A DNA stretch of 63,087 nucleotides, the filler included, from Octopus bimaculoides (Eukaryota), in the NCBI RefSeq assembly GCF_001194135.2. It is 7 parts of 7 records of this genome, joined end to end, with 100 filler letters (N's around TTAATTAATTAA, not from the genome) between each part and the next. Parts side by side here need not be neighbours in the genome. Positions count along the whole stretch, not along the records: positions 7,316 to 31,611 come from NC_068987.1; 6 more parts are not named here. One strand, 5' to 3'. Positions 1 to 63,087 of this stretch are shown here, in pieces; within the stretch, counting starts at the first letter, position 1; each line of letters starts with the position of its first letter. Position numbers and translations under genes: made by a program. The notes under the pieces are model-generated. The model saw only the letters and a list, made by a program, of their open reading frames with translations, had not been told where the DNA came from and ran no database searches.

Positions 1-1129
1 TATATATATACATATATATATGTAGATATATATATGTATGTATATGTGCATAAACACATTCATGCGTATATACGTATATATATATAACGTAGATCAATCT
101 GTGGATGTATGTGTATGTGTGTTTGGGAGTGTGTGCGTGTCTCTGTGTGTGTGCATTTGATATATCCTCTGTTGCTCCGATTCTAATCAAACGTCTGAAG
201 TTTGGCTATCTAGGGTAAATAGAACGCGTAATATGTAAAGAGCCGTTTGCAAAGAATGCTTTCGATGTGTTATAGATGGATCAACGAAAGGGGCTGGTTG
301 GTGTAGATGCAAGATGGCGCATGGTTTGGCGACCATTTATTTCGTTTGAGATAAATAACACTTGTTATCTCTGTGTGTGACGACAACAAACCATTACAGA
401 TAGCCGTAGAAATCGTTTTAAAGACATTCATATCAATTCCATTGTTATTTTCTTCATTGCCTTCTGAAATTTTCCTTTCCATTCCCTTCAGTATATTTCT
501 TTCTCCGTTTGATTCTCTCTCTCTCTCTTTCTCCTCATTTTCTCTCACCCTCTCTATTATGTTACATATATCTACGCTGTTTCAGATCCTGTCTCTGGTC
601 TATCTTTCTATCGCTTTTCCTTTGTCTATTCCTTCATATTTTCTTTTCATTTCCTATCTCTGTACACGTCGCTAACTCCCTTTCTTTCCAAATCTCTTTC
701 TTTTTATTCATCGCTTACTCTCATCTCTCATCCCTCCTTCTCACTCTCACTCTCGTTCTATTTCTCTTTCTCTCTCATTACGTCTACCATCTTTATTTTC
801 TCTATTGTCTCCTGCTATATATCTTCTACTTCTCTCTCTCTCTATCTATCTCTCTCTCTTTATTGTTATCCTTCTGTTCTCTTCCTACCTTTTCTTCCTC
901 TCTCTCACACTTTCTGTTTGTTCTTCACTTGTTACCTATATTTCTCTGTTTTGACACGTTTGAAGTTTAGGGATTTTGCTGATGGATTATCTCCTTGTTC
1001 CCTTCGAAAATATTTTACCAATCTCAATCGGACAACAACGACATCAACAACAAAACAACAACAACAACAACAAATAGAACGACTACAACAGTATCAGCAA
1101 CTACAGTAAATTTAGTGGCTGGGCACTAT

Positions 1130-1215
1130 CCGATGACATCGTCGCGAGTGCTTCACTGGTACCTAATTTATCGACCCGATTGGATGAAAGGCAAAGTCGA
1201 CCTCGACGAAATTTG
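1130..1215 (-). mobile_element. SINE central-domain fragment (family N, Nin/Deu-like domain)
   Basis: ACTGGTACCTAATTTATCGACCCGATTGGATGAAAGGCAAAGTCGACCTCG is the reverse complement of the GTCGACTTTGCCTTTCATCC...GGGTCGATAAA...GTACCAG core found in many copies in this window. Confidence 0.8.
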
Positions 1216-1595
1216 TCCTATCTCATACACATGCACTCGCACACACACACACACACACACATANNNNNNNNNNTCGACCTCGACGAAATTTGTCCTATCT
1301 CATACACATGCACTCGCACACACACACACACACACACATACACACACATGAGTGGCGTTGAAACGTTCTCGGCTTTGGGTAAAAGAAACTACAGAAGGAT
1401 CAGTTAATTATGATTTTATTCAACATATTCCCCTCTCAGATCCACACAAGTATTTCAGCGACGCTTCAGTTTTTTAAAAACTCTATAAAAGAACTCGAAA
1501 ATGTGGGCCTCCAGCCTGACTTTTCGTGATACCCTTAAAGCCTGGAACTTTTTAATCCATCCTTCGTGTACGTACGTATATGTGCATGTATGCAT

Positions 1596-1683
1596 GTCAT
1601 TTTAAGGTTTCCTGCCAATAAAGCCGGATTCTAATCCATATCCAAGGCTCCTTCATTGTAATTTCAACATCAACAACAGGGTA
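1596..1683 (-). repeat. ~90-105 bp dispersed element embedded in (CATA)n, copy 1
   Basis: Reverse complement matches 52671-52775 (TACCCTGTTGTTGATGTTGAAATT...ATTGGCA.GAAA.CTTAAAAT); TACA-type repeats on both sides. Confidence 0.8.
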
Positions 1684-2570
1684 TTTTTGTATGTATGTAT
1701 GCATGTGTGCATACAAAAATAGATAAAAAAATAAATAGAACGGATAAAGTAAGACACCAGACTTTAAAAACACTATACAAGGATCGATTTGCTCAAATAA
1801 AATTTTCAAGGTTCTGTGTTTGAGTGAATGTTGTTGGGTATACATACATACTTGAATAAATACATACATACACACATATATAAGGGCATTGGAAATAACT
1901 GTGTAGCAATGAGATCAGAAAAGCCGTTATATGAACGCATGTACATCTACTAATACGCAACACTATTTTTATGGAGATATTAAATCGTTTATTAAAGCAA
2001 AATCTTGGAAATGATTTGGTCCAAAGAAACGTACCTTCAAAATTTGCTAATGACCACCATCGCTATTTCAACGACGAACACCAATAAATCTATTTCTTAC
2101 ACACACACGTATGTATATATGCAAACGTGATACATACTTTCCTGTGAATAACATATCTCTTCGCATATGTGCTGAAATATGACTATGTAAGTATATAATG
2201 TATGTACATTCCTGTAATTGCCGTTGTGGTTGTGTGTTTCTCTGATCTCCTCTTATTTTCTTCACGTTATTTGTTTATTCCAAACTGTGAAGCTATAGAT
2301 TAACTTCAAAGAATAATATCCAGATAGATTACCACTCCGAAGATGTAACATCTATATTTGCAATGACGTAAATGTCATACGATTCTACAGACAGTTTTGT
2401 AATGTTTTTCGCTCTCATATAGATAAATGTAATTATATTTCTCATTAACAAACAGAAAATATACATATTTATTCTAAACACACATATATATATCAATATC
2501 ATCTACAAAATACATGTATAAATTTTTATTTGTACACATACATACACGCACATATACATACATATATGCA

Positions 2571-2612
<42 letters not shown>

Positions 2613-3648
2613 TGTACGTACAGATGTCTCACTGTGTCTGCGGAAGTAAGTGTGTCTCTATTCAATTTGTTTGTATGTAAAGTTGTTTAGAATGTTGACA
2701 AATGCAATTGTGTTTGTATGACCACATGTTTATGTTTATTGCCACATTTAAACGTGTAAGTCTCTGAGCGAGTGTATTTGTGTTCGTATTTATGAAATAC
2801 TTCGCTCATTAAAGTTACATACATAAATGCTATTAAAATCTTATATTACGCTTGGATTATGCAACTTCCGCATCTGAACATCCTACGTTCTTCTGTGTGT
2901 GTGTACATATATACATATACATACATATATATTTTTTTATGCATATATGTATGTATCTAAGTACGTATATATGCATGGTTGTATGTATGTATGAGTTTTG
3001 TATTTACGTATGTGTGTAAATATGTATGCTGTGTGCTTGTGTGTAGCTTTCAAAAATGTATCTGAGCATCGTACAAACGTATTTGTATGGCTTTCTTTTG
3101 TTGGTTTTATTTATTTATTTTTTTTTAGATATTTGCCACAATGTCTGTTTGTGTATGTATATATAAATCTGTGGACGTATGTGTGTCGGTCTTTGTATGT
3201 ATGGATGCAGTTGTTTATCTTGAAACTTGTAAGGAGCAGGCACACTCTGGTGTACTTGCAGAACGGTTCTATTGATTGTATGGCCAATACAAACAAATGT
3301 TACGTCAGCAAAATTGGATTTGCTTCCATGCTGTTTTTCAGTAAATTACATTAACTCGGACAATATGTTTTTTTCTTTACAGACCTGTGTGTATGTATGT
3401 ATGTATATATATATATATATATATATATNNNNNNNNNNNNNNNNNNNNNNNNNNNNNNNNNNNNNNNNNNNNNNNNNNNNNNNNNNNNNNNNNNNNNNNN
3501 NNNNNNNNNNNNNNNNNNNNNNNNNNNNNNNNNNNNNNNNNNNNNNNNNNNNNNNNNNTATGTATGTATGTATGTATGTCTGTATATGCATATATATATA
3601 TATATGTGTGTATATATATACATATATATATATATGCATACATACATA

Positions 3649-3684
<36 letters not shown>

Positions 3685-4854
3685 CGGAAATTATCAATCG
3701 TGGCCTTAATATTATAAAAGACAGAAATTTAGAAAATGTGATTGGTTGAGCATTATGCATCGTTGCTGCTAAAACCGCGAGTTCACATTTTATCAGTGTC
3801 TTCATTAAGTTGACTGCAATAATCTTCAGTTCGACAGTGAATCTTCTCTCTGTTTATCAATTTCAAAACATGCAGACTGTTTTTCAGTTTCTACCTATGA
3901 TGGTCTTAATTACTATATCGGTTGATGCGGTGTGTTCATAAGCATACCACTTTCATCTCACGTTGATCTGCAATCACTTCGATACCGGAATCATTCTAAG
4001 GCGTGCTGGTCTTCAGACAACGTCGATTTGATGAAGCGAGTGGGGTAATCTGTAGGAGGAGACATTTGATCACTATAAAGAATTCCCTTGTGCAGGTCGT
4101 TCGGCTAAATCTGAAAATTCATTCATCGTATTCAATGGGAGCCTATATCATGCGTATCAGACCTTCATGTAAATTACGACATCATCCATATCGTTTCCAC
4201 TATAATGCTTAGTTTACCTAGTGGTATTACTGGTTATGATAAGCATAACAATTGTAGGTGGAAATATGATAAAAAACAATTTACATCATTAGATTCCTAC
4301 GTACGTTTCACCGTTGTGCTTGTTTGGAAACAAAGCGTTTTAAGTTGTGTTCTACGCGTAAATAGGATGGATTATTGGGGAACATTTGCATTTAATTATA
4401 TACATATATTCATATACATACGTATACATATGCATATGTATCTACCTACCTACCTACCTACCTACCTACCTACCTACCTACCTGCCTGCCTGCCTACTTA
4501 AATACATACCTATCTGCCTGCCTNNNNNNNNNNTTGAGCCCTGTGTGGCTAATAAAAGAAATGTATCTATCTATCTATCTATCTATCTATCTCTATGTGT
4601 GTGTGTGTGTGTGTGTGTGTTAGTGTGCGTGCGCGTGTGTGTGCACGTGTGTATGTAAATATCCAAGCGAGGTGTACGCCACCGGCTACTCTTCAGACCG
4701 AGGATATTTTGATTATATGACGTTTACATTCTCGTAAGGAGGCACTTGACGACACACAGACGATTCGTTCGTTGGTCCTGAAAGTTGTTTTTATTATATT
4801 TTCTACGGTTTGCTTGAAGATAACCTTCTTTTTACACATCGATCTTTGGATCCT

Positions 4855-4887
<33 letters not shown>

Positions 4888-4988
4888 NNNNNNNNNNNNN
4901 NNNNNNNNNNNNNNNNNNNNNNNNNNNNNNNTTAATTAATTAANNNNNNNNNNNNNNNNNNNNNNNNNNNNNNNNNNNNNNNNNNNNA

Positions 4989-5376
4989 ATAGATGTATCA
5001 ATACCAGCAGATGACAACGTTTCCCTAAAAGAAATGGAAAAACCTTCAAAATACAAAGACCTGGAAATAGAGGTAACTCGAATGTGGAATCTAAAAACAG
5101 AAACAATTCCTATCATAGTAGGTGCCTTAGGTATAATAAAAAAATATTCAGACAAATACATAACAAAAATACCAGGACTTACAAATATATATAACATACA
5201 GAAAATTGCACTACTGGGTACTGCACACATCCTACGCAAAACACTTTCAATACAGTAACCATAAGAGTACCACAGCAAACCACAGCACATACCCAAGGCG
5301 CACAGAGCTGCGCTCGGTAGTGAAGTGAAAGCACGTTATAAAAATAAAACTACTGAACAATAATAATAATAATAAT
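4989..5376 (+). mobile_element. R4/Dong-like non-LTR retrotransposon 3' end (RLE domain, 3'UTR, (AAT)n tail)
   Basis: IDVSIP...KEMEKPSKYKDLEIEVTRMWNLKTETIPIIVGALG...IQKIALLGTAHILRK, stop at 5258, ~100 nt UTR, then (AAT)n at 5358-5376. 5' side lost in an N gap. Confidence 0.9.
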
Positions 5377-5599
5377 TATACAGTCACTTGATACAAACCG
5401 GTGACCTTGGGCAAGTGAAGGTTATGAGATATTTACATGTAATTGAAAGTTTGAGGAGAGAAAACTGGGGCCGACGGTATAGAAATACATTTATACAACA
5501 TAACACAAATTTATGTATCGTTATGTATAATAAAATAAATAAATTAATAATAATTGAGTTGGTAATTTAACAAATTGATTTTCATTTAGATACAGTTAA

Positions 5600-6014
5600 C
5601 AATAATACATGAACACTTCAGTACAAAACATTGAATTGAAGTTGATAGGGTTTTTCTAAGGATGTGGGCAGTACTTGTCAACATAAACTTTTGGATTTCT
5701 TTGAGAATCAGGTCTCCTGAGATGCTATGTAGATGTTCCTGACATCCCTTTTTTTTTTATCTTACAAAGGATACCTACAATAACAGAGACGGTTTCCGCT
5801 TTAAAATGCCGCATCTTTTGTCTTTCAATCTCTAGATCCTTATATTTACTAAGCTTGTCAAATTCCTTGGCGGATATATTCTTATCTTATATTCTTTCTT
5901 ATCTTTGGGGACATTTATATCTATCAGTCTACAAGTATTTTCTTCTCTGACATTAATGATTATGTACGGTCGACTAGCCTGGAATGCTCTATCAGTGTTG
6001 ACAGGAAAATCTCA
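5600..6014 (-). mobile_element. Degenerate 5'-truncated R4/Dong-like RLE fragment
   Basis: Frameshifted translation xDFPVNTDRAFQASRP...LIDINVPKD / KEFDKLSKYKDLEIE...TSTAHILRKTLS; 5' end abuts the (ATT)n tract at 6015. Confidence 0.85.
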
Positions 6015-6021
6015 ATTATTA

Positions 6022-6085
<64 letters not shown>

Positions 6086-6110
6086 CATCATCATCATCAT
6101 CATCGTCATC
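6015..6110. repeat. (ATT)n followed by (ATC)n microsatellite
   Basis: Directly visible. Confidence 0.97.
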
Positions 6111-6112
6111 AT

Positions 6113-7075
6113 TAAGGAGTTGACGGGGGCAATCATCAACAACCGATGGCCGTTAGCCCTGAGAAGGGCTACGAGATTAGTGTCGATTAGGTTTAGCAAG
6201 GAAATGACGGAAAATTTTAGAGGAGAAGAGCTGATCAGTAACCAAAATGTGGCACTTAGAAAAAGTATTACGACTGAGGCACTGGTGATGAGATAGACAT
6301 TTGATCGATTCTAAAACGCTAAACACGAAGGTTGCGTGCTCTAAGACATGAGAGAATTATAGCCGTTCGATAGGCATACGCGGCAACAAAGCTACAATTT
6401 CGTTTTTGATATATTGGGAGGAATACGTGCTACTCAAGACCAAGCAGATGCGTGTAGCTTTTGAGTGGCATTCCGATCAGCTGTTTGGATCGGACAGTGA
6501 ACGAGAGACGGGTTTGAACTTTACCGCCTATCTCGATGGTGTGCTACACCACTCAACTGGGGATGCGGCAATTTTGTCAAAGACCGACAATAGCTAACGA
6601 AGCACGGCTGAGGCTGGACAGTCTACTCTCATTGGGTTTATTTTCATATGTCATACTTGTTTAGGATCTCTTGGCAGATGTCTACTGCACCTGACAACGA
6701 AATTCTGTCTAGCGAAAATAGGTGTGGTGATGCTACTGAGAAAGGGAGGCCAACAAAGGAGATGATTTTAACAATTTCAGGCCCGTAACTCTGCTCAATG
6801 ACGAGTTGAAGAGTTTAACCAAGGTGTAAGCAAAGAGGTTGTTGATAATCTGGCAGGCGAAGCACAGACATGTGCCATATCAAACAGATACGCCAACGAC
6901 AACCTCCACCTCATAGAAGGAGTAAATAAAGAACTTGTAATGGGTAGGATTTGATCAATTTAGATAAATCGAATGCTTTCGTAGGGTCACCCATCAATAC
7001 TTGACGGCCGTCCACAAGGCGGTTGATTTCGGGCTCATTTTAAAAGTTGGTTCGCTGCCATGTCGAAATGAGACA
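6113..7075 (+). mobile_element. Degenerate Tx1/L1-clade LINE ORF2 fragment (linker and RT N-terminal part)
   Basis: DNA similarity to 37130-37920; NKGDDFNNFRPVTLLN, AQTCAISNR...DNLHL, INLDKSNAF-like RT motifs; many stops and frameshifts. Confidence 0.8.
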
Positions 7076-7314
7076 ATTGGGCGTAACTGTTTGGACGGTG
7101 ACGATTCGGCACAGCTGACTAGACTTTCATCTTGTTTTGACAATAACACTTTTTAGCACTGGAGGCAAACACCGACGCAGATACATACATACAAATATAT
7201 ATATATATATATATANNNNNNNNNNNNNNNNNNNNNNNNNNNNNNNNNNNNNNNNNNNNTTAATTAATTAANNNNNNNNNNNNNNNNNNNNNNNNNNNNN
7301 NNNNNNNNNNNNNN

Positions 7315-7421
7315 NCTTCTTCTTCTTCTTCTTCTTCTTCTTCTTCTTCTTCTTCTTCTTCTTCTTCTTCTTCTTCTTCTTCTTCTTCTTCTTCTTCTTC
7401 TTCTTCTTCTTCTTCTTCTTC
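7315..7421. repeat. (TTC)n microsatellite
   Basis: Directly visible; explains the poly-E ORF. Confidence 0.97.
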
Positions 7422-7427
7422 TTTTCT

Positions 7428-7642
7428 TGGCGGCGTTAGCACGCCGGGTAAAATGTTTAGGGTATTTCGTCCATCTTTACGTTCTGAGTTCAAATTCCGC
7501 CGAGATCGACTTTTCCTTTCATTTTTTTTCGGGGTCGATAAATTAAGTACCAGTGAAATTCTGAGGTCTATGTAATTGACTAGTGCCTTCCCCCAAATTT
7601 TCATGCCTTGTGCCTATAGTAGAAAGGATTAGTATTATTATT
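7428..7642 (+). mobile_element. SINE family N, near full length, (ATT)n tail
   Basis: GGCGGCG..GTTAGCACGCCGGG head, GTTCTGAGTTCAAATTCCGCCGAG.TCGAC core, tail GCCTTGTGCCTATAGTAGAAAGGATTAGTATTATTATT. Confidence 0.9.
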
Positions 7643-9078
7643 CATATACACACTCAACAGATTACACCTGGAAAAGAAAACAATCCTAACATCGGGCTAC
7701 AATAAGTTCCCTTAGATGCCAAGAACCTTCCTATCGGGCTACATCAAGTAACCTTAGATGCCAGGAACCATCTTAAGTATCCTAGCTGTCCCAAATAACA
7801 CTGTTTACTGTAGTTGTACTAAACTGGGTTTTGCGCCTATTTCCTCTTCCCATCTGTTCAGACCTTAAAGGATAGTTCCTAATGTACTTATAACAACTGG
7901 AATACATTTTACCAGCATTTTCCATACTCTCTGTAATTCCATAGTTAGGTCCTGGTACTTTGCTATTTTTCTATACTTCTCATATTAATTTTTTACATTA
8001 TTTGGTTTTGTAAAGTCAATTATCGGGCTTTCTATTCTCTTTATCTACCACTACCAAACCAGGCCTTCTACCTTCTAATACTCTATCAGTCTGACTGTTA
8101 GAGTCCCACAACATCTTGTACTTCTTACTTTCTAGTACTTTACTAGGTTCATGTTCATACCATTTATCAGTATGCTCAAATCCTAGCTTTCTACAAAGCT
8201 CCTAGTGGGTTGCTCTCTGTAGATAGTCATGTCTTCTCTTGTATTCTTTCTGTGCCAGCATGCTACATTCACTTACTATATGAGTAACACTTTCCTCGTT
8301 TGATTTGCATAATCTACATTGGAAATCTACTTGGCTTTTGTCTATTTTGGTCTTTATCCAATTAGTACTTAATTCCTGATCTTATGCAGCTACTAACAAA
8401 CTTTCTCTCTCCCTCTTCAGCTATCCCTTCTGCAGCCATAACCATGTCTCACTATTACTATTTGCTGAAACTACCTTTGGGAATCAACCATGCAACGCCT
8501 TCTCCTTCCAGTCAGATAACTCCTATTCTCTCTTCTGGTTTTTAAGATCGTTTGGTGTTTTAGTTTCCCTGTGTCTTTCTGTGACTCTAGCATCTTTTTT
8601 AAATAAACTTTCTTCACTATTACCTACAAAGGAGTGTATATCTACTCTAGCTAACTCCACGTAGTCTTCTACTGATATTAACACTTTCCACCTTCCATTC
8701 TAGGTAGCTATAATCTTGCTACTCCTGCCCTTGGGTAGAGTCCTCTATTCATATTGAATTCTTTCCTAGTTCTGTCTAGCTTTGCTAATTCAGTTTTTCC
8801 AATCTACAAAAGCTGCTGAGTATCTAAGTAATGATACTGTCCAAGTATTTTCAGCCTTCACTATATTCGGACCGTTTAGCTTTGACTTCATTAGCTTCCT
8901 CACCCTTCTGATGTACTCCTTCTCGATTTTTGCTTTCATTTCTGTAGTTAGTACTCTGTTAGATTCTAATTCTCCTATATAGTCATACCTCTCTCCTCCT
9001 TTCAATGATTTTAATGTCTGGCTATCTGGTAATTGGATACCTTCGCTGTTGACTACCTGTTCCCTTCTCATGACTAAC
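7643..9078 (-). mobile_element. R4/Dong-like retrotransposon 3' ~1.4 kb (RT thumb, CCHC knuckle, RLE), pseudogenised
   Basis: CAMLVMRR...EYIRRVRKLMKSKLNG...SLLRYSAAFVDW; CRLCKSNEESVTHIVSEC; YKRRHD; KWYEHEP; RRPGLVVVD; KYQDL; GTARILK. In-frame stops; ~42 bp tandem duplication near the 3' end. Confidence 0.92.
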
Positions 9079-9215
9079 ATTGCACACTGACAAGCAAATC
9101 TGTGGTATTGAGCAGAATATTTGCTGTAGCCCATCTTTTATATCAAGATAAAACATGTACTTGATGACACTTCCAATCAGTTAAGATCAGAAGCTATGAA
9201 ATAAAGCCTGGTTTT
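9078..9215 (-). repeat. 5' fragment of the ~530-nt AAT-tailed non-coding element
   Basis: Reverse complement (CTTCTGATCTTAACTGATTGGAAGTG...TATAAAAGATGGGCTACAGCAAATATTCTGCTCAATACCACAGA) matches 59925-60035. Confidence 0.85.
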
Positions 9216-9379
9216 GTATGCATCATCTAATTAGTTTAATTGCAGAAGTTTGTCTTCTAGCATGGGGTTTTATTTTTGTCTTTTAAAGTTCTTTGTTATC
9301 CAGTCTAACAAGTATTATTGACACTAATGTACCAATTCACCATGTATTACTCGTACAGATTTTACTTTCACTGGATTCT

Positions 9380-9990
9380 GCTTATCTTTTTATTTCAAAG
9401 TAGATATAAATGCCTAATTGTCATGTCTCTAGATATATTCTGTCTTCGCAAACATTGAGAAATCAGAAATGATGCGGCAAATTACTTTCTTGTACTGATA
9501 GCACCGAATCCAGTGGCGCTTTGTCTCTCGTATCATTATTTTGTGATTAAGTATCGGTCCTTTGCAGCTAAAAGTAGATTGTTTGTTTCTGTTTTTAGTC
9601 CAGATATTTTTAGCTACTATTAGCTCTGAATGATGTATTTCCTTTTTGTCTCATTCTTGCTGGATAGTGTGGGCTTTGAGGCTCTTTTTTAAAATCTAAT
9701 TTTAATTTATATAGGCTTCTGAATGCAGTTAGCAGTTTTCTTTTCTAACCTCGTCAATTCACATAATGTCCAATTTATTTTATTGAAGTAATGGTTTATA
9801 ATTGGAATGGTTAGTGTATTTATAGTTAGTATCCTATTTGTTGCATCGAATTTAGTTTTTATTAGTAGTCTGACTCTGTAACGCATTTTCAAAACTTTAA
9901 TTACACAAACCAACACGTATTTTGTTTTCAGGACGTTTTTATTCGGTTTGAAGGTATTTTTATATGCTGAATCCAAAAATGGAATTCATT
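9380..9990 (-). mobile_element. Old R4/Dong-like fragment (RT thumb to knuckle)
   Basis: RVRLLIKTKFDATNRILTINTLTIPII...INWTLCELTRLEKKT; GLKTETNNLLLAAKD; MFAKTEYI*RHD; heavily degraded. Confidence 0.75.
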
Positions 9991-10059
9991 TTTACCATCA
10001 CGTCTAGATTTCAAGATACCCAAATCCCATCAATTATCGCAATTTTCCTCACTTTTCAG

Positions 10060-10565
10060 AAAAAAATGCATGGTTTACCAGTGAAATTTAGCACGTGTGT
10101 TTATGACGATTTATATTTTATTTTAGTAAGAGTGATCAAAGAATGGCCACAACAAACATTAGTTCTAGGGTCTTTTAATGTGATTGAAGAACCTTTAGTT
10201 TAACTGGAAAAAGACTATTCTACTTCTACTCCATATCAAACTTGGCATTATGAAGCAGTTTGCTAAAGCTCTGGATAAAGATGGACCATGCTTTCACTAT
10301 ACCTGCAGCAGATTTCACGGTATGAGCAGTGAAAAGATAAAAGGTAGAGAATTTGATGGGCCTCAAATAAGAAAATTTGATGAAAGATAAAAAACTTTAT
10401 AAATTCAATGAAATGAATTTAAGCAGCAGCATGAAATTAATTTGTAATAGTTGTAAATGATTTTCTGGGCAACAAGAAAGCAGTCAACTATGCCTAAATA
10501 GACGACAGTATACTGGAAACCTTTCAAAAGTTGGGATCAAATATGAGCATAAAGCTCAGCCCTAC
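10060..10565 (+). pseudogene. DNA transposase remnant, Chapaev3 (CMC)-like
   Basis: KEWPQQTLVLGSFNVIEEPLV, LHIKLGIMKQFAKALDKDGPCF...FDGPQIRK, DFLGNKKAVNY...FQKLGSNMSIK; stops and frameshifts. Superfamily label recalled from motif memory. Confidence 0.75.
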
Positions 10566-10844
10566 AAACACCAGTTTTGAATAGGTTACCACTCGTAAAT
10601 AGTTAAAAAGCATCCATACACTGAAAATGGTTCATAATTTGTACGTAGCATTCATAACGGTGAGTTGTTTCATTAAAAAGATAAATAATGGAGTGAAAGC
10701 GAAGAAAAATAGAGGAGATAGGGAGTCCATGAAAGATTACTCTTAAGGAGACAGAGCTGGATCTTCTAATTTTCTTTTTGCTATACAGTGATCTTGTTTT
10801 CCATTTCAACACCACCTGGTTGATATACTATCTTAAAATTAGGC

Positions 10845-11170
10845 AGCTTAAGTTGGCTGTATGGCATAATCGTTAGCACTTGGGTCGATGTAATCGACTT
10901 ACTCCTTCCTTGATATTACTGGACTTGTAACGAAATTTAAAATCTATGTTAGGCGGCAAGTTGTCAGAACCGTTGACACACCAGATAGAATGCTTAGTGA
11001 CATTTCGTCCGTCTTTGCGTTTTGAGTGCAAATTCTGTGAAGGTCACCTTAGTCTTTCAACCTATCGGATCGATAAAATATGTACAAGTTGATCACTGGA
11101 GTCGATGTAATCGGCTTACCCCATCTCCCGAAATTGCTGGCCTTGTGCCAAAATTTGGAACCAATATTAG
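10845..11170 (+). mobile_element. Two adjacent degenerate SINE family N copies (10845-10930, 10950-11170)
   Basis: Heads with GGC..AATCGTTAGCAC / GGCGGCAAGTTGTCAGAACCGTT, GTCGATGTAATCG, tail AAATTGCTGGCCTTGTGCCAAAATTTGGAACC. Confidence 0.8.
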
Positions 11171-11827
11171 GGAAGGTTTGCTTACAAGAAGTCCCGATAA
11201 TATCTAAAAGGGTCTTATGTCGTCAAATACTTTTTGGTAATCAATTCATGCCATATTTATGCTACTCTCTTGTTCACCTATAGTTACTCTTTACAACCAT
11301 GCATCATTTTATGATACTCCTTCTGCTCTCCAGCTATAATTCTAGTTATAAAAAGAATGTAAGATCATTGTATAGGTTTGGTATTAGTCTGTAGTTTAAG
11401 ATGTCTGGTGTTCTTTTTAGGATTCAATAGCTTTTTCGCCTCAAGAAGAAAGTCAGGTATTGATTCTAATCCACTTAATAATTCATAGAATTCAGCTGTC
11501 GCATTGTCATGAATACTGGCTGGATATTTATAACTAGAAACCATTCTCAAGGCAACCGTTGTTATAAAAATTATTTTTGTTTTAAATTTCATATGCTGGT
11601 TATCTTCATTTCCACACCTTTATATTTGAATAATTTCCCATATTCTAGTGATGTATCATCTATCCTTGACGACAACAATATATGAAAGGCTTTCTTTTTA
11701 TAGTGTATGTAATTTAATACTCTCATTTATAAAGAATAATACAAACCATAATGCGTTTGTTTAATTCCCTAATAATGGTTGTGCTGGTTGAATTTATGAA
11801 AAATATTATGCATTCTATTATTATTAT

Positions 11828-12508
11828 CACTTTATCACAGGTTTTGTTGGAGCTCTCGGAGTCTTGCATGCATAGCAGACTTACTACCTGCAGCCTACGG
11901 TATCATGCTATTCGCTTTTTTCAGTTATCTCATGCTTTCCTGGTTATTCTGGCCGTGCCAAGGAGGCAAATCTTTTATAACAGTTCTACTGGGCACTCTA
12001 TTCCAATTTCCTTTATATTTCTCCTGATGCCTTCTGATACTGTTCCCAAGGACCCAACAATAATTGGCAATTTCTTCACATTCTTCATTTTCCATAGCCG
12101 GGCTATTTCGTATTTAAGAGGGTTGTATCTGTCTTTTCGCCTTCCTTTTTGATTATTCGTGGGTCAAAGGGGCATGCACCTTGTCCACCACCACTAAGTC
12201 CGGTCTGTTATGTTCTAGCACCTTATCTGTTTGGATTGGGAAATCTCAGAGGATTTTTCTAGTCTCCGATTCGCTACTCTCTGCAGCTTGTACTCATACC
12301 ATGTCTTGCCTCTCTCTAGCCCCCACGTTTCGCAGTTTCCAATGTAACACTTTCGCTACCTGGTCGTGTCGCCACAACTTGTAGGGCATTCGTTCGTGAT
12401 ATGAGCAATGGTTTCATCCACTCTATTGCAGATGCAGCACAACAGAGACACTTGCTCATTCCTAAGCTTGACCCTCCAGTTCGTGACCAAAGCTTGGTCT
12501 TGCGCTGC

Positions 12509-12510
<2 letters not shown>
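11828..12510 (-). mobile_element. 5'-truncated R4/Dong-like element with (AAT)n on both sides
   Basis: AAQDQAL...CCICNRVDETIAHITNECP; RHDQVAKVLHWKL; DFPIQTDKVLEHNRPDLVVVD; KYNPLKYEIARLWKM...PIIVGSLG...CLLGTARI; (ATT)n at 11817-11827 and 12511-12645. Confidence 0.92.
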
Positions 12511-12586
<76 letters not shown>

Positions 12587-12595
12587 CATTATTAC

Positions 12596-12645
<50 letters not shown>
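12511..12645. repeat. (ATT)n microsatellite
   Basis: Directly visible. Confidence 0.97.
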
Positions 12646-13271
12646 TGCGGGGGGTCGACTTTGCTTTTCTTCCTTTCGATAAATNNNNNNNNNNNNNNNN
12701 NNNNNNNNNNNNNNNNNNNNNNNNNNNNNNNNNNNNNNNNNNNNNNNNNNNNNNNNNNNNNNNNNNNNNNNNNNNNNNNNNNNNNNNNNNNNNNNNNNNN
12801 NNNNNNNNNNNNNNNNNNNNNNNNNNNNNNNNNNNNNNNNNNNNNNNNNNNNNNNNNNNNNNNNNNNNNNNNNNNNNNNNNNNNNNNNNNNNNNNNNNNN
12901 NNNNNNNNNNNNNNNNNNNNNNNNNNNNNNNNNNNNNNNNNNNNNNNNNNNNNNNNNNNNNNNNNNNNNNNNNNNNNNNNNNNNNNNNNNNNNNNNNNNN
13001 NNNNNNNNNNNNNNNNNNNNNNNNNNNNNNNNNNNNNNNNNNNNNNNNNNNNNNNNNNNNNNNNNNNNNNNNNNNNNNNNNNNNNNNNNNNNNNNNNNNN
13101 NNNNNNNNNNNNNNNNNNNNNNNNNNNNNNNNNNNNNNNNNNNNNNNNNNNNNNNNNNNNNNNNNNNNNNNNNNNNNNNNNNNNNNNNNNNNNNNNNNNN
13201 NNNNNNNNNNNNNNNNNNNNNNNNNNNNNNNNNCACCCCCACCTCCGTTCGATTTTCTGGTGATCGTTAGA

Positions 13272-13342
<71 letters not shown>

Positions 13343-14270
13343 AACCATAAAAAGTCAGGAGATTTAAATATGTTTATTTAACCACTTGACATCCTTAGGA
13401 TAATAACCGTTTCACAGCACGGAAGAAATTATGTTTACATGTTTGCATTAATATGAATGCTCGGCTTTATGCAATACAATTGCATATTCAAAAATCAATG
13501 CAAATATAGAAAGCTAGCTCGTAAAATTATCAGAATATCATGGTTACACCAACAATTCAACGATTCAACTCTATACGTACAAAATTTTCTCTTTATGTAT
13601 ACAATATATAGAAGACGGGACTAAACAAAAATTAGCTTGGTTTGGTCAATAAGAAATATAAGATATATTGATTTCATGCCAATTAAAGGAGTAGATAAAA
13701 ATTCAAGGAATTAACAACAATCAGGAAAGGATAAAAAGAGGAAGCAGGTAAACAAAATAAACAGTAAAAAGTATAAAAAAATATGTATAAAGATATATTA
13801 TAATGAATGACATGAGGGACAGAGCGCTGCAGATATAAAGATTAAACCAATAAATCGTAAATAATAACAAAAAACTTCAAATAGGCTTAAAAGACAAAAA
13901 GATCTCCACAAAAGAAAATGGGGCTTTAAATTAAAATCACATTCTTCGACCACACAACAAAATATTTTCTAACCTTACGAACTTTAGTAAAGCCAAAATC
14001 GTGCGCATATATATATANNNNNNNNNNNNNNNNNNNNNNNNNNNNNNNNNNNNNNNNNNNNNNNNNNNNNNNNNNNNNNNNNNNNNNNNNNNNNNNNNNN
14101 NNNNNNNNNNNNNNNNNNNNNNNNNNNNNNNNNNNNNNNNNNNNNNNNNNNNNNNNNNNNNNNNNNNNNNNNNNNNNNNNNNNNNNNNNNNNNNNNNNNN
14201 NNNNNNNNNNNNNNNNNNNNNNNNNNNNNNNNNNNACAGATGTATACAGCAAAACTATTTGGCGCAATGG

Positions 14271-14342
14271 CCCAGTGGTTAGGGTAGTGGACTCGCCATC
14301 GGAGGATCGCGGTTTCGATTCCCAGACCGAAGGTTGGGTGTG
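14271..14342 (+). mobile_element. tRNA-derived SINE head (family K), truncated
   Basis: GGCGCAATGGCCCAGTGGTTAGGG...CGGTTTCGATTCCCAGACCG with A and B boxes; same head as the 25014-25392 and 48505-48785 copies. Confidence 0.85.
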
Positions 14343-15879
14343 TTTATATGTGCATATGTTTGTGTGTCTGTGTTTGTCTCCCAACATCGCTTGAAAATTG
14401 TGTGTGTGTGTGTGCTATATATATGTATATGATAAATTACCGGTGTTATGCGCTTACATACTTTAAGCTTTGAGAAGCTATAATTCATTAACTGAACACT
14501 ACAAAGCGATGATTAGAAAAGATCTGTGTACATTTATGTTTAGCTCATTCATATACACACAAATGTAGAAAGAACCCCGTTGTGGAACTATATCCGAAGA
14601 GAATCTCTGCTTTTAGACAATGTGTGTTAATTTCAGCTTGACAAAGCTTTGCACAAGCGAACAAATTTATTTATCGTTATTTACATATAACGAGTAATTT
14701 CTAGTGAAATATGAACGATAGATCCGTTGTCTGTAACTGATGAAGCACAAAGACGCAGAAAAACGTGCTTTGCAGTCTAATTACGCCATTCATATATCAG
14801 TTCAATGTGTTTTCAGAGTTAATGTCTATAAAGGTAATTTCTCTTTTATGATAATTACCGTAGCGAAGGTATTTCTACATTTGAGTGTACACAGACTTGT
14901 TGAATATAAATGTACACAGATTTATTGTAATCGTCGATGCTTAATGAGCATTCAATTAATTAATTTCATTTAGAAAAAGCTTGAACACTCTAGCAAATTT
15001 TGTTTTTGTTGATTACACCTGTAAGAACAACAGTTCTTCATGGATTTGGTATTTGAAACTGATGAAGCGTCACTATCCAGTAATACGTGTCTTATAGTCT
15101 GATGTCATCATTCATATCTATAAGGAGGATGTCTCTTTCGAGACAGTTACCATCTTTGAGTGTACACTTATTTTATTATCGGTGTTTAATATGTATTTAA
15201 TTACCTACGCTCTCTTACGCATGTCTATATATACACTAACACGTACATATATTGTCTAGTCTGTTTGTGCACATGGAACTACATTTTCTATAATTGAAGG
15301 CGGTACGGTGTAGGTTGAGGTAAAGTAGGCTGATGAATCTGACAGGTTTCATCTTTGAGCAGAGCACTCTCATTTTATATCGCACTCCGCCACCAAAAAT
15401 TAAAAAAAAATTGATATCATACTGTAGTCCTTAATAAGTCGTGTATATTATAGACGATATTGTTGAACATTGTTTCTGGCAAATCATTCGAGTTCATTCA
15501 GAGATAAAAATAAGATTCCAAACAAGTCTCAGTAAATTAATCTAGTCTATTAGGTGATTATCCAATCAAAACTTGAATTGAAGATGGTTCGCGTCTAACT
15601 TAACGAACAACTCTACATCTTACAACGCAGAGTAGATAAACGAAAAACTTTAAACAGTTAAATCGAAGGATATTAAAGTGAAGACCCTGAAGAAACAGCA
15701 CCGGTTGGGTAGCAATTGCAATGGTTACTAATCGGTACTGTTCAAACATCTGCAGGTCTATGAAAAGGTATACATATATATAAAGTATTAAAGGTAATAC
15801 TATGATATATCGTAATAATCCTTATATATATATATACACACACACATCAACTTTTAGAATCGTAGAATCTTTAGAATGT

Positions 15880-16600
15880 TGGGAAAACGCCTTGCAGTAC
15901 GTTTTCGGTTATTTACGTTCTGAGTTCAACTTTGCCTTTCATCTGTTCTATGTTGACAAAATAAAATACCAACTAAGTACAAGTGGCAGTGATATTGACT
16001 GTTCCTTTCTCCTTAAAATTGCTGGCCTTGTACCAAAATTTGAAACCACTTATAAGCCGGTGAGCTGGCAGAATCGTTAGTATGCAGCATTTCTTCCGGC
16101 TTTATGTTCTAAGTTCTAATTTTGCAGAGGTCTACTTTGCCCTTTATCCCTTCGAGGTCGATGTAATCGACTTCCCCGTCCCTAAAAAGAAAAACAAAAA
16201 ACTGATGGCTCAGTGCCAAAATCTGGAAAGCCATTATTATTATTAAAACAAGCAGGATAACAGAAAAATCTAAATGATTTGGCTCTTCAGCTCAAAAACC
16301 ACTGAATCTGGTCTCACCACCTGATGTAGTTTTTCTACAAAAAGTGCAAATTGTATACGGAATTGGCAAAGAAATATAAATCATATCAGTTTAAAATTTT
16401 GACACAAGGCCAGCAGGATCGGGAAGGGAATAAATCGATTACATAGACCTCAGTCTTCAACTGGTATATATATTATCGATCTTAAGAAGATGAAAGGTAA
16501 AGTCAACCTCGGCAGAATTTGAACTTAGAGCGTAAAGACGGACGAAATGCCTCAAGTATTGTACCCAGCGTGCTAACAATTCTACCAGCTTTCTGCCATA
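15880..16600. mobile_element. Cluster of three SINE family N copies (+ ~15880-16060, + ~16062-16250, - ~16395-16600)
   Basis: Diagnostic GTTCT.AGTTC.AA / GCC.TT.ATC / GGCCTTGT.CCAAAATTT segments in both orientations. Confidence 0.8.
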
Positions 16601-17354
16601 ATGGAGTATGTCATATTGTAGACTACATCTTTTCGTTTTATTCCTCACATTGTACTCATATAGATACGTTCAACAAAATTTGCTATCAATATCAAAGAAA
16701 CCTGGCATTCCTTTAAATTTTTCAGTGTAATTCTTCCGGGGTTATGAAAATAATGCCAATTCATTTCAGTTTGCTATAATTCTTTTATAAACACCGTGTG
16801 ACGTTGTGTGATATTGTAAGAGATAGTTATTATTTTTATCGTCATCATCACCATAGAAGAATAGGTCTTTGTATTCGATTGTATTACGTTCTTAACAGTA
16901 ATATCTATTGATTTCTTTCATTCAACCATTTAATAGAATAGGCTTCCTAGAGGAAAGCAGGTTTTAAAACCGGAATTGGAAGAGAAAATTAGTGAGAAAG
17001 TTCCGTCAACCGTCTCAACCAACTTCTGAAATTGTTTACAGAAATTACTTAAGCTAGCTTAATATTTCATGCAAAGGGAAATAACCAAAAGAGATCTCAG
17101 GTCGAACCAAATCTGTGGATCGCTTCTTATTTGTAGTTGATGCAAGATTATTTCATTTGCACTGTTGATAATATTAAAAAAAGTATGAATGTCATACAAT
17201 CACTTTTCTTTTCATTTCAAATCAATGACCTTGTATTAGAGTAATAAATCAATACTTGAATTCTTGTGAAATCACTTTGCATGTAATCTCTTGCTGTGTC
17301 AGTTTATGATCTGATTTTGATCAACGACTGAAGTATTTTCTCTTCATTGAACAT

Positions 17355-18090
17355 TAACAAATATTTTGACTTAGGCACAAGTCAGCAAATGTAAGAGCTG
17401 GGGATTAGTCTACCCTATCGACCCCAGTGCTTGAGTGGCATTTTATTTATTTGACTCTGGAGAGATGAAAGGTAAAGTTGACCTCTGTGGAATTTGAATT
17501 GAAAATGTTAAGAACAGGAACAAATAGCGCAAAGTATTTATTCCTGCGCTTTAGCGATGCAACATTAACGATTCAGATCATCGCCCTTTCACTAACATTA
17601 ATAGTTCTTTCTAATTTTGGCATAGGGCCTGCAATTATGTCGTGAATGGGTAAGTCGTCTACATCGACCTCAGTAACTGACTGGTACTTATTTTATGGAA
17701 CCCTCTTCCCCCAAGAAAAGATGAAAGCAAAGTCGACTCCGGCAGAATTTGATCTCAGAACTTAAGCAATAAGAAATGCAACTAAGCTGTTTGTTCGACG
17801 GGCTAACGATTTTGCCAGTTTCACGTCTTAAACACTAACATTAATAATTTCAAATTTTAGCAGAAAGCCAGCAATTTTGACCAATTACATCAATCCCATT
17901 GCTCAACTGGTAATTATTTAATTGACCCCAGTGCTCAACTGGTACTTATTTGACCCCAAAAGGATGAAAGCCAGAGTTGACTTCGGCAGAATTTGAACTC
18001 AAAGTGTAATGTATCGGAAGAAATGCCGCGAAGCATCATGTTCGGAGTGCAGACGATTCTGTCAGATCACCGGACTGACACTAACATCGC
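17355..18090 (-). mobile_element. Head-to-tail array of three SINE family N copies
   Basis: Three minus-strand copies (~17370-17585, 17615-17825, 17850-18075), each bordered by CACTAACAT(TAATA). Confidence 0.85.
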
Positions 18091-18586
18091 TTTGTGACTA
18101 GACGTTTGAAACTGGTATTTACAGAGACTGTAAAAACCTTCTCAGAAAGTCTATTACATATAAATTGAACATTTAATTTTGATATCCTCTGCGTATATTA
18201 TTTTCTTTCATTTTAGCATTTACGAAGGAAAGTTAGAGTTTTATTAGGCTACTAAGAACGAAATAAGATTAATAAGTTTATATGTAGTTTAAATTCTTGA
18301 AGTGTTAGGAAATATAAATAGTAATAGAAAGGGATATGAACGTCTTCAATTTTGGGAAAAGAGTTGACAAAAAAAACACGTGATTTTAGTACTTCTATCA
18401 TGTCAGACTATCATTTGAAGATTCTTGTATCCTTCACAGCGTAAAAGCGAAATATGTTTCTTCTCTTCGTATTTATTTGTTTAGAGGTAATTTCAACAAT
18501 TGACAAGTGAGTGCTATTACAGAGGAAAGATGGCAGCTCCAATGATAGGATTTAAAACATCTCCGTTTGATCAGCAGTTCAAAAAC

Positions 18587-19167
18587 CTATTGATTCAGAC
18601 AGCTCTATAACCAATTAATTCACACTATAAGTGTACTGTGTGTTGACTCAAGTGGCACATCCACAACTATTGACCCAGAAAACATTTCTACAACCTATTG
18701 ACTCAGAAAACATCTTTTCAACCTGTTAACTCGGATAATAGCTCCACAAACTATTGACTCGGGTAACAATTCTACAACATATTGACTCAGATAACACATC
18801 TAGAACTTATTGATTCAGGCAACATCTTTATGCTCTGTTGACTGAGACTACGGCTTTTAAAAGGTACTGATTCAGGAAATATGTCTACAACCTATCAACT
18901 CTGACAACACCTCTACAATTTATTGGCTGAGACAACAATTCTACAACCTATTGACTCAAACATCTCTATAACCTGTTGATTCAGACAATAGCTTCATAAA
19001 GTACTGATTCAGGGAACATCTCTACACCTATAATCTCAGACAACAGCTCTATAATTTATTGGCTGAGGCAACAATTCTACAACCTATTGGCTCAGGCAGC
19101 AACTTTACAAAGTATTGAATCAGATAACAACTCTATGGTTTATTGGCGCAGGCAGCAGCTCTACAAC
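18587..19167. repeat. Degenerate 28-bp minisatellite (~20 units) with ~137-bp higher-order repeat
   Basis: Consensus approx. CTATTGACTCAGACAACANCTCTACAAC; units counted by hand are mostly exactly 28 nt. Confidence 0.92.
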
Positions 19168-19250
19168 AGACATGCAGTTGCCTCATGGCACTAGGGAAAG
19201 ACAGCAAAATAATGTGGTTTCCATAAATAGCATTGTTAGTTTTAACATAC

Positions 19251-19356
19251 CTACTGGCTTCCATATTTCTGTCATGTTACTGAAGTGATCCCAGTCAGTG
19301 CCTTCAGAATTTAGCCATAATATCTCTTCGGTGAATTCTAAAGGCTTCACTCCATT
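19251..19356 (-). CDS. Putative internal coding exon of an unidentified host gene (106 nt)
   Basis: Acceptor tttctcactaatttttctttacag| with branch-like CTAAT; donor AG|gtatgt. Only the phase-0 frame is fully open: NGVKPLEFTEEILWLNSEGTDWDHFSNMTEIWKPV. No homologue recognised. Confidence 0.6.
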
Positions 19357-19585
19357 CTGTAAAGAAAAATTAGTGAGAAACTGAAAATAGCAAAAAAAAC
19401 ATTCTCTCTAACTGCTGACTCATCAAGTAAAAAAAATATCGTCCTATATTAGTAACAGTTGTAACGTTTACAATTATACATCCACATAATTATTGGGGCT
19501 GGGATAATATACGATATGAAATTACATTTTGCTTCTGTGGTTTTAAGTCGTTAACTTATACTAGAGTTTATATTTGCCAATATAC

Positions 19586-19885
19586 AGGCACAGACGTGGC
19601 CGTGTGGTAAGAAACTTGCTTTCCAAGCACATGGTTCCGGGTTCAGTACCATTGTGTGGCACATTGGGTAAGTGTCTTCTGCTATAACCTCGGGCCGACC
19701 AAAGCCTTGTGAGTGGATTCGGTATACGGAAATTAAAAGTAGCGGTTCGGCAAAAAATAACAATAGAATAAATATCAGGCTTATAAAAATAAATACTAGG
19801 TTCTAATATTCGACTTAAAATTCTTCAAGGTGGTACCCCAACATGGCCGCAGTCTAATGACTGAAGCAAGTAGAAGATAAAAGAT
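19586..19885 (+). mobile_element. tRNA-derived CORE-type SINE (family C), internally deleted
   Basis: GTGGCCGTGTGGTAAGAA...GGTTCCGGGTTCAG head; GGCACATTGGGTAAGTGTCTTC CORE-like segment; tail AGCGGTTCGGCAAAA...CATGGCCGCAGTC.AATGACTGAA.CAAG. Confidence 0.88.
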
Positions 19886-20286
19886 ATATAAGATACCACG
19901 TTTGTTCTAATTTTATTTATATTTTTGTAACTAGCATTTTCGGTACAAGGAAACTATTATTAGAGCTCAAAGAAGATAATTTGTTAGGAAGTTAGGGATT
20001 GAGGCTAAGTAATTGAGTGTTAAGGAAAATTATTAGATCCGATATTTTCTTAACCATGATGAAAATAAATCAGACTCTAAACTTGAAAAAAAAAAAAAAA
20101 AAAGAGTCAGTGTAAATTCAGAAATTAACTAAAACTGTTAATCTAAAGAGTGTTTCTTAAAGTGAGCGGTACCGTTCTATTTTGGGCGATGCAGCAGATT
20201 TTATACTGCCTGCTTTAGTCTTTGTGTTCTATCTAAATATTAAGTTTAGGGCTTTTTTTAAAATTGTAATATGATAAACTGCCTTG

Positions 20287-20493
20287 AGGCGGCGAGCTGG
20301 CAGAATCGTTAGCACGCCTGTCGAAATGCTTAGTACCATTTCGTTCGTCTTCATGTTCTGAGTTCAAATTCCGTCAAGGTCGATTTTATCTTTCATCCAC
20401 TCAGGATCGATAAAAGGAGCACAGGGGTCGATGTAATCGTCTTACTCCCTACCCCCAAATTGCTGGCCTTGTGCCAAAATTTTAAACCAATAT
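20287..20493 (+). mobile_element. SINE family N, full length
   Basis: GGCGGCGAGCTGGCAGAATCGTTAGCACGCC...AAATTGCTGGCCTTGTGCCAAAATTTTAAACC. Confidence 0.92.
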
Positions 20494-21632
20494 GATAAAA
20501 TGCTTGCAAATCGAGAAGAGAGTGGAGTAAGTGATGTGACCGCAGAATACTGAAAACAGAAGTTCCACTGGGATGAATAACAAGGCTCACAGACAACAAG
20601 TAGACATGTGCGGTCGTCGAGTGTTATCCGAGAGATCGGATGTGATCATTCAGAAAACTTCTAAGGCAATGGGAAAACGACACAGTGAAACAAACTGAAC
20701 TCAAATTGAAGAGGAAGGGGTAATTAAAGGAAGAATGACTGTGCATTATCACAACAACAAAACAATGCCAACGATAATATCAAAAAATATTAGACCTAGA
20801 AATGTGAAAAAATAAACAAATCCGAATATATACGACCTCTACGCTGTGGTAAGTAGTCACCCATATCAAACTAGTAACCGGAAATTGATTACTCTGGATT
20901 AATATTACGCGTATGTACGTTAAAGATGAGATGAGATGTTGAATTGTGTTAGTAAAGGGGAAAGAAGTGAAAGAAGTGAAAATTGTTCCAGAAACACTGA
21001 TCTAAATAAGCCGTGTGACAACATGATTACACTGCTGCATCGAATATGTGTCTCCAATGATTAATTTCAAAACAGGCCAAAAGAGACGACCTAAATGTCA
21101 AGGATTGAAAGAATATGGTAATAGTCAGCATTATTGCGTGATACAGGAACTCCTGGAAAATCTTTACTTTTAGAAATTGATAAGAATGAAGGTGAATGTT
21201 CGCAGATATGCAAAGAGGTAATTAGTTCTCTAATAATCGTCAGATTATTTATACATTAGTTGAGTCATTTGCACATATGACAGCTTTCACACGCTATTGA
21301 CAACTTAAATTCTCCGTAATTAATAATATCATAACGTGACGAATAATTTACATTATAAAGTTTGCACGTTTACGCGCACGTGTACATTTGTATATGTGTA
21401 TTTATAAGATAGTTTAAATTTACTTCGTGGTTTATACCTAATTAATTGTTAAAATTCACATACAATTTAAAGTTATATAAAGAAATGATTTAAATAATTG
21501 CAAGTTATTCTCACACTCACAAATACATAGATGTGTGCGTATGTATGAATATATGTATGTGTGCGAGTTTGTATGTATATGTCTGTTATATACTGAGAGC
21601 TTTTCCTCACGTATGTCAATAGAGAATACACA

Positions 21633-21698
<66 letters not shown>

Positions 21699-21989
21699 GT
21701 ACATTGGTTCGTGTCGGGAGAATAAGAAAGAAGTGCTCAATACATGTTGCAGAGGATATGTTTTCCTTCATTAAAACTGAATCTGAGACTTTGTCTCATG
21801 ACTTGAGTTTCACATCTGCCTGGATATCATAGTGGCCTGAAACTCGCATCATGAGGTAACCTCTTAGCTCCAACTTTAATAAAAAAAAAACGGTTGCTGT
21901 CTGGGGTATTAGGTGGCCAGATGTTAGGGTTAATGTGGTCAATATGTGAAATTGCTAACATTATCTGTTTTTATCTCTTCACAACTGCT

Positions 21990-22580
21990 GATATTACTCA
22001 CAATTTAATCCTCATTGGATGGAGATAATCAACAAGGCGGGGGCAAGGTAATGGCGTGGTGTGGGATTTGGCACAATCAAATAATTGAAACATTTTATTT
22101 TGAGGGCTCTATGACAGATGATTCGTATCTGGGATTTTGTCCGGGATTGCTTATCTACAGGCCAGTCCCCTTTCCGCAAACGGGGGACTCGATGCATGGG
22201 AGTTATCGTCACCGCACAACTTTTTATACACGCACACACATTATCTTTTACTTGTTTCAGTAATTAGGCGCTCCCAACATGAGGTACTGTCTTGAAGAGG
22301 TTTTAGTACTTTTTTTAAAGTCTGGTATTTATTCAATCGGATTTTTTTGCCGAACCGCTAAGTTACGGGGACGTAAACAAACCAACACCGGTTGTCAAGC
22401 GGTTGTGGAATGGGTCACCAGATTCAACTCTCATGGACTTTTTCTTCTAGGGCTACATTAAATCTCTTGTGCATTCAGAAAAGATCCTAGAACAAGGACA
22501 TCTTCAAAGAATTGTTGAAGCGTGTGAACAAGTCAGCGGCAATGAAGAGTTATTTGAGAAGGTTCATCGCACAAAGACAC
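21990..22580 (+). pseudogene. Tc1/mariner-superfamily transposase remnant interrupted by a family C SINE tail (~22300-22410)
   Basis: NPHW...QGGGKVMAWCGIWHNQIIETFYFEG...SYL and PDSTLMDFFF*GYIKSLVH..KI...HLQRIVEAC (degenerate SPDLTPxDFFLWG motif). Confidence 0.75.
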
Positions 22581-22585
22581 ACGCA

Positions 22586-22673
<88 letters not shown>

Positions 22674-22674
22674 A

Positions 22675-22820
22675 TAAGCTATTTTCAGTTTCTGTCTACG
22701 AAATCCACTCACAAGGCTTTGGTCTACCAGAGGCTAAGCTATAGTAGAAGACATTTGCCCTAAGGTGCTATGCAGCGGGACTGAAGCCAGAACAGTGTGG
22801 TTGGGAAACAAGTTTCAGAC
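22675..22820 (-). mobile_element. Family C SINE head/CORE
   Basis: TTTCAGTTTCTGTCTACGAAATCCACTCACAAGGCTTTGGTC...ATAGTAGAAGACA.TTGCCC is the reverse complement of the family C 5' half. Confidence 0.85.
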
Positions 22821-24542
22821 TAAAATCCAAAAACCACGACTAACATCAAAATCATCATCTCTCTCGTGATATATAATTTTAATTATTTGACTCAATATTA
22901 CTCTTGTTTTCTTTATTGGTGTAGAATGCATCAATAGCAGAGTTACGACTAACTTTAGTTAGTTTACAAACACATATCATCCCTGTGATTTGTATAATTA
23001 TATATTTAATTCACAACTACAATTGAGAACATTTCTATATATCTAAAAACAAATTGCTCATTACAAATCAGACTATTTTCATGGAAAATCGACACATACA
23101 CGGCGCACACAGACAGTCAGACAGACAGACACACGCACGTACAAGCACATGCATACACGTACTCGCGCACAAACCCACGTCCATTCACTTTTACAAGGAA
23201 AACTGATTGGGCTTTCTAACCGTCATCAGACAGGTGTACTTTGGTTTGGATTTCAAGCCTCATACATAGTGTTTTTGGCAGGGTGCTTCTTTGTTGGGTG
23301 GAGCAATGTATAAGAAATTAGGTGTGGCATAAGTGAGATTTTAGGCAAAAAAAAAAAAAAGAATGGCTGGATTGCAAGAAGAGATGGTGAAGAACAGGAA
23401 AAAAGTAGTATAGAATTGAAGGGTATGAGTAGAATGGAAGTTATGGTGAAGATAATGTTTTTTCTAATTTGTCATTATTTGGGTCCAGTCACGCATGTGT
23501 GCATACACTGTACGCGTATACATTTATATATGCACATATATATACATGGGTGTATATATATATATATTATATATATATATTATATATATATATATACATA
23601 TATATTATATATACACATATACATACATATATACATACATGCATACATACATATACATACATGCACACACAAACACACATATACATATATTTATTTATAT
23701 TTGTTTATAGATAAAGATGTATATACATACATACATGCATACATTCTGAAACTTCACCATTGTGAGTTGAATTTGTCTTCTATTCGCTTCTGACTTAGAA
23801 CTCATCACACACATCTAGGCATATAACGTCAGCTGTATGACATTCTCCGCTAATTTTCGATCTTGTGATAAGATACGAAATCATTAAACACGAAACAATG
23901 AAACTTATAACAACGCAAAAACGAAAAGGTGGTAACCTGCCAGAAGTAATAAAATACCCGATTTGAGGTACGTCGCTTCGTTTCTTCACGTAGCGTGTTC
24001 AAGTTTGCCTACATATTTACATTTATCGCTCTATGGTTCGTAATATATCTGCAAGGAATATACTAACAAGGGTAGCTTTACTTGATAATACTGTTTTACT
24101 TCACAGCTAACATTGTACTTAAAGAAAAATACAAAACAAACTATAGTTCCACCTATCAAAAAAATAAGCTATCAGGACATGACTGTGGATAATTCCTGTT
24201 ACAACTGGCCAACGAATCGAATGTGTAACAGAGCAGAAAGAAACAGACAAATCAATATCACTATATTTCGGGGAAAAACCTTTTGACAGAATATGATATT
24301 CATTGATTTCAAGCCGTAAATAAACATCAATCCTATACGCTTCAATGATTCCGAAAACAAGAGGTTAATAAATATAGTGTTAATCTAAAATGAAAGTAAC
24401 AAATGCAGGTAACCATATTTTCATGGATTCATATTTCGCAATAAAGGCGGAAAATATTGTAACAATACAAATAATAATCCCTATTGCATGAGTATACTTT
24501 AAAGGGGGAATCAGCTGTTGTATTGTTTATAACTTTCCCAAG

Positions 24543-24653
24543 GGTGAGAGAAGAGAACTGTGTGAGAGAAGAGAACTGTGTGTGAGAGAAGAGAACTGTG
24601 TGAGAGGAGAGAATTGTGTGTGAGAGAAGAGAATTGTGTGTGAGAGAAGAGAG
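24543..24653. repeat. 18-20 bp minisatellite, ~6 units
   Basis: (GTGAGAGAAGAGAA[C/T]TGT[GT])n visible. Confidence 0.9.
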
Positions 24654-25013
24654 TCGGCTTCGAACTGATACTGAAACCTGTAAGTTGACTTGGCATGGAT
24701 TAAATTTTATTGTACGGCGTTCGTCACTGAAAATTAATAATATCGATCACACACAATGAGAAAAAAGGTGGACTTACAAGTGGTGATTTCATTCAGAAGA
24801 AAAGAACATTGAAATACGGTAAAGAAATTTTACGTCGGTCTACAGAGGACAGAACTTACATAGTTGCTCGTGCGTAGCGGGAGAGGGCGAATGGTCAGAC
24901 GGAGAAAAATAGTGTTGTGGTGGTGGTGGGGGAATGTGAGTGGAAAAAGAATAAGAACTATAGGAAGGCAGATAAAGGAAAAATGTATGCTCAATAGATA
25001 GTTAAATAGAGAG

Positions 25014-25392
25014 AAGCACTCCGTCGCTTACGATATCGAGGGTTCCAGTTGATCCCATCAACGGAACAGCCTGCTCGTGAAATTAACGTGCAAGTGGCTG
25101 AGCACTCCACAGACACATGTACCCTTAACGTAGTTCTCGGGGATATTCAGCATGACACAGTGTGACAAGGCTTATCATTTGAATTACAGGCACAACAGAA
25201 ACAGGAAGTAAGAGTGAAAGGAAGTTGTGGTGGAAGAGTACAGCAGGGTTCGCCACCATCCCCTGCCGGAGCCTCGTGGAGCTTTAGGTGTTTTCGCTCA
25301 ATAAACACTCACAACGCCCGGTCTGGGAATCGAAACCGTGATCCTATGACCGCGAGTCCGCTGCCCTAACCACTGGGCCATTGCGCCTCCAC
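25014..25392 (-). mobile_element. Full-length tRNA-derived SINE family K, tail type 1
   Basis: Head GTGGAGGCGCAATGGCCCAGTGG...GTTTCGATTCCCAGACC; body; ~180-nt tail ending GGAACCCTCGATATCGTAAGCGACGGAGTGC. Confidence 0.92.
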
Positions 25393-26663
25393 ATTCTTTA
25401 GTTGGCGAAGTGAATGATATAACTAAGACATTATTAGTCATAAGCACGTTAGTCTATATAATATACATATAATATCGGTCAAATGGCTAGCTAGACAAAA
25501 GATTACTCAGTGAAACAAACACGTACATACATGCAAACAGTATGGTTAATAATAGAATTAATGACACTTTCGTAAATTAATTATATATATATATAATTAT
25601 ATATATATATATATATATATATTAAATATATATTTTTTTAACCAAAAAATTTGGTAAAAAATATAGTATCTGTTAACAATCTTAGCAGAAAACTCACAGT
25701 TAAAAGTTAAGAACCGGATTCTTTAGTTGGCGAAGTGAATGATATAACTNNNNNNNNNNNNNNNNNNNNNNNNNNNNNNNNNNNNNNNNNNNNNNNNNNN
25801 NNNNNNNNNNNNNNNNNNNNNNNNNNNNNNNNNNNNNNNNNNNNNNNNNNNNNNNNNNNNNNNNNNNNNNNNNNNNNNNNNNNNNNNNNNNNNNNNNNNN
25901 NNNNNNNNNNNNNNNNNNNNNNNNNNNNNNNNNNNNNNNNNNNNNNNNNNNNNNNNNNNNNNNNNNNNNNNNNNNNNNNNNNNNNNNNNNNNNNNNNNNN
26001 NNNNNNNNNNNNNNNNNNNNNNNNNNNNNNNNNNNNNNNNNNNNNNNNNNNNNNNNNNNNNNNNNNTATATATATATATATATATATATATGAATATATA
26101 CATCTATACATCGATTCTTTCTTGTCTTGGAATTCACGGTCAAACGGCTAGGTAGAATTGCATGAAAAATTACGCAGATGTATAGAATGATCCAGTGGTG
26201 ATGCTGGGCTTTGTATTTTTTTCATAGCTTTCATGGTTTCCGAGATAATCTACTATTACAATACTCTTGTGTTTATGAACGAGAAAGGATGGGGTGATAG
26301 ATGAATAAAGAAGGAAAGGGTGATGTCATACTTGGTAGTGTGAAGATGAAAATTGTACGCTGAAAAAAATAAAGCAAACAGCGTTTCAACTGTATGAATA
26401 TATGTATGTGTATGTAAGAGGGAGGTATGTGAATGTGTGTGTGTGTATTTGTGTGTTTGTGCGTGTACGCGCGCAATGGAAGTCGGATGGTTCATCTTTG
26501 TTCGCTTAGTATTTGGTTGGATATTGGTTGTTTTGTTTTGTTGGTAGTTATTTTTAGCGTTTTGACAGAAAAAAGTCATTCTAAAATTGTGTTTTAACGT
26601 AAGCGTGCCCAAACAAGTCGAATACTTATGCAGAGCAGGTTTTACAGTCACATCATCCAAACC

Positions 26664-26691
26664 GACCGGGTAAAACCGGGCTTAGCTGCTA

Positions 26692-26692
<1 letters not shown>
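26664..26692 (+). mobile_element. Possible Helitron 3' terminus
   Basis: CCGG-GTAAAA-CCGG hairpin, 9 nt spacer, then CTAG followed by T; no 5' end or helicase seen. Confidence 0.4.
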
Positions 26693-26725
<33 letters not shown>

Positions 26726-27264
26726 NNNNNNNNNNNNNNNNNNNNNNNNNNNNNNNNNNNNNNNNNNNNNNNNNNNNNNNNNNNNNNNNNNNNNNNNNNN
26801 NNNNNNNNNNNNNNNNNNNNNNNNNNNNNNNNNNNNNNNNNNNNNNNNNNNNNNNNNNNNNNNNNNNNNNNNNNNNNNNNNNNNNNNNNNNNNNNNNNNN
26901 NNNNNNNNNNNNNNNNNNNNNNNNNNNNNNNNNNNNNNNNNNNNNNNNNNNNNNNNNNNNNNNNNNNNNNNNNNNNNNNNNNNNNNNNNNNNNNNNNNNN
27001 NNNNNNNNNNNNNNNNNNNNNNNNNNNNNNNNNNNNNNNNNNNNNNNNNNNNNNNNNNNNNNNNNNNNNNNNNNNNNNNNNNNNNNNNNNNNNNNNNNNN
27101 NNNNNNNNNNNNNNNNNNNNNNNNNNNNNNNNNNNNNNNNNNNNNNNNNNNNNNNNNNNNNNNNNNNNNNNNNNNNNNNNNNNNNNNNNNNNNNNNNNNN
27201 NNNNNNNNNNNNNNNNNNNNNNNNNNNNNNNNNNNNNNNNNNNNNNNNNNNATATATATACATG

Positions 27265-27305
<41 letters not shown>

Positions 27306-27726
27306 ACATATACATACAATTAAGGATAAAATAAAACAAATTTAAAGGCCGATGTATATATTCATTCAATCCATGTTAACGAAATTCTCTATGGTATACC
27401 AAGTACATACATCGATGCATTCATCTATATGATATATAAAATAGATTTCCAAGAATTTTATAATTTAATAAAAATCGAATTATTTAACCCATCATTTCTT
27501 TTTAAATTTTAACCTTGTGATTCTATTAACTCTGATGAGAGAAACCTAGAGTATTGCTATGGTTGAAGTTAGTTCACCCATGGCAATCTATATCTTTTCG
27601 AAACGGCCGTAGGACATTATATATAGACTTTACACATGTTCCAGATTCTCTATGAATCATTTTACATCTGCTTTATCATCTTCTTTCGAGCTTCGCAAGT
27701 ATATTTATGGACTTACACTTTTTATA

Positions 27727-27800
<74 letters not shown>

Positions 27801-27836
27801 GCTCTCTCTCTCTCCCTATATATATATATATATATA

Positions 27837-27990
27837 GTTGAAATTTATAGAAAAACAAAAGACGAAGACAGGTGTATGAACAACAAGCAGGTGTATTAGT
27901 TTGACGCTCGGGAAAATGAAAAAGTCTTTTACGTTTTGAGCCTAGGCTCTTCAATAGAAAGCAATAAGAGAAAATAAACAGAGAGAGAGA
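27837..27990 (-). mobile_element. Probable Penelope-like terminal repeat fragment with a degenerate hammerhead-like motif
   Basis: Minus strand CTTT-CTATTGA-A-GAGCCTAGGCTC-AAAA-CGT-A-AAAG (27926-27961). The family call is inference. Confidence 0.4.
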
Positions 27991-28055
27991 ATAAAAAAAG
28001 CTTGTGGATTTGGCGGTCAAATATAATATATATATATATATATATNNNNNNNNNN

Positions 28056-28109
<54 letters not shown>

Positions 28110-28819
28110 CTTACACACGTATACATGAATAAATACATACGCATATATACACAAATGGGCATATACTTAATATACTCAATATATGTAGTTAGAAATAAAT
28201 AGATACAGATAAATGTTGACGCTACCATTGTCCTTTTTAAAATTTTTGTCGAATTATTTCTGAAGAAGAGAGAATTCTCCATATGTTGTCGCTATAATAA
28301 ACTGCAGAATCAACAAAGCAAGAGTATTACATTAGTATAAATGCATTGGTGTGCAAGAAGTGAATGTATCTCTAAAAGTTGTATAACTTGTTTCAAAATT
28401 ATGATTAAATAGAAAATTTCATCTAGTTTTTCTTTGTTTGCTGTATATTCATCCAAGCATTAGGTAAAACAGTGGAAGATGAATTTTACAAAAATAGAAG
28501 CTGAAACTACGAAGGCTTCACCGTTAGTGATTTCATTATATTCATGCCAATGTAAAACTCTTGCGCAATTGCTCAACCCGATAAAAACAGTTTTTAGATC
28601 TCTCTCAAATAACACACTGCAGTGTAGACACTGTGGAGTTTTGGATAGCACACTGTAAACAGACACAGTGGAGTTTGAAATATACAAAAAATTATAGGAA
28701 AGTATTTGACCGTAGGTTTAGGCCAGCTTAATTAAGGAAGTACTGGGGTGAAATAAATATGTTGTATTAGCTGATATGAATGAAAAAGCATGTTTCGAAT
28801 TTTCAGTTTAGGAACTAAT

Positions 28820-29790
28820 ATAAGCAAAAATGCTAGTTCTGAAATCTCTCTAAGAAATAAACGCAATAGTTGTACTAACAAGTAAAGTTCGTAGCCTCTT
28901 CAACATGGATGTCCGTTCGAACGGACTTTATTGCGATTTTTTAACCCCAAGAGGATATCTCCTCTAGCTGGTTAACGATGCATAGCTGCATCGGAGATAT
29001 TGCGAGCAGGTGAGCGAATCCCTACTCCCTTCTAGCGATGAGACCAACAGACCATCCTGGTTTCGGACTATTTCTGCCTCTCTTCAGTACTGGACACCTC
29101 GTCTGTTAGAGATGGCAGTAGCTCGCTTCTGCTTGCAACATATATATAATTTCAAACGACATTCAGTCGTTAATTTTGCAACAAGTAAAAATGCTAGTTC
29201 TTAGAACTCTTAAAGAGATCAGCGTAGTAGTTGTACTAACATGTAATGTTCGTAGCCGCTTTAACATGGCTGTCCGTTCGTACGGACTTTACTGCGATTC
29301 TTTAACCCCCAAGAAGACATCTACTCTAACTGGCTAACGATGCACAGCTGCATCCGAGATATTGTGAGTAGGGGAGCGAACCCCTACCATCTTCTAGCGA
29401 CGGGATTGCAGTAAAGTCCGTTCGAACGGATAGCCACGTTGAAGTGACAACGAACACTACTTGTTAGTACAATTACTGCGTTGATCTTTTAGAGAGATAT
29501 CAGAACTAGCATTTTTGCTTGCCTCAAAATCAGCGACTGTATCGCTTGATATTATATATATTGCGAGCAAAGGCGAGCTACTGCCATCTCTAGCAGACTG
29601 AAGAGAGGCAGAATTAGACCAGTACTGAAGGGAGGCAGAAATAACCCAAAACCAAGCTGAGCTGTTGGTCCCGTCGCTAGAAGGTGGTAAGGATTCGCTT
29701 TCCTGCTCGCAGTATCTCAGATGTAGCTTTGTATCGTTAGCCAGCTAGAGGAGATGTCCTCTTGGGGTTAATGATTCGCAGTAAACGCTA
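28820..29790. repeat. 361-bp monomer repeat: 1.6 direct copies plus one inverted, circularly permuted copy
   Basis: TGCTAGTTC at 28831 and 29192, GTCCGTTCG at 28911 and 29272 (period 361); 29406-29786 is the reverse complement of one full period. Confidence 0.93.
29044..29093 (-). ncRNA. Candidate type I hammerhead ribozyme
   Basis: CCAGUA CUGAAGA G(A)GGC-AGAAAUA-GUCC GAAA CCA-GGA-UGG UC/UGUUGG. All core nucleotides present; stems I (6 bp, two G-U), II (4 bp with a bulged A) and III (4 bp) can pair. Folded by hand only. Confidence 0.6.
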
Positions 29791-30337
29791 ATATAGTTTT
29801 TTCATTATTTTCTATATAGGCAATCAGTATTTGAAAAATACTGTAGTAAACAGTAGGCAGTAGACGGCAGCAGAGCTAGTACTATGTTAGAAAAGGAGTC
29901 CCAACTATACCACCATACTGAACAACCTATTTTTGACGAAGAAAATGCTAAGGCTTCTTGTTAGCGTGCTTTCCAATTGATCAAAATTGACATCAGTGTG
30001 TAAGCCAAGCAGACAAAGCAAAATAGAAGAGATTTTCTGTTGCGAAGTGAAGCCATATTGAAATTTGGCCAAGTGGCAAAAAGTTACTGGCATGTTGAAT
30101 AGTAAATTAATTATTTGAGAGTATGAAAAAAATGTAGTGATGGCGCCTGTCTTCTTTTTATTTGTTTTTTTTCTGTATATCTTGAATGGTATAAATAAAT
30201 TTGCATCTTTTAATTCTTCTTGTCTGTTCAACATTATTTATTGGTACAAAGTGACATTAATTTCACAATGTTTCTTGCTATGAGTTGTCTATCGTCGTAT
30301 GATATATAGAAATCATGGAATAATTTCAGTGTCTTAA

Positions 30338-30381
<44 letters not shown>

Positions 30382-30399
30382 NNNNNNNNNNACACACAC

Positions 30400-30431
<32 letters not shown>

Positions 30432-30569
30432 TGATGTTAATTTTCACTCTATTACAATTAACTTTAACACGAACGATTATATATATAAATATATATTTTA
30501 ACAATAACGTATTTAAAAGTAGACGATTCTAACTTTTAAGGGAAGAGTAAGTCCATATCAACAATCTCA

Positions 30570-30705
30570 TCACTTGTCAAATACTTTATCTTATCGACCC
30601 TGGAGGAATGAAAGGTAAAGTTGACCTCGGCAATATTTGAATTCAGAATGTAAAGCATCGTAAGAAATATCACAAAACATCTTTCAGACACTTCGACAAT
30701 TCTTA
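30570..30705 (-). mobile_element. SINE family N fragment
   Basis: TTATCGACCC...ATGAAAGGTAAAGTTGACCTCGG...TTTGAA.TCAGAA.GTAAAG. Confidence 0.8.
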
Positions 30706-31992
30706 TGATATTCAGAAAAATATAGAACCCAATAACTTTATGTTATATTTTCAATACCATCTCAAATTGGTCATAATACGCAAATTGCGTTCGATTGCCC
30801 GCTGAATGCTATTTTATTGTTAATGCATCCTGAAGTGGACAAGGACTAATTCCTTCTCAGTATACCAAGTTTGATAAAATGTGTATTGCCTACCATCCTT
30901 TCAGGAAAAATCGAATAGGTATTAGAGTAAAATATCATAGAGTAGAAAATAACTATACAAAATTTATTTTATTACATTACTGTACAAGCATACATTGGGG
31001 AGGCGTAAAAAGAGTTTTCTGAGAGGCACAAACTGAAAATAGGTGTCATTTCTCCATGAACGTGATTTCAGTTTATTGATACTGCTAAAACAAAATTGTA
31101 GGCACCAAACCACTTCCTCCTAAAACTATATTAGATCTTCCTCCTCTAGATTCAACCTTTTTTTATTATTATCTCCCTTTCTTTCGACCTCTTTTTTCCC
31201 CAACCATCCGCCATGCTGGACCGCTGAAATCTGCAAGTTTTTTTTCTTTCCCTATTTTGTATACTTATTGTTTTCTTCTGTTGTATATAGCCCTAAGGCT
31301 TCGCGACTGTTATATATGTATAATTCTTTATTGTATTTTTATAATGTCTTGTGTGTTTCTGTCCAATTATACATTCGCTAGCTTTTTCCCAGAGCTTAGT
31401 AAGAGCACTGACGCCTCCAGAATTAAATGGTCTCAATGTTAATTGGCGCGAAATTACTATGATATTTTGAGTTATTCACTGACAAAGGAAAATCAGCTGC
31501 GAATATTCCGTGTATCATGTCTGTACCTAAATTTCCTGTCCGTAAAGGTTTCGTCTAACTTTTTCTCCTCGTTGCCTTCTTTCTGTTCAACATACATACA
31601 TACATACATATNNNNNNNNNNNNNNNNNNNNNNNNNNNNNNNNNNNNNNNNNNNNTTAATTAATTAANNNNNNNNNNNNNNNNNNNNNNNNNNNNNNNNN
31701 NNNNNNNNNNNTATATATTTATATTTATATATTTATATATTTGATCCTTTATATTGAACACTCAATATTTCATCTACATTCAATACTTTCTTTCATGGTG
31801 CCATCCATTTTTATTTTATTTTATTTTATATTGTATATTGTATATTCCATATTCTATACCCCACATTAGTTCTGCAGGAATATAAATAAAACATAAAAAA
31901 CAGACAGTGTTGGAACTCTTTTAAGCAAAATAATATATTCCTCTATACACAATCATACAAAAAAACCCACCTTTTTTGTATTTATTTTTACT

Positions 31993-32033
<41 letters not shown>

Positions 32034-32320
32034 TTAGTCATTTGACTGCGGCCATGCTGATACACTGTCTTTTAGTCGAGCAAATCGATCTCAGGACTTA
32101 TTCTTCGTAACCCTAGTACTTATTCTATCGATCTATTTTGCCGAACCACAAGTAACGGGAACGTAAACACACCAACATCGGTGGTCAAGTAATGGTGGGG
32201 GGAGAAACACAGGCACAGAAACATACATATCTATATATACGACGGGTTTCTTTCAGCTTCCGTCTACCAAATCCACTCACAATGCTTTCGTCGGCCCGAT
32301 GCGATAGTAGAAGACACTTG

Positions 32321-32912
32321 GGATCTTTTTTAAAACGGGGGCCACAGTTTTCATTAACGAAACACTTTGAAACTTGGAACACTGGTAGAATGTGTCATAT
32401 AAAACATCTTTTTCTCTTAGTCTTCTTAAAAAAAAAAGAAATCCATAAATTATTCCATGTTAAAGTTGTCGTATTTCTGTAATTTCAACCAATCACTGAC
32501 GTCCATTCAGCCGATATACATTAAGCGCCGACTACATAAACAAACGATTCTGAAACAATTAACCCTAACCCTAACCCTAACTCTAACCCTAACCCTAACC
32601 CTAGGGTTAGGGTTAGGGTTAGGGTTAGAGTTANNNNNNNNNNAACAAATTTAAAATGAAAAAAGCAAATAAAACGAAGAATCGTTTGTTTATGTAGTCG
32701 GCACTTAATGTATATCGGCTGAATGGACGTCAGTGATTGGTTGAAATTATCGAAATAAGACAATTTTTACATGAAATAAATTCGAATACAAAAATATTTT
32801 TCTGTTCTATAACACAAAATAGATAAGTATACGAAGTTTGAAAGTCTTTCGGTACCAAAAACACTACGTAAAACATTAATGAAAAATGTGGCCCCCGTTT
32901 TAAAAAAGATCC
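32321..32912. mobile_element. MITE with 39-bp TIRs, 8-bp TSD and inverted telomeric core (Merlin-like)
   Basis: TIR GGATCTTTTTTAAAACGGGGGCCACA.TTTTCATTAA.G (2 mismatches); TSD GACACTTG at 32313-32320 and 32913-32920; inner inverted arms ~32482-32550 / ~32679-32747. Superfamily is inferred from the GG terminus and TSD length. Confidence 0.9.
32561..32633. repeat. Inverted telomere-type array (AACCCT)7 | (AGGGTT)5
   Basis: Symmetry centre between 32602 and 32603; the AACTCT/AGAGTT variant occurs on both arms; a 10-N gap follows. Confidence 0.95.
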
Positions 32913-34139
32913 GACACTTGCCCAGGGTGCTATGCAGTGGCACTGAAACCGAAACCATGTGGTTGGTAAGAAAGCTACTTACCACACAGCTGCTCCTGCG
33001 CCTGTATATACTTACAGATAAACCTGTACCCATTTTTGCTCTTTTGAGCCATCTGATTACGAAACCAAAGTAACTACAAACAAAGATAATTCGCATTATG
33101 ATACACACATTAATGGAATAGTTATGCGAATTAAGCAAATTTTTACTAAATTATTTTTGATTGATTACTTGTAAATTTATAAAAAATTACCATTCATAGA
33201 TTGAATTATTGCGTAAAGATGTCATTAGTATTTGTACACAATTGTTTTTTTTTTAATTGAGTATACGATAATTTAACTTAATTAATTTTTAATATAACTT
33301 AATTTCGATGGACTAAACAAATTTCTTGTGATAAAAGGATGCCACAGAATGTACAATATATAGTTACTCCAATACTTTTGAGCAACAATGCTAGTCCCAT
33401 AATTTTTAAGTTTTATTATGACATTCTGTAACCCTTTTGAACGTGCGCATTTTTCAATTCTAGTTTCGTACTTTTTAAGGCAACGCTTGTAATATTTTAT
33501 ATACGTACCGTATTTCTCCTAATGGTGTGGCAGCCTCTAATAAACTGACACCCAAACGCCGACCAATTGAAATAACGTGGCTGTCACAATAATAGAGAAG
33601 TACGATAAAATCGATAATAATTGTCGTATTTGTTCATTATCATACGGAGAGATACTGAACAGCAGCTAGTATATTATAAGCTGTACTATAAAGAAATGTA
33701 TTTTTAAAATGTTAATAATATTAATTTTCAGAAAATCATTAGCAAAATCTAAAACGGCATACCATGCAATGAAGAGAAAGCTAAAATGAGTAACATAAAT
33801 CTCTCGAAGACAGCTGCATACCAAACTATCGCTCTTTGGTTGATGTTGATTGGAAATTAACCAATAAAACGCAATCACCACGTAAACGGCCACGGACCCT
33901 TACACTTTCATTCGCAACATAGGCATATATATATATCGTCAGACACAGTAGACTCGACTATAACACTTTGTTGTCGATCATTGCGTGCCTAACAGATATA
34001 CATGCCGGTGCGTGTATGTGTGAGTGTGTGAGTGTATGTTTAATTATTTAAATTCTTACTTAGATGAGGAAATTGGTTTCTGACAAAGATACAAAACTCC
34101 ATAATTGGAAAGGAGATGACGGAAATGACGTCACATTTT

Positions 34140-34870
34140 AAACCTGAGAAAACTCTTGCATAGTCTTACTGTTCTGCTTATAGATTGTATTTGTGATGTG
34201 CGAATCAGTTGGTTGATTTTTTTTTCCACTGGGAATCCATGCTTATTCAGTTAAGCACTTATTCACAAAACCAACTGCTCCAATTATTATTGGTATAAAT
34301 GTGAATTTATAATCTGGATACAGAAGCTGGAGCTTTCGAAGCAATTGTCCATGGTTTGCTTCTTTCTCTTTGATTCTCAAAGAGATATTCACATCAGCAG
34401 AACAACTGATCTCTATGACAGTACATACTTTTTCTTGTCCGACTCATCCGGCCTGGTATTCTTACAATTAACAGATGTTTTGGTGGAAATGTTCCACCAG
34501 TATTCCTTGTGCTGATATTTTTGTACTTATTCAATAGCTGAAGGATTCTCTAAATTTATTCCAGGACAGTCTTTTCTCTCGAATGGCAGTATATATTGTT
34601 TTCGCGACAAGGTCAAGTCGCTTAGGGAAGTTATACCTTGATGACATTTTTGAACAGCTGCTAATCACATGTGTGATGACTTCCATAAATATGACATAGT
34701 ATACATTTTCTATTGCATCTTAGAACTCTGAGTATGTGTATATAGGCACCATAAGGCCTTACACTTTTTGTTTCACATCGTAATCATTCTTTTTAGAAAA
34801 GACCTTTGAACTGGTCGGTCGCATCTTTTCCTGCTCAGGGTTTTTTTCTAGTTTCAGCGTGTGCCTCTCG
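34140..34870 (-). mobile_element. Degenerate RLE-type (R4/Dong-like) retrotransposon 3' fragment, distinct subfamily
   Basis: ITHVISSCSKMSSRY; VAKTIY; EYWWNISTKTSV; EKVCTVIEISCSADVNI...KEKE...LQLLYPDYKFTFIPIIIGAVG. Confidence 0.82.
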
Positions 34871-34942
34871 GCACACTCCCTTTATTATTAGCGTTACTTC
34901 ACACAACTGATCTTAATCTTGTCCCCATGTCGAAAGGCAATC

Positions 34943-34986
<44 letters not shown>

Positions 34987-35249
34987 NNNNNNNNNNNNNN
35001 NNNNNNNNNNNNNNNNNNNNNNNNNNNNNNNNNNNNNNNNNNNNNNNNNNNNNNNNNNNNNNNNNNNNNNNNNNNNNNNNNNNNNNNNNNNNNNNNNNNN
35101 NNNNNNNNNNNNNNNNNNNNNNNNNNNNNNNNNNNNNNNNNNNNNNNNNNNNNNNNNNNNNNNNNNNTTCATGCTACTCCATTTATTTAAGTAATGTGAG
35201 CATGAAACATGCGTACTGCAATAACCTTTAAAATCCGTGTTGCTGTTTT

Positions 35250-35294
<45 letters not shown>

Positions 35295-36371
35295 TGTTTT
35301 CCATTTTTTCCGCTCTTCTCACAACTTGAGTTATTTACCGTCCTTTTCACCGACCTTACTCTGTTACTGTGTTTATCTCAACATATTTCTCCTGTTTGGC
35401 TATCATGTCTGCTCGTCTAAACCTTGACCACTTACGTTGCGGACGTTGCCAATTTCAATAATATTGTCGGAAAGCGTGGAAAATTTTGTCAAAAACTGTT
35501 GAGAAGTTGAGCGTCTTTGCGGATGTCATTCGTTTTCTTATACTCCGTATTAATACCGCATCTGTAGCTAATATATATAGTTAGCAACTACTTAATACAG
35601 CAACAGGAAAAGGAAATTGAATGAGAGCTGTAACCATCGGACCATAGCCATGAACTTCGATACTGGAAATATCTTTAAAACTTTTATTCGATAACTATGA
35701 ACTTTTTATAGTTTGACGAAATGCTGCAACGAATTTTTAGAATATTCTAAGAAGTTTCAGCTATCTACATATGCATTTCTTACATCGCTTTCGACAAGTC
35801 TTCAACGAAGAGCTTTATGTGCAATGAGACTTGTATTTCTTATACACGTAGTTCTTAAAAGCCCAATATTCTGTGCAATACTTGTAGCTGGTTCACGTCC
35901 TCTAGTTACTATAACTCTCATATTTCTAAGACGATCGGCGTTTACTACGAAATTTCTGCTTCCTGTATAATAAATGTACCGCAAAATGTACGTGTTGTCC
36001 ATAACATGGCAACACATATGTTAGGAATCACGCACAGCAACATTTATCAGACGCAGTGAAAATTCAAACAAGTTGCAACAAAATTCATTGAAGTTGTCAC
36101 AGAAAAACGTGAAGATGTTCTAGAAAGGAGAAAAGAATTGTTTAGAAATCAGCAAGTATACTACTTTTGACAGAATTTGTTCATCGATTTAAATGATGTG
36201 CCATTATAATATATAAAACTACATTACATGTGATTTTGTATGCGTTTCTGCTCGCTCTCTCTCTCTTTCTTACACACACATACACAAAGGCACACACACA
36301 CACAAAGGCACACACACACACACACACACAAAGACACACACACACACACAAAGACACACACACACACAAAG

Positions 36372-36419
<48 letters not shown>

Positions 36420-36708
36420 AAGCATGTGTATGAATATGTGTATGTATTTTACCACATGATTCCCAATCGCATTACTTAAATCTTCACAGGAATGAAAAAA
36501 TATCCCTGAAAGTGTCACATCTTTTTCCCACTTGTCTGAAGCTTTAAATGATGGGATTCTGCTTCAAGCTTATATGCACATAAATATTAACTGTACGAAA
36601 CGAGTTGATATCTCTTTTCTTTTTTCTGTTTGGACGCCTTGCACACCTACATTTTTTATCTAACGCTCAGTGTTACTTTCGCTCTCTTTCCCTCCCTCTC
36701 TATCTATC

Positions 36709-36761
<53 letters not shown>

Positions 36762-36762
<1 letters not shown>

Positions 36763-37920
36763 GGACACGCATCTAGACTACGTGGGCTGAGATAGGAATA
36801 GACGGGGATGCAAATGCCTCAGGGACCTGGTCAGACGCTTTCAACTGTCTAACAGGTACCGACTCGACCACCCAAATGCGCCAACGTGGACATGGAGCAA
36901 CCGCATCGGGTCGTCGAGATCATATCTAGATAGGATCCTGTGTAGGACGGTAGATAGAGATAGCGTAGGGTGACCACAATTCCACATAGTCAGCTACACG
37001 GATCACAAACTTGTGACGTGTACGCTAGACTTAGATAAGACACATAGGCAAGGCCCCGGTTAATGGAAACTAAACGCGTATTTCTCGTCGAGACCGGTTT
37101 TCAGAGACCGGATTAGCAAGCTAGTAAAGAGGACTTTGACGGGAGCCATCATCAACAAAAAATGGTGGTTTGCCCTCAAGAAAGCAATAAAAGCAGAAGC
37201 GATTAGGTATAGCAAAGCACTAGCCATACAGAGTAGTGGGTGAGTTAGTTAAGAAGCTAGAAGAGGTGATTAGAAGTGGCATCGTATCCGAGGTTTTGGC
37301 GGCGAGGTTGGCCCTCGACCAACACTTCAACGCCAAACACGAAGGGTGTGTTGTCAGAGCTGAGATGCGTGCTCTAAGGGACGAAGGTATTTGAGCCGCA
37401 CGAGAGGCCCGGGTGGCGAAGGTGCAACAAGGCAACAACGCCACCATTCGATCTCTGGTAGATGAACAGGGGCGCGAATTACTCGAGCCAAGTAAAATGT
37501 GTGAGGCCTTTCAACAGCATTTTACCCGACTGTTCGGGAAGAGTGGCGAGCGAGAACGCAGGGTGGACTTCAGTGCCTACCTGCACAGCCTGCCACGACT
37601 TTCGACAAGAGAGGCAAGGTGCTGCGAAGGTGCCATCACGGCGGAAGTGCGGGACGCGATGGCAGAAGCTCGAGGGATAAATCGCCGGGTTTGGATGGTC
37701 TACCCTACGAGCTTTACAGTTGTATGCCAGATTTGTTTGGAGACGTCTTGGCAGCAGTGTACTGCAACTGGCAGCAAAAGGGGAGCATCCCCGGTTTTTG
37801 TGAGCCGAGGAGCCGTAACGCTGCTGAAGAACGATCCAAACAAAGGGGACGTAATAGATAACTTTAGGCCCATCACTCTGCTCAATGCAGACTTGAACAT
37901 TTTAGCCAAGGTGTTGGCTA
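36762..37920 (+). mobile_element. Tx1/L1-clade ORF2 fragment (APE endonuclease C-terminus, linker, RT start) between (TCTA)n tracts
   Basis: PTWTWSN...SYLDRILCR, TDHKLV, PG*WKLN, KSPGLDGLPYELY, FRPITLLNADLNILAKVLA; several stops and frameshifts. Confidence 0.92.
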
Positions 37921-38105
37921 TCTATCTACCAGGCTACATATTTATCTATCTACCTCCTATTTATCTATCTATCAACCTACCTACGTACCTACCCACCCAT
38001 TTATCTACCTACCTACCTACCTACCTATTTATCTATCTATCTACCTACCTACCTACCTATTTATCTATCTATCTATCTATCTCTCTCACTCTGTCTCTGT
38101 CTCTG

Positions 38106-38163
<58 letters not shown>

Positions 38164-38494
38164 CCTCTATCTATCTGTCTGTCTCTGTGTGTGTGTGGTA
38201 GTGTTTATGTAACCCCGCTTGACAATGAGTTTGACTACGTCCTTGTAACTTAGCGATTCAGCATAAAACAGAAACCTATAAAATTTCTTGACGTAAATAT
38301 AATAATTTAAGCAAGAAAATTAGGTGTCTTTGTAGCCATCTTTTATATTACATTACATTTGCGGTATTTTGACAGTTCATAAAAATAGCTCGTCTTTAAT
38401 TTAAAATTGATTAAGTAATCATATTTTTGTCAGCTAAGTCTTTTTAGTATAAATTGTCTAGAATGTTTAAGCTTTTTGCTGATTATAGTTGTTA

Positions 38495-39330
38495 GTATTC
38501 GCTGGAATAGAGCAATGATAAAATATCGTTTTTAGATATGTTATTTGGAAAAATAAAAATAAAACTGAATAAAATTGAGACAGGTATATATAATAAACCA
38601 ATAAATTCAAGACAATATTTACTTTTTACTTCATACCACCCAAAGTACACGTGAGTTAATGTCCTGCAACTATCTTGCAAAAAGAAACTGCATCATTATC
38701 ACATGCGCACATCCGAAAAAAAAAAGAAACCAAGTAAACGAAAAGATATTTTACTTAGTTGACGTTATCCACCATCATTATTTAATGATATAAACGAAAG
38801 AGCTGAGGAAATTCATGACAGCTATTTAAGAAGTGTGAAAATGAAAACAGAAGCAAATATTTTACTGTAGATTTTCATCTACGAGACCTAAGAATATGGA
38901 GAAATTTTAAAGTAATTCAAAAAAATTTGTACCCTGGTTAAAAGATGCTTCTATTATGAGGAGAATTTTAGTAAAACAAAACTCAAAGACAAAACACATT
39001 CATGGAAAAATTATCTACTAACATCAAACAAAAATTTACTCTTTTTGAAGAGGAACTCGGAGCTTTTTGATATATTGTAACAAGTTACACATTTTGATCA
39101 ACATTGTTTAGCTGTCTAGCTAAACAATGTTGATCAATGTGTATTTTCAAAATTTTCAAAATAACTGTTTATGGTTTTTGGGAAAATTAATTTATGTCAT
39201 AACATGCTGTAGATGTGGGCGAATTATATTGGACAAACAAGCATGTAAAATATAAAACGTATGACGGTTTACCAACAACAAATCCGAAAACTATAAGTAT
39301 TCGACTCAATGAGCATTTAGATACATGCCT
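38495..39330 (+). mobile_element. Penelope-like element remnant (RT thumb and GIY-YIG endonuclease)
   Basis: KISFLDML...IETGIYNKPINSRQYLLFTSYHPK; NYIGQTS...KRMTVYQQQIR...EHLDTC; highly degraded. Confidence 0.8.
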
Positions 39331-39467
39331 CCTCCCCCAAAGTCTCAGGCCTTGTATCTATAGTAGAAAGGATTATCCTTATTACTTTCCCCACCTTCTG
39401 AACAATGTGGAACCTTTTAAAGATGGTATGTATATGTGTGTGTCTGTGTGTGCGCACACACACACAC

Positions 39468-39535
<68 letters not shown>

Positions 39536-40464
39536 GACATGTATGAAGAGATGTATGTAAACTAAGCAGTGAAATGTGCACAAATGTGTGATGATGCACT
39601 ACAGATGCCCTTGCCTTTATCAACAAAGTTAACTTTCAAATAATCTTTTACGCAATCCAAGTTATGCTTAAAAACAACCTTTCATTACAAGCCTTTATAA
39701 ATTTGATCTTTACTCCGATAGAAATGTAACCTATTATACCTGTACTTATACGCATGCTTGATTGAACCCAAACAATTATTTTGCAACCTCTCAACGCAGA
39801 CCACTCAAGTTGGAATGTCTCTTACTTTTGCTCCTATACAGTTCTAACCCTGCACACGTATTTATTTACAGACTTAAACAACCCAGACAATCATTTCATA
39901 ACATTTCCACACAAGCCATTGAAATTCATCTGTCCTTAAACTAGACTCTTATGCAATTGAATTTTCTTACGTCTCTTTCATATGTATGCATGAATAAAGC
40001 CATACAATAACTTCACAACCTTTCAAAATGAATCACTGACCAGCGGTCCTATACACTTTAAAAATGCATTTCATCTAGTCTTACATGTAAGCTTGAGTGG
40101 GTCTAAACAGTAGCATTAAAACAATCATTATTTCCGACTCTACATTTTATCTACGTCGCAATAGCCACCTATCTGAGAATAACAATGCTTTGTTAACTGT
40201 TCACGCAGAACAATCGCTTCTGCATCGTTTCATTTCCATTACAACCGCATAAACCTCTGCATTCGTCCTCTTCTTTTCCTTTTCAGTGTCCCACTTGCTT
40301 TTCCCACTAATTCTCCAGTCGGCCCACGAATGGTTCACTTTCGCCCACTGAAACTACCCATAACGAAATTTTCTATATGCAGTGAATATACCATTTTCTA
40401 TCACACCTACATTGCAGTCACGTCAACCCACTCACAATGGGAGCAAATACAAGGAATTGTATTC

Positions 40465-40600
40465 CACCTAAGTCGACTTTACCTTACATTCTTTCGGGAT
40501 TAATAAAATAAGTGCGTTGGGGCCGACGCAATCGACTAGCTCAATCCCCAAACATTTCAGGCCTTGTGACCCTTAGTAGAAAGGAATGTTACAAAGAGTT
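40465..40600 (+). mobile_element. SINE family N 3' half
   Basis: GTCGACTTTACCTT.CATTCTTTCGGG...TTTCAGGCCTTGTG...TAGTAGAAAGGA. Confidence 0.75.
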
Positions 40601-42957
40601 ACTTCATTGGGCAGATGATAGATGCCGACACAAATTCTTCAGTCTTTATAATAAGCAATATTATGAAGAAATAAAACAATGTATGCATTACATGATTATC
40701 GTGACTTATTCCTGATATTTTGGATTAATAAACGAAAGTTTTGGGAGCTAATGTATATATGTCTAACAAGCCAAAAATTCACTATTTTATCTGGTGGCAT
40801 CTCATTCAACTTCAATGCGACGACAGCTGTTGCCTCAGTTGAAATATTTATATATCAATATCTAGACCAACCCATGTCTTTGCTTGTCTGTATTTGGCAA
40901 TCACAAAAGACAGAGTTCTTTCACAAAATTTATTAATATTATGTAGCAAACGCCTCCTCATGGAAAGTAATTAAACACACTTATAACATTTGTCTGTTTG
41001 TTTTCATATTAAAAAATTGATTTCCTTGACATTCAGAATTATCTGTCCTTGAAAACTTTGTATACTATCTACTAAAAGTTCTATATATTACTCTATATTG
41101 GATTCAAATTTGGACACAAGGATAAAGGGTGAAAGACAAAATCGACCTAAGCAAAATTCGAGCATAGGCGTAATGATGGACGAAATACAACTAAGTATTT
41201 TGTTTGACATGATAATATATTATTTATATTAAAACTCTATATTACTTTTAACAGCACAACCATTAACATTCGGTTTATGTTTTATACTTTGAAGATATAT
41301 CATAATACTTCATTGTCATATAGCAAAACCATAGTTGTTTACCTTGAGAGACCGTATCGAACGATGAATTGCCATCGACATACACACCGAGCTCCAGTTC
41401 CACCTCGCATCTAATATGCAGCAGTTTATCGAATTGGGTATAGCAGCAGTACAAAATATTATTTTATTTCTACTGGCTACACTGTCTTTGTATATTTCTT
41501 TAGAAGTTTAGTTAAAGAGCGACATCGTCTGTTACTCTACACTTGTCATCAACGGCGTGGATGCCAACGGAATGTTTGGGGCTAACTGAATCCTTAAGGC
41601 AAGTGACAATTTTTTGTGTTAGTTCCTTCTTAGTTTGTCTGGACTAAGTTCTGATGTAGATTTTTTTAAGTTGCAATAGTAGCATGGGTGTATTTTAGGT
41701 TGTTTTAAGAGTGATTGTACATATAGTGATAGAAACTGTGAGGATTGAGACCTGCAACAGCCCTGCGTATCAAATTCCTTATTCATTTTCATTATTGTTC
41801 TTTTTTTCATTATCGGCTTGCTTGATTCGTTATGTAGGATGTCTGTTGGAATGGTCTTTATGCACCATTTCTGTAATTTATAGTTTGATAAAATTTATTG
41901 GAGAGAGAGGTCGCCGCATCATAAGAACTGGCATGCTCCACTATTGATTTAAAACATTGTGCGTAAAAGTGTGCACTTGAATCAATGATTAATGACAGCC
42001 TTTAGGTATGCCTTCTAGAGATAACAACCACGTCTCTCAAAAACTACGAGATATCGTTATTTAAAAAACACGTACATACATTATACTACGAAAGAAACTG
42101 GTCGCTGCTGAAACATTTGTCGAACAATGAAACTTTTATGCAGAAACGTAAATTCATATTCATCTAGTCTATTTTGTATTTTATTTCATTTTATTTTGGT
42201 TTTTAAAACCCAATATAGCTAGTTAAATTAAGATAATTGTTTTAGAATATTATACTTTTTGGTCGTTGCGGTTTATTTTAAGGAAGCGAGAACATACTGT
42301 AGAACATGTTTAATCATTTCGCTGACAAAACCTTTAATTTATTCACAATTTCCACAGTGCACACATTAATTGAGGTAATTCAGACGTTGTGAGTATGAGG
42401 TATCTGTGTACAGAAAGATACCCTACTTCGCTCTCTTTTGCAGAACATGATTGTTGATTGTTCCGAAAGAGGCGGTGAAATTTAGCAGTCTTCTACTTTT
42501 GGATGTTCTATATCACATTTGTTGTGGAGAGTAGTGACGACCCTGCTGGTTTTAGAAGTCCAGTCTCTGAAATGATTAGCAGATGCACGTCGACCATGTA
42601 TCCCCGGCAGGGTGTTATGCGTCGCGCAGAATGGAGCACCCTGGTGATCCAATGGTCAGGACTCGCATTCTAAATTATAATTCAATTTCACTTTTTAAAT
42701 TAGAATTAAATTAAATTGTCTGAAAGAAGTTGTTCTCCATTGCGATGACCACATTCATGTTCAAATCTGTTGAAATGTAAGTTGCGTTTTGATTTTCGCT
42801 GTTCTTCGTGCATTTTACGACTTTATACTTCGTTTCTAGAAAAGGTAAGTTCTGTTTACAAATATTCGAGAGTGAACTAAACGAGACTAATGAGTGTGAA
42901 ATTAATTAGTTAACAGCAAGGCTTGTGAAAATATGCATTACTTCTTGGAAAAAATAC

Positions 42958-43068
42958 CTGGCACGTGAGCGGCTGTGTGGTAAAAAGCTTGCTTGCCAGT
43001 CACATGTTTCCGGGTTCAGTCCCACTGCGTGGCTCCTTTGGCAAGTGTCTTCTGCTATAGCCTCAGGT
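42958..43068 (+). mobile_element. Family C SINE head/CORE
   Basis: GGCTGTGTGGTAAAAAGCTTGCTT...CCGGGTTCAGTCCCACTGCGTGGC...GGCAAGTGTCTTCTGCTATAGCCTC. Confidence 0.88.
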
Positions 43069-43419
43069 TGAAGAGGAGGAGTAAATTTCAAAATTCTGAT
43101 CTTTGGCAATTTTACGGAATCTTCGTATCCAAAAAGCTGAGTCTTTTGCAAAAAAAAAAAATTTAAAAAACAGAACAATAATTTGCGAGAAAATGGTGTG
43201 GGGGGATGGGAGGAAGTCTTTCCGAAAATAGTAGCTGAAAAACAGGAAAAACAAAAACTAAAAGCAGTAGAAATGCACGAACGATTGTGGTGGTGTCATG
43301 AAGTAAACGTGCTTCAGATACACTCGTTTATTCATACGAACGTAACTGAGATGACATATGTCGTAAATAACAGTGACAAACGAAATATACACCGGCGGAA
43401 GTTGTTGAGAAACAACACC

Positions 43420-43585
43420 AGTAATTTTGTTCAGCTGAATACACGTCATTGATTGGTTAAAATTGCCGAAATACGACAACCTTAACACGAAATAACTTCG
43501 TAAATAGAAACTCACAACGCTAAGAGTAAAAGATGTTCTATATAGCACATTATACCAGTATCCGAAGTTTCAAAGTGTTTAGTTT
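43420..43585 (-). mobile_element. Fragment related to the left arm of the 32321-32912 MITE
   Basis: Reverse complement AAACACTTTGAAACTT...GTTGTCGTATTTC.G.AATTT.AACCAATCA.TGACG aligns with 32360-32510. Confidence 0.8.
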
Positions 43586-46500
43586 GAAAATTAATTAATC
43601 GAGTTGGCCATGAAAAGGAAAGGATCCTAAAAGAATATATATATATATATATATATTGCAGAAAATAAAGGAATTTTGGAACGCATGATGGCTGTGAATA
43701 CCAATTCTCTCGGCGCTTCTAAGTTTGTTTACAATATGTATATGTGAGGAGTTTTAGTTACTTGTGGGAATGTGAACAAATTACAGGCGGGATTTCTGTT
43801 TCTTTAGGATGGCTCTTGACGCCTGTGGATATTGCACTTGTCGGTTGTAAATTAGTTGTAGCTAGAACGCTATTGCTGTTGTATGTGATTTGAGTTTCAT
43901 TTTCAGTTTGTACAAACAAAAAATTACAATCATTCATATTAGAACCGTAGGCTATGTATTATGAAAAGTCAATAAACTTCAACATTTTTATATTTTCTAC
44001 TAACACAGTAATTTAAGGGTTTATGAAGTAAATATTTCAATGACATATACTTCTAATGAGATATATATTAATGTTCATTACAAATGCTGGTATCCGGAGG
44101 AAAAGAAATTATCTTCTACAAACACTCTTAAAATTTGTAATCAGCAAATGGGAAATATTCTCGGAAAAAAATTATTTAGGGTAACTGTTTCCAATTATTT
44201 AGTTTTCTCAATAATAATTAGACGTTTGCCTAATTGAAGTAATCAAATAAAAATAGATTCGAGAATATCTAAAAGTTAAAATTGCCTTTTATTGAATTTT
44301 AAGAACAAATTTTCAAATTGGCAGACTAATTTCTTGTGTTCGCAAATTGACAAATAAAAAGTTAAACGAACATGGTTGTTTAAAACAACAGACAGAAAGT
44401 CAGAATTATTACTTGCAAAAGTATTCAACGTATTGAAAACGCCAGAAGTCATTACAAGCTTTTTAGATGAGTGCTATGAACTTTTTATTTGTAGTAACAA
44501 TGATTTCAAGTTATTGTCTTGTGTATCTTTAATTTATGGAATATATTTCGTTGAGATATTTAATAATCAGTTTCTTTCTCTATTCTTCAGTTTTAAATTT
44601 TAGTTTTTATCAATATTTAGTTCAGAATAATAAAGGAAATAGAGAGAAGATATCAAACCGATGCTCCTAGCTACATCCCTCCCTCTCACCTTTGTACAAA
44701 ATACAAATATATATGTCTGTCATAATCTTTATAAGGTATTTATTTTTGCGACTACAGAAGGAATACATAAATATTATCGTTTATTACTAGCTGCCATTAT
44801 AAGTAACTCTATTTTTTCGACAGTGTTAGCTGCTTACTTGTTTACGATGCTTTCATGTGGTGAGTATATGGATATCGAACAATAAATGCTGAGAGAATAA
44901 ACTTTCAACAGTGTGACAAAATAAAAACATTGTATATTTTATTATGCAAGAAATGATTTGACACTTTAATAAACTTCTCAAATGCCTTTGCAACGAAAGG
45001 GAAGGGAAAAGACTCCAGCCATATTTTAACTGAAGTCTGTTTAATAGATTATTCCCCGTAATAACACTTTGACGTTTTGGTTTTTGGAGAAATCATTATT
45101 ATTGCTATTAGAGCAGGATACTGTTATTTATACTCATTTATGCTTTGGGCTAAAATTTTGAAGTTGCAGTAGAAACAGATTAAGAACTTAGGTCAATCTA
45201 CTCGACTTCCACCTAGCCAAAAGTTTGTAGCTATTTTGTAAATCCTTATGGCTTAAATACAATACAATATTGTATTTTAAGGCATCGATGACTCTGCATA
45301 CAGGTTGAATAATATTTCTCACTATCCCAGCTAATATTTCCTGAACAAGAATTGAAATCAATAATTAAAGCTTATGAAATCAAACATCGATTGCCAGTGA
45401 TCATCTGCCTATTTCTTATGCTCCGATAGCAAGTATAAAAAGGATTTCTTATCAGAGCCCGAAGCCGCATATATGGGAGAGGCAAAGACGACTGAAGGCG
45501 GCGAATCGACAGAGTCGCTAGGACCTTATCTTTTCTGACTCTTACTTCCTGAGTTTAAATTGCCTGAAGATCGACTTTGCTTTTCATCTTTCTGGAGTTG
45601 ATAATGTAAAGTAACAGACCGGGTTTGCGGAAGTATTAGAGAACTGGACAAATGCTTTGTGGTGTTTCTTGTGGCTCTTTACATTCAGGGTTGACACATG
45701 CGTCTGGGATATCTTACTGTATCTAACCGAAAGACAGATCTCATAAGAATAATCTAAAGAAGACAAATTAGAAACCAGTTTGGGATTTTTCTTCCAGAAT
45801 TCCATGTCATGCACATGCATATGTCACGGAAATCGGTACAACTTATTATTCGAGACGGGAGAGCAAAGAAGACAGTTCATTATATCGACTTCTTTTATAT
45901 AACTGGTATTTTATTTCATTGACAAAATGAAATATAATAGGCAAGACCGTCAAGTGGCTTATTTGAATATAGCAAGGCATATTACCTACCTCCCTACAAA
46001 CTCTGTCGTACATCGCCCTAACAGTAGTTATACTGATTTCTAACATTGGTTCAAGGCCACATTTTTGTAAAAAAAAGTAGTCTATCGATCGTAATTATCA
46101 GATACTTCATTTTCTTGACCCTGGAAGGAAGAGGTTAACCTCACGACATAAAGAACCGTACCCAAATGCAGCAATGCCTTCTATCAAGTGCTGTCTCGAA
46201 TCTGTTATCTGCTACTATAACATTAATGTTATATTTTTAATAAAAGAAGATAATATATACCACATGAAGAAAAGTCACGTAAAACTGCTTATATTCTCGT
46301 TCACCAGCAGTGCCAGTCCAAAAAGAAAAAAATCCAGTAAAATTCCCTTAATCACCAAAATATATACAAATGTATTGTAAGTATTACGGCAACACATAGC
46401 ATTAGTGAAATAAAATGACTACACCATAAAATCCGAATCAGATTGCAAAGCAGTAATAAACGTTGTTGCTAAATGCTATATTCAAGGATGAATATGAGCA

Positions 46501-46769
46501 GTAGTCGTAGCAACTGTAGTTAGCGGTTTTCTTCCATATTTTTAATATGCAGTGAACATCAGCAGTAGCTAGTCCGACATAAGATACACGCACGTAATAA
46601 TTTCAATGAAACCTAATATAAATAAAGATACAGAAATTGCATAACAAGAATGCAATTATTGTTGCTGTCTTACTTTACAAAAATGGGAACACGCTAAGAT
46701 ACAATCACTACATATATCAATGAAACAACATCGTGTTCGTCTTCCCTCATAAACAGGTAACATAAACCG

Positions 46770-47160
46770 GTAACCTAGTCCTCATCATTACTGATGATCT
46801 CTCCAGACGACCGCACCCGTTCAACATTACAAAAACTGCATCACAGAACTAGCCCTTCAGAGTTAAAAAAAATACTTCATTACCCAACAACGTCTATCAC
46901 ATTACGAAGCTTAAATGAGACTCCTAATGGATTACTGTTCTAATACCTGGGACAGTGCTGCTGCCACTCATGAAAATTCCAGACCCACGCTTCAAAAATG
47001 GACAACCGTCTGATTGTCACGAAGTCGCTCTCTCTGTTACCTCTATTTGCCGTTTCGACATCATTACTGTAGCGTCTACTTCTCGGAACTGCTTGGTCGT
47101 GTGCTGGTCCCAATTTGACACTCACAAGCTTCCCGTCATACATATTGTGCTAACCCACCT
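46770..47160 (+). mobile_element. L2/CR1-group LINE RT C-terminal remnant
   Basis: ITDDLS...ITKTASQ; KKYF..QQ.L..Y; MDYCSNTWDSAAATH; very degraded. Confidence 0.6.
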
Positions 47161-47739
47161 GGTTCTCTGAAGTAATCACTTCGGCCAGAACTTCCAATTT
47201 GAAAAGTCAGTCCTCTGAAAATTTCGACCTGATGCCAGCAATTTGTAATTGTTCAAGAGGCGGGCAATAATTACATCGATGTCACTGGTTTCGAAAGAAT
47301 TGCGAAGGCTATAGGCACTGTCGTCTTTTAAAACAAAGCCATAAAAAAATTCTGTAGTGCACTTAACTGCTATTTTAAGGTTATCAGTGACATTAGCATG
47401 GGATGTGTATTTACGTTTAGACGATATTATATTAACGTTTATAAATAGCATATCCTTTTCCGATTGTATCCTGTTATGGAACTGACATAGTTGTCATAAT
47501 ACAATAGGGCTGATTCTCTGGAATGATTTCCATTTCCTTTTGTTGTATGGATGAAACCTGTAAATTTGGACCGAATGTTAAATGCTTTCATTTCTAGGGC
47601 TGTCTGTGGTCGAATGGAAGTGAAAATGGCTTCAATGATAAAGTGAAATCAGGTTGTCCGATTAAGAAGAATATTCGATCAAACTCGAAGCCAAGAGATG
47701 AAGTAAATTACTTTGTAATATTGTTTCGAACTGTAAGGC

Positions 47740-47940
47740 AGAAAGATAGCAGAACCGTTAGCACGTCGGGCAAAATGCTGTCTTCACGTTCCAAGTTCAA
47801 ATTCCGCCGGGGTCGACTTTGCCTTTCATTCTTCTGGGGTCGTTAAGGTAAGTACCAGTTGAGCACTTGGATCGATGTAATCGACTTAACTCTTCCTCGA
47901 AATTGCTGGCCTTGTGCCAAAATTTGAAACGAATATTATT
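47740..47940 (+). mobile_element. SINE family N
   Basis: AGAACCGTTAGCACGTCGGGC...GTTCAAATTCCGCCGGGGTCGACTTTGCCTTTCAT...GGCCTTGTGCCAAAATTTGAAAC. Confidence 0.9.
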
Positions 47941-48009
47941 TCGAACACCATCTCTACATTATATGTTTCTGAAGTAATTTTTAATGTATAACAAATAGTT
48001 ATTCTCTTT

Positions 48010-48235
48010 TACACTTTTACTTGTTTCAGTCATTTGACTGTGGCCATGCTGGAGCACCGCCTTATAGTCAAGCAAATCGACCCCAGCACTTATTCTTTGT
48101 AAGCCTAGTACTTATTCTATCGGTGTCTTTTGCCGAACGGCTAAGTTACGGGGCGTAAACACACCAGCATCGGTTGTCAAGTGATGTTGGGGGAACAAAC
48201 ATAGACACACAAACATATGCACACACACATACGTA
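48010..48235 (-). mobile_element. Family C SINE tail
   Basis: TTTCAGTCATTTGACTGTGGCCATGCTGGAGCACCGCC...TTTGCCGAACGGCTAAGTTACGGGG. Confidence 0.9.
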
Positions 48236-48504
48236 TATATATATATATATATATATATATNNNNNNNNNNNNNNNNNNNNNNNNNNNNNNNNNNNNNNNN
48301 NNNNNNNNNNNNNNNNNNNNNNNNNNNNNNNNNNNNNNNNNNNNNNNNNNNNNNNNNNNNNNNNNNNNNNNNNNNNNNNNNNNNNNNNNNNNNNNNNNNN
48401 NNNNNNNNNNNNNNNNNNNNNNNNNNNNNNNNNNNNNNNNNTTATAGTATTAGATATTGATGATTGAACTGGAAAGTATTTTATTTATTTATGTGCCCTT
48501 TCAA

Positions 48505-48785
48505 AGCCTAGTTTCCCGGTTTCTATGGCGTATGTGTCCCCACCACCCGCCAGCTGGACGGGACGCCAGTCCATCGCAGCATTACTCAAGAAACAGGAAG
48601 AAAGAGTGAGAGAAAGTTGAGGCGAAAGAGTACAACAGGGGTCGCCACCACCCCCTGCCGCAGCCTCGTGGTGCTTTTAGGTGTTTGCGCTCAATAAACA
48701 CAAACAACGCCCGGTCTGGGAATCGAAAGCGCGATCCTCCGACCGCGAGTCCGCTGCCCTAACCATTCGGCCATTGCACCTCCAC
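48505..48785 (-). mobile_element. tRNA-derived SINE family K, tail type 2
   Basis: Same head and body as 25198-25392, but continues GCTGCGATGGACTGGCGTCCCGTCCAG...AGAAACCGGGAAACT. Confidence 0.92.
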
Positions 48786-49089
48786 AATGGAAATTATTCA
48801 TTCAGACTAAACCACATTCTGTAACACTTTAAAAAACGTCTCTCTTATAAGCTATTCCACTAGTACCAACATGCTATAGCCATGTTCCTTAAGCACGCTC
48901 TCTTTCTTCTGATGACACAACGGCCTCCACTCCTTTCAAATATCTGATTCTGTAACGTCCACCAACCAGTTTATTCGATATACCCACACTTTATCTCCCT
49001 CCTTATCTTACTATCCCTACGGATGGCACTCCTAAACATACATTTTTTTTAATGAAATAGTTCTACAGGGAGGCTCTGACCTTCGCATG

Positions 49090-49480
49090 CTCTTTGAAAC
49101 TAATGAGATTGACGCGGTCCCTTTTGAACGTTTGCAAGTTAATGCCTGCGGGAAAAGCATCTGCAAGGAGAATGGCTTTAAAAGGTCAACGCTCTGGGGG
49201 TAAAAGAACTGTGCCTGGCGGTCAGATGACAAGTCTGTAAATATCATGAGGGTAGCGAAAGGAAGATAGATGAGTAGTTGAGGGCGCCTGAGTAAGGGTC
49301 ACATGAAGCCAACCGGCTCCGAGGAACAACGATAGAAAAAGCAAACAGAAGTAGTAGGTAGTAAATTTGTAGGACAAGGTGTCACTTGCAGAAATCCACG
49401 CTAAGTCCCTTTGCCGGTCTTAAAGCACCTGCAGTAGGATTCGGTATTGTTCCTTCTCCGCACATGACTCATTGAATAAA
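49090..49480 (-). mobile_element. L2/CR1-group LINE 3' remnant
   Basis: VCFFYRCSSE and AFPAGINLQTFK..VNLI across frameshifts. Confidence 0.55.
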
Positions 49481-49949
49481 ATCGCGATGCTGTTTCACAT
49501 AAACAGCTATCTGTTTTATAGGATATTAATTTAATGATCTAATCTACCGAGGTTTAGATTATTGCAACGAACAAATCAGCTAGAATCTTGTAACAGTTGC
49601 GATAGATCTGGTGAGATAGACAGAAGATTACATTGCTAAAAGGACCAGCTACTGCTGCTAGCTAGTCGGCAATTATTAAAGGAAATTGTTAAAACCGTTC
49701 TTTGGTGATATTTAGTTGGGGATTCTTAACTTCCGCATATCCACTTGAACAAAATTCGCCTATGGTTATTTCTAATTGGTTGCTAGGTTACCGACCAAGT
49801 CGTTAGATCATTCAGCATTTAATTCTATTCGCACATATATCATATATTTTTCAGATACATTTATTTATACTATAATGTTTGTTTATGTATGTGTGTGCGC
49901 GCACACGCGCACAGACAAGTACATACATATATATATATCTAAATACATA

Positions 49950-49982
<33 letters not shown>

Positions 49983-50096
49983 CTAAATACATCCATATAT
50001 ATATAAATATCCACACAAACACACACATATATATATATATATAAATATACACACGATACAAAGACATATTTATACATACATACATTCATACATATG

Positions 50097-50212
<116 letters not shown>

Positions 50213-50349
50213 CAGTTACATATATAAATGCATACATATATGTATATACATAAATACATATACACAAACACCTATATATATATATGTGTGTGTGTGTGTA
50301 TACAGATACATATATAAGTACATACATATATAAATACACACGCACAAAC

Positions 50350-50380
<31 letters not shown>

Positions 50381-51525
50381 GAGATACATATATAAATGCA
50401 TACATATACATACATACACACAAACTCCTGTGTGTGTGTGTGTGTGTGTGTGTGTTAAACGTACAATATGCACACAATGGAAAGTCTGCCACCTACACAG
50501 AAGACATTGCATCTAAGTGCTCCTATGACTTATATTTAATACGAGAAAACTGATTACTTGACTTCATATCTACTGGGTTATATGACTGTTAAATACAATA
50601 TATGGCTGCATAATGTACAGCTTCGATGATAAAAGAAGATTATACGAACTATTGTTAGAGCTCATCCAGTATTTCAACTATATCCTATATCAATGGAGAT
50701 GTTTCAATCATCTGATAAACGATGATATTGCTGAACTATTCTTATTTCTATATTAAATGTTTAGTTTCGTATTTTGTTCGGAAGAGTCAGTAATTCATTT
50801 TCCATTACATGCAATGATAATTTAATTTGTAGATTTATTGATATTTTAACAGACATTATTGCCAAGAGCTGCAATTTATTCTCTTCTAATGTGTTATATC
50901 ACATCCACAAACTAGATTATGAAGCTTCAGTAACGTATATTTTAATAGAGACTATACGTCTCAGGTGTATAGGAAATAAAGTTGATCCCTATTTTAATAC
51001 GAAATATAACGATAAGGTAGAGATAGGCAATTGAAGTCCTGCAATGAAACAAAATACATGAAATCTGTTATTAAAGAAGAACGGTTGGTCATTCTTCTAA
51101 AATCCTTATAAACAATTATGATTTCTGATGAACTTTTGACAAACTNNNNNNNNNNNNNNNNNNNNNNNNNNNNNNNNNNNNNNNNNNNNTTAATTAATTA
51201 ANNNNNNNNNNNNNNNNNNNNNNNNNNNNNNNNNNNNNNNNNNNNGTGTGTCTGTGTGTAAGAGAGACCGTATGTGTATGTCGGTGTGTGAGAACATGTG
51301 TACGTGTCTGTGTGTTTGAGCATGTGTATGTGTGCAATGTGTGTGTGAGTGTGTGAGCATGTGTATGTGTGTGTCTGTGTATGTGTGAGAACATGTGTGT
51401 GCGTGTCTGTGTGCCTGTGTGAGACTGTATATGTGTGTGTGTGTTTGTGTGTGTCTGTGGGGGGTCTGTCAGTGTGTGAATATGCGTACGCATGTGTATG
51501 TGTGTTTCTGTGTGTGAGCATGCGT

Positions 51526-51560
<35 letters not shown>

Positions 51561-51565
51561 CATGT

Positions 51566-51645
<80 letters not shown>

Positions 51646-51704
51646 ATAGGTGTGGACATGTGTTGCTATGCTGCCTGTAAATATGTGTGTATGTTTGTTC
51701 TCAC

Positions 51705-51905
51705 GTCCGATAAGTTCACTGTCATCAAATCACCGCAGGGAAAGTTCACCGTCATCATTTCACTGTTTTTGTTTGTATTTTTAGTTTCTTCCAATAAAAC
51801 ACTTTTTAACTCTTAATGATGAGATAATTTCGATATATTTTCTCGGTAAACTGTCCTCGCGGTGAACTTCCTTCGCGATGAATTGATGGCGGTGAATTTG
51901 CCGGT
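51705..51905. mobile_element. Degenerate MITE-like relic with sub-repeated inverted arms
   Basis: AAGTTCAC(C/T)GTCATC repeats at 51712-51765 face GCGGTGAA(C/T)TT repeats at 51845-51900; no TSD seen. Confidence 0.4.
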
Positions 51906-51995
51906 AATCGTTCGTGCTCTATATCTCCACTAGCGCGAACGTGCGATTGATATTATCTCTGATATATTCCAGTTGTTATTTGTTTCGCATCAGTT

Positions 51996-52070
51996 GATGG
52001 CATGTGGCTTAGTGGTTACGGGTATTCGGCTGACGATCGTAAAGTCGAGAGTTCGATTCCCGGCGGCAAA
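51996..52070 (+). mobile_element. Isolated tRNA-derived SINE head (another family)
   Basis: A box TGGCTTAGTGG and B box GTTCGATTCC; no acceptor stem. Confidence 0.7.
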
Positions 52071-52149
52071 TATTATGTCTCGGTAGATAAAATAGTAAAC
52101 AAAAAGAACATTAGATTTATAACAAAAATGATGACGGACTGCTATGCTA

Positions 52150-52232
52150 CGGAGACGTAAACACGCGAACACCGGTTGTCAAGCGGTGATGAGGCAAAGA
52201 GACACACACACACATATATGTATGTGTGTAAG

Positions 52233-52308
<76 letters not shown>

Positions 52309-52550
52309 TATATATATATATTTGTGTGTGTGTGTGTTTGATCCCCCACCGCCATCGCTTCACAGCCGATGTTGGTAAGTTTACGTCCCCGTAACTTAGC
52401 GGTTCGGCAAAAGAGACCGATAGAATAAGTTCTAGGCTTACAAAGAATAATTCCTGGAGGTCGATTTGCTCGACTAAAAATCCCTTTACGGCGCTGCTCC
52501 AGCATGGTCGCAGTCAAATGACTAAAAGAATACAAGAATAAAAGAATTAT
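52150..52550. mobile_element. Family C SINE tail segments in inverted orientation around a (TA)n tract
   Basis: Minus fragment ~52150-52215 and plus tail ~52325-52550. Confidence 0.8.
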
Positions 52551-52670
52551 ATGTACGTACAGACAAGACAAACATACATACATACATACATGCATGCATG
52601 CCTGTATGCATACATACATACATACATACATGCATACATACATAAATGTATGCACGCATACATACATACA

Positions 52671-52775
52671 TACCCTGTTGTTGATGTTGAAATTCTAATG
52701 AAGGGCACTTGGATCTAGGTTAGAAACCGGTTCTTTCTCTATTGGCAAGAAATCTTAAAATAAACTGAAGGATGA
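52671..52775 (+). repeat. ~105 bp dispersed element embedded in (CATA)n, copy 2
   Basis: Matches the reverse complement of 1596-1683; (CATA)n on both sides. Confidence 0.85.
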
Positions 52776-53119
52776 CATACATACATACGTACGTACGTAC
52801 ACATCAGACGCTGTGCGCGTATACGTTACTAGACGTGCGTGCATATGATCCGGGGTATCAGACGGTGTTAGCCGCTAACCACCGGGAGTTATATTACAGC
52901 TAAAAATCTAGTAAAACATATGTAATTAAGTGCTTATATTGCTGGAAGAATACAAAGAAAGAGGACATATTTCACAAATAAACGAGGCAACTAAAATATT
53001 GCTACTCTCTCATTTTCAGTGCAGAAATATTATTGTTTCAAACGGTGTCTGTTACAATAGGGGTTTAAATGATCGCGTTAAGTGCTGAGCTATCTGGCAT
53101 GTGTGTGTGTGTGTATGTG

Positions 53120-53152
<33 letters not shown>

Positions 53153-53269
53153 NNNNNNNNNNNNNNNNNNNNNNNNNNNNNNNNNNNNNNNNNNNNNNNN
53201 NNNNNNNNNNNNNNNNNNNNNNNNNNNNNNNNNNNNNNNNNNNNNNNNNNNNTATATATATATACGTAT

Positions 53270-53490
53270 ATGTCTGTCTGTTTGCGTTTGTCACCCACCA
53301 CCATCTGACAACCGGTGTTGGTGTGTTTACATCCTCGTAACTTAGCGGTTCGGCAAAAAAAAACCTGATAGAATAAGTACAGGGCTTGCAAGAGAATAAG
53401 TCTTGGGGTCGAGTTGTTCGACTAAAACCATTCATGGCTGTGCCGCAGCATGACCGCAGTCAAATTACTGTAACAGGTAAAAGATAAAAG
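53270..53490 (+). mobile_element. Family C SINE tail
   Basis: GTAACTTAGCGGTTCGGCAAAA...GCATGACCGCAGTCAAAT. Confidence 0.88.
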
Positions 53491-53659
53491 ACAAGGTGTG
53501 TATATATATATATATGTGTGTATGTATATGATGCGTGTATATATATATCCGTGTATGTTTAGATATACAGACGTATATATGCACACTTGCTAACTATATT
53601 TTAGAGAGTTAAACAGAGTGGTTTAGACCTATATACCACTCTTTGTTGAAACGATTAAA

Positions 53660-53716
53660 ACAGAACAAAAACGACAACAAACAAACAAACAAACAAACAA
53701 CAGTAACATCAAGAAT

Positions 53717-53750
<34 letters not shown>

Positions 53751-53859
53751 GCTAGAACAGCGGGGAAAAAATACAAACCCATTGAATCAAGCAAGCCGAC
53801 AAAAGTTTTGATACCTCAAACAGGAGAGAAAGCAACAACAACAAAACAGCGACAACGGC

Positions 53860-53890
<31 letters not shown>

Positions 53891-54073
53891 ACAGCAACAA
53901 CGTCAGCGTCAGCCTCAGCAGTAAGAACAATAAGAACAGTGGCAAGAGCAGTGATAACCGGAGCAGTGTCTAGAAATCCGTTTCGGGACCTTAAGAAGCC
54001 CGGAAAAGCACAGCATGGGACAACTGGGTTTTTGTGTAAACAGGAAGTAATAGCAGAACTCACCAGATTTTTT

Positions 54074-54129
<56 letters not shown>

Positions 54130-54173
54130 ACAGACAGAAAGAGGAAGAGAGAGAGAGAGAGAAAAGAAAAACG

Positions 54174-54218
<45 letters not shown>

Positions 54219-55200
54219 GTGGTGATGATGATGGTGGTGGCGGTTGCGGCGTTGATGTTGGTGCTGGAGGTGCTTTTAGTGGTTGTGATGAAGGCGATGA
54301 CGATGATGATAATGATAATGATGATAGATATTACTACTGCTACTACTACTACAACTAGTGATGATGATGATGGTGATAATAAGCTTTTCTTCATTGGCCA
54401 CAAGGGTGACGAATGGGAGACGTTTCAAAGACGATTCGCAAAAACAGTGCATACACACACAAACACACACACACACACACACACATTTACATGCATACGT
54501 ATGTACTTACACACATAGATAGATACATATATACACATACACACACATATATAGAGAGAGAAAGAGAGAGAGGGGAGAAACAGAGACAGAAGCGCGAAGA
54601 GTTCGGTGTCAAGTTAGTGTTAAGAAATTTCCTGCAGAGAACATTAAATTGTTAACTAGAAATAATTATGTTGTGGGAAAAGAAATTAATGTTAATCAAC
54701 GATTGATATTGTTTTACTGATTTCGGAAAATACGCAGAATAATTTCGAGCGTGTTTCGCTCTTATTATTCCTTCATCAGCGGAACATGGATCTTAGTGTA
54801 CTTGACGAAGAGTGACGGAGATATAACTGTGTGCAAAATGACATCATTACGTGTGTCCATATATATATATATATATATATCTCAATTAGAAAAAAATTAC
54901 TTTTCACTATGCATTCACCATCGAAACCACCACCACCATCATCATATCATCATTACCATCATCATCACCATCATCATCATCGTAAACAACAGCAACACGA
55001 AGAACATGTACATCAAATAAACTTCAGTCCTTCCAGTCGGGTGTCTAAATTCATTATAAATTGATGAAACGAAGAGTTAACATGGACAATATACCTCCAC
55101 CACCACCATCACCACCACCACCATCACCACCACCACCACCACCATCACCACCACCGCCACCACCAACACCACTAGCACCAGCATCGTCCCCACCACCAGT
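53660..55200. repeat. Compound microsatellite field (AAC, CAT, GA, AAT, GAT, CA, CCA)
   Basis: Directly visible; source of the poly-T/H/Q/N/P ORFs. Confidence 0.9.
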
Positions 55201-55766
55201 TATATACGAGCGAAATGACGACGTGCTTCATCTATTTTTTTTCTGGCCAGTTAAAATTATCCTTAGTTCTTAGAAAAACAATGGCGATTTGTACATCCTT
55301 TCTCTGTGTGTGTCTGTATGCGTAGATGTCTGTACGTGTGTGTTTGTGCTTGTATGTGTGTTTGTGACTATACATTGTAACATGTATATCAACAATAGGA
55401 CTGAGAATTGATATCTCTGGGGAGGCATCTCTATGTACTAAGCTCACTTACCGTAGACGCTTACTATTTTTTCCTCTCTCTCTTCCCTCTCTTTAGCTGT
55501 TGCCTTTTCTCTCTCTGTCTCATTCTTTCTCCCCCCCCCTCTTTGTAAACACACTTGTATGTAAGTCTGAATATTTGCACGCACTTATGTATATGTTTAT
55601 CATATATATTATCATTATGTTACTACGTAGATATCTCTCTATATTATATACATAAAATATGGTATATATAATTTCATTATATACTAAATAATTATGTTAC
55701 ATAATAGTTTATGTATATATTAACTTTAGTATATATAAATATTCGTACATATACATATATGTATAA

Positions 55767-55813
<47 letters not shown>

Positions 55814-56879
55814 NNNNNNNNNNNNNNNNNNNNNNNNNNNNNNNNNNNNNNNNNNNNNNNNNNNNNNNNNNNNNNNNNNNNNNNNNNNNNNNNNNNNNNN
55901 NNNNNNNNNNNNNNNNNNNNNNNNNNNNNNNNNNNNNNNNNNNNNNNNNNNNNNNNNNNNNNNNNNNNNNNNNNNNNNNNNNNNNNNNNNNNNNNNNNNN
56001 NNNNNNNNNNNNNNNNNNNNNNNNNNNNNNNNNNNNNNNNNNNNNNNNNNNNNNNNNNNNNNNNNNNNNNNNNNNNNNNNNNNNNNNNNNNNNNNNNNNN
56101 NNNNNNNNNNNNNNNNNNNNNNNNNNNNNNNNNNNNNNNNNNNNNNNNNNNNNNNNNNNNNNNNNNNNNNNNNNNNNNNNNNNNNNNNNNNNNNNNNNNN
56201 NNNNNNNNNNNNNNNNNNNNNNNNNNNNNNNNNNNNNNNNNNNNNNNNNNNNNNNNNNNNNNNNNNNNNNNNNNNNNNNNNNNNNNNNNNNNNNNNNNNN
56301 NNNNNNNNNNATATATATATATATATAATTATACATATACATACACACTTACACATACATATGTATATATAATTGAGTAACAAAGACGTACCGGTGTCAA
56401 TTCATTACAGCCGTTTCAAGCGACTCCTTTAATTGATTAATAAAAACATTTTTTTTAATGGTATTTTGGGCGTCTGCAAATGAGGCAGTCTTCGGAGGAA
56501 TTTTGAGTTTTTAGTGATCTTCCTTTCCTTGATTCTTCTCGTCCTCCTCCTCCTCCTCATCATCATCATCATCTTCTTCTTTTTTCCCTTCTTATTCTTT
56601 TCTTCTTCTTCTTCTTCTTCTTATTCGAGATGATTGAAATTAGCAAGTTGCTTAAAGAAGTCGGACAGCATTCTTGGGAGTTAGGTGGATGAGATAGATT
56701 TTGAAGCACAGTCCATTCAAATTTTGGAGTATTATTTCTTACAAATGGCTAAATATGTTTCATATGTGTGTGTGTATATATATATATGTGTTAGAAAAAT
56801 AATAAGGTACTAAGATATCTAGTACATATATATACATACACATATATGTATATATACATTTATATATATATTTGTATGA

Positions 56880-56911
<32 letters not shown>

Positions 56912-57886
56912 TCACTATATGNNNNNNNNNNNNNNNNNNNNNNNNNNNNNNNNNNNNNNNNNNNNNNNNNNNNNNNNNNNNNNNNNNNNNNNNNNNNNNN
57001 NNNNNNNNNNNNNNNNNNNNNNNNNNNNNNNNNNNNNNNNNNNNNNNNNNNNNNNNNNNNNNNNNNNNNNNNNNNNNNNNNNNNNNNNNNNNNNNNNNNN
57101 NNNNNNNNNNNNNNNNNNNNNNNNNNNNNNNNNNNNNNNNNNNNNNNNNNNNNNNNNNNNNNNNNNNNNNNNNNNNNNNNNNNNNNNNNNNNNNNNNNNN
57201 NNNNNNNNNNNNNNNNNNNNNNNNNNNNNNNNNNNNNNNNNNNNNNNNNNNNNNNNNNNNNNNNNNNNNNNNNNNNNNNNNNNNNNNNNNNNNNNNNNNN
57301 NNNNNNNNNNNNNNNNNNNNNNNNNNNNNNNNNNNNNNNNNNNNNNNNNNNNNNNNNNNNNNNNNNNNNNNNNNNNNNNNNNNNNNNNNNNNNNNNNNNN
57401 NNNNNNNNNNNNNNNNNNNNNNNNNNNNNNNNNNNNNNNNNNNNNNNNNNNNNNNNNNNNNNNNNNNNNNNNNNNNNNNNNNNNNNNNNNNNNNNNNNNN
57501 NNNNNNNNNNNNNNNNNNNNNNNNNNNNNNNNNNNNNNNNNNNNNNNNNNNNNNNNNNNNNNNNNNNNNNNNNNNNNNNNNNNNNNNNNNNNNNNNNNNN
57601 NNNNNNNNNNNNNNNNNNNNNNNNNNNNNNNNNNNNNNNNNNNNNNNNNNNNNNNNNNNNNNNNNNNNNNNNNNNNNNNNNNNNNNNNNNNNNNNNNNNN
57701 NNNNNNNNNNNNNNNNNNNNNNNNNNNNNNNNNNNNNNNNNNNNNNNNNNNNNNNNNNNNNNNNNNNNNNNNNNNNNNNNNNNNNNNNNNNNNNNNNNNN
57801 NNNNNNNNNNNNNNNNNNNNNNNNNNNNNNNNNNGCTAACGTTTCTGCCAGCTCGCCGCCTTATATATCTTATATATATATATAAG

Positions 57887-57929
<43 letters not shown>

Positions 57930-58735
57930 ACGTACACACACGCATTCAGAGATGCATCTGTTGGCGTATATTAGGAAGTTGTCTTTTCTGTCTTTCTCAA
58001 TAATTCTTGACATATACAGATCTTATCTACGACTCTTTCCTCTTAACATTTCTGGAAGCTTCTTTGTGGCTGCTCAAATTGTTGTTGTTATTGTTGTTTG
58101 AGGTGGTGTTGGTATTGTTTCTATTGTTATTAGGCCTCGGCGTTGTTGTTGTTCATATTGTTGTTGTGGTCGTTTGAAGCCTTTCCTCCTTTGTTCGTTA
58201 ATTTTCTGGTTGTTTTTCGGTTTTTTTTTTGGGTGGGGTGGAGGTTAGTTTGTTTGTCTTTTTTTTAATTTGGTGGTGTTCTTGGTATTGCTACTAATAT
58301 TTAGGGTGTGGCCTGGGCGGCAGAATGCCAGTTAGAAAGAGGAGGAGTGAGAAAAAGAGACAAACAGACAGACAGAGAAAGAGACAGACATAACAAGCGA
58401 GACAAAGAAAAAGACAAAACGAGAGAAAGTGTGAGAGGGAGAGAGAAAGTGAGAGAGAAAGAAAGAGAGAGAGAGAGAGACAGAAAGATATACAGAGACA
58501 CGCTCGAAGAATTGTGAAGATCATCTTACATGAAACCATTGGTTGCCCTGTTAACCCTCAAATAAAGAACATTTATCTACCAATGTAGTGTTAAGAACTC
58601 ATTCTCACTGGTCGATATTAGCGGACATATGTATANNNNNNNNNNNNNNNNNNNNNNNNNNNNNNNNNNNNNNNNNNNNTTAATTAATTAANNNNNNNNN
58701 NNNNNNNNNNNNNNNNNNNNNNNNNNNNNNNNNNN

Positions 58736-58796
<61 letters not shown>

Positions 58797-59419
58797 GATA
58801 TATATATACATATATGTTATATATTATATGTATTTGCTTTGCTTATCAAGAACTAAATTGTTCGATGCCCCTGGTTGTAGTTTGAGGATGATGTGTTATT
58901 TCTGACAGAACGATCCCATGCTGGTTCATTTGGGCTTGAAAGAAATGTCTATCAGTCAATTACTGAAATCGATTAACCGTTTGAATCACCCTCCGCTCTT
59001 GTAAACATTTTTGCGATTCTGTAGTAACGCTTAACAAATCTATAGCGATAACAAATTGTTATTTGCAGGATGAACAGCAAGAATCGAAACAATGACCTGC
59101 ATATTTATTTCCAATGCGTTTTAGCTGCGCGTTCGTAAGATAATGATTTTTGTTTTCTTTTTGAGTCGAAGTTTCAAGTTTCAAGACAAGTGTTTGTACT
59201 TTGCAATTGTTGTTAATTTTAACGAACGTTTGTAAAAACTTGTTTCAATCTAACATGGCATTCTTTGTGACAACATGCTGGTAACGATCCTCTTTTTTAA
59301 TACTATCTTGGGAACGTAGACACATTTCCGAAATCGTATTAAATAAGCCAAAATATTTGTGTTATTTCATGAGAGAGATGAATACTTACAGCAGTAGATT
59401 TCGATAATTTTGTGCATGC

Positions 59420-59766
59420 TAGAATTAATGGGAGCGGAAGTAGTGGGAGAGCATCATAGCCATGTGTTGAGAGGAATTACTTTGGAGTTTGAACAATTCA
59501 CCTCTGGAAACATGGGCGTTTTGTTAACCATCCTGAAACAAACCCTATCCAGGATGAGCAGGATAGAGTACTCAACCTGCAGAAAATTTTAACTAGGTCC
59601 CACTACCAAAATCATTCGCTTTTTATCTTGATATGAAATCCCCACGCCGCACACATATTGACGTGATGCATGTGCCTGGTGTATCCTTATCAGACGGGTA
59701 GTCATGATGAGTATAATGGGTTTCGTATATTTTACCTCAGTGTCAATTTGATGGCATGCGCAGCTC

Positions 59767-59767
<1 letters not shown>
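59420..59767 (+). repeat. AAT-tailed non-coding element, 5'-truncated copy
   Basis: Aligns with 60075-60428; followed by (AAT)n at 59767-59833 and (AAG)n to ~59899. Confidence 0.88.
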
Positions 59768-59862
<95 letters not shown>

Positions 59863-59899
59863 AAGAAGAAGAAGAAGAAGAAGAAGAAGAAGAAGAAGA

Positions 59900-60428
59900 A
59901 TGCACCAACAGACAGTGGCTCTCATGGCCTCTAATCTCAACTGATTAGAAGTGTTACCATGTACATTGTTTTGTCTCGGTATAAAAGATGGCCTGCGGCA
60001 AATATTCTGCTCAATACCACAGAGTTGCTTCTCAGCTGTTTGACCTTTACCTTAGAGGCTGATGATATGTGCATCTCTGATCACGAGCAGAAGCAGTTGG
60101 GGAGTATCATGGCCATGTGTTGAGAGGAATTTATTGAGGTTTGGATAATTCATCTCTGGAAACATGAGTGTTACATTCAACATCCTTAAACAACCCATAT
60201 TCAAGGACTTCTTGCGCGGGATGGGCTACTCGAACCGAAGAAAATTCTAACTGGGCCCCACCTGCAAGGTCATGTACTGTTTATCTTAGTATGAGATCAC
60301 CATGTCGTGCCACATATGGTTGTGATGAATGTGCCTAGTGTACCCTTATGAGACGGGTAGTGATGATGGGCTTCCTGTATTTTACCTCAGTGTCACTTTG
60401 AATGCATGCCCTGCTTTCTCACTCAATA
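59900..60428 (+). repeat. AAT-tailed non-coding element, ~530-nt copy
   Basis: Ends GCATGC...CTCTCACTC-like sequence plus AATAATAA; no recognisable ORF. Confidence 0.88.
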
Positions 60429-60565
60429 ATAAGAGAAGACCTAGTTTAGTAGTAGTAGATATAGAGAATAGTATGTGCCTGATAATTGACTTTACAGTCC
60501 CAAATAACGAGAAGATCAATATAAAAGGTATTGATAAAATAGCAGAATAGCAGGACCTAGTCATC
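60429..60565 (+). mobile_element. Short R4/Dong-like RLE fragment starting in the AAT tail
   Basis: RRPSLVVVDIENSMCLIIDFTVPNNEKINIKGIDKIAE*QDL. Confidence 0.75.
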
Positions 60566-61959
60566 ATTGGATTACAGACTATAGAAAGAATGGGAAAATT
60601 GCATCCCTGTACATGTTGTGGCCTGATGTTAGAAATTTTCTTCTTTTGCAACAGTCTAATCTGTTCTGTGTAAGAATAATGATAAGGATAAAAAAATATT
60701 TCAATTATAGGCACAAGGCCTGAAATTTGGGGAAAGAGAATAGTCTATTACAGAAGAATATAAAGAGTAGGCCCATTCACACGAGCCATTTTCGCAAACA
60801 TTCACCCAAATTTCAGTAAAATTTTACTGGAACACAAACACACCAATGCAGGATACATAGTCATATACACACACACACACAGACACACAGATACACACAT
60901 GCACACACACACCAATTTATACAACAACAATGGAATAAACAGGCCTTAATTTCAGATTACATTCGTTTACATGCTGTGGCAACAGCCGTAAGATTGTTGA
61001 ATTTTCAGTCTCATACCATTACATTAGCTATTTTATAAATGATTACATAAAAACATGTTACAAAGGCAGTTGTGTGACGGCACTTCATCCAGTAGATTGC
61101 TTTTAAAGCATTGCATGTGGTAGCCGATAACAGTACAGGAGCTTTTAAATGAAGGTCAAGAGATTATTATCCAGGTAATTTTGAATACATACATACATAC
61201 GTACATACATACATACATACATACAGATGTATATTCTTCTACTTCCTCCCTTTGTTTCTCCCTCTACCACTCTCTCTCTTCCCCTCGTTCTTCCTCTGTT
61301 ACTACTACGTATCTCGCTTTACCCCTCTCGTTCTTCCTCTGTTACTACTACGTATCTCTTTTTTCCCCCTCGTACTTCCTCTCATTCTATTTTCCTCTCG
61401 TTGCTCACCTATTCTTCTACTTCCTCCCTTTGTTTCTCCCTCTGCCACTCTCTCTCTTCCCCTTACACCGGCATGGTCACATGCTTCCGGTCAATAATCC
61501 TTTTCTTCCTTGCTTGTCGCCGAGCAAACACACGAACCATTCGTCCCTACTTTCAAGTTCGTGCCTCACAGCGTTCACACACAAACAATTTTTCTCGTCT
61601 GGCCGTAAAGCCTTTTCTGTTTGTTTTCCTGTCTTGTTTTTTGTCCGCCACAACATTCCTCCATGGCAAGATTTAATTTGTGTATACAAATTTAATTTGC
61701 GGTCCATGGGAAGAGCTGNNNNNNNNNNNNNNNNNNNNNNNNNNNNNNNNNNNNNNNNNNNNTTAATTAATTAANNNNNNNNNNNNNNNNNNNNNNNNNN
61801 NNNNNNNNNNNNNNNNNNATTAAACAATCTTGATGACCTTCTTTAGAGTAAGTGTTGAGGAGTGTCTCACTGTTAGATTATCTCTTATTCTCTAATTCAA
61901 AATGATAAACCCAACACATTTAAGGAAACTGGATTTGCCTCAAGCAATGTCAGATATTA

Positions 61960-62330
61960 TCGAAATGTGATCAGCCTGGTGCCCTTTTAATCAGGTGTNN
62001 NNNNNNNNTATTATCGAAATGTGATCAGCCTGGTGCCCTTTTAATCAGGTGTCAGAAGAAGCAACACCCACCAAGCAGAAACTTTCATCATGCCAAATTT
62101 ATTGTGTAGAACATTCTCAGCTTTCACACGTGATACGCTAATAACACTGGCAATTTATTTTTTTTTTGTCCAGTGGAGGCAGTTGCAGACTGTTCAGATC
62201 ATTAGTCTTCTCAAATTAGTTAATCAGTTTTGCACTGTTGATAAAACTGGAGCATCATCCTCCGATATATCAACATGTTCTTGAGGACTAAATCCTTTTT
62301 CTACAGGTACTTGATAACAGCATGATGCCA
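61960..62330 (-). pseudogene. Mariner transposase N-terminal remnant
   Basis: GFSPQE...DDAPVLSTVQN*; GMMKVSAWWVLLLLTPD* (degenerate KVSARWVPRLLT). Confidence 0.75.
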
Positions 62331-62478
62331 AATTTTGTTCATCTTGAAGAGAAGTCACTAATAGTTACTTTTGAAGTTTTCTCTGAACATTTAAATGTCA
62401 GTTTACCAAGAAAGAAATAATGAAGCTATAAGAAGTGTTAAAATGGAAGTAAGCCGAGTTTTTGCATCACTCCATAAT

Positions 62479-63087
62479 TCACACGTATATAAAAAAAAAA
62501 CTGTATAAATATATTCCAAAAGTTTTCCTACGCTCACACGTTTTGTTAATGAAACGTTTCATGAGGATGTGCAACGTGTTTTCATCGTATATTTTTTTAT
62601 GTACATGCATTATGGCACAATGTGTAAGACGGTGCTGTGTCATTGTGGTACGGAGCCAGGTCTTCAAATGGCGAAGTGCACTGAACGTTCTTTCGCTTGA
62701 TGCAACAGATACAGGTGAAGACAAGACAAGCTGCATTAACGCCAACACCTGTGACACACTAGAATGAAAAATAGCATCAGACACTCTCCATTTTTCAACT
62801 ATGTGATTAAATGATTTAGGCAAATTTTCCCTTTCCGTCCGTAGGCCAGCAAGAAGTTTGAATTGAGATGACAGTAAGAGCAAATCAAAAGAAGCAGGTA
62901 GATGTACATTTTCAAAGTTAAATACTCCACAATTGACTGCTGACAACAGCAACTCCTCTTGCTCAGAGCATACACGTATTCCCTGTTGCTGAAACCGGCG
63001 AGTCAATTCATTTTTGATGACAGCCACTATAGAGAAGAATTGCCGACGCCAGTCATCGGTGACAGAAAGAGCAACTTCTTCAGTAGT
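62479..63087 (-). CDS. hAT-family (Tip100/ZMYM1-like) transposase C-terminus with dimerisation domain; partial, runs off the window
   Basis: Frame open for ~200 codons to the window edge; LMQLVLSSPVSVASSERTFSALRHLKTWLRTTMTQHRLTHCAIMHVH. Confidence 0.88.
   Translation of the reverse strand, partial: TTEEVALSVTDDWRRQFFSIVAVIKNELTRRFQQQGIRVCSEQEELLLSAVNCGVFNFENVHLPASFDLLLLSSQFKLLAGLRTERENLPKSFNHIVEKWRVSDAIFHSSVSQVLALMQLVLSSPVSVASSERTFSALRHLKTWLRTTMTQHRLTHCAIMHVHKKIYDENTLHILMKRFINKTCERRKTFGIYLYSFFFIYV

What the first reader, a model, noticed from the sequence alone, without database searches (positions are those of the whole stretch)
28820..29790. Candidate cephalopod retrozyme: 361-bp repeat monomer carrying a type I hammerhead ribozyme
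Seen: period 361 bp. Minus strand 29093>29044 reads CCAGUA CUGAAGA GAGGCAGAAAUAGUCC GAAA CCA GGA UGG UC/UGUUGG, with the full core (CUGANGA, GAAA, GUC), closed stems II and III and an open stem I. Predicted cut is between 29050 and 29049. In the inverted copy (29617-29670) stem I extends to 8 bp (GACCAGUA/UGUUGGUC) and keeps the same two G-U pairs, which only pair on this strand; that copy's core is mutated. The monomer has further hairpins (GTCCGTTCGAACGGAC, GATGCA-N4-TGCATC, GAGGA-N4-TCCTC) and no ORF. Established: metazoan non-LTR retrozymes (newt satellite 2, mussel, coral) are ~150-400 nt tandem monomers with type I hammerheads that yield circular RNAs. Inference: this is such a family; I do not know of a description in octopus. 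Weak point: stem II needs a bulged A and I folded it by hand.
Basis: partly seen in the sequence, partly recalled or inferred. Interest (0 to 1): 0.88.

Follow-up and report, generated by a model that had tools for sequence, protein, structure and literature searches.

The report
Decayed hammerhead-bearing retrozyme-like insertion
This is one old, mutated insertion of a small non-coding mobile element of about 361 bases that carries a hammerhead self-cleaving RNA motif; it is a further example of a kind already known in animals, and this copy can probably no longer make RNA circles.

Summary
A 361-nt unit is present as 1.62 direct units (28822-29405) abutting 1.05 inverted units (29405-29785). 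On the minus strand, 29093->29044 carries a complete type I hammerhead: core CUGAAGA/GAAA/UC, helices of 6, 4 (plus a bulged A) and 4 bp, with the cut between 29050 and 29049.

The motif is unlikely to be chance. It appeared in 0 of 2000 shuffles at the observed stringency. A covariance model built only from four experimentally validated retrozyme hammerheads ranks it first in the piece (16.7 bits, rough E 0.0055).

It is still weak. It scores 13 bits against an Rfam threshold of 52, and its hammerhead fold is the least stable of those compared.

The composite is flanked by a 7-bp duplication (CTAATAT). The three copies differ from one another about equally. The layout is a 5'-truncated partial tandem with an inverted copy at its 5' end, which is the published signature of Penelope-like-element integration.

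Best reading (confidence about 0.68): a dead offspring copy of a non-autonomous, PLE-mobilised non-LTR retrozyme. Only one hammerhead is intact, so this locus cannot release a unit-length RNA.

I could not obtain other genomic copies, so family consensus, covariation and the cephalopod origin remain untested. It is a new member of a known kind, of modest interest.

The parts
28815..28821 (.). Left target-site duplication CTAATAT
   Evidence: Identical 7-mer directly abutting the left end of the repeat and 2 nt from the right end. Chance frequency at random position pairs in this piece is 0.0014.
28822..29182 (-). Copy A: one full 361-nt unit (sense strand = minus), the only one with an intact hammerhead
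   Evidence: blastn and the repeat finder; alignment A1.
29044..29093 (-). Type I hammerhead motif: helix I CCAGUA/UGUUGG (6 bp, 2 G-U); CUGAAGA; helix II G[A]GGC/GUCC with loop AGAAAUA; GAAA; helix III ACCA/UGGU with loop GGA; C17
   Evidence: Sequence. Descriptor: 1 hit against 0 in 2000 shuffles. Rfam Hammerhead_HH9 13.1 bits, below the threshold of 52. Custom model R1 16.7 bits, E 0.0055, top hit, no non-canonical pair. Best control score 11.7 bits in 41 kb.
29049..29050 (-). Predicted self-cleavage site (after C at 29050, before U at 29049)
   Evidence: Position of C17 in the motif. Not tested experimentally.
28911..28926 (.). 16-nt perfect palindrome GTCCGTTCGAACGGAC (hairpin); also at 29272-29287 (1 mismatch) and 29416-29431
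28951..28964 (.). Hairpin GAGGA-N4-TCCTC
   Evidence: helix 5.
28977..28992 (.). Hairpin GATGCA-N4-TGCATC. In copy C both C's are U on the sense strand, giving G-U pairs.
   Evidence: helix 3.
29183..29405 (-). Copy B: 223-nt 5'-truncated unit, head-to-tail with A. Its sense 5' end lies 6 nt downstream of the predicted cleavage position, and it has no hammerhead.
29405..29785 (+). Copy C: 1.05 units in inverted orientation (sense strand = plus). It spans a unit junction and starts and ends at the same unit position (TTGCAGTAAA / TCGCAGTAAA).
   Evidence: Inverted repeats I1-I5; blastn; alignment.
29617..29670 (+). Degenerate hammerhead of copy C (CUGAAGG, AAAA, helix III and GUC lost; helix I 8 bp)
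   Evidence: It differs from A at 8 of 50 positions, the same rate as the rest of the unit.
29597..29621 (+). Partial local duplication of the 5' half of the ribozyme (ACUGAAGAGAGGCAGAAUUAGACCA). It supports CUGAAGA-GAGGC, including the bulged A, as ancestral.
   Evidence: Direct repeat D4; alignment A1 columns 199-220.
29788..29794 (.). Right target-site duplication CTAATAT, preceded by 2 extra bases CG at 29786-29787

Best explanation
The 964-bp block 28822-29785 is a single, old retrotransposition product of a small (about 361 nt), non-coding, hammerhead-bearing element. That is a non-LTR retrozyme, meaning a non-autonomous element copied by the reverse transcriptase and GIY-YIG endonuclease of a Penelope-like element (PLE).

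Inferred life cycle of the family (inferred, not shown here): a master array is transcribed. The type I hammerhead cuts each unit after GUC. The 361-nt RNA is ligated into a highly base-paired circle. A PLE enzyme then copies circular or multimeric RNA at a staggered chromosomal nick.

Shown here: both sense 3' ends face outward to a 7-bp target duplication, and the 5' ends meet head-to-head at about 29405. One arm is a 5'-truncated partial tandem (B+A, 1.62 units) and the other an inverted 1.05-unit copy (C). The three copies have since each drifted about 6-8% from their common ancestor. This left one intact ribozyme (A), killed another (C) and never included a third (B). The locus itself is therefore a dead copy: a transcript of it could be cut at most once and could not release a unit-length RNA.
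For: Hammerhead: all core bases and three helices are present in copy A. The descriptor gives 1 hit against 0 in 2000 shuffles. Model R1, built only from the coral, mussel and two axolotl ribozymes shown to cleave (PMC7229834 Suppl. Table 2; alignment A2), puts it first in 24.3 kb at 16.7 bits, E 0.0055, with every pair canonical. The best score in 41 kb of control animal-like DNA is 11.7 bits. The Rfam HH9 match has E 9.3 over 4227 families, about 0.002 for that family alone in the 1.2 kb searched. Helix lengths 6 and 4 equal the canonical metazoan type I architecture. An unpaired base at the 5' side of helix II is described as usual for PLE hammerheads (PMC4209133), and the bulged A is present in all three copies of that segment. 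The mussel ribozyme also has two G-U pairs in helix I.

Retroelement: the TSD CTAATAT has chance frequency 0.0014. Pairwise identities are about equal at 84-86%, with 13, 17 and 14 private changes, as expected for one event followed by independent decay. The partial tandem, 5' truncation, inverted copy abutting the 5' end and variable TSD are the published PLE insertion hallmarks (PMC8557442).

Unit properties: 361 nt, 42.7% GC, circular fold z = -3.8, no ORF with homologues. The sense strand folds 3-15 kcal/mol better than the antisense strand in all three copies.

Link to PLEs: the retrozyme-pLTR relationship is reported in 10.64898/2026.07.22.740005.
Against: Nothing passes an Rfam gathering score. 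The HH9 score is 13.1 against 52. The nearest-neighbour energy of the hammerhead fold is only -1.6 kcal/mol, against an alternative fold of -10.2. That is the weakest of the five ribozymes compared, although the validated ones are also 2.3-7.4 kcal/mol above their minimum free energy. Only one intact motif exists here. A and C differ in the ribozyme at the same rate as elsewhere (8 of 50), so nothing shows selection on it. Covariation in the body is not above shuffles (116 of 500). No other copy of the family, no partner PLE and no RNA evidence could be obtained. The E-value of R1 is rough and the model has only four sequences.
Confidence: 0.68

Rival explanations
1. Chance hammerhead look-alike inside an unrelated short tandem/inverted repeat (a minor satellite or an uncharacterised non-ribozyme retroposon). 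The element may still be mobile, but the RNA never self-cleaves.
For: Sub-threshold Rfam score. The hammerhead fold is thermodynamically disfavoured by 8.6 kcal/mol. Only one of the two ribozyme-region copies has the core. The first-stage reader may have screened very many windows, which inflates the number of chance finds. A relaxed descriptor hits 0.3-1.6% of 22.7-kb shuffles, which means hundreds to thousands of hits per Gb-sized genome.
Against: At the observed stringency there were 0 hits in 2000 shuffles. The motif is the top hit of an independent model in the piece and scores above everything in 41 kb of control DNA. It lies inside the only retroelement-like tandem unit of the right size in the piece, about 1 kb of 24 kb. 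Its helix architecture and bulged base match published metazoan and PLE hammerheads. Mutation destroys such motifs rather than creating them, so an intact motif in a copy about 7% decayed implies an ancestor at least as good.
Confidence: 0.17
2. A fragment of an autonomous Penelope-like element: pseudo-LTR sequences left after internal deletion or assembly collapse, rather than a distinct short non-autonomous family.
For: PLE pLTRs carry type I hammerheads, and PLE insertions have exactly this tandem/inverted layout. The assembly is a gapped draft in which such structures are often mis-assembled (PMC8557442).
Against: The head-to-tail junction of the 361-nt unit is seen twice independently, at B/A (29182/29183) and inside C (around 29520/29521). 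The repeating unit is therefore 361 nt, not about 3 kb. No RT or GIY-YIG-like reading frame is seen in or near the block. The only RT fragments in the piece are LINE-like and 20 kb away. There are no N gaps inside 28822-29785. If retrozymes derive from pLTRs, the distinction is partly semantic.
Confidence: 0.1
3. A foldback or MITE-type DNA transposon, or a local inversion-duplication of satellite DNA.
For: Large inverted arms (167, 157 and 116 nt at 78-86%) and a short flanking duplication.
Against: The two termini are not inverted copies of each other. The left end is unit position 1 (AAGCAAAAATG) and the right end is unit position about 106 (…CGCAGTAAA), so there are no terminal inverted repeats. 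Each arm is a circular permutation of the same tandem unit, as expected from copying a multimeric or circular template.
Confidence: 0.03

Closest known systems
Metazoan non-LTR retrozymes (Cervera & de la Pena 2020, PMC7229834), e.g. Mytilus Mg353, Acropora Amil224, axolotl Rtz331/353, newt satellite 2
   Same: Unit size (150-450 nt; here 361), GC below 45%, non-coding, tandem head-to-tail units, type I hammerhead with a 6-bp helix I and 4-bp helix II, predicted strongly self-paired circle, and a TSD longer than 4 bp. Like the mussel ribozyme, helix I has two G-U pairs and no obvious canonical loop1-loop2 motif.
   Different: There are no two consecutive intact ribozymes at this locus. Helix II has a bulged A. 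Helix III is longer (4 bp, 3-nt non-palindromic loop) than the 1-2 bp palindromic helix III typical of animals. There is no sequence similarity to the published units. RNA circles and cleavage are untested, and copy number is unknown.
Hammerheads in pseudo-LTRs of Penelope-like elements, and the PLE insertion architecture (Cervera & de la Pena 2014, PMC4209133; Craig et al. 2021, PMC8557442)
   Same: Unpaired base at the 5' side of helix II; a partial tandem with 5' truncation; an inverted 5'-truncated copy abutting the 5' end; a variable-length TSD.
   Different: No RT/GIY-YIG ORF. The unit is 361 nt rather than about 3 kb. Helix III is stable enough for a monomeric ribozyme, whereas PLE min-HHRs lack helix III and act as dimers. 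No 30-40-bp tail is seen, only 2 extra bases.
Schistosoma Sm-alpha and related SINE-like hammerhead retroposons
   Same: A short (about 335 nt) non-coding dispersed or tandem element with a type I hammerhead. From memory, loop 2 of the Schistosoma ribozyme (CAAAUA) resembles AGAAAUA here; this is a lead, not a test.
   Different: No tRNA-like head or pol III A/B boxes were found (ARAGORN; pattern scan).
Plant LTR retrozymes (PMC4918200)
   Same: Non-autonomous retroelements whose hammerheads excise a unit that circularises.
   Different: The plant elements have type III hammerheads, LTRs, PBS/PPT, 4-bp TSDs, GC above 55% and Gypsy-type mobilisation. None of these is present here.

Membership tests
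Hammerhead ribozyme, type I (Rfam clan CL00010) | Conserved core CUGANGA ... GAAA ... UH with a G10.1-C11.1 pair | tested here: met
   Copy A has CUGAAGA, G..C, GAAA and U-C. The core is not met in copy C and is absent from B.
Hammerhead ribozyme, type I (Rfam clan CL00010) | Three helices around the core, with helix I open (type I topology) | tested here: met
   Helices are 6 bp, 4 bp with one bulged A, and 4 bp. The R1 alignment shows no non-canonical pair.
Hammerhead ribozyme, type I (Rfam clan CL00010) | Score at or above the curated Rfam gathering threshold | tested here: not met
   No hit at gathering thresholds. The best match is Hammerhead_HH9 at 13.1 bits against 52.
Hammerhead ribozyme, type I (Rfam clan CL00010) | Resemblance to experimentally cleaving animal retrozyme hammerheads beyond the local background | tested here: met
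   R1 gives 16.7 bits, E 0.0055 (rough), rank 1 of 24.3 kb. The control maximum is 11.7 bits in 41 kb.
Hammerhead ribozyme, type I (Rfam clan CL00010) | Helices supported by covariation across copies | tested here: inconclusive
   Only two copies of the ribozyme region exist and one is decayed. No further copies could be retrieved.
Hammerhead ribozyme, type I (Rfam clan CL00010) | Mg2+-dependent self-cleavage 3' of H17 | not testable with these tools
   Needs in vitro transcription. In silico, the hammerhead fold is -1.6 kcal/mol against a minimum free energy of -10.2.
Metazoan non-LTR retrozyme | Non-coding unit of 150-450 nt in head-to-tail tandem, GC below 45-50%, no LTR/PBS/PPT | tested here: met
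   361 nt, 42.7% GC, two independent unit junctions, no ORF with homologues.
Metazoan non-LTR retrozyme | [quoted passage not shown] 2026) | tested here: not met
   There is one intact motif (A). B is truncated before it and C's core is mutated.
Metazoan non-LTR retrozyme | Unit RNA predicted to be highly self-paired | tested here: met
   Circular minimum free energy -107.9 kcal/mol, z = -3.8, 61% paired. The antisense strand is also structured (z = -4.3), so this feature is not specific.
Metazoan non-LTR retrozyme | Expressed as unit-length linear and circular RNA; multicopy family in the genome | not testable with these tools
   No transcriptome or source genome was available. The window's genome is not in the collections searched.
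Penelope-like-element type insertion | 5'-truncated partial tandem plus an inverted 5'-truncated copy abutting the 5' end, with a variable-length TSD | tested here: met
   B+A tandem, C inverted at the 5' junction around 29405, and a 7-bp TSD with p about 0.0014. Definition taken from PMC8557442.
Penelope-like-element type insertion | Encodes RT and GIY-YIG endonuclease (autonomous PLE) | tested here: not met
   No such frame was seen by eye in the six-frame translations of 25800-31611 or among the ORFs of the piece; no profile-HMM scan was run. The element would have to be mobilised in trans.

The most novel reading that the evidence does not exclude
The source genome, said to be a cephalopod, harbours a still-active and so far undescribed retrozyme family of about 361 nt. 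Its hammerhead combines a PLE-style bulged helix II with a long, monomer-competent helix III. It produces abundant small circular RNAs, and its insertions carry the full Penelope-type tandem/inverted signature. That would be direct genomic evidence, outside vertebrates, that retrozymes are mobilised by PLE enzymes.
Probability: 0.35. Interest if true: 0.5.

Novelty: new member of a known kind. Interest (0 to 1): 0.35.

Why it matters
Hammerhead-bearing tandem repeats (non-LTR retrozymes) are already known from cnidarians to amphibians, including molluscs, so another family is expected rather than surprising. I found no paper that describes one in cephalopods.

The useful point of this locus is architectural. 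A short non-coding hammerhead unit sits in a TSD-flanked partial tandem with an inverted 5' copy. That is the integration scar of Penelope-like elements. It supports, from the insertion site itself, the recent phylogeny-based proposal that animal retrozymes are PLE-dependent.

If the family is active, it would also be a source of abundant small circular RNAs in an animal group noted for unusual RNA biology. Nothing here shows activity.

Tried and rejected
- **More copies by DNA pattern:** two metagenome scans and one viral scan with conserved 22-26-nt patterns gave 0 hits.
- **More copies through spurious ORFs:** the 64-aa ORF of the repeat has no relatives. The flanking 109-aa ORF is not on record.
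- **Sampling the same genome through a LINE RT fragment:** it only reached ENA eukaryote-like contigs at 47-58% identity. Two 20-kb loci (L001, L002) lack the repeat. I used them only as negative controls. This also left the taxon unverified.
- **Literature search for the sequences themselves:** only coincidental mouse microRNA matches turned up.
- **TRF:** it does not call the 361-nt period because there are fewer than 2 units at 85% identity.
- **SINE-like pol III element:** no tRNA was found and there are no convincing A/B boxes. Rejected.
- **TIR, MITE or foldback element:** rejected because the termini are not inverted copies of each other.
- **Covariation in the non-ribozyme body with three copies:** not above shuffles, 116 of 500.
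- **Thermodynamic argument against the ribozyme:** weakened after calibration, because validated retrozyme hammerheads are also not the nearest-neighbour minimum free energy fold.
- **5' end of copy B:** it lies 6 nt from the predicted cut, which happens by chance about 7% of the time across two arms. I treat it as a hint only.
- **Other ribozyme classes on either strand:** none in Rfam at E <= 10.

Full report
**Observation.**
- Region 28822-29785 contains one 361-nt unit in three copies:
  - A, 28822-29182, full length.
  - B, 29183-29405, the first 223 nt on the plus strand, 84% identical to A.
  - C, 29405-29785, in inverted orientation, 1.05 units, 85-86% identical to A.
- TRF reports nothing because there are fewer than two direct units.
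- On the minus strand, 29093->29044 reads CCAGUA-CUGAAGA-GAGGCAGAAAUAGUCC-GAAA-CCAGGAUGG-UC-UGUUGG. That is every conserved hammerhead core base, a 6-bp helix I with two G-U pairs, a 4-bp helix II with one bulged A, and a 4-bp helix III. C17 is at 29050.
- Copy C keeps helix I (8 bp), but its core is dead: CUGAAGG, AAAA, helix III and GUC lost.
- C also carries a 25-nt partial duplication of the ribozyme's 5' half at 29597-29621.
- Copy B stops 6 nt downstream of the predicted cut, so it has no ribozyme.

**Is the motif more than chance?**
- Rfam finds nothing at curated thresholds.
- In a permissive search of 1.2 kb, the only ribozyme match is Hammerhead_HH9 at 13.1 bits against a threshold of 52. 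The E-value is 9.3 over 4227 families, about 0.002 for that family alone.
- My explicit type I descriptor finds exactly this site in the 24.3-kb piece. It finds none in 2000 dinucleotide shuffles at the observed helix lengths, and hits in 0.3-1.6% of shuffles when relaxed.
- As a test independent of the candidate, I built a covariance model (R1) from the four retrozyme hammerheads shown to cleave by Cervera & de la Pena (coral, mussel, two axolotl).
  - R1 ranks the candidate first in the piece at 16.7 bits, rough E 0.0055.
  - All pairs are canonical and the bulged A is treated as an insertion.
  - In 41 kb of compositionally similar control DNA, the best score is 11.7 bits, from a gutted alignment.
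- Nearest-neighbour energies argue for a weak ribozyme. The hammerhead fold is -1.6 kcal/mol against an alternative of -10.2.
- The validated ribozymes are also 2.3-7.4 kcal/mol above their own minimum free energy, so this does not disqualify the candidate.
- The 6/4 helix architecture is the canonical metazoan one. An unpaired base at the 5' side of helix II is described as usual in PLE hammerheads.
- That bulged A is present in all three copies of the segment.

**What the locus is.**
- The sense (ribozyme) strand is minus for A and B and plus for C.
- Both sense 3' ends face outward and the 5' ends meet at about 29405.
- The block is flanked by CTAATAT at 28815-28821 and 29788-29794, with two extra bases on the right. 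A match of this kind occurs at 0.14% of random position pairs in this piece.
- The three copies are about equally distant from each other (84-86%), with 13, 17 and 14 private changes. This star pattern fits one insertion followed by about 6-8% independent decay per copy.
- The termini are different positions of the unit, not inverted copies of each other. That excludes a TIR or foldback transposon.
- The unit junction is seen twice independently, so the repeating unit really is 361 nt.
- The layout is a 5'-truncated partial tandem, an inverted 5'-truncated copy abutting the 5' end, and a TSD of variable length. This is what Craig et al. describe for Penelope-like-element insertions.
- No RT/GIY-YIG frame is seen in or near the block, so the element is non-autonomous.

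**RNA properties.**
- The cleavage-to-cleavage unit is 361 nt and 42.7% GC. It folds as a circle at -107.9 kcal/mol (z = -3.8); the antisense strand has z = -4.3.
- In all three copies the sense strand folds 3-15 kcal/mol better than the antisense strand, because several stem differences are G-U on the sense strand. This is a mild hint of which strand matters.
- With three sequences, covariation is not above shuffles (116 of 500).
- A and C differ in the ribozyme at the same rate as elsewhere (8 of 50). This is expected for dead copies and gives no evidence of selection.

**Limits.**
- I could not obtain any other copy of the family.
- The window's genome is not represented in the protein collection. 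A LINE RT fragment from the window only reaches ENA eukaryote-like contigs at 47-58% identity.
- The consensus and covariation test, the search for a partner PLE, and the cephalopod assignment therefore remain open.

**Mechanism.**
- Inferred for the family: transcription of a master array, hammerhead cleavage after GUC, ligation to a 361-nt circle, and target-primed reverse transcription by a PLE enzyme on circular or multimeric RNA. This follows Cervera & de la Pena 2020 and Li et al. 2026.
- Shown for this locus: only the integration scar and one intact ribozyme motif.
- The locus fails the two-consecutive-ribozymes criterion for an active retrozyme. It should be regarded as a dead offspring copy.

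**Comparison and verdict.**
- It works like, and most probably is, a non-LTR retrozyme, equivalently a PLE-dependent non-autonomous element.
- Membership in the hammerhead family is met on core, topology and similarity to validated examples. It is not met on the Rfam threshold, and it is untested for cleavage and covariation.
- I found no description of cephalopod retrozymes. The family is widespread in animals, including molluscs, so this is a new member of a known kind.
- Confidence in the best explanation is about 0.68, and interest is about 0.35.

Noticed in passing
window 14600-15260 (motifs at 14731-14775 and 15058-15092, + strand): A second, much more decayed hammerhead-like repeat of a different family. 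CUGUAA-CUGAUGA-AGCACAAAGACGCA-GAAA-AACGUGCUU-UGCAG is the second-best R1 hit (14.4 bits, E 0.029, several non-canonical pairs). It sits in a weak direct repeat of about 330 nt (14627-14852 against 14960-15179, 61% identity, E 1.7e-11). The second unit keeps AACUGAUGAAGC...ACGUG but has lost GAAA, and the motif region is the best-conserved part of the two units. Rfam shows no hammerhead hit there. Inverted arms 14481-14571 and 14872-14962 flank it. This may be an ancient retrozyme or PLE relic, or it may be chance.
   Followed up: partly
window 29405 (B/C junction), relative to the predicted cut at 29049/29050: The sense 5' end of the tandem arm (copy B) begins UCCCGUCGC..., 6 nt downstream of the position equivalent to the hammerhead cut. 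This is what a cDNA copied from a self-cleaved RNA, trimmed at the junction, would look like. By chance it is expected about 7% of the time across the two arms.
   Followed up: partly
window 29405-29414 and 29776-29785: The inverted arm C begins and ends at the same unit position (TTGCAGTAAA / TCGCAGTAAA), so it is one unit plus about 10 nt of terminal redundancy. This is compatible with one turn around a circular template.
   Followed up: no
window 28986-29201 (+) and 29460-29744 (-): The antisense strand of the unit stays free of stop codons for 72 aa (copy A) and 95 aa (copy C) in the homologous frame. The 64-aa ORF has no homologue in the protein collection. This is probably chance.
   Followed up: partly
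window 16469-16537, 17442-17533, 17941-18032, 30585-30676; also 11091-11181 and 20417-20507: Dispersed SINE-like repeats at 68-81% identity (core ...GATGAAAGGTAAAGTTGACCTCGGCAGAATTTGAAC...). ARAGORN calls no tRNA. One copy lies 800 bp from the retrozyme-like block.
   Followed up: no
window 8019-9137, minus strand; 12319-12510, minus strand: LINE-type reverse-transcriptase C-terminal fragments. The best relatives are unnamed ENA proteins at 47-58% identity on contigs of 0.7-5.6 Mb with 34% GC and prokaryote-style gene calls. The window's own species appears to be absent from that collection.
   Followed up: partly
window 18663-19135: A 28-nt minisatellite with about 17 copies at 65% matches. 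It translates to a repetitive ORF.
   Followed up: no
window 12680-13240, 14000-14230, 25750-26060, 26725-27250, 28046-28055: Runs of N next to microsatellites ((AC)n, (TA)n, (ATT)n, (TATC)n), typical of a gapped short-read draft assembly. The inverted-repeat pairs reported around 25750-27047 are N-against-N artefacts.
   Followed up: no
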